From an uncultured delta proteobacterium (GTDB taxonomy: Bacteria > Desulfobacterota > Binatia > UBA9968), in contig CAWFJP010000014.1 of NCBI GenBank assembly GCA_963816145.1, positions 640,001 to 704,000 on the forward strand: a stretch of 64,000 nt of DNA, written 5' to 3'. This document shows, in pieces, positions 1 to 64,000 of the stretch. The position numbers and the translations under genes are program-made. The notes beneath the pieces were generated by a model that was not told where the DNA came from, did no database searches, and was given only the letters and a program-made list of their open reading frames with translations. Positions within the stretch are counted from its first letter, which is position 1. Every line of letters starts with the position of its first letter.

Positions 1-180
1 GCGGCGTTGCGCGCCAACCGCAACAGTATCGGCGATATCACCGATGCGATCTATGTCGATGTCTCGGCGGCGCTCAAGCGAGTCGCTGAGTTCTCCGTAC
101 AGGCGCACCTGGAAAAGCTCGAACGGGAAGGCAAGGTCAAAAAAGAAGCCGGCCGTTATTTCTTGCTCAGCGATAATTGA
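1..180 (+). CDS. 3' end of a gene truncated by the window edge; probable MBL-fold hydrolase with C-terminal winged helix (LACTB2-like)
   Basis: Frame 1 reads AALRANRNSIGDITDAIYVDVSAALKRVAEFSVQAHLEKLEREGKV...*, resembling the 'IY.dv...l...A...v.aHL.kL..eGkV' tail of that family. Confidence 0.6.
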   Translation, partial: AALRANRNSIGDITDAIYVDVSAALKRVAEFSVQAHLEKLEREGKVKKEAGRYFLLSDN

Positions 181-1550
181 ACCGGGCCACGCGCGAAGTC
201 GAAACGCAGTACCTCTGGCTCGGCTTCAACTACCAAATCTTTCCATGCTGCCTCGGCGGTGGCGGCCAGCCGGGCGGGGCTAGCGACAAGATAAAGCACG
301 ATGTTGTCTTTGCGCCCGAGGACGAAGCTACCGCGGTCGCGGGTAGTGGCGATTAACATCGCGTCGTCTTCCCCGACGTTCCGGCGCAATCGCATGCCTT
401 GGCGCATTTCCGCAACGGTTTGAAAGGCGCGCTGAAACGCTGTGGCTTCGGCGGTGGAACCCCAAGCGCTGTACCAAGCGGTGGTTTGAAAACCGTTGTC
501 GGCGAATGAAAACAGCTGGTCGCCGCGCCAACCGGCGGCAATGTGACTTGATGCCGCCAAGGAATTCTCCGTCTCCAGCAGGCCGCGCAGCAAATATTCT
601 CCTACAGACTGCTCGAAGCGCGCCGGCATGTCCAAGTGCCGGAACAGGCCGGCGGGGAAAAATCTCTGCGGGGTTTGCACTGTCAGATAATACCGTTCCG
701 GGTGCAGGATCTGCGCCGTCGCGTAGGGCGGGTTGGCGTAGAGAGCGTTCAAACCATCCCGGCCTTTGGCTTTGGCTGCCCAGGCGACGAAGTCGGTGCC
801 TTCACGTGGGGAAAGGATCAATTGGCTGCGTAGGAATGGCGGCAGGTCGCGCGCCAGTATTGCCATTTGCAATGATACCTGCCGCGCCGCAGCGAGATGG
901 CCGGGAGCGGCGAGATTGCCATCACTGACATGGGCCAGAGCTGTGAGCAGGGCGTCGCCGCCGGCGATCGCGCGATAGGCTAACCGGGCGTCTTCAACAA
1001 CGGTTCGGTTGATTTTTTCTTGCCACTGGAAGTGCTGCTCTTGCAACGCGTGGACGATCCCCACAGTGATCGGTAGCTCCGCTACGGCGCGAGTGTATGG
1101 CGCGGCGAGTTGTGCGCCCATCGTTGCGGCATCGGCTGTTATCAGGAGCCGGTCAGTTGCGCTGTCGTAGTAGATCAGGCGTTCCAGCCGATGATATTTT
1201 TCCAGCGCGATTTTGAAATCGTCGCTGGCGTTGAGCAAGCCCAGTTGTTTGTAGGCGTGCTCCAACTGGGCGATTGGCATAGAGTCGACGGTTCCGGCGT
1301 CATCAGCGCTTGGGGCCAATGGCAATTTGTCCACCGATTGCGATTCGATTCCGAAGTCGTGTTTTGCGGCGAGTCCGCGGAGATCTGCGACGCTTTTTTT
1401 GATTTCGCTGAAGCGCTCCTTCGACGGAGTGGGGAGAGTTATTAAACCGGGCGAAACACACGCGACCAGAGCGGCGAAACTCAACAGCCCAATCAGTTGA
1501 AGCGTTTTGTCGGTGCGGCGCGGCGAAATGCGGGAACCGGTGTCATTCAC
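156..1550 (-). CDS. Putative lipoprotein, zincin-like family with degenerate metal site
   Basis: 464-aa ORF; lipobox-like LVAC; motifs HALQEQHF, NPPYATAQILHPERY, AAGWRGD. Confidence 0.65.
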   Translation of the reverse strand: MNDTGSRISPRRTDKTLQLIGLLSFAALVACVSPGLITLPTPSKERFSEIKKSVADLRGLAAKHDFGIESQSVDKLPLAPSADDAGTVDSMPIAQLEHAYKQLGLLNASDDFKIALEKYHRLERLIYYDSATDRLLITADAATMGAQLAAPYTRAVAELPITVGIVHALQEQHFQWQEKINRTVVEDARLAYRAIAGGDALLTALAHVSDGNLAAPGHLAAARQVSLQMAILARDLPPFLRSQLILSPREGTDFVAWAAKAKGRDGLNALYANPPYATAQILHPERYYLTVQTPQRFFPAGLFRHLDMPARFEQSVGEYLLRGLLETENSLAASSHIAAGWRGDQLFSFADNGFQTTAWYSAWGSTAEATAFQRAFQTVAEMRQGMRLRRNVGEDDAMLIATTRDRGSFVLGRKDNIVLYLVASPARLAATAEAAWKDLVVEAEPEVLRFDFARGPVQLSLSKK

Positions 1551-2210
1551 CTATTTCTCCATGATGATCACCGAGTAGCCGGCTTGGCTGATCTGTTTGG
1601 CCATCTCTTCGGCGGCGGTACGGTTGGAGAAGTTACCGAGGTGAACGCGGTAGTAGGTGGTGTCTTTCGATTGCAACGGCGTGATCATGACGCTGTCGAA
1701 ACTCTTGACGATGCGGTCGCGCAATTGCTGGGCATTTTCCAATTGTGAAAAAGATCCAAGTTGGAGCGTGTAATCGAGCCCCGGACGGATCGCGCGCAGT
1801 GGCACGGGACTGTCGAGCACGTCGACGCGAACTAAGGCGGTACCAGGTCCGACCATGTCGATGGATTGGGCGGCGGCGTAGGAAAGGTCGATGATCCGCC
1901 CTTTAGCGAACGGACCGCGGTCGTTGACCAAGACTTCGGCGGCGCGGCCGTTTTCCATGTTGGTCACCATCACCTTGCTACCCAGCGGCAGCGTCTGATG
2001 CGCCGCGGTCATGTCGTTTTGATTGTAGACATCGCCGCTGGCGGTGGCCTTACCGTGAAACCCTGGGCCGTACCACGAGGCGATGCCGGTTTGGCTGACG
2101 CGTGAATCGGCAGCCGGCGGTTGTGGAACGCGAACCCGGCTCGGCGGTACGGAGCACGCGCTGACTAGAGCAACGGCAAATAAGAATAAATTGCGGCGGG
2201 TCAAGATCAT
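1551..2210 (-). CDS. rlpA: Septal ring lytic transglycosylase RlpA with SPOR domain
   Basis: Lipobox VSAC; GIASWYG, TAAHQTLP, VNDRGPF, RIIDLS; C-terminal SPOR (LQLGSF, YRVHLG). Confidence 0.93.
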   Translation of the reverse strand: MILTRRNLFLFAVALVSACSVPPSRVRVPQPPAADSRVSQTGIASWYGPGFHGKATASGDVYNQNDMTAAHQTLPLGSKVMVTNMENGRAAEVLVNDRGPFAKGRIIDLSYAAAQSIDMVGPGTALVRVDVLDSPVPLRAIRPGLDYTLQLGSFSQLENAQQLRDRIVKSFDSVMITPLQSKDTTYYRVHLGNFSNRTAAEEMAKQISQAGYSVIIMEK

Positions 2211-2371
2211 GGCTGCTTCGGTTGGCGATTATACAGCAAAGCGTATTGGAAAAAAGTGTGGCGGAGCAGAATTAAGCCGTTTTTTGGATTGTTTGCATTT
2301 GCCTCCTCCTGGTTTACCCGCTCTAGGGTTTGTGTTAGCTTACCGGCAACTTACTGGGGAGTGATTGAAGT

Positions 2372-3118
2372 ATGTCCGGCCATTCAAAGTGGAGCACGAT
2401 CAAGCACAAGAAAGCCGCTAAGGACGCCAAGCGTGGCAAGATTTTCACCAAGTTGATTAAGGAAATCACCGTCGCGGCGCGCATGGGCGGCGGCGATATC
2501 AATGCCAATCCGCGACTGCGCACGGCGGTTCTGACCGCCCGCAGCAACAGCATGCCGAGTGAAAACATCGACCGGGCGATCAAAAAAGGCACCGGTGAAT
2601 TGGAAGGCGTAACCTACGAGGAGATTCAGTACGAAGGTTACGGTCCGGGCGGCGTGGCGATCATCGCGCAGGTGCTGACCGACAACAAAAATCGCACGGT
2701 GTCGGAGATCCGCCGGATGTTTGCCAAGCATGGCGGTAATATGGGTGAGACCGGCTGCGTCGGCTGGATGTTCGACAAGAAGGGCATTCTCACCGTCGAC
2801 AAATCTCAGGTAGACGAGGACCGCTTGATGGATATCGCGCTCGATGCCGGCGCCGAAGATGTCCGGGACGAGGGGGAGGTCTTTGAAGTGGTGACCCAGC
2901 CCGAGGACTTTGAAAAAGTCAAAGAACGGCTGGATCAGGAAAAAATCGCCATCGCCAGCGGCCAGGTCAGTCTGGTGCCGAAAAACACCGTCGATGTCGA
3001 CGCTAAAAATGTCGAGCAAGTATTGAAGCTCAGCGAAGAGCTTGAAGATCATGACGACGTGCAGAATGTCGCGGCCAATTTCAATATCCCCGATGAACTG
3101 ATGGACAAGGCGAATTAG
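2372..3118 (+). CDS. yebC: YebC/PmpR family protein
   Basis: [14 protein letters not shown] start, [16 protein letters not shown]; upstream of ruvC. Confidence 0.97.
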
Positions 3119-3123
3119 CCCCT

Positions 3124-3693
3124 GTGGCGGACCCTGGCAACAAAGCGCTGCCGCGAATCATCCTGGGCATCGATCCAGGAACCATGGCGACCGGCTGGGG
3201 GGTCGTTCAAGTCATCGGTAACGCGCTGCGCCATATGGGCCATGGCACAATCCATTCTTCAAGCGCCGAGCCCCAAGCGCGCCGCCTGTGCCGGATCTAC
3301 ACCGAACTGTCGAAAGTTGTAAAAGAGTTTCAGCCGGATGGCGTCAGCCTGGAAAAAGTCTTCTTCGCACAGAATGTTCAAAGCGCGCTCAAGCTCGGCC
3401 AGGCGCGCGGCGTCGCGCTGCTCGCGGCCGCTGAACAAGCTGTCGAAGTTCACGAATATAGCGCGGTAGAAATCAAGTCGGCGGTGGTGGGCTACGGCCA
3501 TGCGACCAAGCAGCAAGTGCAAATGATGATCGGATCGTTATTGAAAGTTTCCGGGCCGGTGCCGGCGGATGCTGCGGACGCGCTGGCGGCGGCGATCTGC
3601 CATCTCAACCGACAGGCGTTCGCCAGCCGGGTTGCCGAGGCGATGCCCAAAGCTCCGACTCCGATTCGGCCGCGCGGCAGCGGCGGGCGTTGA
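3124..3693 (+). CDS. ruvC: Holliday junction resolvase RuvC
   Basis: ILGIDPG, EKVFF, LGQARG, DAADALA. Confidence 0.96.
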   Translation: MADPGNKALPRIILGIDPGTMATGWGVVQVIGNALRHMGHGTIHSSSAEPQARRLCRIYTELSKVVKEFQPDGVSLEKVFFAQNVQSALKLGQARGVALLAAAEQAVEVHEYSAVEIKSAVVGYGHATKQQVQMMIGSLLKVSGPVPADAADALAAAICHLNRQAFASRVAEAMPKAPTPIRPRGSGGR

Positions 3694-3792
3694 GCGGCCG
3701 ATGCAAGTATTATTGATGCCCCGCTCGGGGACGATTGAAATCTTCCGCCCCTTCGCTATGACTCGGGCATCGCTTCAGACGAAAAGTGGATT

Positions 3793-3878
3793 CGTCATGC
3801 CGGCGAACGCCGGCATCCATCTTGATTCTCATCACGTGACAAAAACGAGCATGGATTCCGGCTTGCGCCGGAATGACG
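3793..3878. repeat. REP-like paired palindrome between ruvC and ruvA
   Basis: cgtcatgccggcgaacgccggcatccat ... atggattccggcttgcgccggaatgacg: two self-complementary units in inverted orientation. Confidence 0.85.
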
Positions 3879-3963
3879 GGTCAAAACTCTCACTTCAAGT
3901 CGGCGCCGGCCCAATCCCGCGACTTCGAGCCGAGGGTTGGTTAACTCGGTTGCAGGGCTCGAC

Positions 3964-4560
3964 GTGATCGCACAAATCAGCGGCAAGCTCGCGCAAAAAC
4001 AGCCCGGCGAAGTGGTCATCGACGTCGGCGGCGTCGGCTATCTGGTTCTGATACCGCTCAATGTTTTTTACCATTTGCCGGACATCGGCGCGCCGATGAG
4101 TTTGCAGATTCACACTCATGTGCGCGAGGACGCATTGCAGCTATTCGGCTTTCATGACCTCGCCGAAAAGCAGGTGTTTTTGTTGCTCATGGGTGTATCC
4201 GGTATCGGTCCCAAGTTGGCGCTCAATATTTTGTCCGGTATCCCGGCGGGAGAATTGGCGCGGGCCTTGAGAAACGGCGACCAGATGCGCTTGGTGTCGA
4301 TTCCCGGCGTCGGCAAGAAGTTGGCCGAGCGGATGATCGTCGAGTTGAAGGACAAGTTCACCAACCTGGCGCCGGTGACCATCGATAGCGCGGCCAAACC
4401 TGAGGCTTCGTCGCAAAAGATGCAGGACGCGGTTTCCGCCTTGATCAATCTAGGGTATAAAAAGCCGGAGATCGAAAAAACCGTCCGCGACGTGCTCAAG
4501 AACGGCGAGCTGTCGCTGGAAGATGTTCTGCGCGAAACCTTGCGGCAAATGGGGCATTAG
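3964..4560 (+). CDS. ruvA: Holliday junction branch migration protein RuvA
   Basis: GTG start VIAQISGKL; DVGGVGY, HVREDA, GIGPKLA, AVSALINLGY. Confidence 0.96.
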   Translation: MIAQISGKLAQKQPGEVVIDVGGVGYLVLIPLNVFYHLPDIGAPMSLQIHTHVREDALQLFGFHDLAEKQVFLLLMGVSGIGPKLALNILSGIPAGELARALRNGDQMRLVSIPGVGKKLAERMIVELKDKFTNLAPVTIDSAAKPEASSQKMQDAVSALINLGYKKPEIEKTVRDVLKNGELSLEDVLRETLRQMGH

Positions 4561-4601
4561 GCCACAAGAGTTTTGGCCTCAGAGGGCACGGAGATCACAG
4601 C

Positions 4602-4714
4602 ATCCCCCACCTTCATCCTCCCCCGCTTGCGGGGAACGAAAGAGAAGGTGGGGGGGATTAACCGCAAAGGGCGCCAAAAAGATTTCCGAAGCGGGCGGGT
4701 TTAAACCTGCCCGC
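4602..4714. repeat. Two intergenic palindromes between ruvA and ruvB
   Basis: cccccaccttc...ccccgcttgcgggg...gaaggtgggggg (about 4604-4655) and gcgggcgggtttaaacctgcccgc (4691-4714). Confidence 0.75.
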
Positions 4715-4743
4715 ATGGGTTGTAAGAAGATCACACACTGGCC

Positions 4744-5772
<1,029 letters not shown>

Positions 5773-5806
5773 AGCCGTTTGGCGGTATAATTATCGGATG
5801 AGGATC

Positions 5807-6019
5807 ATGGGCGGATTGGGCAAGACGCTAATCTCTTTCGGTATTGTGCTTGTGATCGTCGGAATACTGGTATCGTTGTCCGACAAGTTGCCGTGGCTCG
5901 GCCACCTGCCGGGGGATATCCATATCCAACGAGGACGCTTCAACTTCTATTTTCCGCTGACCACCTGCATTGTCGTCAGTGTGGTAATTTCGCTTGTCGC
6001 TTACTTATTCAAACGTTAG
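5807..6019 (+). CDS. DUF2905 family small membrane protein
   Basis: LGHLPGDI....FNFYFPLTTC signature; two hydrophobic segments. Confidence 0.88.
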   Translation: MGGLGKTLISFGIVLVIVGILVSLSDKLPWLGHLPGDIHIQRGRFNFYFPLTTCIVVSVVISLVAYLFKR

Positions 6020-6058
6020 AATTCTCGCAGTTGATTCGCCATTAATTCAACCGCGCCG

Positions 6059-8269
6059 ATGGAACCCCAAAAACTAACCCCTAGCCACGAAGCGAGCATC
6101 AAAGCCGAAGAGGCCAAAAGGCGCAAGCGCGAGGGCATCGTCATCGCGGTGGCGGCGCTGATGGTGGCGGCGTTGATCTTCTTCGAAGTACAGTCGCCGG
6201 ACATTTCTCTGGAGAATTCGCTCGGCAGCAACATCATTTTTTTCTTTATTATCAATATCAATATCATTCTGCTGGTGCTGCTGGTGTTTCTGGTGATGCG
6301 CAATCTGGTCAAGCTGGTCTTCGAACGGCGGCGCCGGATGCTCGGCTCGCGCTTGCAGTCGCGCCTGGTCTTAGCTTTCGTCGCCCTGTCGATCGTGCCG
6401 AGTCTGTTACTGTTCGCCATTGCCGGCGGCCTTTTGACCCGTTCCTTCGACCGCTGGTTTGACGCCAAGGTGGAAAGCGCGCTCCAGGGCTCCTTGGAAA
6501 TCGGTCAAACCTATTACCAAAACTCGGCCAACAACGCGATGTTTTTCGCCCGCCGGTTGAGCGAGAAGATCACTGAAGATAAACTCTTCGAGCCGGCGCG
6601 GCGGGTCGATCTGCGCCGGCTGGTCGAGGAAAAACAGCGCGACTATAACCTCGGTACCGTGGAGGTCTACTCAGCGGACGGTACCGCCATTGTTGCGGTG
6701 AGCGACAAGTCGAAGAGCGGCATAGACTTGAAGCCCGACGGGGAATTCTTGGCGCGCGCGTTGCGCGGCGTCGGCGTGACTTGGACCCAGCCGCTGGGCG
6801 AAGGCGATGTGATTCGCGGCGGCGCGCCGATCTTTGGCGCCGAGAAGCGCATCGTCGGCGTCGCGGTGGTCGACTATCATGTGCCCAAGAGTTTGACCAA
6901 CCGGGCGAAGCAAATTTCGGAATCCTACGAGCAATACAAGTACTTAACCTTTCTTAAGGCGCCGGTTAAGAACAGCTACATCTTGACGCTGTTTCTGATC
7001 ACTCTGGTAATCATGTTTTCCGCGACCTGGTGGGGTTTTTATCTTTCCAAGGGCATTACCGTGCCAATCCAAAAACTCGCCGAGGGGACTCATGAGGTCG
7101 CCCAGGGCAATTGGGACTATAAAATTGAAACCAGCGGCGACGATGAGATCGGTGTCTTGGTCCAGTCGTTCAATCAGATGACGGGCGACTTAAAGCAAAT
7201 AACCCTGGAGCTCGAACGGCGCGGCAAGGTGGTCCAAACCTTACTCGCCAATATCGCCGCGGGCGTGGTTTCGGTGGATCCGGCGGAAAAGATAACTACG
7301 TGGAATAAGGCCGCCGAACAGATGCTCGGGGTCAAATCCGAGCAGGCGTTGGCGAAGAATTACCGCGAGGTCTTGCAGCCGGAACACTTGCGCGTGGTCG
7401 CCGAGATCATCGATAGCGTCAAGGATCGGGAAAAGATCGAGCGTGAGATCAAGATCCCGCAGCATGAGCAGCTACTGACGGCGGTGGTGACGGCGGCGAC
7501 CCTGCGCGACGACGACGGCTCGGCGCTGGGAGTCATGGTTTTTCTCGAAGACATTACGCAAATCCAAAAAGTGCAGCGCATGGAGGCCTGGCGCGAAGTG
7601 GCGCGGCGCATAGCCCATGAGATCAAGAATCCCCTGACGCCGATCCAGCTATCGGCCGAGCGGCTGCGCAAACGCTACGCCAGTATGCTCGGCGGCGACG
7701 GCGGCATCTTGGACAAATGCACGACGACGATCATACAGCAGGTCGAAGAACTCAAGAGCCTGGTCAACGAGTTCTCCCAGTTCGCCCGGCTACCGTCAGC
7801 GAAGCTGGCAACTCAGGACCTCAATGAAATCGTCAATGAAGCGCTTTTTCTTTTCAATGAGGCACACAAAGGTATACAATTTCGTTTCCAGCCCGGAGTG
7901 ATTCCGACGTTGGATTTGGACCGCGATCAGATCAAGCGGGTGCTGATCAATCTGCTCGACAACGCTGTGGCGGCGGTGCAAAATGATGGCGAGATCAGGC
8001 TCTCGACGCATTACAATCGGGGGCGCGGCGTGGTGACGTTGGATGTCGCCGATAACGGCAGCGGTTTGGCGCCGGAGATGCGCACGAAAATATTCGAACC
8101 GTATTTTTCGACCAAGGAAAACGGCACCGGCTTGGGGCTGACCATCGTCAGTCAAATCATCGAGGATCATCGCGGCTATATCCGGGCGTTGCCCAACGAG
8201 CCCAAGGGGACGCGGTTTAGCATTGAATTTCCCGCTTCAGAGGTTGCCAAACGAGCGGCGCATTCGTAA
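6059..8269 (+). CDS. ntrY: NtrY-like membrane sensor histidine kinase (TMs, periplasmic domain, HAMP, PAS, HisKA, HATPase)
   Basis: GSRLQSRLVLAF, DRWF, HAMP DDEIG.L..SFNQM, AWREVARRIAHEIKNPLTPIQLSAERL, NLLDNA, GTGLGL. Confidence 0.9.
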   Translation: MEPQKLTPSHEASIKAEEAKRRKREGIVIAVAALMVAALIFFEVQSPDISLENSLGSNIIFFFIININIILLVLLVFLVMRNLVKLVFERRRRMLGSRLQSRLVLAFVALSIVPSLLLFAIAGGLLTRSFDRWFDAKVESALQGSLEIGQTYYQNSANNAMFFARRLSEKITEDKLFEPARRVDLRRLVEEKQRDYNLGTVEVYSADGTAIVAVSDKSKSGIDLKPDGEFLARALRGVGVTWTQPLGEGDVIRGGAPIFGAEKRIVGVAVVDYHVPKSLTNRAKQISESYEQYKYLTFLKAPVKNSYILTLFLITLVIMFSATWWGFYLSKGITVPIQKLAEGTHEVAQGNWDYKIETSGDDEIGVLVQSFNQMTGDLKQITLELERRGKVVQTLLANIAAGVVSVDPAEKITTWNKAAEQMLGVKSEQALAKNYREVLQPEHLRVVAEIIDSVKDREKIEREIKIPQHEQLLTAVVTAATLRDDDGSALGVMVFLEDITQIQKVQRMEAWREVARRIAHEIKNPLTPIQLSAERLRKRYASMLGGDGGILDKCTTTIIQQVEELKSLVNEFSQFARLPSAKLATQDLNEIVNEALFLFNEAHKGIQFRFQPGVIPTLDLDRDQIKRVLINLLDNAVAAVQNDGEIRLSTHYNRGRGVVTLDVADNGSGLAPEMRTKIFEPYFSTKENGTGLGLTIVSQIIEDHRGYIRALPNEPKGTRFSIEFPASEVAKRAAHS

Positions 8270-8281
8270 CTTGGAGGTCGG

Positions 8282-9568
8282 GTGGAAGAGCTGGCGGTTA
8301 ACAAAACTATCTTAGTTGTCGACGACGAAGACGACGTGCGCGAGTCGGTGCGCGAAGTGCTGCGCGACGAAGGTTACCGCGTCGTCGATACCGCCGACGG
8401 CACCCATGTGCTCGAATTGATCCGTCAGGAACGGCCCGAGTTGGTTTTGCTCGATATCTGGATGCCCCAAGTCGACGGCATCGGTTTGCTCAAGGAAATC
8501 AAGACTCAGGAGCCAGAGCTCAATGTCGTCATGGTGTCCGGCCATGGCAATATTCATACGGCGGTGACCGCGACCAAATTCGGCGCCTTTGATTTTCTCG
8601 AGAAGCCGGTTTCTCTAGAGGGCCTTCTATTAACCGTGCAGCGGGCCTTGGGCGAATCGTCGAGTTCGGCGGCCCAGCACAGCCGTGCCAAGAGTAAAGC
8701 CGGTGCGGCTAAGCGCGGTGCGGCGCCTGCGACGGCGACCCGAATCAAGCAAAAGACTTTAAAAAAAAGCGTCGTCTTGTCCGGCCAAGGGCTGCATTCG
8801 GGAGTGAAGACCGGATTGATCCTGCATCCGTTGCCGCCCAACAGCGGCATTCGTTTCACCGGCATTTCCGGCGAAGTGGCGGTGCCTGCGCACTTGGATT
8901 ATGTCGGCTCGACCGGCTATGCAACTTCATTGCGCACGCAAGGTTTCGCCGTCGGCACTGTCGAGCATTTGCTCGCCGTCCTGCACAGCTATGGGATTGG
9001 CAATCTGCTCATCAAAGTTCACGGTGAGGTGCCGATCCTCGACGGCTCGGCGCTGGAATTTTGCCAAGCCATCGATGAAGCGGGCATTCAGCTGGAAGAC
9101 GAGGAAGTCGCCGAGATCGTCATCAACCGCGCTTATCGGGTCGAAGCCAAGGGAGGCGAGTCCATCGCCATCGAACCGGCGGACGGTTTCTCGGTGCATT
9201 ACGAACTGCGTTATCCCAATCCAGTGGGCGAACAACAATACTTGTATCGTCACCACGGCGCCGAATCGTTTCGCGAGGAGATCGCACCGGCTCGGACCTT
9301 TGGCTTTCTCAAGGACATCGCCAAGCTTCAGACCATGGGGCTGGCCAACGGCGGACGGCTGAGTAATTTTATCTTGATCGACGACGAGAAGATTGTGAAC
9401 ACCGAGTTGCGCTTCGCCGACGAATTGGCGCGCCACAAGATTCTCGATATTCTCGGCGACTTCTATTTGCTCGGCAGACCGCTTCGCGGTGCGATCCGCG
9501 CGCGCATGACCGGCCACTCGGACAATATCGCGCTGTTGCGCAAGGTCCGCGAAGGCATGAAGCTGTGA
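8282..9568 (+). CDS. lpxC: Fusion: response-regulator receiver domain + UDP-3-O-acyl-GlcNAc deacetylase LpxC
   Basis: REC motifs VVDDE, LLDIWMP, SGHG, EKP; Ala/Lys linker; LpxC motifs QKTL, GQGLHSG, TVEHLL, EVPILDGSA, EIAPARTFGF, RHKILD..GD, GH..N. Confidence 0.92.
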   Translation: MEELAVNKTILVVDDEDDVRESVREVLRDEGYRVVDTADGTHVLELIRQERPELVLLDIWMPQVDGIGLLKEIKTQEPELNVVMVSGHGNIHTAVTATKFGAFDFLEKPVSLEGLLLTVQRALGESSSSAAQHSRAKSKAGAAKRGAAPATATRIKQKTLKKSVVLSGQGLHSGVKTGLILHPLPPNSGIRFTGISGEVAVPAHLDYVGSTGYATSLRTQGFAVGTVEHLLAVLHSYGIGNLLIKVHGEVPILDGSALEFCQAIDEAGIQLEDEEVAEIVINRAYRVEAKGGESIAIEPADGFSVHYELRYPNPVGEQQYLYRHHGAESFREEIAPARTFGFLKDIAKLQTMGLANGGRLSNFILIDDEKIVNTELRFADELARHKILDILGDFYLLGRPLRGAIRARMTGHSDNIALLRKVREGMKL

Positions 9569-9625
9569 CGGTCACTGAGCCGTGGATGATTGCTCGGCCC
9601 TCTGAGATTTTGCAGGACGCCTGAA

Positions 9626-10069
9626 ATGGACGCCAATTTTCCCCGACTGTTCACGGTTAACGAAGCCAACGGACTCTTGCCGATGTTACGGCCGCTGGTC
9701 GAGCAAATCCTGGAAAACATCCGGCGCTTGAAGGGTGTTAGCGAAACCGTGATCCGGCGCGAGCAACTTGACCCCGATGCGCCCAATCTGATGGAACGCT
9801 TGCGCGAGGACAAAGAGGTCTTGAAGCTGGTGACGCAAATCAAGGACTGGGTCGAGGCGATCAATGGCCATGGCTGCGTGTGCAAGGGCGTCGAACAGGG
9901 ATTGATCGATTTCCCGTGCATGCTCGGTTCCGAAGTGGTATTTCTCTGCTGGCAGATCGGCGAAGCCAACGTGGCGCACTATCATCGCATCGAAGACGGC
10001 TTCGCCGGGCGCAAGACTTTGCTCGACGATGGGAGCGCGGAGCCGGATAGTAAGATCTCCTATCACTGA
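9626..10069 (+). CDS. DUF2203 family protein
   Basis: FTVNEANGLLP, GLIDFP, LCWQIGE, YH..EDGFAGR. Confidence 0.87.
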   Translation: MDANFPRLFTVNEANGLLPMLRPLVEQILENIRRLKGVSETVIRREQLDPDAPNLMERLREDKEVLKLVTQIKDWVEAINGHGCVCKGVEQGLIDFPCMLGSEVVFLCWQIGEANVAHYHRIEDGFAGRKTLLDDGSAEPDSKISYH

Positions 10070-10229
10070 GTGTGGCTGCCGATAGCGGTAATTCGGATTC
10101 GGATAATTCTCCCCCAAAGACGCCAAGGTCGGAATTGATGTCATTTCGACCGAAGGGAGAAATCTCGTTCTGTGCTCTCTGTGGTGAAAACTTTTTCCAA
10201 CATTCCGCCACTCTTGCTAGCCCGACTTA

Positions 10230-11396
10230 ATGAAATCCGCTCCCGACGCTGCACCTGAAATTCTTTCCACCAAGATCAAAGCCGCAGCGCAGCAATTGGG
10301 TTTCGATCTGGTCGGTATTTCACCGGTTCGGCTGCCGCCCCATGGCGAATCCTTCGCACGCTGGCTACGCGACGGCTTTGCCGGCGAGCTGGGTTACATG
10401 GGCCGGACGAAAGCGCTGCGCCGTGATCCTAATGAGCTCGTGCCTTGGGCGCAGTCGATTATTTCCGTCGGCATGAATTACTACACGCCCTACGCACGGT
10501 CTCAGAATCCAGCGGCCGCTGAAGGTTGGATTTCCCGCTACGCCTGGGGTTATGACTACCATGAACTCATCAAGGCGCGACTGGAGCAGTTGCTCGAAAC
10601 CATTCGAACTCTGTGCGACGGGAAAATCGAAGGGCGTGCCTTCGTCGATTCCGGCCCAGTGTTGGAACGAGACTTCGCCGGCGTCGCCGGCCTCGGTTGG
10701 ATCGGCAAGAACACCCATTTGATTTCGCCGCAACGGGGATCATGGTTTTTTTTGGGCGAACTGTTCGTCGATCTGCCACTGGCGCACGACCGGCCGATGC
10801 GTGACCGCTGCGGCCAATGCGACTTGTGTCTCAAAGCGTGCCCGACCAGCGCGTTTGCCGGACCTTATATTCTCGATGCGCGCCGCTGTATTTCTTATTT
10901 AACGATCGAACTCAAAGGCGCCATGCCGCGCCATCTGCGGTCGCTTGTGGGCAACCATATATTTGGCTGTGATATCTGCCAGGAAGTTTGCCCGTACAAT
11001 GTCAAATCGCAGGCAACGGCGGAGGCGGCGTTCGGGCCGCGCCCAGGCCTGTTCGCGCCGCAATTGATTCCTCTTCTATCATTGACCGACGCCGCGTTCC
11101 GCCAACGCTTCCGCGGCAGCCCGATCTTGCGCGCCAAACGGCGCGGCTTCTTGCGAAATGTCGCCGTGGCTTTGGGTAATTTGAAATCTCTGGAAGCCGT
11201 GCCGGCGTTGATTGCTTCGCTTGACGATGCAGAACCGTTAGTCCGTGGCCACGCAGGTTGGGCCTTGGGCGAGATCGGTTCGCAGGCCGCGGTCGAAGCG
11301 TTGCAGCGTCGTTTGCAGGTTGAAACCGACGACGAGGCGCGCGTGGAGATCGACGCAGCAATAAATCAGTTGCGCAAAGCCAGTGGGGAAGCGTAG
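10230..11396 (+). CDS. queG: Epoxyqueuosine reductase with C-terminal HEAT-like repeats
   Basis: ISRYAWGYDYH, VDSGPVLER, GWIGKN, CGQCDLCLKACP, CISYLTIE, GCDICQEVCP. Confidence 0.95.
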   Translation: MKSAPDAAPEILSTKIKAAAQQLGFDLVGISPVRLPPHGESFARWLRDGFAGELGYMGRTKALRRDPNELVPWAQSIISVGMNYYTPYARSQNPAAAEGWISRYAWGYDYHELIKARLEQLLETIRTLCDGKIEGRAFVDSGPVLERDFAGVAGLGWIGKNTHLISPQRGSWFFLGELFVDLPLAHDRPMRDRCGQCDLCLKACPTSAFAGPYILDARRCISYLTIELKGAMPRHLRSLVGNHIFGCDICQEVCPYNVKSQATAEAAFGPRPGLFAPQLIPLLSLTDAAFRQRFRGSPILRAKRRGFLRNVAVALGNLKSLEAVPALIASLDDAEPLVRGHAGWALGEIGSQAAVEALQRRLQVETDDEARVEIDAAINQLRKASGEA

Positions 11397-11977
11397 CGCG
11401 AGATAGCGTCTTGTGCTCTGTTGATCGACTTGACCCGTGATCTTGCACATCGGTGAGCCGGGGGCGCAATCGACTTCGGCAGGAGGCAGATCTGAACAAA
11501 CGGCTAGGGGAGGTTGTTGCGGAGATTGACGAGAGTCGACGCCTTAAGTCAAGATGTGACCATAATTCTTGGCCCTATCCCTCCCGGGAAATTTGTAAGC
11601 TGTGCGATCGCTCGAACTGAGGTTATCACCCTGTTGCAACGGAAATGGCTAAGCGGTCAGTGTGGAGGTTAATGGGTGCGCTTTGCATTTTCCCGATCTT
11701 TTGGTGTGCGGCTGCAACGCTGCCGAAACCACCAGCGGAATGTCGGAGGCGATGGCTTCAACGGTTGCTTGTCACCAATTCATTATCAAGTATTCCCCGC
11801 AGCGAATTTCTGATGTGTTTTAGTGTCGCAACGCTGAATCATCCCTGACGAAAGTAGCCATCCGGGATATGAAGGTTTAACGGCAAAATGTTTCGCGTCG
11901 TGCTACTCGACAGTGTGTTCGATCGCTAATGGTGGTACACCTTCGTGGGAATACGTAAATGACGTGAGGAGACAAAA

Positions 11978-12580
11978 ATGCGCGAGATATTGACAGGCAT
12001 TTTCACTTGGCCATGGTTTTCCGAACCGCATGGTTACAATTTTAACGGTCACTTCATTCAGCACGTCAGTGGCAATCTGTGCGTTGATCCCGTTGATCCT
12101 AGTGACGCCGACTTGGACGAAATGGCGCGGCAGGGCGTCGCGCGTATTCTCATCACCAATCGTAATCACTCAAGATCGGCGAACAAGATTCGCGCGCGCA
12201 CAGGGGCGCGGACGGCGATGCATCCGGCAGATGCGCCGCACGCACGCAAAGAGGGTGCGCTGTTGGACGACGAATTGAACCCAAGCGACAAGGTCGGGCC
12301 GTTCGTGGTGATCGACTCGCCGGGGAAGTCTTTAGGAGAAGTGGTTTTGCACTGGCCGGAGCGAAAAATTCTGCTGGTTGGCGATGCGCTGGTAGGCGAT
12401 CCGCCGGGAATGTGCAAGCTTCTGCCGGACAAAGTAGTCGACGATCCGGCGCGCTTTCGCGACAGCGCGCGCAGCCTACTCGACCTCGACTTCGATATCT
12501 TATTGGTTGGCGACGGTGTGCCGATTCTGCAATCTGCTAAAGAACAACTGCGGGCATTGGTAGAGACGTTTCCGCGGTGA
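11978..12580 (+). CDS. MBL-fold protein with non-canonical metal motif
   Basis: VDP, ILITNRNHSR in place of HxHxDH, SPGKS, LVGDAL, LVGDG; RBS gaggag. Confidence 0.7.
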   Translation: MREILTGIFTWPWFSEPHGYNFNGHFIQHVSGNLCVDPVDPSDADLDEMARQGVARILITNRNHSRSANKIRARTGARTAMHPADAPHARKEGALLDDELNPSDKVGPFVVIDSPGKSLGEVVLHWPERKILLVGDALVGDPPGMCKLLPDKVVDDPARFRDSARSLLDLDFDILLVGDGVPILQSAKEQLRALVETFPR

Positions 12581-12666
12581 TCCTCCGTTGGTTTGGAAAT
12601 CGCCGACGTTGCCGTGCCACCGGATGTCGACACGGTGATCGCAGATTTGCATTGCAAATCGCCGGT

Positions 12667-13095
12667 TTAGTCCTGGCGCTTTTGGATTGCTAGTTGGACG
12701 GCATCGGCGAGCATCTTCGGAATTCGTTTCAATTGCCCGTCGCGATCGATGCAGGCGTGTTTGGTCGATCCGGTGGCGAGGACGAGGTGGTCGGCTTGGC
12801 GGGAAATTTTGTATTCAAACATCAGATAGACCCGGCTCAGTTCAACTAATGTCGTGGCGATCTCGATGACATCGTCGTAGCGCGCCGATTGGGCATAGCG
12901 GCAGGCGACTTCCGCCACGGGAAAGTGGAAGCCCGCCGCTTCGATCTTGGCGTAGGGTAGGCCGATCTCGCGCAGGAATTCCGAACGGCCGCGTTCGAAC
13001 CAGCGCAGGTAGTTGGCGTAATAGACCACGCCCATTTGATCGGTGTCACCGTAGATCACCCGATAATTCGTGATGTTGGTTAAGTTTATCGTCAT
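12667..13095 (-). CDS. YbgC/FadM family acyl-CoA thioesterase
   Basis: RVIYGDTDQMGVVYYANYLRWFERGR hot-dog thioesterase motif. Confidence 0.9.
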   Translation of the reverse strand: MTINLTNITNYRVIYGDTDQMGVVYYANYLRWFERGRSEFLREIGLPYAKIEAAGFHFPVAEVACRYAQSARYDDVIEIATTLVELSRVYLMFEYKISRQADHLVLATGSTKHACIDRDGQLKRIPKMLADAVQLAIQKRQD

Positions 13096-13250
13096 GTAAT
13101 CGCCAAAGTAATTCTTTTTGCCGTGTTTCTCAAAGCGGAGTTGGGGCCGTCGCCTTGACAATTCGAAGTGAAGTATGTTTTAAGCTGAAGAAATCGCTGC
13201 GATTTTCTTGATACAATAATTTTGATTTTTGGGCTTGAGGAGGAAAGCGA

Positions 13251-13718
13251 ATGAATAAGTTAGTTCAATGTGCATCTTGGTCGGGCGGAGTGGTACTTGC
13301 GAGTTTGATCGTGTTTGCTTGCAGCTCGGTGGATGAGAAACCGGCTGCACCAGCGCCAAAACCGGCCGCGGCCGCACCGGCGGCGAAACCGCCTGCTGCG
13401 GCACCAGCACCGGCACCGGCAAAAACCGAAGCGGTGAAGGCGACCAAGACCAAGGCCGTTGAAGTTGAAGGCGTGATCAGCGCGGTTGGCCAACGGACGA
13501 TCACATTCCAGATGGAGCGCAAGGGTAAAGTGCGCGAAGAAGTCGTCGGTGTCGATGACAAAACCAAGATCGAAAAAGGCGGCGCCAATGTGAAGCTTAG
13601 CGATCTGGCAGCCACGGACAAAGGGATGATCAATTACGAACCTGACGCGTATACGCCGGCGCTTGGGATCAAGATTACCGGCAAAGGCGAGATTAAAAAG
13701 GTCGGCGGCGACGATTAG
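13251..13718 (+). CDS. Lipoprotein with Pro/Ala-rich linker and small beta-rich (OB-fold-like) domain
   Basis: RBS gaggagg; lipobox VFAC; PAAPAPKPAAA linker; VEGVISAV...LSDL..GD-type pattern. Confidence 0.75.
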   Translation: MNKLVQCASWSGGVVLASLIVFACSSVDEKPAAPAPKPAAAAPAAKPPAAAPAPAPAKTEAVKATKTKAVEVEGVISAVGQRTITFQMERKGKVREEVVGVDDKTKIEKGGANVKLSDLAATDKGMINYEPDAYTPALGIKITGKGEIKKVGGDD

Positions 13719-14617
13719 GTGCGGTAACGATCGGCGCGATCGCCGCCGATCACTTCGATATCGACGGCTTCGTCATCGCGAATCACTCTAAACAAGATCC
13801 GTTCTCCCGGACGCTTTTTCCACATCTCATGATAAAGCTCCTGGCGGGAACGGATCTTGTTGTTTTCAACCGATAAGATCACATCGCCGGCCTTGAGGCC
13901 GCTTTTCGCCGCCGGTCCGTTGCCGGTGACATTGCCGATCACCACCAGGCCCGCGACGCCCTGCGTGTAGATTCCCAACCAGGGTCGTCGCGCCCGGCTG
14001 CGCACCTGGCCATACTGCTTGAGCTCTTGCTCATAGGTTCGGTAGTATTCGATCGGGATCGCCATAGTGAACTTGCCGACCTCGTTCAAGTTCAGCGAGA
14101 CGATGCCGGCCAGTTCGCCGCGAAAGTTAGCCAACGTGCCGCCGCCGAAACCGGGATTGAAAGCGGTGACGCGGATCGACTTATCTATCATGTATTCCCA
14201 TTCGCCGTCGTAACCGGCCAAGGAGCTGACATAGCCGCCGCTAACGCGCCGGCCGTTTTTGCCGCTGCTGGCGATCATGACCACCTCTTGTCCGAGCTTT
14301 AGCGAGTCGGGCGCCGCTAATTTTAGAAAGGGGAGATCGCGTCCGGGGATTTTGACCAGCGAGAGACCCGACTCTTGGTCCTGCGCCACGACTTGTCCCG
14401 GATATTCTTCGCCATCCGGTAGGGTGACGGTGATTGACGCGGCGCCGATGGTGACATAGTGAACCGTGAGGACGTAACCACTAGGATCGATGATTGTCCC
14501 CGATCCGACCCGTTCGGCGCCGAGGTTGCGCGCCGAGGGGTGGCTTTCCGGTATGGTCACTTGCAGATCAACCGTTGCCGGTATGATCGAATGAATCAAT
14601 CCGATATGGCCGTTCAA
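13715..14617 (-). CDS. S1C (HtrA-like) protease homolog with PDZ domain, catalytic triad degenerate
   Basis: GSGTIID, VLTVHY, NPGFGGG, RPWLGI, GPAAKSGLKAGDVI. Confidence 0.82.
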   Translation of the reverse strand: MNGHIGLIHSIIPATVDLQVTIPESHPSARNLGAERVGSGTIIDPSGYVLTVHYVTIGAASITVTLPDGEEYPGQVVAQDQESGLSLVKIPGRDLPFLKLAAPDSLKLGQEVVMIASSGKNGRRVSGGYVSSLAGYDGEWEYMIDKSIRVTAFNPGFGGGTLANFRGELAGIVSLNLNEVGKFTMAIPIEYYRTYEQELKQYGQVRSRARRPWLGIYTQGVAGLVVIGNVTGNGPAAKSGLKAGDVILSVENNKIRSRQELYHEMWKKRPGERILFRVIRDDEAVDIEVIGGDRADRYRT

Positions 14618-15612
14618 AGTACTGCTCCTTCATTGCACATGCTCGGTAAGCTAGTCCGAATCTCCGGTTTTGTATAGAGCCGGCCTTGCCAAGCGTCGCG
14701 CCACATCAATTGCCGATGGATCGTGTTGTGCATGCCGCGCTTGTCGACGGACCAAGCCGGAGCAACTGTGATGGTGCGTTGCGCTTCGGCGGAGAGCCGG
14801 TGCATGACGATTTCGGGATTCAAGCGTTCGAGAAAGTCCACCACCAGCGCGGCATAGTCCTCTTGGCTTAACAGCGGCACGGCGCCGGCAAGGTAGTATT
14901 TTTCTAGCACGGTATTTTTCAGTACATGAAGATTGTGCAGCTTAACTCCGTCGATACCGAGCCGATTAAAAAATACCGCGGTCTCCAGGATCTCGTCGCG
15001 GCTTTCGCCGGGAAACCCAAGGATAAGATGCGTGCAGATTCTTAAGCCGCGGCCCTGGGCGCGCTGGACGGCATCGATATATTGCGCCAAGTCATGGCCG
15101 CGATTGATCCAGCGTAATGTCCGGTCGCGCATGGATTCCAGTCCAAGCTCAAGCCAGAGATAAGTTTGCCGCGCTAGCCGAGCTAAGAGCTCGAGTGTTT
15201 CGTCGGCCAGACAGTCCGGCCGGGTGGCGACGGCGAGTCCGATGACGCCCGGGAATGCCAAGGCTTCGCGATAGAGTTGTTCCAAGCGGTCCACCGTATC
15301 ATAGGTATTCGTATAACTCTGAAAGTAGGCGATGAAGCGTTCGGCATGGTGGCGCCGGCGGATCACCTCAGCGCCTTGTTCGAGTTGCTCGGTCACCGAC
15401 ATGCGCGGCCGATAGTTTGCCGGTGTATGGCTCGAGTTGTTGCAGTAGATGCAGCCGCCCACCGCGACCGTGCCGTCGCGATTGGGGCAGGTGAAGTCAA
15501 GCCGCAGGCCGATCTTGTAGACTCTGGCGTCGAAGCCGTCGCGCAGCACACGATTGAAGGAGTTGAACCGCTTGCCATGCCAGAGGGTTTGAAGATGGGC
15601 GGGAAAATTCAT
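14614..15612 (-). CDS. yhcC: TIGR01212/YhcC family radical SAM protein
   Basis: FTCPNRDG...GGCIYC, AYFQSYTNTY, TRPDC, ELGLES, KLHNLH. Confidence 0.9.
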   Translation of the reverse strand: MNFPAHLQTLWHGKRFNSFNRVLRDGFDARVYKIGLRLDFTCPNRDGTVAVGGCIYCNNSSHTPANYRPRMSVTEQLEQGAEVIRRRHHAERFIAYFQSYTNTYDTVDRLEQLYREALAFPGVIGLAVATRPDCLADETLELLARLARQTYLWLELGLESMRDRTLRWINRGHDLAQYIDAVQRAQGRGLRICTHLILGFPGESRDEILETAVFFNRLGIDGVKLHNLHVLKNTVLEKYYLAGAVPLLSQEDYAALVVDFLERLNPEIVMHRLSAEAQRTITVAPAWSVDKRGMHNTIHRQLMWRDAWQGRLYTKPEIRTSLPSMCNEGAVL

Positions 15613-15815
15613 GGGCTGGACAAAAAAGGGTTAACAAAATGACGGGGATTTCACAAGCCGATGGCCGCTCGCGTTAGGTACTCGGTCCGATTCGGCGCTT
15701 GCCGTGGAAGTGCTGAATAAATCATGCACTTTTGAACCACTGGCAGGCCCGTCGGCTTGACATCCTGGGCGATTGCCGATATTGAATAACTTTAAAACGG
15801 CCCGCATTATCGCCG

Positions 15816-16352
15816 ATGAAAATCTCCATCGACGAGATTCCTCAAACCCCCAAAGAGATCGCATTCTCCGAAAGTGTTGAGGAACTCAATAAAATTTATA
15901 GCCAAAGCAGCAATCGTGAGTTTGGCTTTCCAGCGTCCTTGGAGGTCGAACTCCGCTACTATCGTGCGGCGGCGGACTTGTTTTTCGACGGCCGCATTAG
16001 CGGAGAATTGCGCGCTGTCTGTGGCCGGTGTGCCGAAGATTATCTGTTTCGTATGGATCAGCCCTTCGAGTTTGTGCTGATCCCGGGCCCGGCTAAAGCT
16101 GAGCGCAAAGCCGAGGAGCTGCATCGCGATGATTTGGGTTTGAGTTATTACTCGGGAGACGAGATCGATCTGGCGCCGTTGATCGCCGAGCAGGTGATAC
16201 TGGCATTGCCGACGCAACCGTTGTGCGCGGAAAATTGCCGCGGCTTGTGCGCGAGCTGCGGCACCAATCTCAATCGTGAAAGCTGCTCCTGCGCATCGCC
16301 CAAGGGGGATCCGCGCATGGCGGTTTTTCGAACGTTAAAAGTGGGACGTTGA
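15816..16352 (+). CDS. yceD: YceD/DUF177 protein
   Basis: CGRC, LP..PLC...CRGLC..CG.NLN, DPR; upstream of rpmF. Confidence 0.93.
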   Translation: MKISIDEIPQTPKEIAFSESVEELNKIYSQSSNREFGFPASLEVELRYYRAAADLFFDGRISGELRAVCGRCAEDYLFRMDQPFEFVLIPGPAKAERKAEELHRDDLGLSYYSGDEIDLAPLIAEQVILALPTQPLCAENCRGLCASCGTNLNRESCSCASPKGDPRMAVFRTLKVGR

Positions 16353-16404
16353 AATATTTTCAATATAGCTGCCGCTCGAGGCAGAGAAAGATAGGACGAA
16401 TCAA

Positions 16405-16587
16405 ATGCCGGTACCGAAAAGACGCACTTCGAAGCGGGTGAAGAACCAACGCCGTGCCCATGACCATCTGACCAAGCCGCAGTGGAGCGCCTGCGCCAAC
16501 TGTGGCGAGACGGTATTGCCCCATCGCGCCTGCGCTCACTGCGGCTTTTATCGTGGCCGCGCCGTGATTCAAGCTGAAAATAGCTAA
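16405..16587 (+). CDS. rpmF: 50S ribosomal protein L32 (Zn-binding form)
   Basis: [26 protein letters not shown]. Confidence 0.97.
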
Positions 16588-16605
16588 ATTTCAATTCCGC
16601 CAGCT

Positions 16606-17724
16606 ATGCCGAAAATCGCCGTCGACGCGATGGGCGGAGACCGAGCCCCAGGAGTTGTGATCGAAGGGGTCTTGCTTGCCCGCCAGGAGCTCGGCGCGGA
16701 AATCGTCCTGGTCGGTCCGGCTGAAGTCGTCGCGGCTGAACTCGCCAAACATCCCGGTGCGCCTCAAATAGCCATAGCCCCGGCATCGCAAGTGGTGCCG
16801 ATGCATGAGTCTCCCAGCGTCGCCTTGCGCAAAAAAGATTCGTCGATGCGGGTCGCCTTTGACCTGATGAAGCGTGGCGACGCCGATGCGGTGGTCAGCG
16901 CGGGAAATTCCGGGGCTATGATGGCACTTGGTATGTTTGTTATGGGCACGCTTTCCCAAGTGGTGCGGCCGGCGATTCTCGTCGTGGTTCCGAGCATGGG
17001 CGAGGGCACGGTGATTGTCGATGCCGGTGCCAACGTCGATTGTAAACCTAAACATCTGTTGCAATTTGGCCTCATGGGCTCGATCTATGCCGAAAGCGTC
17101 CTAGGTGTGGACAGGCCGCGTGTCGGCGTGTTGAGCAATGGCGAGGAGCCGAGTAAGGGCACGGAATTGACCCGTGCCGCCAGCGCGCTGTTAGAGGCGA
17201 CTGCGCTGAACTATGTCGGCTATGTCGAGGGGCGGGATATTTTTAACGACAACGTGGATGTCGTCGTGTGCGACGGCTTCACCGGCAATGTCGCGCTCAA
17301 GACCATGGAAGGGGTGGCAAGTTTTGCCAGTGACGTCCTCAAGGGCGCGTTTGAAAAAAATCTTTCCAGTAAGGTCGGCTACTTGATGAGCCGAAACTCG
17401 CTGCGGGCGGCCTATCGTAAATTGGATTATGCCGAGTACGGCGGCGCACCGCTGATCGGTTTGGACGGTGTAGCGATCGTCGCTCATGGCGGCTCCAGTC
17501 CGTTGGCGGTGAAGAGCGCGATTCGCCTGGCATGCGACGCCGTCAACCATGAGATGAATCGTCGCATTGCAACGGCTTTGGGCGACACCGATGGCGGTGA
17601 CGACGGCAAGAAAGAGGGCCTGCCGCACAAGCTCTGGGCTCGCCTCAAATCGAAAATAGATTCCATCGGTGACAAGCCCGATCCTGAGGTTGGCACAGGT
17701 AAGCGGAGGAGCGGTGGCGAGTAG
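16606..17724 (+). CDS. plsX: Phosphate acyltransferase PlsX
   Basis: IAVDAMGGD, SAGNSGA, DAGAN, DGFTGNV.LK..EG, HGGS. Confidence 0.96.
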   Translation: MPKIAVDAMGGDRAPGVVIEGVLLARQELGAEIVLVGPAEVVAAELAKHPGAPQIAIAPASQVVPMHESPSVALRKKDSSMRVAFDLMKRGDADAVVSAGNSGAMMALGMFVMGTLSQVVRPAILVVVPSMGEGTVIVDAGANVDCKPKHLLQFGLMGSIYAESVLGVDRPRVGVLSNGEEPSKGTELTRAASALLEATALNYVGYVEGRDIFNDNVDVVVCDGFTGNVALKTMEGVASFASDVLKGAFEKNLSSKVGYLMSRNSLRAAYRKLDYAEYGGAPLIGLDGVAIVAHGGSSPLAVKSAIRLACDAVNHEMNRRIATALGDTDGGDDGKKEGLPHKLWARLKSKIDSIGDKPDPEVGTGKRRSGGE

Positions 17725-18658
17725 CGATATCGCATTCGTATTTCCCGGGCAGGGTTCGCAATCCGTCGGCATGGGCCAAGACCTATGCGATCAATTTGCC
17801 GTGGCCAAGGAAGTCTTTGCCGAGGCCGACGAGGCACTCGAGTTTTCTCTGAGCCAGCTCTGCTTTTCCGGTCCCGAAGACGATTTGAAGCTCACCGAAA
17901 ATACCCAACCGGCGATACTAACTATGTCGATCGCCGCGCTGCGCGTGCTTGAAGCGGAAACCGACCTGCGCCCGGTCTATGTCGCCGGCCATAGCCTTGG
18001 CGAGTATAGCGCCCTGGTTGCGGTGCGAGCTTTGGCGTTTCGCGATGCTGTAAAAGTCGTCCGCGAGCGCGGCCGCTTGATGCAACAAGCCGTACCTGCC
18101 GGCCAGGGCGCCATGGCCGTAATCCTGGGATTGGAGAGGAATGCCGTACAAACGTTGTGCGCCGATGCCAGCCAGGACGAAGTGGTCGAGCCGGCCAATT
18201 ACAACGGCGGTGGACAGATTGTCATCGCCGGTGCTAAGAACGCTGTGGTGCGCGCCATGGCCCTGGCCAAAGAGCGCGGCGCTAAGCGCGCCCTCGATTT
18301 GCCGGTGAGCGCGCCGTTCCATTGCGCGCTGATGCGGCCTGCGGCCGACCGTCTGAACCAGGTGTTGCAAAACGTTCCAATCAATCCATTCACCGTCGGT
18401 GTCGTGACCAACGTCGAGGCCGAAGTTAATCGCGATTGCAATCGGGTGAAGCAGTTACTTGTCGAACAAGCGGTGCGGCCGGTACGTTGGGAAGAGTCGG
18501 TTAAGAAGCTTGCAGCATTGGGCTGTCAACAAGCCTTGGAGATTGGCCCCGGCAAGGTGCTCAAGGGCTTGATTAAGCGTATCGTGCCGACGTTGATTAC
18601 TGATAATCTTGAAACGCCGGCGGACCTGGCCAGGCTGAAAGCCGCTAGGCATGGCTAG
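17714..18658 (+). CDS. fabD: Malonyl-CoA:ACP transacylase
   Basis: FPGQGSQ, TQPAI, GHSLGEY, VSAPFH; GTG start after ggagga. Confidence 0.96.
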   Translation: MASSDIAFVFPGQGSQSVGMGQDLCDQFAVAKEVFAEADEALEFSLSQLCFSGPEDDLKLTENTQPAILTMSIAALRVLEAETDLRPVYVAGHSLGEYSALVAVRALAFRDAVKVVRERGRLMQQAVPAGQGAMAVILGLERNAVQTLCADASQDEVVEPANYNGGGQIVIAGAKNAVVRAMALAKERGAKRALDLPVSAPFHCALMRPAADRLNQVLQNVPINPFTVGVVTNVEAEVNRDCNRVKQLLVEQAVRPVRWEESVKKLAALGCQQALEIGPGKVLKGLIKRIVPTLITDNLETPADLARLKAARHG

Positions 18659-19397
18659 TCTTCAAGGTCAGATCGCCTTGGTCACCGGCGCCAGCCGCGG
18701 AATCGGTCGGGCCATTGCGCTGGCGCTCGGCCAAGCTGGCGCTCACGTGGTCATCAATTACAAGGGCAATCAATCCGCAGCGGAACAGACGCTTAGCCTG
18801 TTGCGGGCGGCTAACGGTAACGGTGAACTCAGGGCTTTTAATATTGCCGATGAGGCTCAGGTGGATGCGGCCGTGAAGCAGATCGTCGATGCGCACCAGA
18901 GGGTCGATGTTCTCGTCAACAATGCCGGCGTTACGTCGGATAGTTTGCTGATGCGGATGAAAACGGCGGACTGGGATCAAGTCATCGGCACTAATCTCAA
19001 GGGCACGATGCTGTGCACTAAAGTCGTGTCGCGCCAGATGATCAAGCAGCGCACCGGCCGCATCGTCAATCTTTCTTCTGTCGTCGGCCAAATGGGCAAT
19101 GTCGGACAGTCGCTTTACGCCGCGTCTAAAGCTGGCATCATCGGCTTTACCAAAGCGATGGCGCGGGAGTTGGCGTCACGTGGCATTACCGTCAATGCCG
19201 TGGCGCCGGGTTTCATCGACACCGATATGACGACCCGATTGCCGGAAAAATTGCGTGAGGAATTTCTCCGCTCCATCCCCTTGGGACGCTTCGGCACTTG
19301 CCAGGAAGTCGCCGATATGGTTGTGTTTCTAGCCGGACCGGGGGGCGGCTATGTGACCGGCCAGGTGTTTAACGTCAACGGCGGCTTATACATGTAA
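18651..19397 (+). CDS. fabG: 3-oxoacyl-ACP reductase
   Basis: TGASRGIG, NNAG, YAASK, APGFIDTDMT, VNGGLYM. Confidence 0.96.
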   Translation: MASLQGQIALVTGASRGIGRAIALALGQAGAHVVINYKGNQSAAEQTLSLLRAANGNGELRAFNIADEAQVDAAVKQIVDAHQRVDVLVNNAGVTSDSLLMRMKTADWDQVIGTNLKGTMLCTKVVSRQMIKQRTGRIVNLSSVVGQMGNVGQSLYAASKAGIIGFTKAMARELASRGITVNAVAPGFIDTDMTTRLPEKLREEFLRSIPLGRFGTCQEVADMVVFLAGPGGGYVTGQVFNVNGGLYM

Positions 19398-19421
19398 TGA
19401 TTCAAACAGGAGGTAGTGAAG

Positions 19422-19658
19422 ATGGCGGGATCGATTAAGGACAGAGTGAAAGAAATCGTGTGCGAGCAACTCGGCGTGAGCGCCGACGAAGTGACACCGG
19501 AAGCGTCGTTTATCGAGGATCTGGGCGCCGACTCGCTCGATATCGTCGAGCTGGTGATGGCGCTGGAAGAGGAATATGAGATGGAAATCTCCGACGAAGA
19601 CGCAGAGAAGATCAAGACCGTCCAGGATATCATCACCTACATTGAGGCGCATCGATAA
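19422..19658 (+). CDS. acpP: Acyl carrier protein
   Basis: [19 protein letters not shown]; RBS aggagg. Confidence 0.97.
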
Positions 19659-19831
19659 CCGCCTTTGTCCGTTCGCCATGCACCCTGGTCGGGTGCCGGC
19701 GCTGCGGACTTCGTCATTGCAAATTCGGGTTCGATGTCGCTGCAGCGACAGTATCCGGCAACTGCGCTTCGGTATTTTGCTCTTGCTGATTCACGTCCGG
19801 CATTGACATATCGGGAGGACCGCGTGAAATC

Positions 19832-20302
19832 ATGATCGCCATCGGCTGCGACCACGGCGGCGTGGAGTTGAAAGATTTTTTAGTCGGCTATTTGCGCGCC
19901 AGAGGCGCCGAGGTCTGCGATTTCGGTACTCAGGGCCGAGACTCGGTGGATTATCCGGATTACGGCCGGGAAGTCTCACAGCGGGTTTCTGCTGGCCAAG
20001 CCGAGCGCGGCGTGCTGATCTGCACCAGCGGTATCGGCATGTCGATCGTCGCCAATAAATTTCCCGGCGTGCGTGCGGCGTTGGTAGCGGATCTCGATGG
20101 CGCCCGTTCGAGCCGCGAACATAACGACGCCAATATCTTGGTTCTGAGCGGCGCCAAGACCGAACCACAGCTGGCCCAAGAGATTATCGAGACCTGGTTG
20201 GCCACTCAGTTTGCCGGCGGCCGCCACCAGCGGCGGGTCGATAAAATTACCCAAGTTGAGCAAGAAATCGGCGACCGCTCTAACGGTCAGCCCAAACCGT
20301 AA
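19832..20302 (+). CDS. rpiB: Ribose-5-phosphate isomerase B
   Basis: [36 protein letters not shown]. Confidence 0.95.
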
Positions 20303-20321
20303 AGTTTCTGAAGGAACCGTC

Positions 20322-21575
20322 ATGTCATTTCTCGAACAGGTAGACCCGGAGGTCTTCGCCGCGATTCAACGGGAAACCCGCCGCTTGGAGGGGAATCTCG
20401 AACTCATCGCCTCGGAAAACGTCGTTAGCGAAGCGGTGCTTGAAGCCCAGGGCTCGGTGATGACTAACAAATATGCCGAAGGCTATCCGGGCAAGAGGTA
20501 TTACGGCGGCTGTGAATTCGTCGACGAAGTCGAATCACTGGCGATCGCCCGCGCCAAGGAATTGTTCGGCGCCGATCATGCCAACGTGCAACCGCACTCC
20601 GGCTCCCAGGCCAACATGACGGTTTACCTCGCGGTGTTGAAACCGGGTGATAGCTATCTTGGCATGAACCTGGCTCATGGCGGCCACCTGTCCATGGGCA
20701 GTCCAGTAAATTTTTCCGGCTTTATTTACAACGTGATTCCCTATGGAGTTTCCGAGAACACCGAGACCATCGACTATGGAGAGGTCGAACGGTTAGCGCA
20801 GCAGCACCGGCCCAAGCTGATAATCGCCGGCGCCAGCGCTTACCCGCGCATCATCGACTATCCGCGTTTCCGCAAGATCGCCGATGAAATCGGCGCGCTC
20901 TTGATGGTCGACATGGCGCATATCGCCGGCTTGGTTGCCGCCGGCTTGCACCCGAGCCCGGTACCCTACGCCGATTTTGTGACGACGACGACGCATAAGA
21001 CCTTGCGCGGGCCGCGCGGCGGCATGGTGCTGTGCAAGGCGGAGCACGCCAAAATCATCGATAGTCGGGTCTTCCCCGGCATGCAGGGCGGACCTTTGAT
21101 GCATGTGATCGCCGCCAAAGCGGTGGCGCTCAAAGAGGCGCTGAGCCCACAGTTCAATGTCTACCAACAGCAGATTGTCAAGAATGCTCAAGCCTTGGCG
21201 CAGTCGCTGATGGCCCGTGGCTTCCGTTTGACCTCCGACGGTACAGACAATCATTTGATGTTGGTTGACCTGAGAAAATCGGAACTGACCGGAAAGGTGG
21301 CGCAAGAAACTTTGGACAGAGCGCGCATCACGGTTAACAAAAACGGCATTCCCTTCGACACCCGGTCGCCGTTTGTCACCAGCGGGATTCGCATCGGCAC
21401 GCCGGCGGTGACCAGCCGCGGAATGAAAGAACCGGAAATGGCCCAGATCGGCGATTTTATCGCCAGGGCGTTGGGCGCGGTGGGTGATGAACTCAAACTT
21501 CGCGCGGTGGCCGACGATGTCGGCGCGCTGTGCAAAAAATTTCCCGTCTATCCGCACCGTCTGAGCGCAAAATGA
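20322..21575 (+). CDS. glyA: Serine hydroxymethyltransferase
   Basis: [37 protein letters not shown]. Confidence 0.98.
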
Positions 21576-21585
21576 AGCCGTGCGA

Positions 21586-21644
21586 TTCGGGTTTCCAGTC
21601 TTGGGTTTCGAGTTGTAACCCGGAACGCCAAACCCGGAACTCGG
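21586..21644. repeat. Inverted array of 7-nt units between glyA and nrdR
   Basis: ttcgggt-ttccagt-cttgggt-ttcgagt followed by aacccgg-aacgcca-aacccgg-aactcgg. Confidence 0.65.
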
Positions 21645-21653
21645 ATTAAACGT

Positions 21654-22157
21654 ATGAAATGTCCCTTCTGCCATGAAATAGAGAATCGCGTCATCGATTC
21701 GCGCTTGAGTAAGGACAGCAATATGATTCGCCGCCGGCGCGAGTGCGAGCGCTGCACCCGGCGCTTCACGACTTACGAACGGGTCGAAGAGATGATGCCG
21801 CTGGTGGTCAAAAAGGATGGACGGCGCGAAGCCTACGATCGGGTCAAGATCATCAACGGTCTCAAGCGCGCTTGCGAAAAGCGTCCGGTCAGTATCAACA
21901 CCATCGAAGCGATCGCCGACCGCATCGAGCGGACGATTCAAGAGCGCGGCGAAAAAGAAATCAACAGTTCGGTGATCGGCGAAGCGCTCATGCGCGAGCT
22001 CCATGATACCGATCCGGTGGCTTATGTGCGTTTTGCCTCGGTGTATCGGTCGTTCAAGGACATCGGCGAATTCATGGTCGAGCTCGAGGAGCTCATCAAA
22101 GAACGCAAGAGCCTGCCGCAGCTGAAACCCGGCGACTCCCGCCCGAGAAGGGAATAG
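21654..22157 (+). CDS. nrdR: Transcriptional repressor NrdR
   Basis: MKCPFC, VIDSR, RRRREC..C..RFTTYE, ATP cone, AYVRFASVY. Confidence 0.97.
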
Positions 22158-22159
22158 CG

Positions 22160-23263
22160 TTGTCCGGAGACCAGGTAGTCGAGCAGGAAGAGCGGTACTT
22201 GCGCTTGGCCTGTCGTTTGGCGCGTAAGGCGGCGGGGCGAACCAGTCCCAACCCGATGGTCGGCGCTGTGCTGGTGCGCCGCGGCAAAATCGTCGGCACC
22301 GGTTATCACCACTATGCCGGCGGTCCTCACGCCGAAATCAACGCTCTCAAACAAGCTGGCGCCAAGGCCGAAGGCGCGACTCTTTACATCACCCTCGAGC
22401 CTTGCAGCCATCAAGGGCGGACGCCGCCCTGCACCCGGGCGCTGATCGGCGCGGGGGTTCGTGAAGTGGTCGCCGGCATGAAAGACCCCAATCCTTTGGT
22501 CGCTGGGCGGGGCTTTCAGCAATTGCGCCGTGCCGGTATCAAAGTCCGTTCTGGCCTGTGCCAAGAGGAATCCGCGCAGGTCGTCGAGGCGTTCGCCAAG
22601 TTCATCACTAAACGGCTGCCCTTCGTCACTCTCAAACTAGCGGCGACCCTCGACGGCAAGATCGCCAGTGCCAGCGGCGACGCGCGGTGGATCAGCGGTG
22701 AGCGCTCGCGCGCCCTGGTGCATCGCTGGCGCAATGAAATGGATGCTGTGCTCGTCGGTTCGGGCACGGCGCGTGCCGACGATCCGCTGTTGACCTGCCG
22801 CATTGCCGGTGGGCGCAATCCTTACCGGGTGGTGCTCGATAGCCGGCTGCGGGTTTCGCTGTCGGCGCAGCTTTTACGATTGCCGGATGCTGGCAAAACT
22901 ATCATCGCAACGACCAACAAGGCGCCGCTCAGCAAGGTGCGCGCGTTGGCAAAGCTGGGGGTTGTCGTTTGGCGTTTGCCCAGTCGCAACGATCAGGTGG
23001 CGTGGCTGCCGCTGTTGCGTAAGCTCGCCAGCCTCGGTGTCGTGAGTCTCTTAATCGAAGGCGGTGCCGCGGTGGCGACGTCGGCGCTCAAGAACAAAGT
23101 TGTCGATAAGTTGGCGCTGTTCTATGCGCCGAAGATCATCGGCGGCGATGGCCGGTCGATGATCGGCCCGCTCGGTATCGACAAAATGGCCCAGGCGCTG
23201 GCGCTGCGGCGCTTCGACTTGCGCCGTTCCGGCAATGATCTATTGCTGTTAGGGTATTTATAA
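22160..23263 (+). CDS. ribD: Riboflavin biosynthesis deaminase/reductase
   Basis: PNPMVG, HAE, TLEPCSH.GRTPPC, TLDGKIA, IEGG. Confidence 0.96.
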   Translation: MSGDQVVEQEERYLRLACRLARKAAGRTSPNPMVGAVLVRRGKIVGTGYHHYAGGPHAEINALKQAGAKAEGATLYITLEPCSHQGRTPPCTRALIGAGVREVVAGMKDPNPLVAGRGFQQLRRAGIKVRSGLCQEESAQVVEAFAKFITKRLPFVTLKLAATLDGKIASASGDARWISGERSRALVHRWRNEMDAVLVGSGTARADDPLLTCRIAGGRNPYRVVLDSRLRVSLSAQLLRLPDAGKTIIATTNKAPLSKVRALAKLGVVVWRLPSRNDQVAWLPLLRKLASLGVVSLLIEGGAAVATSALKNKVVDKLALFYAPKIIGGDGRSMIGPLGIDKMAQALALRRFDLRRSGNDLLLLGYL

Positions 23264-23277
23264 GGCGGGCTCAGCCA

Positions 23278-23871
23278 ATGTTTACCGGATTGATCGAAGA
23301 TGTCGGCAAGATCGCCGCTTTGCGACTGCGCCACGGCTCGGCCGTAATAACCGTGCAAACCAGTTTGCCGGTACGCAGGATGGCCATGGGGGCGAGCGTC
23401 GCCGTCAATGGCGCCTGTTTGACGGTCGTAAGGAAATTGAAAAACGCCTTCACCGTCGATGTCTCGCCGGAGACCCTGGCCTGCACAAACTTGGGCGCGC
23501 TCAAAGCCGGCAGCCTGGTCAATCTTGAGCAGCCCATGCGTTTGAACGAGCGCCTGGGCGGCCATCTAGTCACCGGCCATGTCGATTGTGTCGGCGCTAT
23601 CGCGGCTATTGAAAAGCACGGCGAGTTTACCATCTTTACTTTCCAGGTCGCCAGGCAACTCGGTCGCTTGTTGGTCTCCAAAGGGTCGGTCGCGGTGGAC
23701 GGCATCAGCCTCACTGTGAACCAGTGCCGGCGCGCGCGTTTTTCCGTGGCGATTATTCCGTTTACCTTGCAACACACTAATTTGCAGGGTCGCAGGGTTG
23801 GTGATAAGGTCAACATCGAAACCGATTTGATCGGTAAATATGTTCATCGCTTCTTGGTAAAGCGCAGCTAA
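23278..23871 (+). CDS. ribE: Riboflavin synthase (alpha chain)
   Basis: MFTGLIE, GGHLVTGHVD, KGSVAVDGISLTV, VNIETD. Confidence 0.96.
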   Translation: MFTGLIEDVGKIAALRLRHGSAVITVQTSLPVRRMAMGASVAVNGACLTVVRKLKNAFTVDVSPETLACTNLGALKAGSLVNLEQPMRLNERLGGHLVTGHVDCVGAIAAIEKHGEFTIFTFQVARQLGRLLVSKGSVAVDGISLTVNQCRRARFSVAIIPFTLQHTNLQGRRVGDKVNIETDLIGKYVHRFLVKRS

Positions 23872-23901
23872 GTATTCTTTTTAGATTAGCTTATTCAATT
23901 C

Positions 23902-25128
23902 ATGGCGATCGCGACAATTGAACAGGGCCTGGACGATATCCGCGCCGGTCGGATGGTGATCCTGATAAATGAGGACACCCCGGAGGATGACGGGTTTCTG
24001 TGCATGGCGGCGGAAAAAGTTACTGCTGAAAGCATCAACTTCATGATGCATCATGGCCGGGGCATTATTTATGTGACCTTGACCGACGAGCGCGTGCGCG
24101 AGTTGGGCGTGCCGTTGGTGCCGGAGGAAAATAGTCGGCTATCCGGTCTTCTTTCCGGTGCGGCGTTCTCGGTCAATTTACCGGGCGTGCATGGCGTTTC
24201 CGCTCAGGGGCGGGCGCACACGATTCGTGCGGTTATCGCCGATAGCACCAAGCATGAAGACCTGATGGTGCCGGGCCATGTGCAGCCGCTGCAAGCCCGC
24301 AGCGGCGGTGTCTTGGCTCGCTCCGGACGCACTGACGCTTCGGTGGACCTATCCAGGCTTGCCGGCTTTAAGCCGGCGGGCGTGATCTGCCAAATCTTGG
24401 ATGAAGACGGTTCGGTGGCGGTCTTGCCGTCGTTGGAACGGCTGGCCGAACGGCATGATTTAAAAATTCTCTCGGTGGCGAGTTTGATCGCCCACCGGTT
24501 GCGCAATGAGAGTTTGGTGCGGCGCGTCGCCGAAGAAGAGTTTCCGACGTTGCACGGCGGGCAATACCGAGCGATTGTTTACCGCAACGCCGTCGACGGC
24601 GCGGAGCATATGGCGCTGGTCAAGGGCGATATTTCCAAATCTGCCAACGTTCTGGTGCGTTTGCACTCGGAATGTTTGACTGGCGATGTCTTTGGATCCG
24701 AGCGCTGCGATTGCGGCGATCAGATTCGCGAGTCTTTGCGCCGGATCGACGACCAGGGCTGCGGCGTGTTGGTCTATATGCATCAAGAGGGCAGGGGCAT
24801 CGGCCTCACCAACAAGATCAAAGCCTATGCGCTGCAGGACCAGGGGCGCGACACGGTCGAAGCCAATCTCGAGTTGGGCTTCAAAGAGGACCTGCGCGAT
24901 TATGGCATCGGCGCGCAGATTCTGCGCGATTTGAAGATCGAAAACGTTTCGCTCTTGACCAACAATCCGCGAAAGATTTCCGGCTTGGAAAATTACGGCG
25001 TGAAAGTGGTCGAGCGCGTGCCGCTGGAAGCCCAGCCGCTCAAGAGCAATATTCACTACCTGCGCACCAAGCGAAGCAAGCTCGGCCATATGTTGTCGAA
25101 TCTCGAAGACAAAAACGCCAAGCGCTGA
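23902..25128 (+). CDS. ribBA: RibBA-type protein: degenerate DHBP synthase domain + intact GTP cyclohydrolase II
   Basis: GCH II motifs [28 protein letters not shown] intact; N-terminal RibB motifs altered. Confidence 0.9.
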
Positions 25129-25150
25129 TCGTAGCAGACGGTGATTCGCA

Positions 25151-25618
25151 ATGGCCAAAATTCTCGAAGGAAAACCGGACGCGCAGGGCTTGAAGATCGG
25201 CATCGTCGTCAGCCGCTTCAACAGTTTCGTCACTGAGCGCTTGCTCGAAGGTGCGTGCGACGGCTTTAGCAGTCACGGCGGCGCCGAAGATGATTTGACG
25301 GTGGTGCGGGTGCCGGGGGCATTCGAGATTGCCATTGTTGCCGACAAGATGGCCGCCAGCGGCAAATACGACGCGCTGGTTTGCTTAGGCGCGGTGATCC
25401 GCGGCGATACGCCGCACTTCGATTATGTTTGCGAAGCGGTCACCCAAGGTTTGGGCGATGTGGTCAAGACGCATAAGATTCCCGTCGGCTTCGGCGTCCT
25501 GACCACCGACAATGTGCAGCAGGCGATGGACCGCGCCGGTAGCAAGGACGCTAACAAGGGTTACGAAGCGTTGTTGGTCGCTGTCGAGATGGTCAACGTG
25601 CTCCGACAGGTGTCTTAA
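25151..25618 (+). CDS. ribH: Lumazine synthase
   Basis: SRFN, VPGAFE, LGAVIRGDTPHFDY, FGVLT. Confidence 0.97.
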   Translation: MAKILEGKPDAQGLKIGIVVSRFNSFVTERLLEGACDGFSSHGGAEDDLTVVRVPGAFEIAIVADKMAASGKYDALVCLGAVIRGDTPHFDYVCEAVTQGLGDVVKTHKIPVGFGVLTTDNVQQAMDRAGSKDANKGYEALLVAVEMVNVLRQVS

Positions 25619-25624
25619 CATTCC

Positions 25625-26113
25625 GTGTTTGCCGCCGGCAGTCAATTCGAGCGACCATTGTCACAGGATTCATCGGACACTACGCCCGCCGCACCGCGCA
25701 CCATGCGCCGCAAAGGCCGCGAGCTGGCTCTCCAAGCGCTTTATCAAATCGAAATCACCGGCGATTCTTCCATTGCGGCGGTGGATTTATTTCTCCAACA
25801 TTTTGAAGGCGGCGCCAAAGCCAAAGAGTTTGCCCGGCGTTTGGTATCCGGCGTGGTGAGCCAGCGGCCGGAGCTCGATCGTTTGATCGAGCAGTCGACG
25901 GAACACTGGAAAATGGAACGGCTCGCCAAAGTCGATCATGAGCTCCTGCGTTTGGCGGCGTACGAAGTGGCGTTCTGTCCGGATATTCCGGTTGCCGTTA
26001 GTCTCGACGAAGCGGTGGAGATCGCCAAGCGGTTCGGCAGTGAAGATTCGGCCAGTTTTATCAATGGCGTGCTCGACCGCATCGCGCAGACGAGCCGCGC
26101 CGATTCCGCTTAG
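25625..26113 (+). CDS. nusB: Transcription antitermination factor NusB (start may be downstream at MRRKGRE)
   Basis: [33 protein letters not shown]. Confidence 0.94.
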
Positions 26114-26123
26114 GCAGTGGGTT

Positions 26124-28721
26124 ATGGACGAACGTTATCAAGCTAGAGCGATCGAGGAAAAGTGGCAAAAGCTTTGGGCCGATGAACAGGCGTATCGGGT
26201 GACCGAAGACCCTGCAAAGCCCAAGTATTATGTTCTCGAGATGTTTCCCTATCCCTCCGGCCGGATTCACATGGGCCATGTGCGCAACTATTCCATCGGC
26301 GATGTGGTCGCGCGCTACAAGCGCATGCGCGGTTTCAATGTGCTCCATCCGATGGGTTGGGATGCCTTCGGCTTGCCGGCCGAGAATGCCGCAATTGAGC
26401 GTAAGGTGCATCCGGAGGTCTGGACCCGGGAAAATATTCTCTACATGAAGACTCAGTTGAAGCGCATGGGTCTGTCGTACGATTGGGACCGGGAGATCGC
26501 CACTTGCCAACCTGATTATTACCGCTGGAATCAATGGATCTTTTTGCAGTTCTACAAGAAGGGGCTGGCCTACAAGAAAAGCTCCTTCGTTAACTGGTGT
26601 CCGTCTTGTGAAACCGTGCTGGCCAACGAGCAGGTGATCGATGGAGCCTGTTGGCGCTGCGATTCCATCGTGGTTCAGAAAGAGTTGGAGCAGTGGTTTT
26701 TTCGCATTACCGATTATGCCGATGAGCTGCTCCAGGATCTCGATCAACTCTCCGGCTGGCCGGACAAAGTGTTGACGATGCAGCGCAATTGGATCGGCAA
26801 ATCGATCGGCGCCGAGATTGATTTCCCGTTGGTCGGCCACGATGGCGTGCTCAAGATTTTTACCACCCGTCCGGACACGATTTTTGGCGCGACTTTCGTC
26901 TCGCTGGCGGTGGAACATCCGCTGGCGTTGCATTTGTCGGCTGGCACGGCGCAGGAAAACGCCGTCAAGCTGTTCATCGAGCGCTTCAAGAACATCAGCC
27001 AAGCCAAGCGCGGAGCCGACGAGGATGAGAAAGAAGGCGTCTTTACCGGCGCCCATTGCCGCAATCCGTTCACCGGGGAAAACATTCCGATCTATTTGGC
27101 CAACTTCGTCCTGATGGAGTATGGCACCGGCGCGGTGATGGCGGTGCCGGCGCATGACCAGCGTGATTACGAATTCGCGAAAAAGTATCGGTTGGCAATA
27201 CGCGTAGTCATTCAACCTAAAGACAAAACACTGGATGGCGATACCCTGAAAGAAGCTTACATCGACGAAGGCATAATGCGCGATAGCGGCGAATTCTCCG
27301 GCACGGCCAATGTCGCCGGTAAGGAAAAGATCGCCGCCTTTGCCGAAGCCAAGGGCTTTGGCAAGAAAGCGATTCGCTTTCGACTGCGCGATTGGGGTGT
27401 GTCGCGTCAACGTTATTGGGGCACGCCGATACCGATCATTTACTGCGACAAGTGCGGCGCCGTGCCGGTGCCTGAAGATCGCTTGCCGGTGGAGCTGCCC
27501 AAGGACGTGCCGTTTTCCGGCAAGGGCGGATCGCCGTTGCAAGAAAGCGCGGCATTCGTGCAGGTGGATTGCCCGCAGTGCGGCGGCATAGGGCGGCGTG
27601 AGACCGATACCATGGACACCTTTGTCGATTCGTCCTGGTACTATTTGCGCTACGCGTCGGCCGATTGTAAAACTGCACCGGTGGACGTAGACCGGGGACG
27701 CTACTGGATGGCGGTGGATCAGTATATCGGCGGCGTCGAGCATGCCGTCTTGCATCTGCTTTACGCGCGTTTTTTTACCAAAGCCTTGCGCGACATCGGT
27801 CTGACCCACGTCGATGAACCGTTCAGTAACTTGCTCACCCAGGGCATGGTTTCCAAAGAAACCTACAAATGCTCGGAGCATGGCTGGCTGTTTCCCAACG
27901 AATTGACCGGGGCGGAAAAAGACGGTTGGCAGTGTCCGCATTGCGGCCGGGCGGTCGACAAAGGCCGGGTCGAGAAGATGTCCAAGTCGAAAAAGAACAT
28001 CATCGATCCGGAGGACTTGATCGCCGCCTTCGGCGCCGATACCGCCAGACTGTTTACTCTATTTGCCGCGCCGCCGGAGAAAGATCTCGAGTGGAGCGAC
28101 CAAGGCGTCGAAGGCGCTTACCGATTCCTCAGCCGTTTGTGGCGGTTAGTCTATCAGCACCGCGATCTATGGCCGGCGGCGACTACTCGATCGGCAGGTG
28201 ATGAAGCCAACGCCGAACTGCGCGACTTGCGCCGATCGGTGCATCGGACCATCAAAAAAGTTTCCGACGATATCGACGGGCGATTTCATTTCAACACCGC
28301 CATTGCCGCGATCATGGAGCTGTTTAACCTCCTTAGCGCCGCCGCCCAAGACCCGGCTAAAAAGGCGGCCGGCGCCGCGATCATCCGCGAGGGATTGGAG
28401 TCGATCATCCTGCTCTTGGCGCCCTTTGTGCCGCATGTTGCGAACGAGCTTTGGCAACAATCGGGCCATCGCGAGCGGCTCGATCGTGTCGCCTGGCCGA
28501 GCTATTCGGACGCGGCGCTTGAAGAAGAACAACTGCTGATCGTCGTGCAAGTCAATGGCAAGGTCCGCGGCAAGATGACGGTTCCCGCCGAAATTACCCA
28601 AGAGCGAATCGAAGCGAGCGCCATGGCCGATGCCAAGGTGATGAGTTTCTGCGACGGCAAGAAAATAACACGACTGGTCTACGTGCCGCGCCGTTTGATC
28701 AATATCGTGGTGGAAGGGTGA
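26124..28721 (+). CDS. leuS: Leucine--tRNA ligase
   Basis: [28 protein letters not shown] editing motif, [13 protein letters not shown]. Confidence 0.98.
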
Positions 28722-28724
28722 ACT

Positions 28725-29339
28725 ATGTTTATTTCTTTGGTTCGACAGTGGCTTAGTTTGCGGTTCTTCTTGGCTGGCGTCGCTTTGATCCCGCTTGGCG
28801 GCTGCGGCTATCAGTGGGTTGGGCAATCGTCGCTCTTGCCGAAGGATGCCCGGACCGTCTACATCGAGCCGTTTATCAATCGCAGCCGCGACATCGGGAT
28901 GGAAAAGGAGCTGACCTCGGCGCTGCGCAGCGAGTTTTACCGCCGTGGCCAGCTGCGGGTGGTCGATGCTTCGGAGCAGGCCGACATCATTCTTAGCGGC
29001 GTGGTTCGCTCTCTCGAAACTACTGTGGCGTCGGTGAACCGGTACGATGAAGTGCTGCAATATCAAGCGCTACTAGTTCTAGACGCGACATTGCGGCGGC
29101 GCGAACCCAATGAAATTCTTTGGCGCGGCCAAGCGATGCGCCTAACAGAACTGTACGGTGGCTCTCGCGCGGCGGTGGTGACCACTTCCTCCGAATTCAG
29201 CACTGGCACACTCAGCGCCAACAATGTCCGGAATATGACTGACGTTCAATTGACCGAAAGCGAGCGGCGGGGGGTCCGCGACCGGCTAATGGAACGTTTC
29301 GCCACAGAAATTCACCAGCGCGTCATAGAAATGTTCTAA
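28725..29339 (+). CDS. lptE: LptE family LPS-assembly lipoprotein
   Basis: Lipobox LGGCGY; TVYIEPFINRS; canonical position after leuS. Confidence 0.85.
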   Translation: MFISLVRQWLSLRFFLAGVALIPLGGCGYQWVGQSSLLPKDARTVYIEPFINRSRDIGMEKELTSALRSEFYRRGQLRVVDASEQADIILSGVVRSLETTVASVNRYDEVLQYQALLVLDATLRRREPNEILWRGQAMRLTELYGGSRAAVVTTSSEFSTGTLSANNVRNMTDVQLTESERRGVRDRLMERFATEIHQRVIEMF

Positions 29340-29647
29340 ACCCAGAGACCATCGTTGAAATAGGGGCGGTCGGAAAGGCGCTATCCTGGCGCCGTGAAAA
29401 CAATGGGATACTATCACTTGCTACTCGCGATAAGCGCTGCCTTGAGCTTGGCAAGCGAGAAAGAGCGATGGCGTGCAACCGCTAAACACGATATTTCTAA
29501 GTTACGTTTGGGTGCTTTCACAAATCCCGCATCGCAGCTCGCTCAGTAGCCCGAGTTTTAGCGGCAGTAACCGAGCTTAAACAAATTCGGCGGCAACTTG
29601 TGTCGCCGCCGAATAACAATATTTTAAATTTGCTTTGGGCGGTTTGC

Positions 29648-29920
29648 TTAACTCACCGATTTGCTGCGGTGCGCGGAACGAGAAAGACGGGACAACCAAC
29701 GCGATGCGGTGTTTTTCTTGACGATGCCCTTGCTCACGGCTTTGCCGAGAGCTTTGTTAACGCCGTGAATTTGACTGGTCGCGGCCTCTTGATTGTTGGC
29801 TTCGATCGCCTGCCGGGCCTTTTTCATAAGCGTGCGCAGTCTCGATTTGATTTCGATGTTGCGGGTGCGCCGTTTCACACTCTGCCGGTAGCGTTTTTCG
29901 ACCGATGGATGATCTGCCAA
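29648..29920 (-). CDS. rpsT: 30S ribosomal protein S20
   Basis: TTG start with RBS ggagg; ADHPSVEKRYRQ..KR..RN, KGIVKKNTASR. Confidence 0.95.
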   Translation of the reverse strand: MADHPSVEKRYRQSVKRRTRNIEIKSRLRTLMKKARQAIEANNQEAATSQIHGVNKALGKAVSKGIVKKNTASRWLSRLSRSAHRSKSVS

Positions 29921-30748
29921 GGATTGCCTCCAGTAAGATTTAGGTAATCTTTTGTAACATCGGCTACCTTGAGAGTCAACGCGAACGACGATTGAACCGC
30001 TTAGGGCGATCATTTGCCGATTATTGCCGGCGTGATGCCGCGCCAATGAGAGTAGAGATCGGTCGGTTTGCCTGCAACAACGATTGATTTAGCCGATTAC
30101 TCTTTAGGCGGCGGTGCAACGTTCCCGGGATCTGCTGTCGGAGCCATCCGGTTTGGGTAGACACTTCGTGGATCGGAACTGACGCAAAGTGTCAACTAGT
30201 TGAATCATTGACCGATCTGTAGCCGTGAATTTGTGCAAATCGCTGCGCAGGGCCTTTTGTCGCACGCGCGGTCGATGTCCAACGGTAGTTATCAACATGA
30301 TATTCACAGACATTGTCGACATTTATGGGCCTTCTTGATTTTGCCAGCGCTGCTGAGAGGTCACATGACTTGGCCTGCCGGTAAATTTCTGGGCGATCGA
30401 TGCCGCGATGCCGAATCGCTAGGCCTCGCGTGAGTCATGATCGTGAAGGCCGCATTGGGTTGATCGGTTATTTCGACGGTCGCGTCGGGCCAGCGAACGG
30501 GTTCTCGCCGCCTCTCGTCATGCTCGTCAGAGTGTTCAACAAGCTCCGATCGCGCGGCGGCGTCTTGCACCGGCTGCCCTGATCGAGCGATGGCGTCGGA
30601 ATAACGGAGTTGGTTAATGTCGCCGGAGCTATACTTCCGTGGCGATATGTGCTCAGATTACTTGAATCTCCGTTGCACATATGTAATAAAAATCGACTAA
30701 CACAAGTAAATCGAGGGACGTGTGACGGGAAAGGAGGTGAACAAAGAT

Positions 30749-31000
30749 ATGCGGAACAAATTTGTTTCATTGTCGGCCATTGCGCTGTTTGCTCTTACTT
30801 TGACGGTTGTGGGTTGCGGCAAGAAAGAGGAACCAGCTCCGCCTCCGCCGCCGCCGGCTCCTGCTCCGGCAGCGCCAGCGGAACCAGCGGCTCCAGCGGG
30901 CGATCAGAAAGCCGCTGAACCAATGAAGGAAGGCGCTCCGGCAGCCGATAAGGCCGCTGAGAAGCCAGCAGAAAAGAAAGACGAGGCTAAAACCAAGTAA
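30749..31000 (+). CDS. Small Pro/Ala/Lys-rich disordered lipoprotein
   Basis: Strong RBS aaggaggtga; lipobox VVGC followed by KKEEPAPPPPPP. Confidence 0.8.
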   Translation: MRNKFVSLSAIALFALTLTVVGCGKKEEPAPPPPPPAPAPAAPAEPAAPAGDQKAAEPMKEGAPAADKAAEKPAEKKDEAKTK

Positions 31001-31027
31001 GTGTTTTGGGTCTTAGCTTAGACAACC

Positions 31028-31062
31028 AAAAAAGGGGAAGGGGGTAACCTTTCCCCTTTTTT
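31028..31062. terminator. Intrinsic terminator, potentially bidirectional
   Basis: aaaaaaggggaagg...cctttcccctttttt. Confidence 0.85.
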
Positions 31063-31087
31063 GCAATTTCGGTGCTAGTTCTGACGA

Positions 31088-31816
31088 GTGACGACCATTG
31101 CCAACATGACTCTTACGGAGCACCTGGAGGAGCTTCGTTGGTGTTTGCTTAGGTCGGTGATTGCGGTTTTGCTCGGTTCGACGGTTTGTTATTTCTATTC
31201 CAACGCGATCTTTGCCTTCATGGTTGCGCCGCTTCGAGAAAATCTGCAACCTGGGCAGGGCTTAATCGGCACCAGCGTTACCGAAGCCTTTTTCAGCGAG
31301 ATCAAGGTCGCGATCGCGGCGGGTGTGTTGTTCACCTGTCCTTATATTTTTTATCAGATCTGGCGGTTTATCGCGCCAGGATTGTCCGGTGGCGAAAAAA
31401 GACTCGTGCTGCCGTTCGTCTTGTGCGCTACTTTGTTCTTTCTGGGCGGCGCATATTTTTGCTATCGGATCGTTCTCCCTGTGGCTTTTAAATATTTTGT
31501 CGACCAATACGACACCATGGGAGTATTGCCGGCCATAAGGATCGGCGAGTACTTTACATTTTTTTTCAGGATGGTATTGGCCTTCGGGATTACTTTTGAA
31601 CTCCCGGTCTTTACATTTTTCCTGGTGCGGTTGGGATTGTGGAATTACCGGTTGATGATCAGCTCGTTTCGCTACGCCATCATCGTTATCTTCGTGTTGG
31701 CGGCGATCTTGACCCCGACCCCGGATGTCATCAACCAGAGTCTCTTGGCGCTGCCGATGTTGGTGTTGTACGTCGCGAGTATCGGCGTCGCCTATGTTTG
31801 GCGAAAAACGGATTGA
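31088..31816 (+). CDS. tatC: Twin-arginine translocase subunit TatC
   Basis: MTLTEHLEELR, YQIWRFIAPGL, FELP, LTPTPD. Confidence 0.96.
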   Translation: MTTIANMTLTEHLEELRWCLLRSVIAVLLGSTVCYFYSNAIFAFMVAPLRENLQPGQGLIGTSVTEAFFSEIKVAIAAGVLFTCPYIFYQIWRFIAPGLSGGEKRLVLPFVLCATLFFLGGAYFCYRIVLPVAFKYFVDQYDTMGVLPAIRIGEYFTFFFRMVLAFGITFELPVFTFFLVRLGLWNYRLMISSFRYAIIVIFVLAAILTPTPDVINQSLLALPMLVLYVASIGVAYVWRKTD

Positions 31817-31847
31817 AAAAGTTTGTTACTAGGGATGAGGAGGAGTC

Positions 31848-33977
31848 ATGATTCCATTTGTTTTAGTGATTAGCTGTCTGTCGCTGGCTTTTGCGGTGTT
31901 CTTGGCGCGCCAGGTGATGCAAAAGGACACCGGCACACCCAAGATGCGGGAGATTTCCGATGCCATTAAGGAAGGTGCCGAGGCCTTCTTGTCGCGGCAA
32001 AACCGCACTATTCTCAGTTTGTCCGCGGTCTTGGCGGCGCTGATTTTCCTCCTCTATGCCTTCGTGCGTACGCCGAGCACGGCCGATCCCGTGCCACCTG
32101 TAGAGTTGGCCTTTTGGACCACCCTCGCGTTCGTCCTCGGTGCAGCTTGTTCGGTGGTCGCCGGCTACGTCGGTATGTGGGTTTCGATCCGTGCCAATAT
32201 CCGCACCGCCTCGGCGGTGCGCAGCAGCTTGAACGAGGGCTTGCAGATCGCCATGCGCGGCGGCGCGGTGTCCGGTTTATTCGTCGTCGCCATGAGCTTA
32301 CTCGGCGTCGGCGGGCTTTACGCGCTGCTTGAAGCGCTCGGCCATGATCCGCAAAAGATTCCGTTCACAATCGTCGGCTACGGTTTCGGTGCATCGTTCG
32401 TCGCGCTGTTCGCTCAATTGGGTGGCGGTATCTATACCAAAGCGGCCGATGTCGGCGCTGATTTGGTCGGCAAAGTCGAAGCGGGAATTCCCGAAGACGA
32501 TCCGCGCAACCCGGCGGTTATCGCCGACTTGGTCGGTGACAATGTCGGCGACTGTGCTGGCCGCGGTGCCGATCTGTTCGAGTCCACAGCAGCGGAAAAT
32601 ATCGGCGCGATGATTCTCGGCGTCGGCTTGTTCCCCTACTTTGGTTTAAAGGGCATTCTCTTTCCGTTGGTGGCCCGCGCCCTCGGGTTGCTGGCTTCGA
32701 TCGTCGGCATCATGGTGGTCAAGACCAAAGAAGATGGCGATGCCATGGCGGCGCTCAACAAAGGCTACTATGTCACCAGCGCACTGGCGATTGCCGGATT
32801 CTTTTTTACCTCGAAGTCTTTGCTTGCCGTCGATGTGGCGAAGTATCCTGAAGCCGAGTCGGCGTGGTTCTATTTTTTCCTCTGTGGTGTTGTCGGCATA
32901 GTGATGGCCCAGGCGTTCGTCTACATCACCCAATACTACACGGAATATAAATATCGGCCGGTCCGAGAAATCGCCGAGGCGTCCAAAACTGGACCTGCGA
33001 CCAACATCATCGCAGGTATCGCGGTGGGCTTGGAGTGCACGGCGATTCCCGTATTAGTAATTTCCGTGGCGATTATCACCTCCTACTATCTCGGACTGAA
33101 CAGCGGTGTAAAGCATGCCGGCCTGTTCGGTACCGCGGTGGCGACCATGGGTATGTTGGGCACCGCTGCTTACATTCTCGCTATGGACACCTTTGGACCG
33201 ATCACCGATAACGCCGGCGGCATCGTCGAAATGAGCGGCCAGCCTGAAGAAGTGCGCCGCAAGACGGATCGTCTCGACGCGGTGGGCAACACGACCAAAG
33301 CCTTGACCAAAGGTTACGCCATCGGCTCGGCGGCGCTCGCGGCGTTTTTGCTCTTCTCCGCCTATCTCGATGAAGTGGCCCATTACGGTCATCCGTTGGA
33401 GGTCGTCAACATCGCCAAGCCGGAAGTGTTCGTCGGCGGATTGCTCGGCGCCATGTTGGTTTTCTTGTTCTCGTCATTTGCGATTCGTGCCGTTGGTAAA
33501 GCGGCCTACTACGTCATCAACGAGGTGCGCCGGCAGTTCAGAGAAAACCCCGGCATCCTTCTAGGCACGGTGAAACCGGACTACCGTCAATGTGTCGATA
33601 TCGTCACCGTCGGTGCCCTAAAGCAGATGATCGTTCCTGGTCTGCTCGCCGTGACCATGCCCATCGCCGTGGGTTTGGTATTCCGGATGTTCGGCATCGG
33701 CGCCGAAGCGGTGGCGGCCTTCCTGATGGTCGGCACCATCGCCGGCATCTTGATGGCGACCTTCTTCAACAACAGCGGTGGCGCTTGGGATAATGCCAAG
33801 AAGTTCATCGAGAGCGGTTTGTTCGAAGGCGGTGGCAAAGGGTCTGATCCGCACAAGGCGGCGGTCGTCGGTGATACCTTGGGTGATCCCTTTAAAGACA
33901 CCGCAGGCCCGAGTTTGCACGTCTTGATCAAGCTGTTGGCTACGATCACCCTGGTCCTAGCGCCACTGTTTGTCTAG
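31848..33977 (+). CDS. hppA: Membrane pyrophosphatase, probably K+-independent H+-PPase
   Basis: [40 protein letters not shown]; GNTTK (Lys) signature of the K+-independent class. Confidence 0.95.
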
Positions 33978-33995
33978 GAATTCAGTTCAACTGAA

Positions 33996-34028
33996 GAAGG
34001 CCTCTCCCGCGAGAGGCCTTCGCATTTT
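33996..34028 (+). terminator. Probable intrinsic terminator after hppA
   Basis: gaaggcctctc-ccgc-gagaggccttc followed by gcatttt. Confidence 0.7.
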
Positions 34029-34076
34029 CCGGCCGAACATTTTGTGCTAGAAATTGACTTGTTCAATCCCGCCCCA

Positions 34077-34165
34077 GCCCGGATGGTGGAATAGGTAGAC
34101 ACAAGGGACTTAAAATCCCTCGGTGCGAAAGCGCTGTGCCGGTTCGAGTCCGGCTCCGGGCACCA
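34077..34165 (+). tRNA. trnL: tRNA-Leu (anticodon TAA)
   Basis: Acceptor stem gcccgga/tccgggc; D-loop ggtagac; anticodon arm aggga-cttaaaa-tccct; long variable arm; ggttcgagtcc; encoded CCA. Confidence 0.97.
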
Positions 34166-34626
34166 TAACTAATTTAAAATGATTGCATGGTGTCTACCCT
34201 CTGAAGGTTCATGAGACTGTTGCGCGCGCTCATTGTCCCCAGACTGTGCCCAACAACTATCGATTCGAACTTAAGTTAACCAACTCAGCCGCTGGGTCTC
34301 GGTTCTGTGCGCGTTCTCAAGACGTGCGCGCTGCTTCCCGGGCATCATTATTGCCGACGGCATCAAATATCGGTCATCCCCTGTCGCCACTTTGCATCAC
34401 CGCTTCAATTGCCTTAACGCCAGCAAATGCTCGTTCGTCATCGGGCCTTGTTACGACGAGGCCAATTCCTTTTCAGGCCCGAACCCAGGCCGCGACTGCT
34501 TATTCGCCTACTTTAAATGAAAGTGGCGAAGGGAATTCCCTTCACGTTGAAAACTATAATAAGTCGGCGTTCATTCATGCTTATTCAAGGTCAACGACTT
34601 CGATGTACAATGATGCATAGGTGCCT

Positions 34627-34642
34627 TGGCATCCGTCTTGCT
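34627..34642 (+). promoter_or_regulatory. Putative sigma-54 (-24/-12) promoter
   Basis: TGGCATCCGTCTTGCT fits TGGCAY-N5-TTGCW, about 100 nt upstream of the ExeA-like gene. Confidence 0.7.
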
Positions 34643-34739
34643 CCAATTATATTCAGAACCGCAGGGGACGTAGTGTGTCCCCTTCGAGGGAGGTGTCGAA
34701 TTGACCGCAATTAATTTCCTAATCGAAGGATAAAACCGA

Positions 34740-36356
34740 ATGTACGAAGAGTATTTTGGCTTCCATACGCGCCCTTTTAGTATCACACCCGATCCGCGAT
34801 TTTTCTATGATACTCCGAGTTATCGCGAGGCCTTCGCGGGCTTGCGCTACGGCATCGAAGCGCGCAAAGGCCTCATCGTAATCACTGGTGACGCGGGGAC
34901 GGGTAAGACCAGGTTAGTCATGGATTATATGCAAAAGGCAGAGGTGAAGATCCGCACCGCCATCATCACTAATCCCAAACTCACCGCGACTGAATTGCTC
35001 CCGTTCGTGTTAAGCGAGCTCCACATCACGCCTTCCGCGCAAGAGCGGGGAGCCCTGACCCTACAGCTCAAGGAGTATCTACTTGAACAGTTCAAGAAGC
35101 ATCACATTGTTGCTCTACTGGTCGATGAGGCCCAGCAGTTGAGCATTGAACTGCTTGAAGAACTCAGGCTTCTTTCCAACCTGGAAACCAATGAGGAGAA
35201 GCTTATTCAGATTGTCTTGCTGGGGCAACCTGAACTGGAAGAAAGGCTTGATCAGCCCGAGTTGTGCCAGCTCAAACAGCGGGTGGCGCTACGTTGCCGG
35301 CTCGCCCGACTCAAAGTCCAGGAAGTTTATCTCTATATCCTGGCTAGGCTTAAAACCGCCGGTTTCGAAGAGAAGGCGTTGTTTGATCCAAAGGCGGTCG
35401 AGAAAATTGCGCTTTATTCGAAGGGAATTCCGCGGCTCATCAATGTGATCTGCGATAACGCTCTGCTCAATAGTTATGCATGTTCCAAGAAAAAAGTCTC
35501 AGCCGAAATCATTGAAGAAATTGCGCGCGACCTGCAACTCATCGTGCGTCCACCAAAAAAGCAGTCAAGCACAACCGATCGGGATGAGACGATCGGTGAG
35601 GGGAGAATTATTAAGGACGTAAGGCCGTTAACCTCGGTCTTACAATCGCCGCTGGCGGAATTCGAAGACTTTTCCGTGGCGGGGAAACCAAGACGCACAC
35701 CAATCCATCGGCAGCGGAGTCTAACAAGTTTGGCGACTGGATTTGTTTTTGGAGTTCTTGCAGCAGTCGGCGTTGGTGGGATTGTTTATTCGCAGTCAAA
35801 CACAAATTACCTTTCAGAGATAGCCGCTCGAATTTGGCATGAGGCTAGTTGGCGCGAGACCCTCAAAACGGGCGCGGTGGAGCCAGGGGCTTTGCACGAA
35901 GACCCGTCTAACGAACTCAAAGATGTTCAACCCGTGGCCTCCGAGAGACCGCCAATATCGACGCAACAGCCAGAAGACAGCAGATTAGGTGCAAACGATA
36001 AGTTGGTTCCGGAAGCGATCAGGACCGGCCCATCCCAAGCCGGCGATGCTCCAGATCGACCTCAAGAAAAACAGACGGTAAAAAACGATAAGAAGAACGA
36101 GGAAGCAATAAAAACGGCCACCAAAGGAACAAGCAATAAGTCAGCGAGTGACAGATTAGAATTTGACATACACAGGGCTATCGCTAAGTATGCGATAAGG
36201 GGAGTTGAAGTTTCGGTGATCGATGGCACAGTTTTTCTGGGCGGTCGAGTCGATACCGAGAATCAAAAAATTGCCGCCGCCAAGGCTGCGAGCAGCGTTC
36301 CGGGAGTTAAATACATTCGCGACCAAATCATTGTCAACGACGACTTTGCCTCGTGA
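34740..36356 (+). CDS. ExeA/GspA-like AAA ATPase with TM segment and C-terminal BON domain
   Basis: MYEEYFG...PFSITPDP, GDAGTGKT, DEAQ, LGQPEL, GIPRLINVICD; C-terminal VEVSVIDGTVFLGG.V...A...ASSVPGV. Confidence 0.88.
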   Translation: MYEEYFGFHTRPFSITPDPRFFYDTPSYREAFAGLRYGIEARKGLIVITGDAGTGKTRLVMDYMQKAEVKIRTAIITNPKLTATELLPFVLSELHITPSAQERGALTLQLKEYLLEQFKKHHIVALLVDEAQQLSIELLEELRLLSNLETNEEKLIQIVLLGQPELEERLDQPELCQLKQRVALRCRLARLKVQEVYLYILARLKTAGFEEKALFDPKAVEKIALYSKGIPRLINVICDNALLNSYACSKKKVSAEIIEEIARDLQLIVRPPKKQSSTTDRDETIGEGRIIKDVRPLTSVLQSPLAEFEDFSVAGKPRRTPIHRQRSLTSLATGFVFGVLAAVGVGGIVYSQSNTNYLSEIAARIWHEASWRETLKTGAVEPGALHEDPSNELKDVQPVASERPPISTQQPEDSRLGANDKLVPEAIRTGPSQAGDAPDRPQEKQTVKNDKKNEEAIKTATKGTSNKSASDRLEFDIHRAIAKYAIRGVEVSVIDGTVFLGGRVDTENQKIAAAKAASSVPGVKYIRDQIIVNDDFAS

Positions 36357-36443
36357 TAGTGTGTCACACGGTCGGGCGAGCCGAGGAATTGCGGCCAATG
36401 AATCACCTTGAACGAGAAGCATCAAGCCAATATCCTGAGGTAC

Positions 36444-36710
36444 TTATTTTTCTCGAATCCATTGCCACAATCGCCCAATTAACATAACACCCATCAATAG
36501 GCCGGTCAGCCAGCCAAATATACGCATCCAAGCAGGATGTAGGTGACCGCCAAAAAATGCGTAAATTTTAAGCATGATAAACCACGGCGCAAAGACAACA
36601 ATAACATAAGTTGCAACCCGACAAAAAATACCAAATGGTGTTTGGCTATCGGCCCGCTCATGCGCCTCTGATCTTAACTTGTCTAGTCTAATCGCTTCAT
36701 CTCGTGACAT
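36444..36710 (-). CDS. Small membrane protein with two TM segments
   Basis: RBS aaggag; 88 aa with two hydrophobic stretches; AT-richer than core. Confidence 0.6.
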   Translation of the reverse strand: MSRDEAIRLDKLRSEAHERADSQTPFGIFCRVATYVIVVFAPWFIMLKIYAFFGGHLHPAWMRIFGWLTGLLMGVMLIGRLWQWIREK

Positions 36711-37356
36711 GGCGGCACTCCTTTGTGCAGTTATCTCTAGGTGTGGCTCTCATGAGAAAGCCACGAATGTAGGGCTAACTAGGAATGTTCGGGTTAATTG
36801 CACCTGCGTTGTCCCGGAATGATTCTGTCTGCGAACGGTAAGGAGTAATCGGGAACCGTAAGCGGATTTGCCAATGTCGCAATCCTTCCATTTCTTTTTT
36901 CTTTGACGGGTCGGAGCAATACCTATGCCCTGTCACTTTCGCGGAAATACCGGCGCGATTAGATAAAATTGCCCTAGGCGGATCTCCCTCGTTGTCATTC
37001 TACGCTTGCCATTGCCTTATTTTGACAATTCAAGGCGGACGCGGACAATCTCCACAACCAGCTCGAGGTCATCCTGAGCGCAATCAAGGCATATGCAGCG
37101 ACCTGGCAGTATTACACCACGGCCGAAGTTGCTGGAAAGGTCGAAAAGAATACTTTCTTGCAGGTCGAGCACCACGGAGTCAAAGGCTTGGACTGTAGCG
37201 TCATTGGACTAAACCGCTTCGCGGTGGATGGGAGGGCGCTGTTATTGAGGCATTGTCGGTAATCGACTCGCTGTTTTTTTATCGTCGCATTATTCTTTGA
37301 CTCGGTCCCTGTGCGCAGTGATAGCCTCCGTGAATCTTTTCATTTAAGGAGGCTTT

Positions 37357-38193
37357 ATGGGGATTTTACGCGATCGAATGATCGAGGAGATGAAGCTACG
37401 GAATTTTTCTACGGCGACGCAAAAGTCTTACCTCTATGCGGTGACCCGGCTGGCCAAATATCATAAGAAAGCACCGGATCAGCTCAGCAAGCAGGACATC
37501 CGAGATTTTCTTGTGCATCTGACGGTGGAACGGAAAATAGCGCCGAATGGTCTGGGGGGATACTGTGCGGGGCTGCGGTTTTTCTACAACGACACCCTGG
37601 GGTGGGATGAGACCCAGTTGTTTATTCCGCCGCGCAAGAAGGTTTCAGTTCTGCCCGAGGTGTTCAGTGCCGAGGAGATCGTGCGCTTGATTGGTGGGGC
37701 CCGAGGTCTCAGGCAGCGTGTGTTACTGATGACCGCCTATTCGGCAGGACTGCGAGTCAGCGAGTTAGTCAATCTCAAGATCACCGACGTCGATGCGGCG
37801 CGCATGACGCTGCGGGTCAAGCAAGGTAAAGGCGGCAAAGACCGCTATGCCATTTTGTCGCAGAACCTACTTGTGGAGCTGCGCCAGTACTGGAAACGCT
37901 ACCGGCCATCGATCTGGCTATTTCCCAACCGAGCCAAAAATGGCCCGCTGAGCACAAACGAGGCTTGGCACATCTATAACCAGGCGAAAAAAAGAGCGGG
38001 GCTCCATAAGGGCCGCGGCATTCATACGCTGCGCGCCTGCTTCGCCACCCATCTTCTAGAGGCCGGAGTGGACTTGCGCTCGATCCAGTTTTTGATGGGG
38101 CACACCTCGATTCTGTCCACCCAGCGCTACTTGAGGCTACGGCCACATAACGTAGACGTTGCCGTCAGTCCGCTCGACCGGCTCCAGTTGTAG
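37357..38193 (+). CDS. Tyrosine recombinase (SAM-like N-terminal domain + catalytic domain)
   Basis: YSAGLRVSE (R), GKGGKDR (K), HTLR, LMGH, TQRY; RBS taaggagg. Confidence 0.93.
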   Translation: MGILRDRMIEEMKLRNFSTATQKSYLYAVTRLAKYHKKAPDQLSKQDIRDFLVHLTVERKIAPNGLGGYCAGLRFFYNDTLGWDETQLFIPPRKKVSVLPEVFSAEEIVRLIGGARGLRQRVLLMTAYSAGLRVSELVNLKITDVDAARMTLRVKQGKGGKDRYAILSQNLLVELRQYWKRYRPSIWLFPNRAKNGPLSTNEAWHIYNQAKKRAGLHKGRGIHTLRACFATHLLEAGVDLRSIQFLMGHTSILSTQRYLRLRPHNVDVAVSPLDRLQL

Positions 38194-38205
38194 AAGGCCT
38201 AAGCC

Positions 38206-39399
38206 ATGCTCGCCGGCTGTCAGCGGCCGGCAGCGGCAAGAGGCGGCGTTGAACTTTCCGATATTTTCCGCGCTCATGGCGAGTGTTATCGCCGCGCCCA
38301 TCCGTTGCCGGTTTCCCATCTGAAGGTCATGCAGGCGGTGGAACGCTGCCGCACCGTGGCCCTGGGAGGCCACCTCGAGCAGTGTGACTCCTGTGGTTAT
38401 GAGCGTCCTGCCTATAACTCCTGTAGGAATCGGCACTGTCCCAAGTGCCAATCGTTGGCCAATGCGAAATGGCTTGAAAAACAAAAATCAGAACTGTTGC
38501 CGGTGGGGTACTTCCATCTGGTATTCACCTTGCCGCACGAGCTCAACGGTCTCATCTTGGTCAATAAGAAAACCCTGATCAACATTTTGTTTCATGCGGT
38601 CTGTGAGACTTTGGCAAAATTTGCTCAGCGCCGTCTCAAAGGAACCTTGGGCATCACCGCGGTTCTGCACACTTGGGATCAAACCCTGTTGGATCATTTT
38701 CATCTGCACTGTCTGGTTCCCGCCGGAGCTTTGTCTTTCGATCAAAACCGCTGGATATCTGCCCGCCAAAACTTCCTGTTCCCGGTCAAAGCCCTGAGCC
38801 TGGTCTTCCGAGGTAAGTTTCTCGACGTACTCAAAAAGACTTTCGATCAAAACAAATTGCTCTGCGCCGGACAAATCGCTTCGCTAGCCGATGCTGGAAG
38901 CTTTGACGTTTTACTGCAAGGATTGCGAAAAAAACCGTGGGTCGTCTACGCCAAAAAACCTTTCGGTTCTCCCGGCCATGTCCTCGATTACCTCGGCCGC
39001 TACACCCACCGTGTAGCGCTCTCCAATAATCGCATCTGCTCGGTCCAAAACGGAGAAGTCACCTTCGCTTACCGGGATCGAAAAAAACAAAATCAGCGTA
39101 AACTCATGAAGCTTGACGCCCAGGAGTTCATTCGCCGCTTCTTACTTCATGTCATCCCCAAAGGCTTCATGCGAGTGCGTCACTTCGGTTTTTTGGCCAA
39201 CAACTCCAAAGGGCGTCTGTCCAGGTGCCGTCAACTCATGGGCCTTTTGCCGCCACTGCCCAAACCTCCCCAGCGCTCCACTGACCAGCTGATGCTGGCA
39301 TTGACCGGCATCGATATCACTCGATGCCCGCTATGCCAAAAGGGAACGCTGGTCTGGCGTGCCGATCTGCCCCTCCCCCCACCACAGGATTCTTCGTGA
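38206..39399 (+). CDS. IS91 family transposase
   Basis: Zn domain CDSC, YNSCRNRHCPKCQ; HLVFTLP; HUH HFHLHC; Y2 motif YLGRYTHR; RHFG. Confidence 0.94.
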   Translation: MLAGCQRPAAARGGVELSDIFRAHGECYRRAHPLPVSHLKVMQAVERCRTVALGGHLEQCDSCGYERPAYNSCRNRHCPKCQSLANAKWLEKQKSELLPVGYFHLVFTLPHELNGLILVNKKTLINILFHAVCETLAKFAQRRLKGTLGITAVLHTWDQTLLDHFHLHCLVPAGALSFDQNRWISARQNFLFPVKALSLVFRGKFLDVLKKTFDQNKLLCAGQIASLADAGSFDVLLQGLRKKPWVVYAKKPFGSPGHVLDYLGRYTHRVALSNNRICSVQNGEVTFAYRDRKKQNQRKLMKLDAQEFIRRFLLHVIPKGFMRVRHFGFLANNSKGRLSRCRQLMGLLPPLPKPPQRSTDQLMLALTGIDITRCPLCQKGTLVWRADLPLPPPQDSS

Positions 39400-40042
39400 T
39401 GTTCGCTCACCGACCCAACTCACTTCTCTTCCAGGCGCTCGATGCCAGAGCCAACGCGTTGGTGCGCCCGGTGTCATCGTTTTACATCTTCTTGGCCCAC
39501 TCTCACTTCGCAGGGACTCCCCACTTGAGATCCCCGGTTAACTCGAAAGCGGCCTATTCATTATACGATCACCACCACGGTGATGTTGGTTCGCCTCCCT
39601 GCCAGGGTTACAATCCCCATAGACAACCGTCCCTGCTTCTCCCACCGCTTTAGTCCAAAGGGTTTTAACCTGAATGCGTCCGAGATCTCTCTGCCTTTGC
39701 CCGTTCCCTCTGCGCTCGCATTCAGGTTAAAACCTATTCTTACAGTTCAATCCTGCGGCATCTGCCCACCACAAGTCGTGAGCGAAATCCTCAATCCAGA
39801 GTTGTTTGCTCACACTATTCCCACGATTCCTTTTTCGTATCTAAATCCGGCGTACTACGACTCATCGGCGCCGATTGCGAAATCTCATTTGTTACCGCAA
39901 TTATCTCTAAGTTCGGACAATTCAACAGAACAAAAACCTTATAAGTGCCAGGCTTGTCCTCAATTTTACATAAGCGTATAAGCACGATCGTGGCACGCAT
40001 GGACGCCTTAAAGTTCCGTGAGTGATCCCCAGGAGAAGCAAT

Positions 40043-42001
40043 ATGAATCTTCCGCTGGAACAAGAAGCCATACGAGCGAAATGTTTTCATCCGTCAGGGA
40101 CATTTGTCGAGTTCCCCATTGAAGATGTCGAGACATCGATCCCGGCACGCTTCGAAAAAATTGCACGGCAATATCCCGACCGGATAGCAGTCAAGATGGG
40201 GGGACGTTCATTTACGTATGACCATTTAAACCGGGCCGCTAACCGAGTCGCTAGGGCCATACTGGAAAAATGCGGGGATAAAGTAAGCCCTATCTTGGTA
40301 CTTGCCGATCATCATCCGGAAGGAATAATTTCCTGCCTCGGAGTACTTAAGGCCGGGAAACTTCTCGTCGCGGTTGATCCATCCTGGCCAATTGATCGAT
40401 TGACCTTCATGGCGGAGGACTCGAAGGCGGCGGCGATCCTAATCTATGGTGACAACCTTATTCACGCTAAAAACCTGGAAACTCGTGTTCGGCCAATTAT
40501 CAACATTGACGCGCTCAGCGGCGATATTTCCTCAGACAATATCGGTGTCACACCATCTCCTCTCGATCCGGCGAATATTCGCTACACATCAGGCTCAACG
40601 GGAACGCCTAAAGGTGTTATCCGCAGCCATTGCAGAAACCTATTCACCTATAGACTAAGCATCAATCGCGGACGTATTTGCCCAGATGACCGGATGATTA
40701 TTCTTAGGCCATTGGGGTTTAGTATTACTGACACCTTTACCGGTCTGATGGCCGGAGCTACCGCCGTTCCGTTTGATATCAAAGGTCAAGGCCTACCGGG
40801 GCTTGGCAAGTTTTTACATACAGAAGAAATAACCTATTTCATCGCCACCCCATCCATTTTTCGGTACTTCGCGCAAGAGCTTAATGACGGTGAGGAATTC
40901 CCACGACTTCGCATGATCAAGCTTGGCGGCGAACCGTGCTTAAAAATAGACATAGAGCTTTACAAGAAACACTTCTCATCAAACTGTTTTCTTCTTAACC
41001 AACTGGCTGGCAACGAAATGGGGCCTATTTGCGAATACTGGATTACAAAGGAAACAGAGATCGACACGCCGGTTGTTCCAGTTGGGTATCCGGTCGAAGG
41101 CAAACAGGTATTTCTGGTTGATGAAGAACTCCAGGAAGTCGGTGCGAACCAGACTGGTGAAATCGCAGTGTCTAGCCGTTATTTGTCCTCCGGTTATTGG
41201 AACAATTCGGAAGGCACAAAAGATAAGTTTTTGCCGGGCAATGAGAGTGTAGAGGCTCCGCTATATTTGTCGGGCGATGTTGGACGGAAGTTGTCCGATG
41301 GTTGTTTGATCTATTTGGGGAGGAAGGATGATCAAATCAAGATCCGAGGCGCCAAAGTAGAGGTCGGTGAAATTCTGGCCGTGATATCGGAACATCCGCA
41401 AATAAAAAATGCAACGGTTCTCGCGTTTGATCGTAATACCGGCGACAAATTTTTAACCGCATATGTAGTACCTCGTCATCATCCGGCGCCCACGGTGACG
41501 GACATTACCGGGTACTTAAGAAAGCGGCTGCCCGACTACATGATTCCTTCGGTATTCATGTTCCTGGAGTCCTTGCCATTGAACAATGGGAAGCTAGATC
41601 GCAAGAACTTGCCGATGCCAGATTCCGGGCGACCAGAACTCAGAACGCCTTACGCTGCACCCAAAAGCAAGATCGAGGAAAGGCTGGTCCAAGTATGGCA
41701 AGAAGTGCTCCAGATCCACCCAATTGGTGTTGAGGACGATTTCTTCGATCTTGGCGGACATTCGCTTAACGCATCTCGGGTAATATCCCGCGTGATTCAA
41801 TCATTTCAGCTCGACGTGCCAATCAAGGCATTATTCGAAGCTCCAACTGTGGCCGAGATGGCAACCGTGATTAGTGAGAGTCTCATTCAGCAAGCGACCG
41901 ATGCAGACCTCGCCCGAATCCTCGCCGAGGTCGATCCGATGACGGAGGCTGACGCTCAGCGGCTTGTAAGCGAAATTGATTCTACAATCACCAAAAAGTA
42001 G
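40043..42001 (+). CDS. Stand-alone NRPS-like adenylation-thiolation didomain
   Basis: YTSGSTGTPKG, GEI, SGD, GRKDDQIKIRG, LPDYMIP, NGKLDR; PCP motif FFDLGGHSL. Confidence 0.92.
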   Translation: MNLPLEQEAIRAKCFHPSGTFVEFPIEDVETSIPARFEKIARQYPDRIAVKMGGRSFTYDHLNRAANRVARAILEKCGDKVSPILVLADHHPEGIISCLGVLKAGKLLVAVDPSWPIDRLTFMAEDSKAAAILIYGDNLIHAKNLETRVRPIINIDALSGDISSDNIGVTPSPLDPANIRYTSGSTGTPKGVIRSHCRNLFTYRLSINRGRICPDDRMIILRPLGFSITDTFTGLMAGATAVPFDIKGQGLPGLGKFLHTEEITYFIATPSIFRYFAQELNDGEEFPRLRMIKLGGEPCLKIDIELYKKHFSSNCFLLNQLAGNEMGPICEYWITKETEIDTPVVPVGYPVEGKQVFLVDEELQEVGANQTGEIAVSSRYLSSGYWNNSEGTKDKFLPGNESVEAPLYLSGDVGRKLSDGCLIYLGRKDDQIKIRGAKVEVGEILAVISEHPQIKNATVLAFDRNTGDKFLTAYVVPRHHPAPTVTDITGYLRKRLPDYMIPSVFMFLESLPLNNGKLDRKNLPMPDSGRPELRTPYAAPKSKIEERLVQVWQEVLQIHPIGVEDDFFDLGGHSLNASRVISRVIQSFQLDVPIKALFEAPTVAEMATVISESLIQQATDADLARILAEVDPMTEADAQRLVSEIDSTITKK

Positions 42002-43020
42002 TTTGCCGTTTAGGCTTTTATCCGCGTACGATCTGCCGAGAGACTCGACCACGAGCCACGCTAGAGATAAAGCTTGATCGGCGTCGGTTATCAGGCGATG
42101 TCCTCCACCCGCATTGTACAGGTTTTATCGTGAATGCGACCGTAGAGAGATCGGGCAAGCGCAATGAGAGTTGGGCGCATTGAGGATGTAACGCAACAAT
42201 CCTTCCCATTGGCAATATCGCTGACACCGCACTGCGGGACATTGGGATTCTTCGCGATGATCTCCCGGTCGAAGCTCGGCTCATCCATCACCTAAATCAG
42301 GGCGCCAGTCTTGGTTTCATGCGCTTTGTCATGAATCACTTTTTGTTTTTGCGCCGGGCTTGGCTACCTCTATTAGCCTAACCACCCGCGGGGGTGCCAA
42401 GTCAAACCGAAACCGTTTCGGTCTTTGCTGGAATTCATGGGCAAGGTGCCGGATCATTCGGGACGGAGCCGTGATAACTAAAAACGTACTTTCATCTGAA
42501 ATGTTCACCACTTCAATTGCTTCCATGGGTTATCTACTTTTTGCTGGACTGGGTGTAACCAAACTCGATACCGCGCGGCGCGTGCTGGTCGGAAGCTAAG
42601 ACGAGTCAAGAAACTAAAGTTGTTTTTGATGTTGCCGCTTCTGCGCAAGTGTACGCACGGCGACAAAACCTAGTCGAAGAAGCGATTGGCTGCGCGCATG
42701 AGATAAGGAGTTATGCGCTGCGGCAGTTAGGGTAGATGTTGAAGGTGTCAGAGCGGCAAGAAGGCGGCAGACAGCCGCACTTTCACTAATGTGAACCTGG
42801 ATTCCCATACCCTGATGAAAATTACGCTGTTTGCTGGAGTAGGGAGAAACCCGTTCCACTGTGGATCAGGTTTCTAAAGCCAAACTTGCCGAGAAAAGGA
42901 CTTTGTCGATTCGTTCAGTTTGGGATATCTGCCCCGACCGATCATTCAAAATTGTCAAAGATGTTTGGTCTTTCGACCCTGGTAGAGTCGTAACACCGTA
43001 AAATTTAAAGTTGAATGGTA

Positions 43021-43036
43021 TGGCACGCTCTCTGCT
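43021..43036 (+). promoter_or_regulatory. Putative sigma-54 promoter for the Flp pilin
   Basis: TGGCACGCTCTCTGCT with correct GG-N10-GC spacing, 68 nt before the ATG. Confidence 0.7.
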
Positions 43037-43104
43037 TAGGTCGAGTGTCAGTGTTTACAAGCAAATTATGGGAAAGAGTTTTTAAGAAAGGGGGTGAACC
43101 TCTG

Positions 43105-43299
43105 ATGGAGCTACTGAAGCGTTTGTTGGTTGAGGAGGATGGTCAAGGTCTCGTTGAATATACCTTGATCGTCGTGTTGGTGGCGCTAGTTTTTTGGGTC
43201 GCGATAAAAAATACTGACATCGGTAACGGGTTGGCGAGTGGGTGGAGCAAGGTTACGGCCTGCGTTGGCACGCCGGAAAGCTGCACTTCGTCATCCTAG
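43105..43299 (+). CDS. flp: Flp/Fap (Tad, type IV) pilin
   Basis: EEDG|QGLVEYTLI prepilin cleavage and Flp motif, then hydrophobic helix; RBS ggggtga. Confidence 0.9.
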   Translation: MELLKRLLVEEDGQGLVEYTLIVVLVALVFWVAIKNTDIGNGLASGWSKVTACVGTPESCTSSS

Positions 43300-43834
43300 T
43301 TTCGCAATTAATGCGCATTGATGGCAAGGGTAAATCCTTGCTGTCAATGCGCATCGCCATTGTACAGATGACGCGATTTCTGGTCGGGAAAGAACAGAGT
43401 TTATCTCTACCCTGGCTCGTGAGCTGATCGCAACGCTACCGCGCAGTCTTCGAATATTCGGTCCCGCCAGGCGCGAAGTGGATGCTGTCGCGTTGCAGGA
43501 CAGGATCGGCGCAGGCCGCCAGTTCGCGCTCGCATCTCTTAGAGCGAGTGACGGCTTCGTTCAGCCAGGACCGTTTACCCACATAGATATCGGACATGTT
43601 CGGTCTCCTTCGGTGCCCGTGTTTGGGATAGCGTCGCAATCGCAGGATTTCCACACCCGGCGCATCAAGGTCAATCGCTCTGAATAACCCTAGCTATTCA
43701 CGCCCTCGCCCGCCGCGCGCCTACTCGAAGGAGCGTTATCAAACTAAGTGCAGCGCCGTCTTCGAGCATGTCTACGAAAGCTACAAGGGCTAGGGGAAGA
43801 GCGTCTATGCCGGAAGCGCGTGACTTCAGTTCCT

Positions 43835-44053
43835 TTACACAATCCGATAAGCCAGCATGGCATCGACCACTTTGACAAACCCGCCGATGTTGGCACCTTA
43901 GACATAGTCGACCTTGCCGTTGGCTGCGCCGCCGTGTTTTTGGCATTTTCCGTGGATCTCTTTCGTGATTTTCTTCAGCCTCTCGTCGATTTCTTCGCGG
44001 GACTAGCTTAAGCGCTGAGAGTTTTGACTTTGCTTCAAGCCGGAGACCGCGAC
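43835..44053 (-). pseudogene. gdhA: C-terminal relic of NADP-glutamate dehydrogenase
   Basis: Minus strand reads VAVSGLKQSQNSQRLS*SREEIDERLKKI...VDYV*GANIGGFVKVVDAMLAYRIV*, with two in-frame stops. Confidence 0.85.
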
Positions 44054-44187
44054 AAAACATAGCAGATCGGTCTGCGCGGCCCAGCAAAGCGCTTCGAATT
44101 TGTCCATCGGCTGATCGAGCATTGCCTTTAAATGCAACCACCGATATGGCATAGAGAGCATCGGTCGCGACAAGGAGGAAGAGGATC

Positions 44188-45078
44188 ATGCCATTTCAAA
44201 GAGTCGGTATCATGAGCATCGGCGAGATGGGCTTTCATTGGGCCAAGCTGCTCAAGAGCCATGGGGTCGAAGTGTTAACCTATGACAAAGACCGCGGCGA
44301 GGTCAGCCGCAAGCGCGCCGAGAACGCCGGTGTCACATCGGTGCGATCAATGAACGCTCTGGTGCGGGAAGCCGAACTGATCGTTTCCATCGTCGTGCCG
44401 TCGGCGGCCAAGAAGGTCGCCGGCAAAGTGGCCAAGGCGGCGCTCAAGACTGGCAGAAAAGATTTGTTGTACTGCGATGCCAACGCGATCTCGCCGATGA
44501 CCGCCGCCGCCATCGCCAGCGTGCTTGCGCCGGCGGGGGTGAACTTTGTCGACGGCTGCATTATTGGTTCCGCGGCAAAGATGGGGAAGGGGACGATCGT
44601 CTATCTTTCCGGGCCGCAAGCTGAGCGGCTGCGCGGGCTTGAAGCGTTCAACATTCCATTAAAGCTGCTGGGCGCTAGTACCAATCAGGCTTCTGCGTTC
44701 AAAGTCATCTACGCCGGGCTCACCAAGGGGTTTCAGGGGTTGTTTTGCGAGCTGCTCATGGGCGCGCGGAAGTTTGGTTTGTTAAACGAGATTCGCGCCC
44801 AGTACGAAGAGAGCTTTCCGGGTTTGCTCGATAAGGTTTCTTCGAGCATCGTCGGCCTGCAAATTCACGCCGGCCGGCGCGCCGAGGAGATGGACGAATT
44901 GAAACGCACCTTCAATTCCCAGGGTCTCGATTCCTTCATGGCGCCGGCGGCGCAAAAAGTTTTGCGCGCGATTGCCGCGTTGAACTTGGGCCAAGCTTCC
45001 GAGAGCGGCGCGCGCCACGGCGAGCTGGCCGATACTCTGGAATTGTTTTACGAAAAGGGGCTTTTGCGGCGTAATTAG
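44188..45078 (+). CDS. NAD(P)-dependent oxidoreductase, beta-hydroxyacid dehydrogenase/DUF1932-like
   Basis: VGIMSIGEMG, DANAISP, FVDGCIIG, ASAFKVIYAGLTKG, HAGRRAEEM. Confidence 0.85.
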   Translation: MPFQRVGIMSIGEMGFHWAKLLKSHGVEVLTYDKDRGEVSRKRAENAGVTSVRSMNALVREAELIVSIVVPSAAKKVAGKVAKAALKTGRKDLLYCDANAISPMTAAAIASVLAPAGVNFVDGCIIGSAAKMGKGTIVYLSGPQAERLRGLEAFNIPLKLLGASTNQASAFKVIYAGLTKGFQGLFCELLMGARKFGLLNEIRAQYEESFPGLLDKVSSSIVGLQIHAGRRAEEMDELKRTFNSQGLDSFMAPAAQKVLRAIAALNLGQASESGARHGELADTLELFYEKGLLRRN

Positions 45079-45167
45079 CCCGTCAAGAATTCTTAAATCA
45101 GCCCTAGCCAGGCGGCGGGATTCCTGGTATTGAGAGCGAATCAGTAATCTGAGGGAGGAGTCTATTA

Positions 45168-46938
45168 ATGTCCAGAGTAGAAAAGAAACAACCGGAATAC
45201 GGGTCCGATGTCATCGTCGATATGATGAAGGCGCATGATATCGAGTACACCGCGTTCAACCCCGGTGCGACCTTCCGCGGGATCCACGATTCGATCGTCA
45301 ACTATGGCGGCAATTACAAGCCCGAAGTGATCTTCTGCCATCACGAAGAAATCTCGGTGGCCATCGCGCATGGCTACGCCAAGGCGAAGAACAAACCGAT
45401 GATCGCCATCGTCCACAACATGGTCGGTTTGCAGCATGCGAGCATGGCGATTTTCAACGCTTACATCGACCGCGTGCCGATGATGGTGCTCGGCGGCACC
45501 GGACCCGATGGTCACCAAAAGGCGCCGTCCGCGCATCGATTGGATCCACACCGCGCTAGTTCAAGGAAATCAGGTGCGCGACTACACCAAGTGGGACGAT
45601 CAGCCGTATTCCTTGGCTGACGTGCCGGACTCGTTCATTCGCGGCTACCGCATCGCCACCACCGATCCTACCGCGCCGGTGTACATCAACTACGATGCCG
45701 ACATTCAAGAAGACGCGGTCAAGGCGATGGCCGACATGCCGGATGTGAGCCGTCATTCCAAGCCGGCGCCGGCGCAGGCCAATCCTGAAGCGCTGCGGCG
45801 CGCGGCGGAGATGCTCGTCAATGCCAAGACACCGTTGATCGTCGCCGATATGGTCGGGCGCAACCCCAAGGCCGTGCCGATGCTGATCGAGCTAGCGGAA
45901 GCGCTCGCCGCGCCGGTGCTCGACAGGGGCGCCCGCTTCAATTTCCCGGCGGTGCATCCGCTGGATGTGACCGACGGCGCTCGCGAGATTCTCCAGAGGG
46001 CGGATTTCATTTTGGCTCTCGATGTCGGCGACCTGTTTGGCGCCCTGACCACGGTGAGCAAGCAGACCCGTGAAAGCGAATATGTGACCACGCCCGGCGT
46101 CAAGATCGCCAGCATCTCGATGAACGATATGTTGGTTCACTCCTGGGCCAACGACTTCCAGGCGTTGCAGGCGATCGACGTTCCAATGACCGCCGATACT
46201 TCGGTGGCGCTGCCGGAATTAACCCGGCTGTGCCGCGAATTGATCAGCAAAGACAGCGCCAAGAAGGCGACCGTCGAAGCGCGGCAAAAAGAGTTGGCGG
46301 ATAAGCATAAGAGCCGCCGGGCAAAATGGCTGGCCGACGCGCAAGCGAAGGGCTCACAGAAAGATATTTCCACCGCCTGGTTGGCGCTGGAGATCGGCGA
46401 AGCGATCAAGCGCGAAGATTGGGTGTGCGTCAACGGCACATCGAACGGCTGGACGCGCCGGCTGTGGGACTTCAGCAAGCCCAATCAGTCCCTCGGCGGC
46501 AGCGGCGGCGCCGGTCTCGGCTACGGCCCGGGCGCGTCGATCGGCGCAGCGTTGGCGCTTAAAGGCAGCGGCAAGCTCGCGGTGGCGATCCAGTCCGACG
46601 GCGACATGCTGATGACTTCGAGCGCGGTTTGGACCGCGGCCAAGCACCGCATTCCGCTGCTCATGGTCATGCACAACAACCAGTCCTACTATAATTCCGA
46701 AGAGCACGGCATCGAAGTCGCCAAGTTCCGCAAGCGGCCGGTGGAGAACGCGCCGATCGGCACCCATGTCGACGACCCAGAGATCGACTTCGCCATGATG
46801 GCGAAATCCTTCGGCGTCAACAGCGAAGGACCGATCCGCAACCCGGCGGACCTTCGGCCGGCCATCGAGCGCGGCGTCAAGTACGTCAAAGAGAAGCAGC
46901 TGCCGTACCTGGTCGACGTCATCGCCGAACCGCGCTAG
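45168..46938 (+). pseudogene. ThDP-dependent enzyme (benzoylformate decarboxylase/ALS-like) split by a +1 frameshift near 45505; may be a sequencing error
   Basis: N part NPGATFRG, HEE, AHGYAK; C part SDGD...HNN ThDP motif; removing one C from ggacccgatg gives GGTGPMVTKRRRPRIDWIHTA. Confidence 0.8.
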
Positions 46939-46973
46939 AGAAGTTTGAGCCGGGGGAATCCGAGAAAATTCCT

Positions 46974-47053
46974 CACCACGAAGGACACGAAGAGCACGAA
47001 GTTCGGAAAACTAATTTTCTGAAACCTTCGTGTCCTTCGTGATTTTCGTGGTG
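46974..47053. repeat. Inverted array of 9-nt units (CACGAAG core)
   Basis: caccacgaaggacacgaagagcacgaag ... cttcgtgtccttcgtgattttcgtggtg. Confidence 0.85.
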
Positions 47054-47118
47054 GATAAAGATCTTGAGATCTCGCCAGGCGATTCGCGCTCGAGAACAGA
47101 GCCCCAAACAATTGCACA

Positions 47119-47952
47119 TTGGTTACCGATCCCTACCGAGAATTTCGTCAAGCCGTCGAGCGGCCGGAAGAAAGCATCGATCTCGGCCGCGCCGCGCTGG
47201 CCATCGCGCTCGCCGATTATCCCGATCTCGACATCGCCGGTTATCTCCGGCGCATCGACGAACTGGCCGTCGCGGTCAGCCAGCGCTCGGGCGCCGACGG
47301 CGATGTTTATCGCTCGATCGCCGCGCTTAATTACGTCCTGTTCAAGGAGCAGGGCTTCCGCGGCAATCGCGACGATTACTACGATCCCAAGAATAGCTTC
47401 TTGAATGAGGTCATTGAGCGCAAGCGCGGCCTGCCGATCACGCTGTCGATTCTCTACATGGAAGTGGGGCAGCGCATTGGTCTCGCCATCGAAGGCGTCG
47501 GTTTCCCCGGTCATTTTCTGGTCAAGACCAAGTCCGCGGGTGATGAGATTGTCATCGATCCGTTCAATGGCGGCGATGTCAAGTCCTTTGAAGAGTTGCA
47601 GGCCATGCTCGATCAAATCTACGGCGGCAAAGTGCGCCTCGATCGAGACCTCCTCACCGCACTGCCGAAAAAACAGATCCTCAAGCGCATGCTCGGCAAT
47701 CTGAAGGCGATCTATGGGCGGCGCGACGAGCTGGTCAAGATGCTGGCCGTGCTCGACCGTCTGATTATTCTCGATCCCGGCTCGGTGGAGGAAGTACGCG
47801 ACCGCGGCGCGGTCTATCTACGGCTCGAGTGCTACGGGCAGGCGAAGGACGATTTTGAAACTTACTTGCGTTTGGCACCGAATGCCAAAGACGCCGCGGC
47901 AATTCGCGAGCAGTTGGTCGAACTAGCGAAGCGCGCCGTTCTGATTCACTGA
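47119..47952 (+). CDS. SirB1/YchA-like transglutaminase-fold + TPR protein
   Basis: GFRGN..DYYDPKNSFL, GLPITLS, FPGHF, IDPF, RML.NLK, RDRG. Confidence 0.9.
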   Translation: MVTDPYREFRQAVERPEESIDLGRAALAIALADYPDLDIAGYLRRIDELAVAVSQRSGADGDVYRSIAALNYVLFKEQGFRGNRDDYYDPKNSFLNEVIERKRGLPITLSILYMEVGQRIGLAIEGVGFPGHFLVKTKSAGDEIVIDPFNGGDVKSFEELQAMLDQIYGGKVRLDRDLLTALPKKQILKRMLGNLKAIYGRRDELVKMLAVLDRLIILDPGSVEEVRDRGAVYLRLECYGQAKDDFETYLRLAPNAKDAAAIREQLVELAKRAVLIH

Positions 47953-47992
47953 TTCGCCAGGCACGCTGACAATTTCGATGCGCCAGTGTTGG

Positions 47993-50203
47993 TTACGCTC
48001 CTAAGTTCGAAAACTCTTTGAAGGTAGCAGCGAAGGAGCGGGTCAGAAACAAGTCGTGTAACACCGCGCGGGTTAACTGCAAAGGTCGTATTGCCCAGAG
48101 CTTGTGGGCCTTGAGATTTGCTACGCTCTCGCTCCAAATACGCTGGAGCTCCTGGCGCGAATAGACCACCCGGTCGTTGATGGCGTCGTACTTCATCAGC
48201 CTGAGTTGCGCCTTCGATGGCAGTGAGTCGCGCACCCGCTGATAGGCGTCTTGCCACTCGTTTATGCGATCGCTGATGCGGATGTTGGTCTGAATCTGCT
48301 GCATCTCCTCGAGCCATTTGCGCGTGGTCTCCGATTCGACCAGCCGAAGCTCCTGGATGTTTTGGCGCAGTTGCTCCCATTGCTTTAAAAAGCGATTGAG
48401 ATCGCGCCGGCTGTAGAGGATCCGCGACGATAGGTCGTCGAGCGGGGCGAGGAGCGTTCTTACGCGGTCCGGCAAGACATCCTTGGCATTGTTGTAAAGG
48501 CTCTGGATCTCGCCGATGCGCAGGACGTTCCAGATGTCGGATTGGACTTTTTCAATCTGGCCGAGCCAGCGCTCTTCGGTCTCGCTTTTCTTACGGGTCT
48601 GCAGCCAGACCTCTTCCATCTCCTTGACGAACTTCGCCCAGGTGATCAAGAGCGCAGTGATTTCTTTGCCGCGCTTCCACAGATGCACGGGAAGCGAGTC
48701 GACGGCGTAACCGGGCCGGCGGACTTTTCGATCCTTCAAGCGGAAGAAGCCGGCGACCATGGGGTGCTGCTTCTCGATCAAGGCGGCGTTCTTGTACCAG
48801 AAAAAGATCGACATTAGATTCCAATAGTTCTTTGGATGATTGGTCCACTTGGACAACGACTTGATCATGTTCTCTTTGCTGTAGAACGTCTGCCAAGCGG
48901 CCTCATAGGCCTCGGACCATTCTTGCGCCGACATTAGCGGGTGGGCGATGGTGGCGTGAAATGAGTCGCGTTTGTTGAAGTCTGGGTCCATCCAGTCGCC
49001 GCGTTTTTTCATTTCACGATGGTCATGGGAGCCGGGCAGCGGCGTCAGCATGAAGAATGACGCTTGATCTGGCTCCACCACGTCCTTGAGAAAACGCATG
49101 TCTTCGGCGACTTGCTCCTTGCTGTCCCATGGCAGGCCGATGATGTAGCCGGTATGGACGAGCACGCCGGCGTCGTGCCATTCCTTAATGATGGCGCGGT
49201 ATTCGTCGACCTTGTTTTGCTTCTTGCCTTCGGCGGCCAAGTTCTGCGGGTTGACGCTTTCCATGCCGATGAAGACTTGCGTGCAGCCGGCTTTGGCGGC
49301 CAGGGTGACGAAGTCTTTCGGCTTGCGCGCCAAGTCGACTTGCATCATGAAGGTGATGTCGTGCCCTTCCTCGCGTAGTTTGATGATTTCCTCGAAGGTC
49401 TCGCGCCAGAGTTTCTTGCGCGCGAAATTGTCATCGGTGAAAAAATAGAAGGTGAGGCCGTTCGCCAAATTGCGCCGCATCATCGCCGCGATGCTCTCCG
49501 GGCTGCGCTCGCGCATCTTGCGCCCTTGGACGTTGATGATGGTGCAGAAACTGCACGAGAACGGACAGCCGCGCGAGGTGTCGGCGGTGGCGAAGCTCGG
49601 GTAGGCGAAGTGGCGCATGGTTTTCGCGCTGGTGCGCGGCAACGGCGCCTCGCCGATGTCGACCAAATTTTGCAAATCCTGGGCGAAGCTGTAGAGCGGC
49701 TTTAACTGGCCGCGAAGGAAGTCGGCCAGGATGGTTTCCCATCTGCCTTCGACTTCGCCGGACACGACGCAAATACCCTCTCGATAAAGCGCCTGGATCT
49801 CCGGCTCCTGGTCGCTCAGCATATTGATCGTGCCGCTGGTGTGAAAGCCGCCAATGATGACGGAGATCCCTGCGGCGCGAAACTGGCGCGACATATCGAC
49901 GGCGCGGGGAAATTGATTGGTTTGTACGCCGACCATGCACACCAACAACGTGGTGCCGGGTTCTTTGCTCCAGCGGATGATTTTGCCCACCGGTACCTTT
50001 TCGGCGGTTTCATCGAAGGTGGTCACTTCAATGTTGAGCTTGCCGAATACGCGCCGTTCTTTGAGATCTTCGGTCAAGCCATGCAGGACGTTGAGCGTAT
50101 TGCTCGGCAGTACGCCTTTCCAAAATCGAATCAGATAGCCGTCGTCGTCATACTTGGAAGGCTTGATCAAAATGATCTGAAATTTTTCGATTTGTTGCAG
50201 CAT
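47993..50203 (-). CDS. Cobalamin-binding (class B-like) radical SAM protein with long helical C-terminal extension
   Basis: RBS ggaggtga; IIGGFH, GEVE, SRGCPFSCSFC, FTDDNF, FIGMES, TPLPGS. Confidence 0.9.
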   Translation of the reverse strand: MLQQIEKFQIILIKPSKYDDDGYLIRFWKGVLPSNTLNVLHGLTEDLKERRVFGKLNIEVTTFDETAEKVPVGKIIRWSKEPGTTLLVCMVGVQTNQFPRAVDMSRQFRAAGISVIIGGFHTSGTINMLSDQEPEIQALYREGICVVSGEVEGRWETILADFLRGQLKPLYSFAQDLQNLVDIGEAPLPRTSAKTMRHFAYPSFATADTSRGCPFSCSFCTIINVQGRKMRERSPESIAAMMRRNLANGLTFYFFTDDNFARKKLWRETFEEIIKLREEGHDITFMMQVDLARKPKDFVTLAAKAGCTQVFIGMESVNPQNLAAEGKKQNKVDEYRAIIKEWHDAGVLVHTGYIIGLPWDSKEQVAEDMRFLKDVVEPDQASFFMLTPLPGSHDHREMKKRGDWMDPDFNKRDSFHATIAHPLMSAQEWSEAYEAAWQTFYSKENMIKSLSKWTNHPKNYWNLMSIFFWYKNAALIEKQHPMVAGFFRLKDRKVRRPGYAVDSLPVHLWKRGKEITALLITWAKFVKEMEEVWLQTRKKSETEERWLGQIEKVQSDIWNVLRIGEIQSLYNNAKDVLPDRVRTLLAPLDDLSSRILYSRRDLNRFLKQWEQLRQNIQELRLVESETTRKWLEEMQQIQTNIRISDRINEWQDAYQRVRDSLPSKAQLRLMKYDAINDRVVYSRQELQRIWSESVANLKAHKLWAIRPLQLTRAVLHDLFLTRSFAATFKEFSNLGA

Positions 50204-50361
50204 CGGACTGGTCACCTCCCGAATGCTTGTAAGTGATGGGCGCATCTTTTATAGATGAACGAGGAGTGAGGAATTTTCGCGAATGTAACAACCGGGGTTG
50301 TCCCTGTCAAGGAGAAATTCCCCTTTAATCATGACCTCTCCGGCGGTATTTTCTCATCGGA

Positions 50362-51051
50362 ATGATCCAATTCCAGCATGTTGAGAAGCGCTACGCGCCC
50401 GCGATACGCGCCCTCAACGACATCAACCTAGAGATTGACACAGGCGAGTTGGTTTTGCTGAGCGGCGCCAACGGCGCCGGCAAATCGACTTTGCTTAAGC
50501 TCATCTACCGTGAAGAAGAGCCGAGTTCGGGGAATGTCCTGTTCGAAGGGCAGAATCTCAAGTCGTTCGATAGCCGCGCCGTGGCCGGGCTACGGCGCAG
50601 AGTGGGGCTGGTTTTTCAAGAGTTCAAGCTGCTGGCGAACTTGAGCGCGATGGAAAATATTGCGCTGGCGGCGGAAGTAGCCGGCGTGACCAAGAACGCC
50701 GCTCGTGGTCGAGCCCTTCAGCTGTTGCGCGATCTCGGTTTGGCATCGCGTCGCGATGCCAAACCGGATTCTTTGTCCGGTGGCGAACAGCAGCGGATCG
50801 CCATCGCGCGCGCGCTAGTGAACCGACCGATTCTTATACTAGCTGATGAACCCACCGGCAATCTCGATGATGTCGCCGCGCGCGAGACGTTGCGGCTGTT
50901 CAAAGATGTTCAACAAAACGACACCACCATCGTAGTTGCCAGCCACGCTGTCGATCTTTTCAAGGAGATTGCAACCCGAGTGATACAGCTTGAACAGGGC
51001 AGGATTGTCGCCGATTCGGCCGGCAGCGGAGCGGCAGAGTGGCGAATGTAA
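50362..51051 (+). CDS. ftsE: Cell division ATP-binding protein FtsE
   Basis: [33 protein letters not shown]; upstream of ftsX. Confidence 0.93.
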
Positions 51052-51968
51052 TGGCCGTGATGGGGTTTGTCGCCCGGCGTGCCGGTCATGGGCTCGGGCA
51101 GTTTTTCGGGACCTTTGTCCTGACCGGTTTTACCATCGCGCTAACTCTTGGAGTGTTTGGCGGCTTCTTGTTGCTCCAGTTGAATTTGGCACAACTTTTA
51201 CGCGGCTGGGGCGATCAGATTCAATTGACCGCCTATCTTTCGCCATCTGTTGGCCCGGCTCAGTTGGACGCTTTGCTGGCAAGCCTGAAAAGCTACCCTG
51301 AGGTTGAGCGGGTGCGCCACACCGATCAGGAACAGGCTTGGCGCGATTTCCAGTCCGCTCTTGGCGCGCAAACGGGGTTGCTCGACGGACTGCCGCGAAA
51401 CGTTTTGCCGGCGTCGGTTGCAATTACCCTGCGGCCGGATTTCCGCGATAGCTCTGCGATCGAACAACTGGTCGAGCGTCTAAAGAGACAAAAGGAATTG
51501 ACCCAAATCGATTATCCGCAGCAATGGGTGGAGAAGTTGGCTTTGGTGGTCGCGGCGTTGCAATGGCTCAAATGGTTGGTTGCCGGGGTGCTTTTCCTGG
51601 CGACTTTCTTCATCGTCACGCGCATGGTCAAACTAGCCGTGCTGGCGCGGCGCCAGGAGATCGAGGTGATGCAGTTGGTCGGCGCCACTGAAACCCTAAT
51701 CCAGGCGCCTTTGGCGATCGAAGGCCTGTTCCAAGGACTGCTCGGGTCGGTCGGCGCCCTGGCGATCCTCTGGGGCGTTTACCGCTTGCTGCGCGACGAT
51801 CCAGCAGGGTTGTCCGGTCTCATTCCGGCGCTCAGCCGGATGGAGTTTCTCGATGGGCTAAGCATCGTCTTGATATTGTCCATCGGTGCGACGCTCGGAG
51901 TTTCGGCGAGCTTATTTGCGTTACAGGGGATGGTTCGTTCGTGGAAAGTTTCTCGTCCCGCGCGCTAA
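51039..51968 (+). CDS. ftsX: Cell division permease FtsX
   Basis: Four TM segments; NVLPAS; RRQEIEVMQLVGAT...IEG. Confidence 0.92.
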   Translation: MANVMAVMGFVARRAGHGLGQFFGTFVLTGFTIALTLGVFGGFLLLQLNLAQLLRGWGDQIQLTAYLSPSVGPAQLDALLASLKSYPEVERVRHTDQEQAWRDFQSALGAQTGLLDGLPRNVLPASVAITLRPDFRDSSAIEQLVERLKRQKELTQIDYPQQWVEKLALVVAALQWLKWLVAGVLFLATFFIVTRMVKLAVLARRQEIEVMQLVGATETLIQAPLAIEGLFQGLLGSVGALAILWGVYRLLRDDPAGLSGLIPALSRMEFLDGLSIVLILSIGATLGVSASLFALQGMVRSWKVSRPAR

Positions 51969-53110
51969 TCGCTGCGCTGCTGTTGGTGATTGCCGCCCGC
52001 GGCGAGTTGCCCGGTGCGGTTGCCGAGAGAGATCTCGAAGGGATCAAGAGAAGAATCCAAAACGAAAAGAAAGGATTATCGCAGCTACAATTCAAAGAGG
52101 GCGGCGTGCTCAAATCCCTCGGCAAAATCGAAGACGATCTCGAAAGAAAATCCAGGGAACTCAAGATCGCCGATGCCCGACATACCTCAATTCTCGGCAC
52201 GATTCATAAGACTGAGATCGAGGCCGACAGGTTGCGCGGCTCGATTTCCCAGCGCGAGGATTGGTTCCGCCAACGGGCGGTTGCGCTCTATCGCTGGCAA
52301 CGCAGCGGCAATCCTTTTTGGTTTGTCGATGGGCCAATCGATTTGACTGCAACGCTGCAACGCAAACGCTATCTTGAAGCGACGCTCGCTTTCGACCGGG
52401 AACTGATCGCCGACTTGCAGAGCCAAAGCCGGCGCCAGGAAGTCTTGAGAGTGCAGCTCAGCGAGCAGAAAAATCGATTGGCGGCGCAGAAGAAAGTGCT
52501 GGTGTTGGCTCGTGCCGCGGTAGCGCAGGAGGCGGGCAAGAAAAAGAGCCTGTTGGCGAGCCTGCGCCAAGAAAAAGACACCCGGCTCAAAGCCTTGCGC
52601 GAAATGGAAGCGGCGGCGCAGCGGCTGCAAAAAATGCTTGAAGACATTGCGCGCCGACGAAATGTTCGGCCGAACGAAGCACCGGCGCCGCCTTCGACGG
52701 GCCGCGGCCTCGATGCCTTGCTCGGCCAGATGGACTGGCCGGTAAAGGGGCTGGTGAGCGCGCCCTTTGGCAAATTCAAGCATCCCGAGTTTGCCACCGA
52801 GCTGGTGCGCAAAGGCATCGACATCGATGCGCCGCTCGGCGAAGCGGTCCGCGCGGTCGAAAAGGGCCGGGTAGTATTCGCCGACCGGTTTACCGGCTAC
52901 GGCCGCATGGTGATCGTCGACCATGGCGAGCGTTACTACACAATTTACGCTCATCTTTCTGAAATCATTAGGAAAACCGGTGAAGAGCTACGGCGAGGCG
53001 AGATTCTCGGGCGGGTTGGTGACAGCGATTCGCTGAGCGGCGCCAAACTTTATTTTGAGCTGCGCAAGGATGGCCGCTCTGTCGATCCACTACCATGGCT
53101 GAGGAAGTGA
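51941..53110 (+). CDS. envC: Murein hydrolase activator EnvC
   Basis: Signal peptide, coiled coil, degenerate M23 domain (RKGID, LYFELR) after ftsEX. Confidence 0.9.
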   Translation: MESFSSRALIAALLLVIAARGELPGAVAERDLEGIKRRIQNEKKGLSQLQFKEGGVLKSLGKIEDDLERKSRELKIADARHTSILGTIHKTEIEADRLRGSISQREDWFRQRAVALYRWQRSGNPFWFVDGPIDLTATLQRKRYLEATLAFDRELIADLQSQSRRQEVLRVQLSEQKNRLAAQKKVLVLARAAVAQEAGKKKSLLASLRQEKDTRLKALREMEAAAQRLQKMLEDIARRRNVRPNEAPAPPSTGRGLDALLGQMDWPVKGLVSAPFGKFKHPEFATELVRKGIDIDAPLGEAVRAVEKGRVVFADRFTGYGRMVIVDHGERYYTIYAHLSEIIRKTGEELRRGEILGRVGDSDSLSGAKLYFELRKDGRSVDPLPWLRK

Positions 53111-53177
53111 TAGCTATTCCAAAAACATTGAGCTAGAATTGGCAACTAGTTGTCAGCCAATATTAGGGAGAAATTTC

Positions 53178-54539
53178 ATGCAACTCGTGAAAAGACATGG
53201 AACGCCATTGCTACTGATCGTACTTGGCATCGGCATCGGTTTTTTCCTCTCGGCCCAATGGGTGCCCAATGTATCGGCCGTCGGGCGGCAAGACTACGAG
53301 AGCCTGGAGGCGTTCAGCAACATTCTTTCCATAGTTAAGAAAAACTACGTCGAGGATGTCGAGACCAAAAACTTGGTCAGCGGCGCCATCAACGGCATGT
53401 TGAGTTCTCTCGATCCGCATAGCGCCTACTTGACGCCCGATCTTTACAAGGATTTGCAGAGCGATACCCAGGGACGTTTCGGCGGATTGGGCATTGAGAT
53501 CACCGTCAAGGGCGGCATTCTTACGGTCGTATCCCCCATCGAAGATACCCCGGCTTTCAAAGCTGGCATCCAGCCGGGCGATCAGATTTTCAAAATCGAA
53601 GACGAGTTTACCAAGGATATGTCGTTGGTTGACGCGGTAAAAAAGATGCGCGGTTTGAAGGGCACTAAAATCAATCTGACGATCCGGCGCGAAGGCGCCG
53701 CCGATTTGATCGATGTCTCGATGATTCGTGACGTCATTCGGGTACAGAGCGTGAAAAGCCGCACATTAGAACCTGGTTACGGCTATGTTCGCCTGGCGCA
53801 GTTTCAAGAACGCAGCGACCGGGATGTGCAGCGCGCTTTGGAAAAATTGGCGGCCGAGAAAAGCGGCCTCAAAGGACTGGTTCTCGATCTCCGCAACAAT
53901 CCCGGCGGTTTGTTGAATCAGGCGGTGCGGGTATCGGACCTGTTTCTTGACTCTGGCCTGATCGTTTACACCGACGGCCGCATCGAGTCGCAAAAGCAAA
54001 AGTTCTTCGCCCAAAAGGAAGGGACCTGGATGGATTTCCCACTGGTTGTTCTGGTCAACGGCGGCAGCGCCAGCGCTTCTGAGATTGTCGCCGGCGCGCT
54101 GCAAGATCACAAGCGGGCGGTGGTGCTTGGTACCAAGACTTTCGGCAAAGGGTCGGTGCAGACAATCTTGCCGTTGGATGATAATTCGGCGCTGCGGCTG
54201 ACCACGGCGCGCTATTTCACGCCCAAGGGCCGGTCGATTCAGGCCACTGGTATCGTTCCGGATATCGTGATCGAAAATATCGTACTCCAGGACGGCAAAC
54301 CGGACGAACGAAAACGGCCGAGTTTGCGTGAGGAGAACTTGCCGGGCCACCTGAACAACCCGCAGCAAGACTCGGCTAAAGAACAAGAGCAAATCGATCG
54401 CGAGCGGGAAAAGCAGATTCCGACCTCCGGGCCCACCGGGGACGAGACCATCGATAACGATCAGCAGCTCAAACGCGCTCTCGATCTGTTGAAGAGTTGG
54501 GATGTCTTCAAACAGGTGGTGCAGAAAAAGGCTGCGTAA
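53178..54539 (+). CDS. ctpA: S41 carboxy-terminal processing protease
   Basis: LDPHS, PDZ GLGI, DLRNNPGG, SASASEI, FGKGSVQ. Confidence 0.94.
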   Translation: MQLVKRHGTPLLLIVLGIGIGFFLSAQWVPNVSAVGRQDYESLEAFSNILSIVKKNYVEDVETKNLVSGAINGMLSSLDPHSAYLTPDLYKDLQSDTQGRFGGLGIEITVKGGILTVVSPIEDTPAFKAGIQPGDQIFKIEDEFTKDMSLVDAVKKMRGLKGTKINLTIRREGAADLIDVSMIRDVIRVQSVKSRTLEPGYGYVRLAQFQERSDRDVQRALEKLAAEKSGLKGLVLDLRNNPGGLLNQAVRVSDLFLDSGLIVYTDGRIESQKQKFFAQKEGTWMDFPLVVLVNGGSASASEIVAGALQDHKRAVVLGTKTFGKGSVQTILPLDDNSALRLTTARYFTPKGRSIQATGIVPDIVIENIVLQDGKPDERKRPSLREENLPGHLNNPQQDSAKEQEQIDREREKQIPTSGPTGDETIDNDQQLKRALDLLKSWDVFKQVVQKKAA

Positions 54540-54563
54540 CTTTTCGAACAAGACTGTCTGGAT

Positions 54564-54598
54564 AAAAAAGGCCTTCCTCTCGGAGGGCCTTTTTTTTT
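54564..54598 (+). terminator. Intrinsic terminator
   Basis: aaaaaaggccttcc-tctc-ggagggcctttttttt. Confidence 0.88.
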
Positions 54599-54617
54599 GT
54601 GTTACAGTCGCTGCATT

Positions 54618-55856
54618 ATGGCGCGTCCCACTGCCAAAGAAGTCGATCTTCCATTGTTCGCCGGCGAGTCCCCCAAGTTTCTGAGCGTGAGCGAACTCAA
54701 TGAGCGGATCAAAGGCACGCTGGAGTCTCGACTCGATGCGCTCTGGGTGCAGGGCGAAATCTCTAACTTTCGCATGCCGCCTTCGGGTCATTTCTATTTC
54801 ACACTCAAGGACGACAAAAGTCAGATCTCGGCGGTGATGTTTCGCCGCCAGGGGGGGATGCTGCGCTTCACGCCGGACAACGGCATGGCAGTGCTCTGTT
54901 TCGGCCGGGTGAGCCTCTACACGGTGCGCGGCGATTTGCAGCTTTACGTCGACGATATGGAGCCGCAAGGGCAGGGCGCGTTGGCGCTGGCCTTCGAGCA
55001 GCTGAAAAAAAAGCTTGCCGCTGAAGGATTGTTTGGCAGCGAAAGAAAGCGCGAGCTGCCGTTCCTGCCCCATTCCATCGGCATCGTCACCTCCGGTAAA
55101 GGCGCCGCATTGCATGACATGCTGCGTATCATCGGCGACCGCTATCCCGACCGGCGCATCGTCGTTTGTCCTGTAAAGGTCCAAGGCGATGGGGCGGCGC
55201 GGGAGATCACTGACGGTATTGACGGTCTCAATCGCTTCGGTGCCGTCGATGTGATCATCGTCGGCCGCGGGGGCGGCTCGTTGGAAGATCTCTGGGCATT
55301 CAACGAGGAAGTCGTCGCCCGGGCGATCTTTGCCTCGCGAGTTCCGGTGGTCTCGGCGGTCGGCCATGAGATCGATTTTACCATCGCTGATTTCGTCGCC
55401 GACGCGCGCGCGCCGACGCCCACCGCGGCGGCCGAAATGGTCGTGCCGCGCAAGCGCGACCTCGCCGAGCAAATTGAAAATTTACAAAGCCGCTTGGCGA
55501 GCGGGATGGAGTTCAAACTCGACCAGCTGCGCGATTCCTTTCAGGGCCTGGTCAAGCGCTTGTCCGACCCCGGCCGCAAGCTGCGCGAGAATCAGCAGCG
55601 TGTCGATGAGTTGTCCGTCGACCTCTTGCGCCGTTTTCAAGAGCGCTTGCGCCAGTTGAAAGACCGCCTGGCCGAACGCGCTGGGCGCTTGGGCGCCCTC
55701 AGTCCTTTGGCGGTGCTAGATCGCGGCTATAGCATTACCCACAAGTTGCCCGAGGAGCTGATTGTCAAGAGTTCGGCGGAATTACAGGTTGGCGATCTGC
55801 TGCGTGTCCGCTTTGCCCAAGGCAAGGCCTTGTGCCGGGTGGAGGAGAAGGAGTGA
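54618..55856 (+). CDS. xseA: Exodeoxyribonuclease VII large subunit
   Basis: GEISNF, SGHFYFTLKD, RGGGSLEDLWAFN, GHEID, TPTAAAE, LDRGYS. Confidence 0.97.
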   Translation: MARPTAKEVDLPLFAGESPKFLSVSELNERIKGTLESRLDALWVQGEISNFRMPPSGHFYFTLKDDKSQISAVMFRRQGGMLRFTPDNGMAVLCFGRVSLYTVRGDLQLYVDDMEPQGQGALALAFEQLKKKLAAEGLFGSERKRELPFLPHSIGIVTSGKGAALHDMLRIIGDRYPDRRIVVCPVKVQGDGAAREITDGIDGLNRFGAVDVIIVGRGGGSLEDLWAFNEEVVARAIFASRVPVVSAVGHEIDFTIADFVADARAPTPTAAAEMVVPRKRDLAEQIENLQSRLASGMEFKLDQLRDSFQGLVKRLSDPGRKLRENQQRVDELSVDLLRRFQERLRQLKDRLAERAGRLGALSPLAVLDRGYSITHKLPEELIVKSSAELQVGDLLRVRFAQGKALCRVEEKE

Positions 55857-55857
55857 A

Positions 55858-56778
55858 ATGAGCGCGCGGGCTTTTTGCGTTCTTATTTCCCTCCTGAGTC
55901 TCTTGGTAGCGCAGCCGTTTGCTGCCGCTGGAACAAAAATTATTTGGCCCAAGCCGTTGGAGGCCTTTCAAGGCGACCTCGTGGAAGTGCGGGTCGGCGG
56001 TGAAGATTTGCTCGAAGTCGATGGACTCTTGGGCAAGGAGAGGATTTACTTTCGATCGAGTCAAAACGGTTTTTATACGGCACTGGTGGGTGTCGATGTC
56101 GAAGCCAAGCCGGCAACGGTGAAATTAATTTTGAAGGCGACCACCTCCGGCGGCGAGCAACGTCAGAGCGTGATTCCTCTCAAAATTAAAGCCAAGGCGT
56201 TCCATAAGGAATCTTTCAATGTCCCGCCGAGCTTCGATGAGATGAGTCCGGAAGCGCTCGCCGAAATCCGCCGCGAACAGGCGGCGTTCGCTCGATCCTT
56301 CGCCAACACGGCCGCGGAACGGTTTTGGACCCTGCCGTTCCTTCGGCCCGTCCCTCAGGAGGCGTCGGCGTCAGCCTTCGGTTCACGGCGCGTCGTCAAC
56401 GGCGTGCCACGAGCGCCGCATACCGGGACCGATCTGTCTGCGCCGGCGGGAACCGAGGTGGTCGCCACCAACCATGGCAAAGTGGTGTTGGTTGGCAAAT
56501 ACTTCTTCGCCGGCGGCAGCGTGGTCATTGATCACGGCGGCGGCTTGTACTCGATGTATTTTCATCTGTCGGAAGTCAAAGTCGAAGAGGGCAAGATGGT
56601 GCGGCGCGGCGATGTGCTAGCGCTCTCGGGCGGCACGGGGCGGGTCACGGGGCCACATCTCCATTGGGGCGTGCGTCTTAATAACAGCCGTGTCGATCCG
56701 CTCGATTTATTGCGCAAGTTTTCCTATCAAACGGATGCCGGCGAAGCCGACAAAGCTTTGCTGAAAGCGGAGGAGTGA
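55858..56778 (+). CDS. Secreted M23 family metallopeptidase
   Basis: Signal peptide; intact HTGTD and HLH zinc motifs. Confidence 0.9.
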   Translation: MSARAFCVLISLLSLLVAQPFAAAGTKIIWPKPLEAFQGDLVEVRVGGEDLLEVDGLLGKERIYFRSSQNGFYTALVGVDVEAKPATVKLILKATTSGGEQRQSVIPLKIKAKAFHKESFNVPPSFDEMSPEALAEIRREQAAFARSFANTAAERFWTLPFLRPVPQEASASAFGSRRVVNGVPRAPHTGTDLSAPAGTEVVATNHGKVVLVGKYFFAGGSVVIDHGGGLYSMYFHLSEVKVEEGKMVRRGDVLALSGGTGRVTGPHLHWGVRLNNSRVDPLDLLRKFSYQTDAGEADKALLKAEE

Positions 56779-56779
56779 C

Positions 56780-57037
56780 ATGGCAAAAAAAGAATCTACG
56801 CAAAAGAATTTTGAAAGCGCTTTGGAGGAGTTGGAAGAGGTCGTCGAACAGCTCGAATCCGGTGATCTGCCGCTGGACGATTCGCTGGCGGCTTTCGAAA
56901 AGGGCGTCGGCCTGGTGAAGTTCTGCAATCACAAGCTCAATGAAGTGGAAAAAAAGGTTGAGCTTCTAATCAAGGACAAAGAAGGCAAGCTGCAACTCAA
57001 ATCTCTCCACGATCTACCCGAAGACGATGCCGAGTAG
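56780..57037 (+). CDS. xseB: Exodeoxyribonuclease VII small subunit
   Basis: FESALEELE.VV..LESGDLPL..SL..FEKG. Confidence 0.96.
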   Translation: MAKKESTQKNFESALEELEEVVEQLESGDLPLDDSLAAFEKGVGLVKFCNHKLNEVEKKVELLIKDKEGKLQLKSLHDLPEDDAE

Positions 57038-57054
57038 CCGGGTTTTTTCCCGCC

Positions 57055-57765
57055 TCAGTTCTCCGCCTGCAGGCCGGAAAGCCGTTTCACGGTGTCCGCC
57101 ACTAAGTCGATAAAGCATTGTCGCGACGGGAAGTCGCGCCGATAGATCGGTGCGCCGAAGCTGATATGGGCCACCCAGGTCGATCCAGTGTCATATCGTA
57201 TGCCTGTCGGGATGATCGGGATCGTTTGATGCATCACTTTCTCGGCGCTTTCGGCGACGGCCGCGAATCCCGGCTTGAATGGGAGAAATTCGTCGGCGTG
57301 GGTTTTGGGGGTAAACACCGGATCGATGTACGGAAACCCCTCGGGGAAAATGACCAACAGACGATTTTCTTCGAGAAGTTTGACCGACTGGCGCAGGGCG
57401 GCCAATTGGTAGCGGCGCAGATCGCTAGCTGTGTAAAGTCGGTTCTCTTTCGGGGAGTTTTCGATTGCCTCTTCGCGTAACACCATCGGCCAGCGCGCCA
57501 GGGTGTTGAGGCTGCTCATGAAAAATCTTGTGCGCCGGTTTCGCGCCCAATCCAGCGTCACAATGATATGAAACCGGCGTTCGACCGCGGCAAAAAAAGC
57601 CAGGCCGTCGAACAGATGGTGATAGTGGCGCGCGACAATGATCCCCGGACCCTGCGGCGGCAGATGTTGCAGTCCTTGAGCAACCGTTTTCAAGCGCTTG
57701 CCGGTGAGGATGCGCGCGATCAGGTGCATCGCTCGGTCAACGGCAAAATCGGCAATCGGGTTCAC
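57055..57765 (-). CDS. PlsC-like acyltransferase
   Basis: H..HLFD (HxxxxD), IFPEG, PFKPG, PIIPTG. Confidence 0.82.
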   Translation of the reverse strand: MNPIADFAVDRAMHLIARILTGKRLKTVAQGLQHLPPQGPGIIVARHYHHLFDGLAFFAAVERRFHIIVTLDWARNRRTRFFMSSLNTLARWPMVLREEAIENSPKENRLYTASDLRRYQLAALRQSVKLLEENRLLVIFPEGFPYIDPVFTPKTHADEFLPFKPGFAAVAESAEKVMHQTIPIIPTGIRYDTGSTWVAHISFGAPIYRRDFPSRQCFIDLVADTVKRLSGLQAEN

Positions 57766-57780
57766 AGATTTTTTAGCTCG

Positions 57781-58950
57781 CTACTTGACGTCGCCGATGG
57801 GCTTGAAGACGCCGCCTTTGCCGCGGCGGTAGGTTCGGCCGCGCCAGCTATGATGGCGCCGCAAGGCGAATTGAATGATGCGCAAAACCGCCGGCAGATC
57901 GGCCAACGGCGAAAGCCAGAAGGTCCAGGGCCGGTCGGGGTAGGCGCGGGCGACGCCGAAGAGGACGCCGACTCGGATCATCAATAAAACTCCGGCAAAT
58001 ACTAAAATCGGCAACGGTAATCGAAAGAGCGCGCCAAGAATTACCGCCGGTAAAGGTAAGGCCTGGGCGATGAGGATGCCGAACAATGACATCGCCTCGC
58101 GCCAGCCGAAGTACTGGTCCCGCATGGGCAGAGAACGGGGCCAATTGTTCCAGTTCTCGCGCCAGCTGCCGTACATGTTGACTTCGACAAGTGCGTCGGA
58201 TTCATAAAAGCCGATCTGTTCGCCGCATTCGGCGAGACGGCGCACGATGGTGATGTCTTCGCATAGTGAGGTTTGCGCGGCCTGGAAAGCCGCCGTTCGC
58301 AGCAAGGTCTGGCGAGGCGCAAAAAAACATTGTCCGTTGGCTTGAACGCGGTGGCGATTCTTCGTCGCTCTGCCGGGCGCACCGAAGCGGTAGATCAATG
58401 TGGTCAACATCGCCGGATGAAGCAGCGCTTCGAGATTGCCTGACAGCCGTTGTCCGGTCGCCACGGAAAATATCCTGACCCCGCTTCTTTGAGCGTGGTG
58501 CAGCAGCGAGCGCACTAGCAGCGGTTGGACCATGACATCGGCGTCGACGCAGAGTATCCAATTGCTGGCGGTTGACGCACTTTGCAAACCCCAGTGCAGT
58601 CCCCAGGCTTTTCCCGTCCAACTGGGGTCCACCGGACTGGCGTCGATCAATCTTACGCGTTCATCCACTGCATGATGACGCTGCACGATGGCTTGAGTGC
58701 CGTCGTCGGAGCCGCCATCGATGACCAAAATTTCCTTTACTTCTTCAGGCTGCTGGCATAAAGCCGCAAGGCAGGCATCGATCCGGCCGGCCTCGTTCAG
58801 TACCGGCAAGAGCACCGTGACGCGCTCGCTGGAAGGAATCGAGGAAACCTCGATGCGCAATTTAGTTTTGCCCAGGCCGAACAAGGATTGCCGTTCTTTC
58901 CAGCTGCCGCCGGTGGTTTCAAGATCTGCCGGCGGATAGCAAGGTTTCAC
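57781..58950 (-). CDS. GT2 glycosyltransferase, CruG/CruC-like (carotenoid glycosylation); start uncertain
   Basis: PVLNEA, DGGSDDGT, WTGKAWGL, DAD, PAMLTTLIYRFG, ANGQCF, CED, WPRSL; C-terminal TM segments. Confidence 0.8.
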   Translation of the reverse strand: MKPCYPPADLETTGGSWKERQSLFGLGKTKLRIEVSSIPSSERVTVLLPVLNEAGRIDACLAALCQQPEEVKEILVIDGGSDDGTQAIVQRHHAVDERVRLIDASPVDPSWTGKAWGLHWGLQSASTASNWILCVDADVMVQPLLVRSLLHHAQRSGVRIFSVATGQRLSGNLEALLHPAMLTTLIYRFGAPGRATKNRHRVQANGQCFFAPRQTLLRTAAFQAAQTSLCEDITIVRRLAECGEQIGFYESDALVEVNMYGSWRENWNNWPRSLPMRDQYFGWREAMSLFGILIAQALPLPAVILGALFRLPLPILVFAGVLLMIRVGVLFGVARAYPDRPWTFWLSPLADLPAVLRIIQFALRRHHSWRGRTYRRGKGGVFKPIGDVK

Positions 58951-59728
58951 AGCTGCTAACGCCCGAGACCTGGGTCAGAACAAAGCGGCTTTCCTTTGGG
59001 TCGGGTTCGACCTCGGCCGATTGGTTCAAGAACCCCGGCCACGCGCCGAGCACCCGTTGTTCGAAGAGTTGAGTGTCTATGCTGCCTTCGATTCTCCCCG
59101 GTTGAACAACGCGGCCATTGAGGATCGAGTGGCCGCGTTGGACGACATAGAATTCGCCGTCGGGAAGCAGCGGGATGGAAATCTTGAGTGTCGCGGCCGG
59201 CTTGCCGTCGCCGTCCCAGTCGTATACTGCCGGATCATCGATCTTCGTGGGTAGGGCGGTCTCGTTACCGCTTGATTTGTAGCCAATCCGTTCAACACCG
59301 AGGTCGGCGCGATAGCGCCAGCCCTGCGCGTCTTTATCGAATTGCAGCGGATAGGTGTGCCGTGCCAGCGCCGCGACAAACTTGTCGGGAAAGATCATCT
59401 TGATAAACTTGGAATCGTCGAGCACGCGAAAGTCGCAGGTCTTATGTGTTTGGATCAGCGCCGCGCCGTCGCGTTTGATCTCAACCAGAGAGACTGACTT
59501 GGAGGCCGACTTCGATGTGCCGAAGACCGGCACCCGGGTTGTCGACGCCATGATCATTTCAAGGCGGTAGAAGCCGGCAGGAAGTATCTGATCTTCCTGG
59601 CTGCGAGCAAGATTCGCGACTAGACCAAAACAGATGACCACTGCCGAGATCCCGAGCGTCCGGTATCTCGGCCGGTTGCTGCGATTGCTTTGATGTACAT
59701 TAAAGCAGAGGAATTCAAGTTTTTGCAT
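58919..59728 (-). CDS. Hypothetical exported or membrane-anchored protein (start uncertain)
   Basis: Open frame with hydrophobic segment LGISAVVICFGLV and a DWDGDGKP Ca-binding-like motif. Confidence 0.6.
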   Translation of the reverse strand: MQKLEFLCFNVHQSNRSNRPRYRTLGISAVVICFGLVANLARSQEDQILPAGFYRLEMIMASTTRVPVFGTSKSASKSVSLVEIKRDGAALIQTHKTCDFRVLDDSKFIKMIFPDKFVAALARHTYPLQFDKDAQGWRYRADLGVERIGYKSSGNETALPTKIDDPAVYDWDGDGKPAATLKISIPLLPDGEFYVVQRGHSILNGRVVQPGRIEGSIDTQLFEQRVLGAWPGFLNQSAEVEPDPKESRFVLTQVSGVSSCETLLSAGRS

Positions 59729-59912
59729 TTGATCCCACCAAAATCGATCGTAAAGGGCTAATTGCTTCGCTTTAGAACCTAGTGTCGCTGGACGGGTTTT
59801 TCTTGGCCTGCAATCATTCCTATGTTTAGCAGCTTTTTCCGTTGATTCCATGAGTCGAACGCGAGGGAGTCCGGATTGGTTAGGGTTTGCTCGCGAATCG
59901 TTTCGGCAAAGA

Positions 59913-60720
59913 CTAAGAAGGCAGTCTTTGATCTGCGTCCCAAGCACTACTTTCCGGGTCGACGAGGTCATGCCCGGCGAAAACTTCGTGATATTGGACT
60001 CCGCGGTTATGCAAGCGGTTTAGTAGGCGAGCCGTGCATACGGAACGAACGACTTTGTCCCGGTTGCCTTGAATCAGCAAGGTTGGGACATCGATCTTCG
60101 CCGCCCGCTCAAACGCGCTGCGTCCGAGCTGACGAACTTGCGCAATCGAGGCCAACGACACAGTGGTCTGGCGCAGCGCCTGCTGGATGTGCGGATTGTC
60201 AAGGTCGATGTTGGTATACATCCTGAGGAGAGCGCGGCGGACATCCAGAGCCGAGAAATCAGCGTGACTGAGCGGTTTGATGCGGCGAACGAGTAAATTG
60301 ATCAGCGGCCATAAGATCCTCAACCAGCCTTCGCCGAAACTCCAAAATGGCGCGAGTAAAACCAGACCTGTCGGCGGCTGCTCCAACGCCGTGTGCAATG
60401 CCAAGGCGCCGCCCATGGAGTAGCCGATCAAAAGGACCACTGCGTGCTGCTGCTTCAGTTCTTCCATGGCGTTGATTTGCCGCGGCGGACCAGTCCAGAA
60501 CGCTCCGTTGTTCGAGCGTCGCGATGTCCGCGCCCAAGCCCGGAAGCATTAACCCGTGCACGGTCCAGCCTGCGTCTCTCAGAACCATTCCGAGCGGACG
60601 CATTTCCGCCGGCGTCCCAGGAAAGCCGTGCAAGAGCAGAGCGGCATGATCGCCCGCTTGCCAGCGAAAGGATCTATCTTCAATGCTATCGAATGGTTTT
60701 GGCAGTATCGCTTGGGTCAT
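59913..60720 (-). pseudogene. Alpha/beta-hydrolase (carboxylesterase) split by a frameshift near 60477
   Basis: N part LLLHGFPGTP, LPGLG; C part GYSMGG, IQGNRD, AGH; removing one A gives AINAMEE. Confidence 0.78.
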
Positions 60721-60896
60721 GATTTAAATGCTGGCTTTGGCTTCTTTGTAGAACGTAGCGGAAATTGCCGGCGCGTGGAACTCGCCAAAGTTGTCCTGCG
60801 CAACTGGGTTTTGCGACGCTTTGACTATATAACGGACCGCGCACATTGATAATCGGTAACAGTTGAAAGAAAACAGCACTACCCTATAGCTCATCA

Positions 60897-62344
60897 ATGG
60901 ATCATAAAAATCTTATCCTATTGACTGGCGGCACCGGATACGTCGGCGGCAGGCTGCTGCAAGCGTTGGAAAATAGCGGCTATCTCGTGCGCTGCATCGC
61001 CCGGCGACCGCAAGCGTTGCGCGGGCGGGCGGGCGTAAATACCGAAGTCGTCTTTGGCGACTGTTTCCAGCCCGAATCTCTCAGTGCCGCGATGGCCGGC
61101 GTGCACACGGCATATTACTTGGTTCATTCCATGGGTTCCACCGAATCGTTCGAAACAAAGGATCGCCAAGCCGCCAACAATTTTGCCCAAGCCGCGCACC
61201 GCGCTAAAGTGCAGCGCATCATTTACCTTGGCGGTTTGGGTGAAGGCGCGCTGTCGCCGCATTTAAGAAGCCGTCAGGAAGTTGGCAAAGCTTTAGCGAG
61301 CACGGGCGTGGAGGTCATCGAGTTCCGCGCTTCGATTGTCATCGGTTCCGGAAGTCTTTCTTTTGAAATAATCCGGGCTCTGGTTGAGCGGTTGCCGGTG
61401 ATGATTTGCCCGGCTTGGGTTTCAATGGCGGCGCAACCGATCGGCATCGAAGATCTGGTTCGTTATCTCGTTGAAGCCTTGGATCTTCCGAAAGGCGCTC
61501 CTCCCATTATCGAAGTCGGTGGCGCGGATAGGGTTTCCTACGAAGATATCATGCGCGAATATGCCAGGCAGCGAAATCTTCGCAGGTTGATGATTTCGGT
61601 GCCGGTGTTGACGCCGCGGTTGTCGAGTCTTTGGCTCGGTCTCGTCACGCCTGTTTACGCGCGTATCGGTCGCAAATTAGTCGACAGCATCCGCAATCCC
61701 ACGGTGGTGCGAGATCCCATTGCGCTCACTCTATTCTCGGTCCGACCGCAAGGAGTTCGCGAAATAATCGCCCGAGCGATCGTCAATGAAGATCGCGAAT
61801 TCGCCGCCACCAAGTGGTCCGACGCCTTGTCTTCCCGCGGCGAGGAGTCCGGTTGGGGCGGCGTGCGCTTTGGCAATCGGATTGTCGATTCTCGGGAAGT
61901 GTCAGTGAATTGTTCTGCGGAACAGGCATTTCGACCGATTCGCCGCATCGGCGGCGCAACCGGCTGGTATTACGGCGATTGGCTATGGCAAGTGCGGGGC
62001 TTTTTGGATTTGTTGTGCGGCGGTGTTGGCGTTCGCCGGGGACGGCGTGACCCCGAACAGCTTCAGGTTGGCGATACCTTGGACTTTTGGCGTGTCGAGG
62101 CTTTTGAGCATAATAAAAGACTCCTGCTCGCCGCCGAAATGAAGCTTCCCGGCCGAGCCTGGCTGGAATTTGCCGTTGCAGGCCAAGGGAAGAACTCGTT
62201 GATTCGCCAAACCGCGATCTTCGATCCCATCGGTGTTGCCGGATTGATGTATTGGTATGTTTTGTATCCGGTGCACAAGTTGATGTTCGGGAAGATGCTG
62301 CACGCCCTCGCCGCGGCGTGCCAGGACGACAAAGTCAGAGTCGA

Positions 62345-62348
<4 letters not shown>
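60897..62348 (+). CDS. SDR-fold oxidoreductase with DUF2867 (YbjT-like)
   Basis: TGGTGYVG, YYLVHSM, HLRSR.EVG, GSGSLSFE, IGG.TGWY, DFWRVE, EMKLPGRAWL. Confidence 0.9.
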
Positions 62349-63736
<1,388 letters not shown>

Positions 63737-63741
63737 GAACT

Positions 63742-63999
63742 CTAGGTGCCGGTTGGCCGTGACCGCCTGAGCTGCGCCGGATTGAACCGTGCTTCGAGAA
63801 TTTTGTGGCGATAGTCAAAGATGCGCGCGATATCCGGAGCGACCAAAAGTCGTTGCACGAGTGTGCCGCCGGGCACCGCATATTCAACGTTGTCGCCGAC
63901 CAAAGTACCGCCGTTTCGGATTGCGAAGGTGTGCTCGTGTACCCAAAGCGAATAGGGTCCTTTGATTTGCCGATCGACAAAACGACGGGGCGGTTCCCA
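63742..63999 (-). CDS. 3' part of an SRPBCC family protein, truncated by the window edge
   Basis: Minus strand reads [25 protein letters not shown]...DNVEY...IFDYRH...*. Confidence 0.8.
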
Positions 64000-64000
64000 G

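Follow-up and report, generated by a model that had tools for sequence, protein, structure and literature searches.

LpxC, which catalyses the committed and rate-setting step in the synthesis of lipid A, has long been pursued as a target for antibiotics. How it is regulated is under active study, and the prevailing model, from enterobacteria, is proteolysis, in which LpxC of the E. coli type is controlled by FtsH/LapB/YejM. A different mode of enzyme control is represented by CheB, in which the catalytic domain is inhibited by a receiver docked on it until phosphorylation lifts the block. In D. vulgaris, lpxC is the one target mapped for the NtrC-type regulator DVU2934 (PMC3333781), and loss of NtrYX in R. 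sphaeroides raises the level of lpxC mRNA 8.8-fold (PMC7240162). A 2025 review, in the sections considered here, describes two-component control of LpxC at the transcriptional level only and calls it non-specific (PMC12444477). The target lpxC is what these published NtrYX- and NtrC-type systems, in the passages cited, have in common with the locus described below (PMC3333781, PMC7240162, PMC12444477).

The window, i.e. the whole 64,000-nt stretch of DNA analysed here, carries this locus on its plus strand. A gene encoding an NtrY-like sensor histidine kinase of 736 aa (6059..8269) is followed, after a gap of 12 nt (8270..8281), by a single gene of 428 aa with a GTG start (8282..9568), recognized from the ORF list and profile searches. 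These coordinates agree with the initial annotation, according to which the kinase ends 12 nt ahead of one 428-aa ORF. Direct reading of the DNA revealed a GGAGG Shine-Dalgarno sequence in the gap (8273-8277), 4 nt ahead of the GTG, and the kinase and fusion genes form one operon-like unit. The product of the latter is composed of a receiver (REC) domain (residues 10-119; 8309..8638; PF00072), a low-complexity linker rich in Ala, Lys and Ser (residues ~124-153; 8651..8740) and a complete LpxC deacetylase domain (residues 154-428; 8741..9565). The linker is read in frame and contains no stop codon and no in-frame ATG or GTG, as had been proposed for the junction; the sole in-frame alternative start, a TTG at L123, is not preceded by a Shine-Dalgarno sequence. 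The Ala/Lys linker of ~30 aa described earlier is predicted to be disordered (AF2 pLDDT <50 at residues 127-150), and alignment with long forms shows it to be the remnant left at the site where relatives have AAA+ and HTH modules.

The receiver matches the Pfam Response_reg profile with 109.2 bits (cutoff 30.2; E 1.6e-31). Its phosphorylation set is complete, just as the initial annotation had claimed for this NtrX-like domain: D14/D15, the phospho-acceptor D58 in LLDIWMP (codon 8453-8455), S86 in SGHG and K108 in EKP are all present in the translation. The best NCBIfam match of the receiver is NtrX, and its best matches among solved structures are 4d6x and 5m7n, the latter deposited as 'Nitrogen assimilation regulatory protein'; we take both to be Brucella NtrX. 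However, the NtrX model NF051870 is matched with only 140.8 bits against a cutoff of 600, over model positions 3-157 of 452, and, in contrast to NtrX, the protein has neither AAA+ nor HTH in a Pfam search. Judged from these profiles, it is an NtrX derivative, and not a member of the NtrX/NtrC-family enhancer-binding proteins.

The LpxC (UDP-3-O-acyl-GlcNAc deacetylase) part is recognized by Pfam PF03331 at residues 157-422 (E 8.4e-82, 275 bits versus a cutoff of 27) and by NCBIfam TIGR00325 (246 bits versus 187). The earlier description of a complete LpxC with intact zinc-binding and catalytic residues holds, with the motifs TVEH (226-229), HKILD (385-389) and GH (411-412) in place and both profiles above their cutoffs. 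The domain contains E228/H229, T339/F340, H385/K386/D389/D393 and H412. When aligned with solved LpxC structures, E228/H229, H385/K386/D389, D393 and H412 fall on the motifs that these share with it. We take the E-H pair of TVEH, the H, K and D of HKxLD, the Asp of GD and the His of GH to be the zinc-binding and catalytic positions. The AF2 model of the domain superimposes on Aquifex LpxC with a TM-score of 0.96 (rmsd ~1.3 A), and on the solved LpxCs with target-normalised TM-scores of 0.84-0.96 (rmsd 1.3-2 A, ~275 columns), so the predicted fold is that of LpxC. Enzymes of the Pseudomonas and E. coli type extend ~25 residues further at the C-terminus, and this stretch has no counterpart here: the TIGR00325 match spans model positions 1-273 of 297 only, and the alignment with a solved LpxC covers chain residues 6-279 of 305. 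The genome, which is 99.5% complete, yielded a single PF03331 match, which answers the earlier question of whether this is its only lpxC. LpxB and LpxK were also found there, and their presence suggests that a lipid A pathway exists in this organism. As the sole LpxC, the fusion protein is predicted to act as the deacetylase of that pathway.

The kinase shares with NtrY the NtrY_N-HAMP-PAS-HisKA-HATPase_c layout, these domains having been detected by Pfam (NtrY_N with 32.7 bits versus a cutoff of 23.2) together with an N-terminal membrane region. It is referred to here only as NtrY-like, because it reached no NCBIfam equivalog cutoff. Whereas the output of NtrYX is transcriptional, LpxC is the only output in the protein from the window, and since enzyme and receiver are covalently joined, this control cannot operate at the level of transcription. 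The closest analogue in layout is CheB, likewise a receiver, a flexible linker and a hydrolase domain in one polypeptide. The window protein was modelled by AF2 with a pTM of 0.83, and a subfamily member 46% identical to it with a pTM of 0.88, the disordered linkers notwithstanding; our own estimate for independently placed domains, which is not a tool output, is ~0.64. These models suggest a fixed arrangement of receiver and LpxC, which may be a further likeness to CheB. On the other hand, CheB is a methylesterase, unrelated in fold and chemistry to the zinc deacetylase of the window protein, whose receiver is of the NtrC/NtrX lineage and whose NCBIfam CheB match covers the receiver only (72 bits versus 293). 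With the E. coli FtsH/LapB/YejM system the proposed control shares the regulated step, the committed enzyme being controlled post-translationally in both cases. In E. coli, however, this occurs by adaptor-mediated degradation of an enzyme with the C-terminal tail region that the window protein lacks, whereas here a fused domain would receive the input through its phosphorylation. LpxC/FabZ (PRK13188) is another case in which LpxC occurs naturally fused to a further domain, but its partner is a metabolic enzyme at the C-terminus, as opposed to a signalling domain at the N-terminus. The window protein does not belong to that family (NF009667, 204.8 bits versus 465, LpxC part only).

The fused state of the gene is well documented and goes far beyond what chance would produce. 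Both Pfam domains are present in all of the best 120 database relatives (75-99% identity). The initial annotation had called for a check of coverage at 8600-8800, and independent metagenome contigs do span this junction: a contig from another study covers 7900-9700 with 10 substitutions and no gaps, one from a second run covers 8198-8949, and an RNA-library contig matches 8605-8755 exactly. Within the phylum, the receiver lies upstream of LpxC on the same strand at 75 of 75 loci, in one frame at 74 of them. An A8 run at ~8761-8768 could in principle mask a homopolymer length error, but it is located downstream of the junction, inside the conserved LpxC N-terminus (KTLKKS), and contigs from two independent DNA runs contained no insertions or deletions. 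The joining of two separate genes by an assembly or gene-calling artefact is therefore effectively refuted by the relatives, the independent contigs and the phylum loci, and we regard it as practically negligible.

A search for the REC plus LpxC architecture in related genomes, also proposed earlier, revealed fused lpxC genes in 76 of the 301 genomes sampled from the phylum (named in the sources Thermodesulfobacteriota/Desulfobacterota, and Binatia). Of the proteins they encode, 51 are short REC-LpxC forms (including that of the window) and 25 are long REC-AAA+-HTH-LpxC forms. No second LpxC was detected in 74 of the 76 genomes, counting matches at E <= 1e-35. We found no description of a REC-LpxC fusion in the literature, in line with the earlier statement that no characterised example was known, and this is apparently a conserved, undescribed design.

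Among 288 complete fused proteins, the acceptor Asp is kept in 286, K108 in 287, S/T86 in all 288 and D15 in 287, and each of the five phosphorylation residues is kept in 284-288; the seven catalytic and zinc residues of LpxC are present in 288/288. This pattern indicates that selection acts on the phosphorylation chemistry, in proteins down to ~40% identity. The acceptor is replaced by Asn in P0137 and by Ser in P0147, and since these two members lack it, some LpxC lineages evidently work without receiver phosphorylation.

The long forms and unfused relatives make it possible to trace the origin of the fusion. In unfused relatives the cluster order is lpxC-DUF4390-ntrY-ntrX: at 9 of 20 loci, ntrY is closely preceded by a stand-alone lpxC of the same orientation, in 7 of which the regulator then follows, and DUF4390 separates lpxC from ntrY in 3/3 unfused clusters checked. 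GAFTGA is intact in 9 and the Walker B DE in 10 of 11 unfused regulators. The unfused, ancestor-type regulator is thus a canonical sigma-54 activator with intact GAFTGA, rather than a strict GAFTGA-less NtrX. In contrast, neither motif is retained in any of 15 fused long forms (0/15 each). Full-length REC-AAA+-HTH-LpxC proteins do exist, with Sigma54_activat, AAA_lid_14 and HTH_8 recognizable in long relatives. Selection clearly treats the receiver and the AAA+ module differently. There are also REC-HTH-LpxC intermediates (P0138 and P0126), and the intermediate P0138, like P0124 and P0144, has an HTH_8 match above the cutoff.

In the LpxC tree, the domains from fused proteins fall into a single clade (SH-aLRT 96), in which short and long forms are interleaved (e.g. 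P0138 groups with P0144, support 100) and the earliest-branching fused groups are short forms; the receiver tree does not resolve the branching order. The direction from long to short is thus drawn from the nested cases, the intermediates and the parsimony of deletion, not from the tree root. From the decayed long forms, the intermediates and the unfused activators it follows that the regulator was fused to LpxC, and that its transcription module decayed and was then repeatedly deleted. The protein goes back to a REC-AAA+-HTH regulator in genetic linkage with lpxC, with decay and then loss of the module after fusion. The initial annotation had proposed deletion of AAA+/HTH from an ancestral ntrY-ntrX-lpxC operon. 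The loss of the module is borne out by the long forms, the intermediates and the interleaving; the gene order is not, and given the order lpxC-DUF4390-ntrY-ntrX the fusion was not a simple read-through of neighbouring genes.

The linkage of the kinase was another point raised for follow-up. The kinase gene lies immediately upstream of the fused gene at 11/11 same-genus loci and at 20 of 75 phylum loci, including 9/9 from the class of the window. At the other 55 it is not adjacent, and the pairing there is therefore inferred. Full-length orthologues (34-67% identity) either adjoin the fused gene or sit elsewhere in the genome; in all five non-adjacent genomes examined, a single full-length NtrY-like kinase was encoded elsewhere, and the 1.5 kb around it contained no gene for a receiver (5/5). 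The kinase is also ~45% identical to kinases that, in records from Geobacter and Desulfuromusa, precede NtrX-like regulators of the unfused type. Among the matches listed for the window's own genome, the next-best receivers are 34-41% identical, whereas unfused orthologue-type receivers show 53-57% identity.

We suggest that LpxC is probably the output domain of a two-component system, in which the kinase phosphorylates the receiver and so alters the activity of the sole LpxC. This arrangement suggests that a sensor kinase acts as a direct switch on the making of outer-membrane lipid. For such a putative tuning of LpxC by phosphorylation there is indirect support from the nearly invariant phosphorylation residues and from the linkage to the kinase. 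The NtrY-like membrane kinase would sense an envelope or redox signal and phosphorylate D58. According to prediction, the receiver, held on a flexible tether of ~30 residues, docks onto the LpxC domain, and phosphorylation, by analogy to CheB-type enzymes, would alter this packing and thereby the activity of the cell's only LpxC and the lipid A flux. Phosphorylation may raise LpxC activity, a sign that we prefer because the regulator goes back to a sigma-54 activator. As LpxC is usually essential and only one is present, the control must spare basal activity, which limits switch-like behaviour.

It is also conceivable, but rather unlikely, that phosphorylation sets the amount or location of LpxC and not its catalytic rate, the receiver being a regulated degron, an adaptor-docking or a dimerisation module; such a mechanism would, with equally low probability, replace the C-terminal-tail/FtsH-LapB route of E. 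coli. NtrC-family receivers commonly change their dimer state upon phosphorylation. Moreover, the LpxC domain lacks the last ~25 residues that enzymes of the Pseudomonas and E. coli type possess, the genome contains five FtsH-type peptidase M41 genes, and proteolysis is the dominant known control of LpxC in the passages of the review cited (PMC12444477). However, neither a degron nor a partner adaptor or protease came to light; the LapB zinc ribbon profile PF18073 did match a 107-aa frame in the same genome, but in a control it was positive in 10 of 14 genomes, Gram-positives included. The high pTM of the models would fit an intramolecular contact at least as well.

That the receiver is a leftover serving folding, solubility or scaffolding, with LpxC constitutive and the kinase signalling elsewhere or nowhere, seems improbable. 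Parts of this family do turn vestigial, as the post-fusion decay of AAA+ demonstrates (GAFTGA and the Walker B DE each in 0/15), the acceptor Asp is absent from two members, and the kinase is unlinked at 55/75 loci. Against this, conservation of the five phosphorylation residues ranges from 284 to 288 of 288 proteins while the AAA+ motifs were lost in 15/15, the receiver was retained at all 75 phylum loci despite repeated deletion of AAA+/HTH, and none of the five unlinked kinases has another receiver gene beside it. Still less credible is a reversed flow of information, in which occupancy of LpxC by substrate or product alters (de)phosphorylation of the receiver, so that the protein would serve the kinase as a phosphate sink or for feedback sensing. 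Single-domain and enzyme-linked receivers are known as phosphate sinks, and a second output could exist in those long forms whose HTH exceeds the Pfam cutoff; the short form, however, has no other output domain, no second regulator lies beside the kinase, and as the only LpxC the protein must have a primarily catalytic role.

If LpxC is indeed the output domain of its fused receiver, this would be the first LpxC regulated via phosphorylation of such a domain, and a rare documented case of a transcription factor that has become an allosteric domain within the product of its own target; HTH-bearing long forms could then be bifunctional, combining DNA binding with catalysis. On balance, it seems that a large lineage (~1/4 of the sampled Thermodesulfobacteriota/Binatia genomes) has short-circuited a two-component pathway. 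A conserved family of this kind, in which the receiver is joined to the sole LpxC, would add a new mode of LpxC control. The NtrYX-LpxC link in alphaproteobacteria is indirect only, and the fusion would constitute 'Rosetta-stone' evidence that LpxC is a specific physiological target of NtrYX-type systems. REC-LpxC would also provide a clean testable system, with one polypeptide and one kinase, for the route from envelope signals to LPS flux. The graded series from unfused activator through full fusion with decayed ATPase motifs and REC-HTH-LpxC to REC-LpxC amounts to an unusually complete record of the rewiring of a signalling protein through fusion and domain loss.

The fusion and kinase genes are flanked by two further plus-strand genes. 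Directly 5' of the kinase lies a gene for a small DUF2905 membrane protein (5699..6019; PF11146, E 2.6e-24), whose place upstream of the kinase is taken by DUF4390 in 3/3 unfused clusters. Downstream of the fusion gene there is a DUF2203 gene (9590..10069; PF09969, E 2.3e-32), found in the same position at 9 of 11 same-genus loci (the other two end earlier) and at locus L031; throughout the genus and family, DUF2203 is conserved as the neighbour on the downstream side.

The sensor kinase ORF (736 aa, 6059..8269, forward strand) carries NtrY_N (32.7 bits, cutoff 23.2), HAMP, PAS, HisKA and HATPase_c domains in Pfam and is NtrY-like, as proposed in the initial annotation, which had also placed it just before a single 428-aa ORF. 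In the DNA sequence the kinase stop codon (8267-8269) is followed by a Shine-Dalgarno GGAGG (8273-8277) and the GTG start (8282) of the latter (8282..9568), all on the forward strand. Pfam assigns residues 10-119 of the 428-aa protein to Response_reg (E 1.6e-31) and residues 157-422 to LpxC (E 8.4e-82). The full phosphorylation set attributed to the receiver is present, i.e. D14/D15, D58 (codon 8453-8455), S86 and K108, and so are the LpxC motifs TVEH (226-229), HKILD (385-389) and GH (411-412). The protein scores 246 bits against the NCBIfam lpxC equivalog TIGR00325 (cutoff 187). Its LpxC part aligns with chain residues 6-279 of 305 of a solved Pseudomonas LpxC and with chain residues 3-267 of Aquifex LpxC, and in the AF2 model it matches solved LpxCs with a target-normalised TM of up to 0.96. 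A structure search with this model found no solved chain spanning both receiver and LpxC (query-normalised TM at most 0.62). Judged by sequence, the fusion protein is a genuine LpxC joined to a genuine receiver.

Read in frame, the linker contains neither a stop codon nor ATG, as described initially, nor GTG, and release of a free LpxC from an internal translation start is therefore unlikely. The sole in-frame TTG (L123), which has no Shine-Dalgarno sequence, is also an unlikely start. Fourteen DNA sequencing runs from 13 studies contain 80% or more of the words sampled from the region 7900-9700. Among the four runs compared, none showed insertions or deletions in this region; one contig of run X2 covers all of it with 10 substitutions and no gaps, one contig of run X1 covers 8198-8949, and both span the junction (8600-8800). 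A 151-nt contig from the RNA library X15 is an exact match to 8605-8755, the receiver-linker-LpxC junction, although the RNA-run contigs on 7900-9700 are short and such a contig is not proof of transcription or of co-transcription with the kinase. The fusion gene is confirmed as genuine. A run of eight A residues (8761-8768) lies within the conserved LpxC N-terminus (KTLKKS); two independent DNA runs have G instead of A at 8761, which shortens it, and no length variation of the run was seen in the DNA runs.

The fusion gene is the only PF03331 match in the genome, an assembly of 7.82 Mb in 31 contigs with 99.5% completeness and 6.7% contamination, and LpxB and LpxK each have one match above cutoff there. 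Both Pfam domains are present in each of the protein's 120 best relatives, which are 422-435 aa long and 75-99% identical to it. Where the sources name them, they are plain 'LpxC', from Candidatus Binatia, 'Deltaproteobacteria', Acidobacteriota or Terriglobales MAGs. Among 41 genomes of the same order (including the unpublished G005), 34 gave a full-length match, 6 an incomplete one at the end of a contig and one (G019, 91% complete) no match. The architecture, which was to be looked for in related genomes, recurs at the phylum level: an LpxC match at E <= 1e-35 was found in 284 of 301 sampled genomes, and lpxC is fused in 76 of the 301, the window's included, across 22 family codes. Apart from the window's, there were 75 candidate loci, and all were classified. 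A receiver is present at every one, 50 being short forms (REC-LpxC, spacers of 16-56 residues) and 25 long forms (REC-AAA+-LpxC, spacers of 284-341 residues). The fused gene is the sole LpxC match at this threshold in 74 of the 76 genomes. The other two, G074 and G239 (also locus L019), have a second match, which in G074 is of ordinary length (330-aa frame). The fused copy of G074 diverges more than any other observed (41-43% identity); a paralogous division of labour is possible in both.

Pfam detects Response_reg, Sigma54_activat, AAA_lid_14 and LpxC in the long forms. HTH_8 exceeds its 22-bit cutoff in the representative proteins P0124, P0144 and P0138. The 120 proteins most similar to the long form P0122 all contain LpxC, Sigma54_activat and AAA_lid; they originate from Thermodesulfobacteriota or Desulfobacterota and are named 'NtrX' or 'LpxC' by their sources. 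After 50% clustering, the 150 best representatives sorted by domain content into 49 REC+LpxC (many of them fragments), 15 REC+AAA+LpxC, 5 AAA+LpxC (N-terminally incomplete), 72 LpxC only and 9 receiver only. A profile scan of named genomes gave, among the matches listed, ordinary LpxCs and three receiver-only matches. At one locus (L166, G309:C86, about 5900-6300 of the locus) a long-form gene is frameshifted inside an already degenerate AAA+ module, the receiver and first AAA+ part lying in one frame and the remaining AAA+ and LpxC in another; possible explanations are misassembly, a pseudogene, or a stage on the way to a split or deleted module.

The fusion had been suggested to derive from an ntrY-ntrX-lpxC operon by deletion of the AAA+/HTH part. 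Deletion is supported by the long forms and by intermediates, i.e. P0138 (491 aa) and P0126 (505 aa), in which only an HTH-like segment is left between receiver and LpxC, but the proposed ancestral order is not the one observed: unfused loci read lpxC-DUF4390-ntrY-ntrX, versus ntrY-ntrX::lpxC in the fused ones. Of 20 stand-alone lpxC genes, taken from different families within the phylum, 9 have an NtrY-like kinase close downstream and in the same orientation, and in 7 of these the kinase is in turn followed by the regulator. Since stand-alone lpxC loci also carry kinase and regulator, the association of lpxC with ntrYX predates the fusion. A DUF4390 gene was found by Pfam between lpxC and kinase in all three loci checked (L124, 6947-7519; L126, 5204-5788; L137, 5375-6076) and may encode an accessory component of NtrYX-type systems; in its place the window has a DUF2905 gene (5699-6019) upstream of the kinase. 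Geobacter and Desulfuromusa records show a kinase about 45% identical to the window's over its whole length, followed by an unfused REC-AAA+-HTH regulator whose receiver is 53-57% identical to that of the fusion protein. GAFTGA is intact in 9 and the Walker B DE in 10 of 11 unfused regulators, and neither is intact in any of the 15 fused long forms, in which Walker A is mostly kept.

The LpxC-domain tree comprised 89 rows (40 short, 19 long, 30 stand-alone), after removal of incomplete LpxC domains, the five AAA+LpxC fragments, and stand-alones longer than 340 aa, starting after residue 25 or past the first 30. Every fused form falls within one clade (SH-aLRT 96), in which short and long forms are interleaved: P0138 groups with P0144 (support 100), P0137 lies within P0124/P0147 (support 100), and at least seven changes of the short label are forced by the starred branches alone. 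Four 'stand-alone' rows nested in this clade (P0165, P0170, P0200 and P0236) may be truncated gene calls or secondary fissions. As the earliest-branching fused groups are short forms, the long-to-short direction rests on the nested pairs, the intermediates and the implausibility of re-inserting AAA+-HTH in the right order. A tree of the receiver domains (69 rows, 130 columns) is poorly resolved; unfused receivers do not form one clade, yet the starred branches allow one. In our reading, a sigma-54 activator tied to lpxC would have become fused to LpxC, and its transcription machinery would have decayed and then been deleted several times, the window protein being one end product.

Conservation was scored in 288 complete fused proteins, a redundant set gathered by similarity to two queries. 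The receiver residues were kept in 284 (D14, four Glu), 287 (D15), 286 (D58), 288 (S/T86) and 287 (K108) of them, and LpxC E228, H229, H385, K386, D389, D393 and H412 were each kept in all 288. Set against the AAA+ motifs, intact in 0 of 15, this retention indicates selection acting specifically on the phosphorylation site. The two exceptions at D58 are the short P0137 (Asn) and the long P0147 (Ser), the latter having lost D14, D15 and K108 too; both resemble naturally occurring variants that do not depend on phosphorylation, which would be useful for comparison.

Kinase synteny held within the genus (11 of 11 loci) and the class (9/9), but not across the phylum, where the kinase adjoins the fusion gene at 20 of 75 loci (beyond the class, in f61, 7/7; f43, 2/2; f14, 1/1; f81, 1/1) and is non-adjacent at the other 55. 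All five non-adjacent genomes tested have one full-length NtrY-like kinase elsewhere (34-47% identity), and the 1.5 kb on either side of it contain no receiver gene. Other receivers in the window's genome are, among the matches listed, 34-41% identical, and therefore no unfused partner of orthologue grade is visible there.

The initial interpretation of LpxC as the output domain of a two-component system is supported and can be sharpened. We propose a CheB-like control, in which the receiver would pack on the LpxC domain; once the NtrY-like kinase had phosphorylated D58, this packing and, in turn, LpxC activity would change. Activation by phosphorylation would be the favoured sign, because the ancestor was an activator. 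AF2 modelled the window protein with mean pLDDT 88.2 and pTM 0.83 (62-row alignment; linker 127-150 below pLDDT 50), and the 46%-identical L020 protein, with its 16-residue spacer, with pLDDT 88.2 and pTM 0.88 (13-row alignment). By our own estimate, pTM would be about 0.64 if a 125-residue domain were placed freely beside one of 275 residues, so the models suggest a defined contact between receiver and LpxC. Complex prediction of the separated receiver (1-126) and LpxC domain (151-428) gave ipSAE values of 0.01 and 0.00 (mark 0.32), which weigh neither for nor against such a contact. The grounds for a direct phospho-control of LpxC are good but fall short of proof, the main rival being a receiver-dependent mechanism acting on LpxC stability. 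The LpxC part lacks the C-terminal tail, which argues against degron control of the E. coli type. The LapB zinc ribbon PF18073 had a single match in the window's genome (107-aa frame), a poor test, as the control matched 10 of 14 genomes, including Gram-positives.

Links between such systems and lpxC are described in two papers. In D. vulgaris, the single target of the NtrC-type regulator DVU2934, which shares an operon with the kinase DVU2931, is lpxC, and in S. fumaroxidans lpxC adjoins the orthologous operon (PMC3333781). R. sphaeroides without NtrYX has 8.8-fold more lpxC mRNA, an effect considered indirect because no NtrX site is reported upstream of lpxC (PMC7240162). The words 'fusion', 'fused' and 'receiver' do not occur in the excerpted text of a review (PMC12444477). 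Consistent with the view that no example has been characterised, no description of a receiver-LpxC or NtrX-LpxC fusion was found in the main text of openly accessible articles; the combination may already stand, without comment, in database domain-architecture listings. NtrX is the top receiver-level NCBIfam match (141 bits, receiver part only), but the cutoff is 600 and the fusion protein is not a member; it can be placed, as a new variant, among response regulators whose output domain is an enzyme, a class already known.

Downstream of the fusion gene lie a DUF2203 gene (PF09969 in Pfam, 9590-10069, forward strand) and then QueG. DUF2203 follows the fusion gene in 9 of 11 same-genus loci (L003-L013), the remaining two loci stopping short; it also adjoins the fusion gene in L031, from another genus, and was not seen beside it in more distant lineages. 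Upstream of the DUF2905 and kinase genes are those for RuvA and RuvB (3937-5772). The order RuvA-RuvB-kinase-fusion recurs in L031 and partly in L014, which indicates a neighbourhood conserved across the class.
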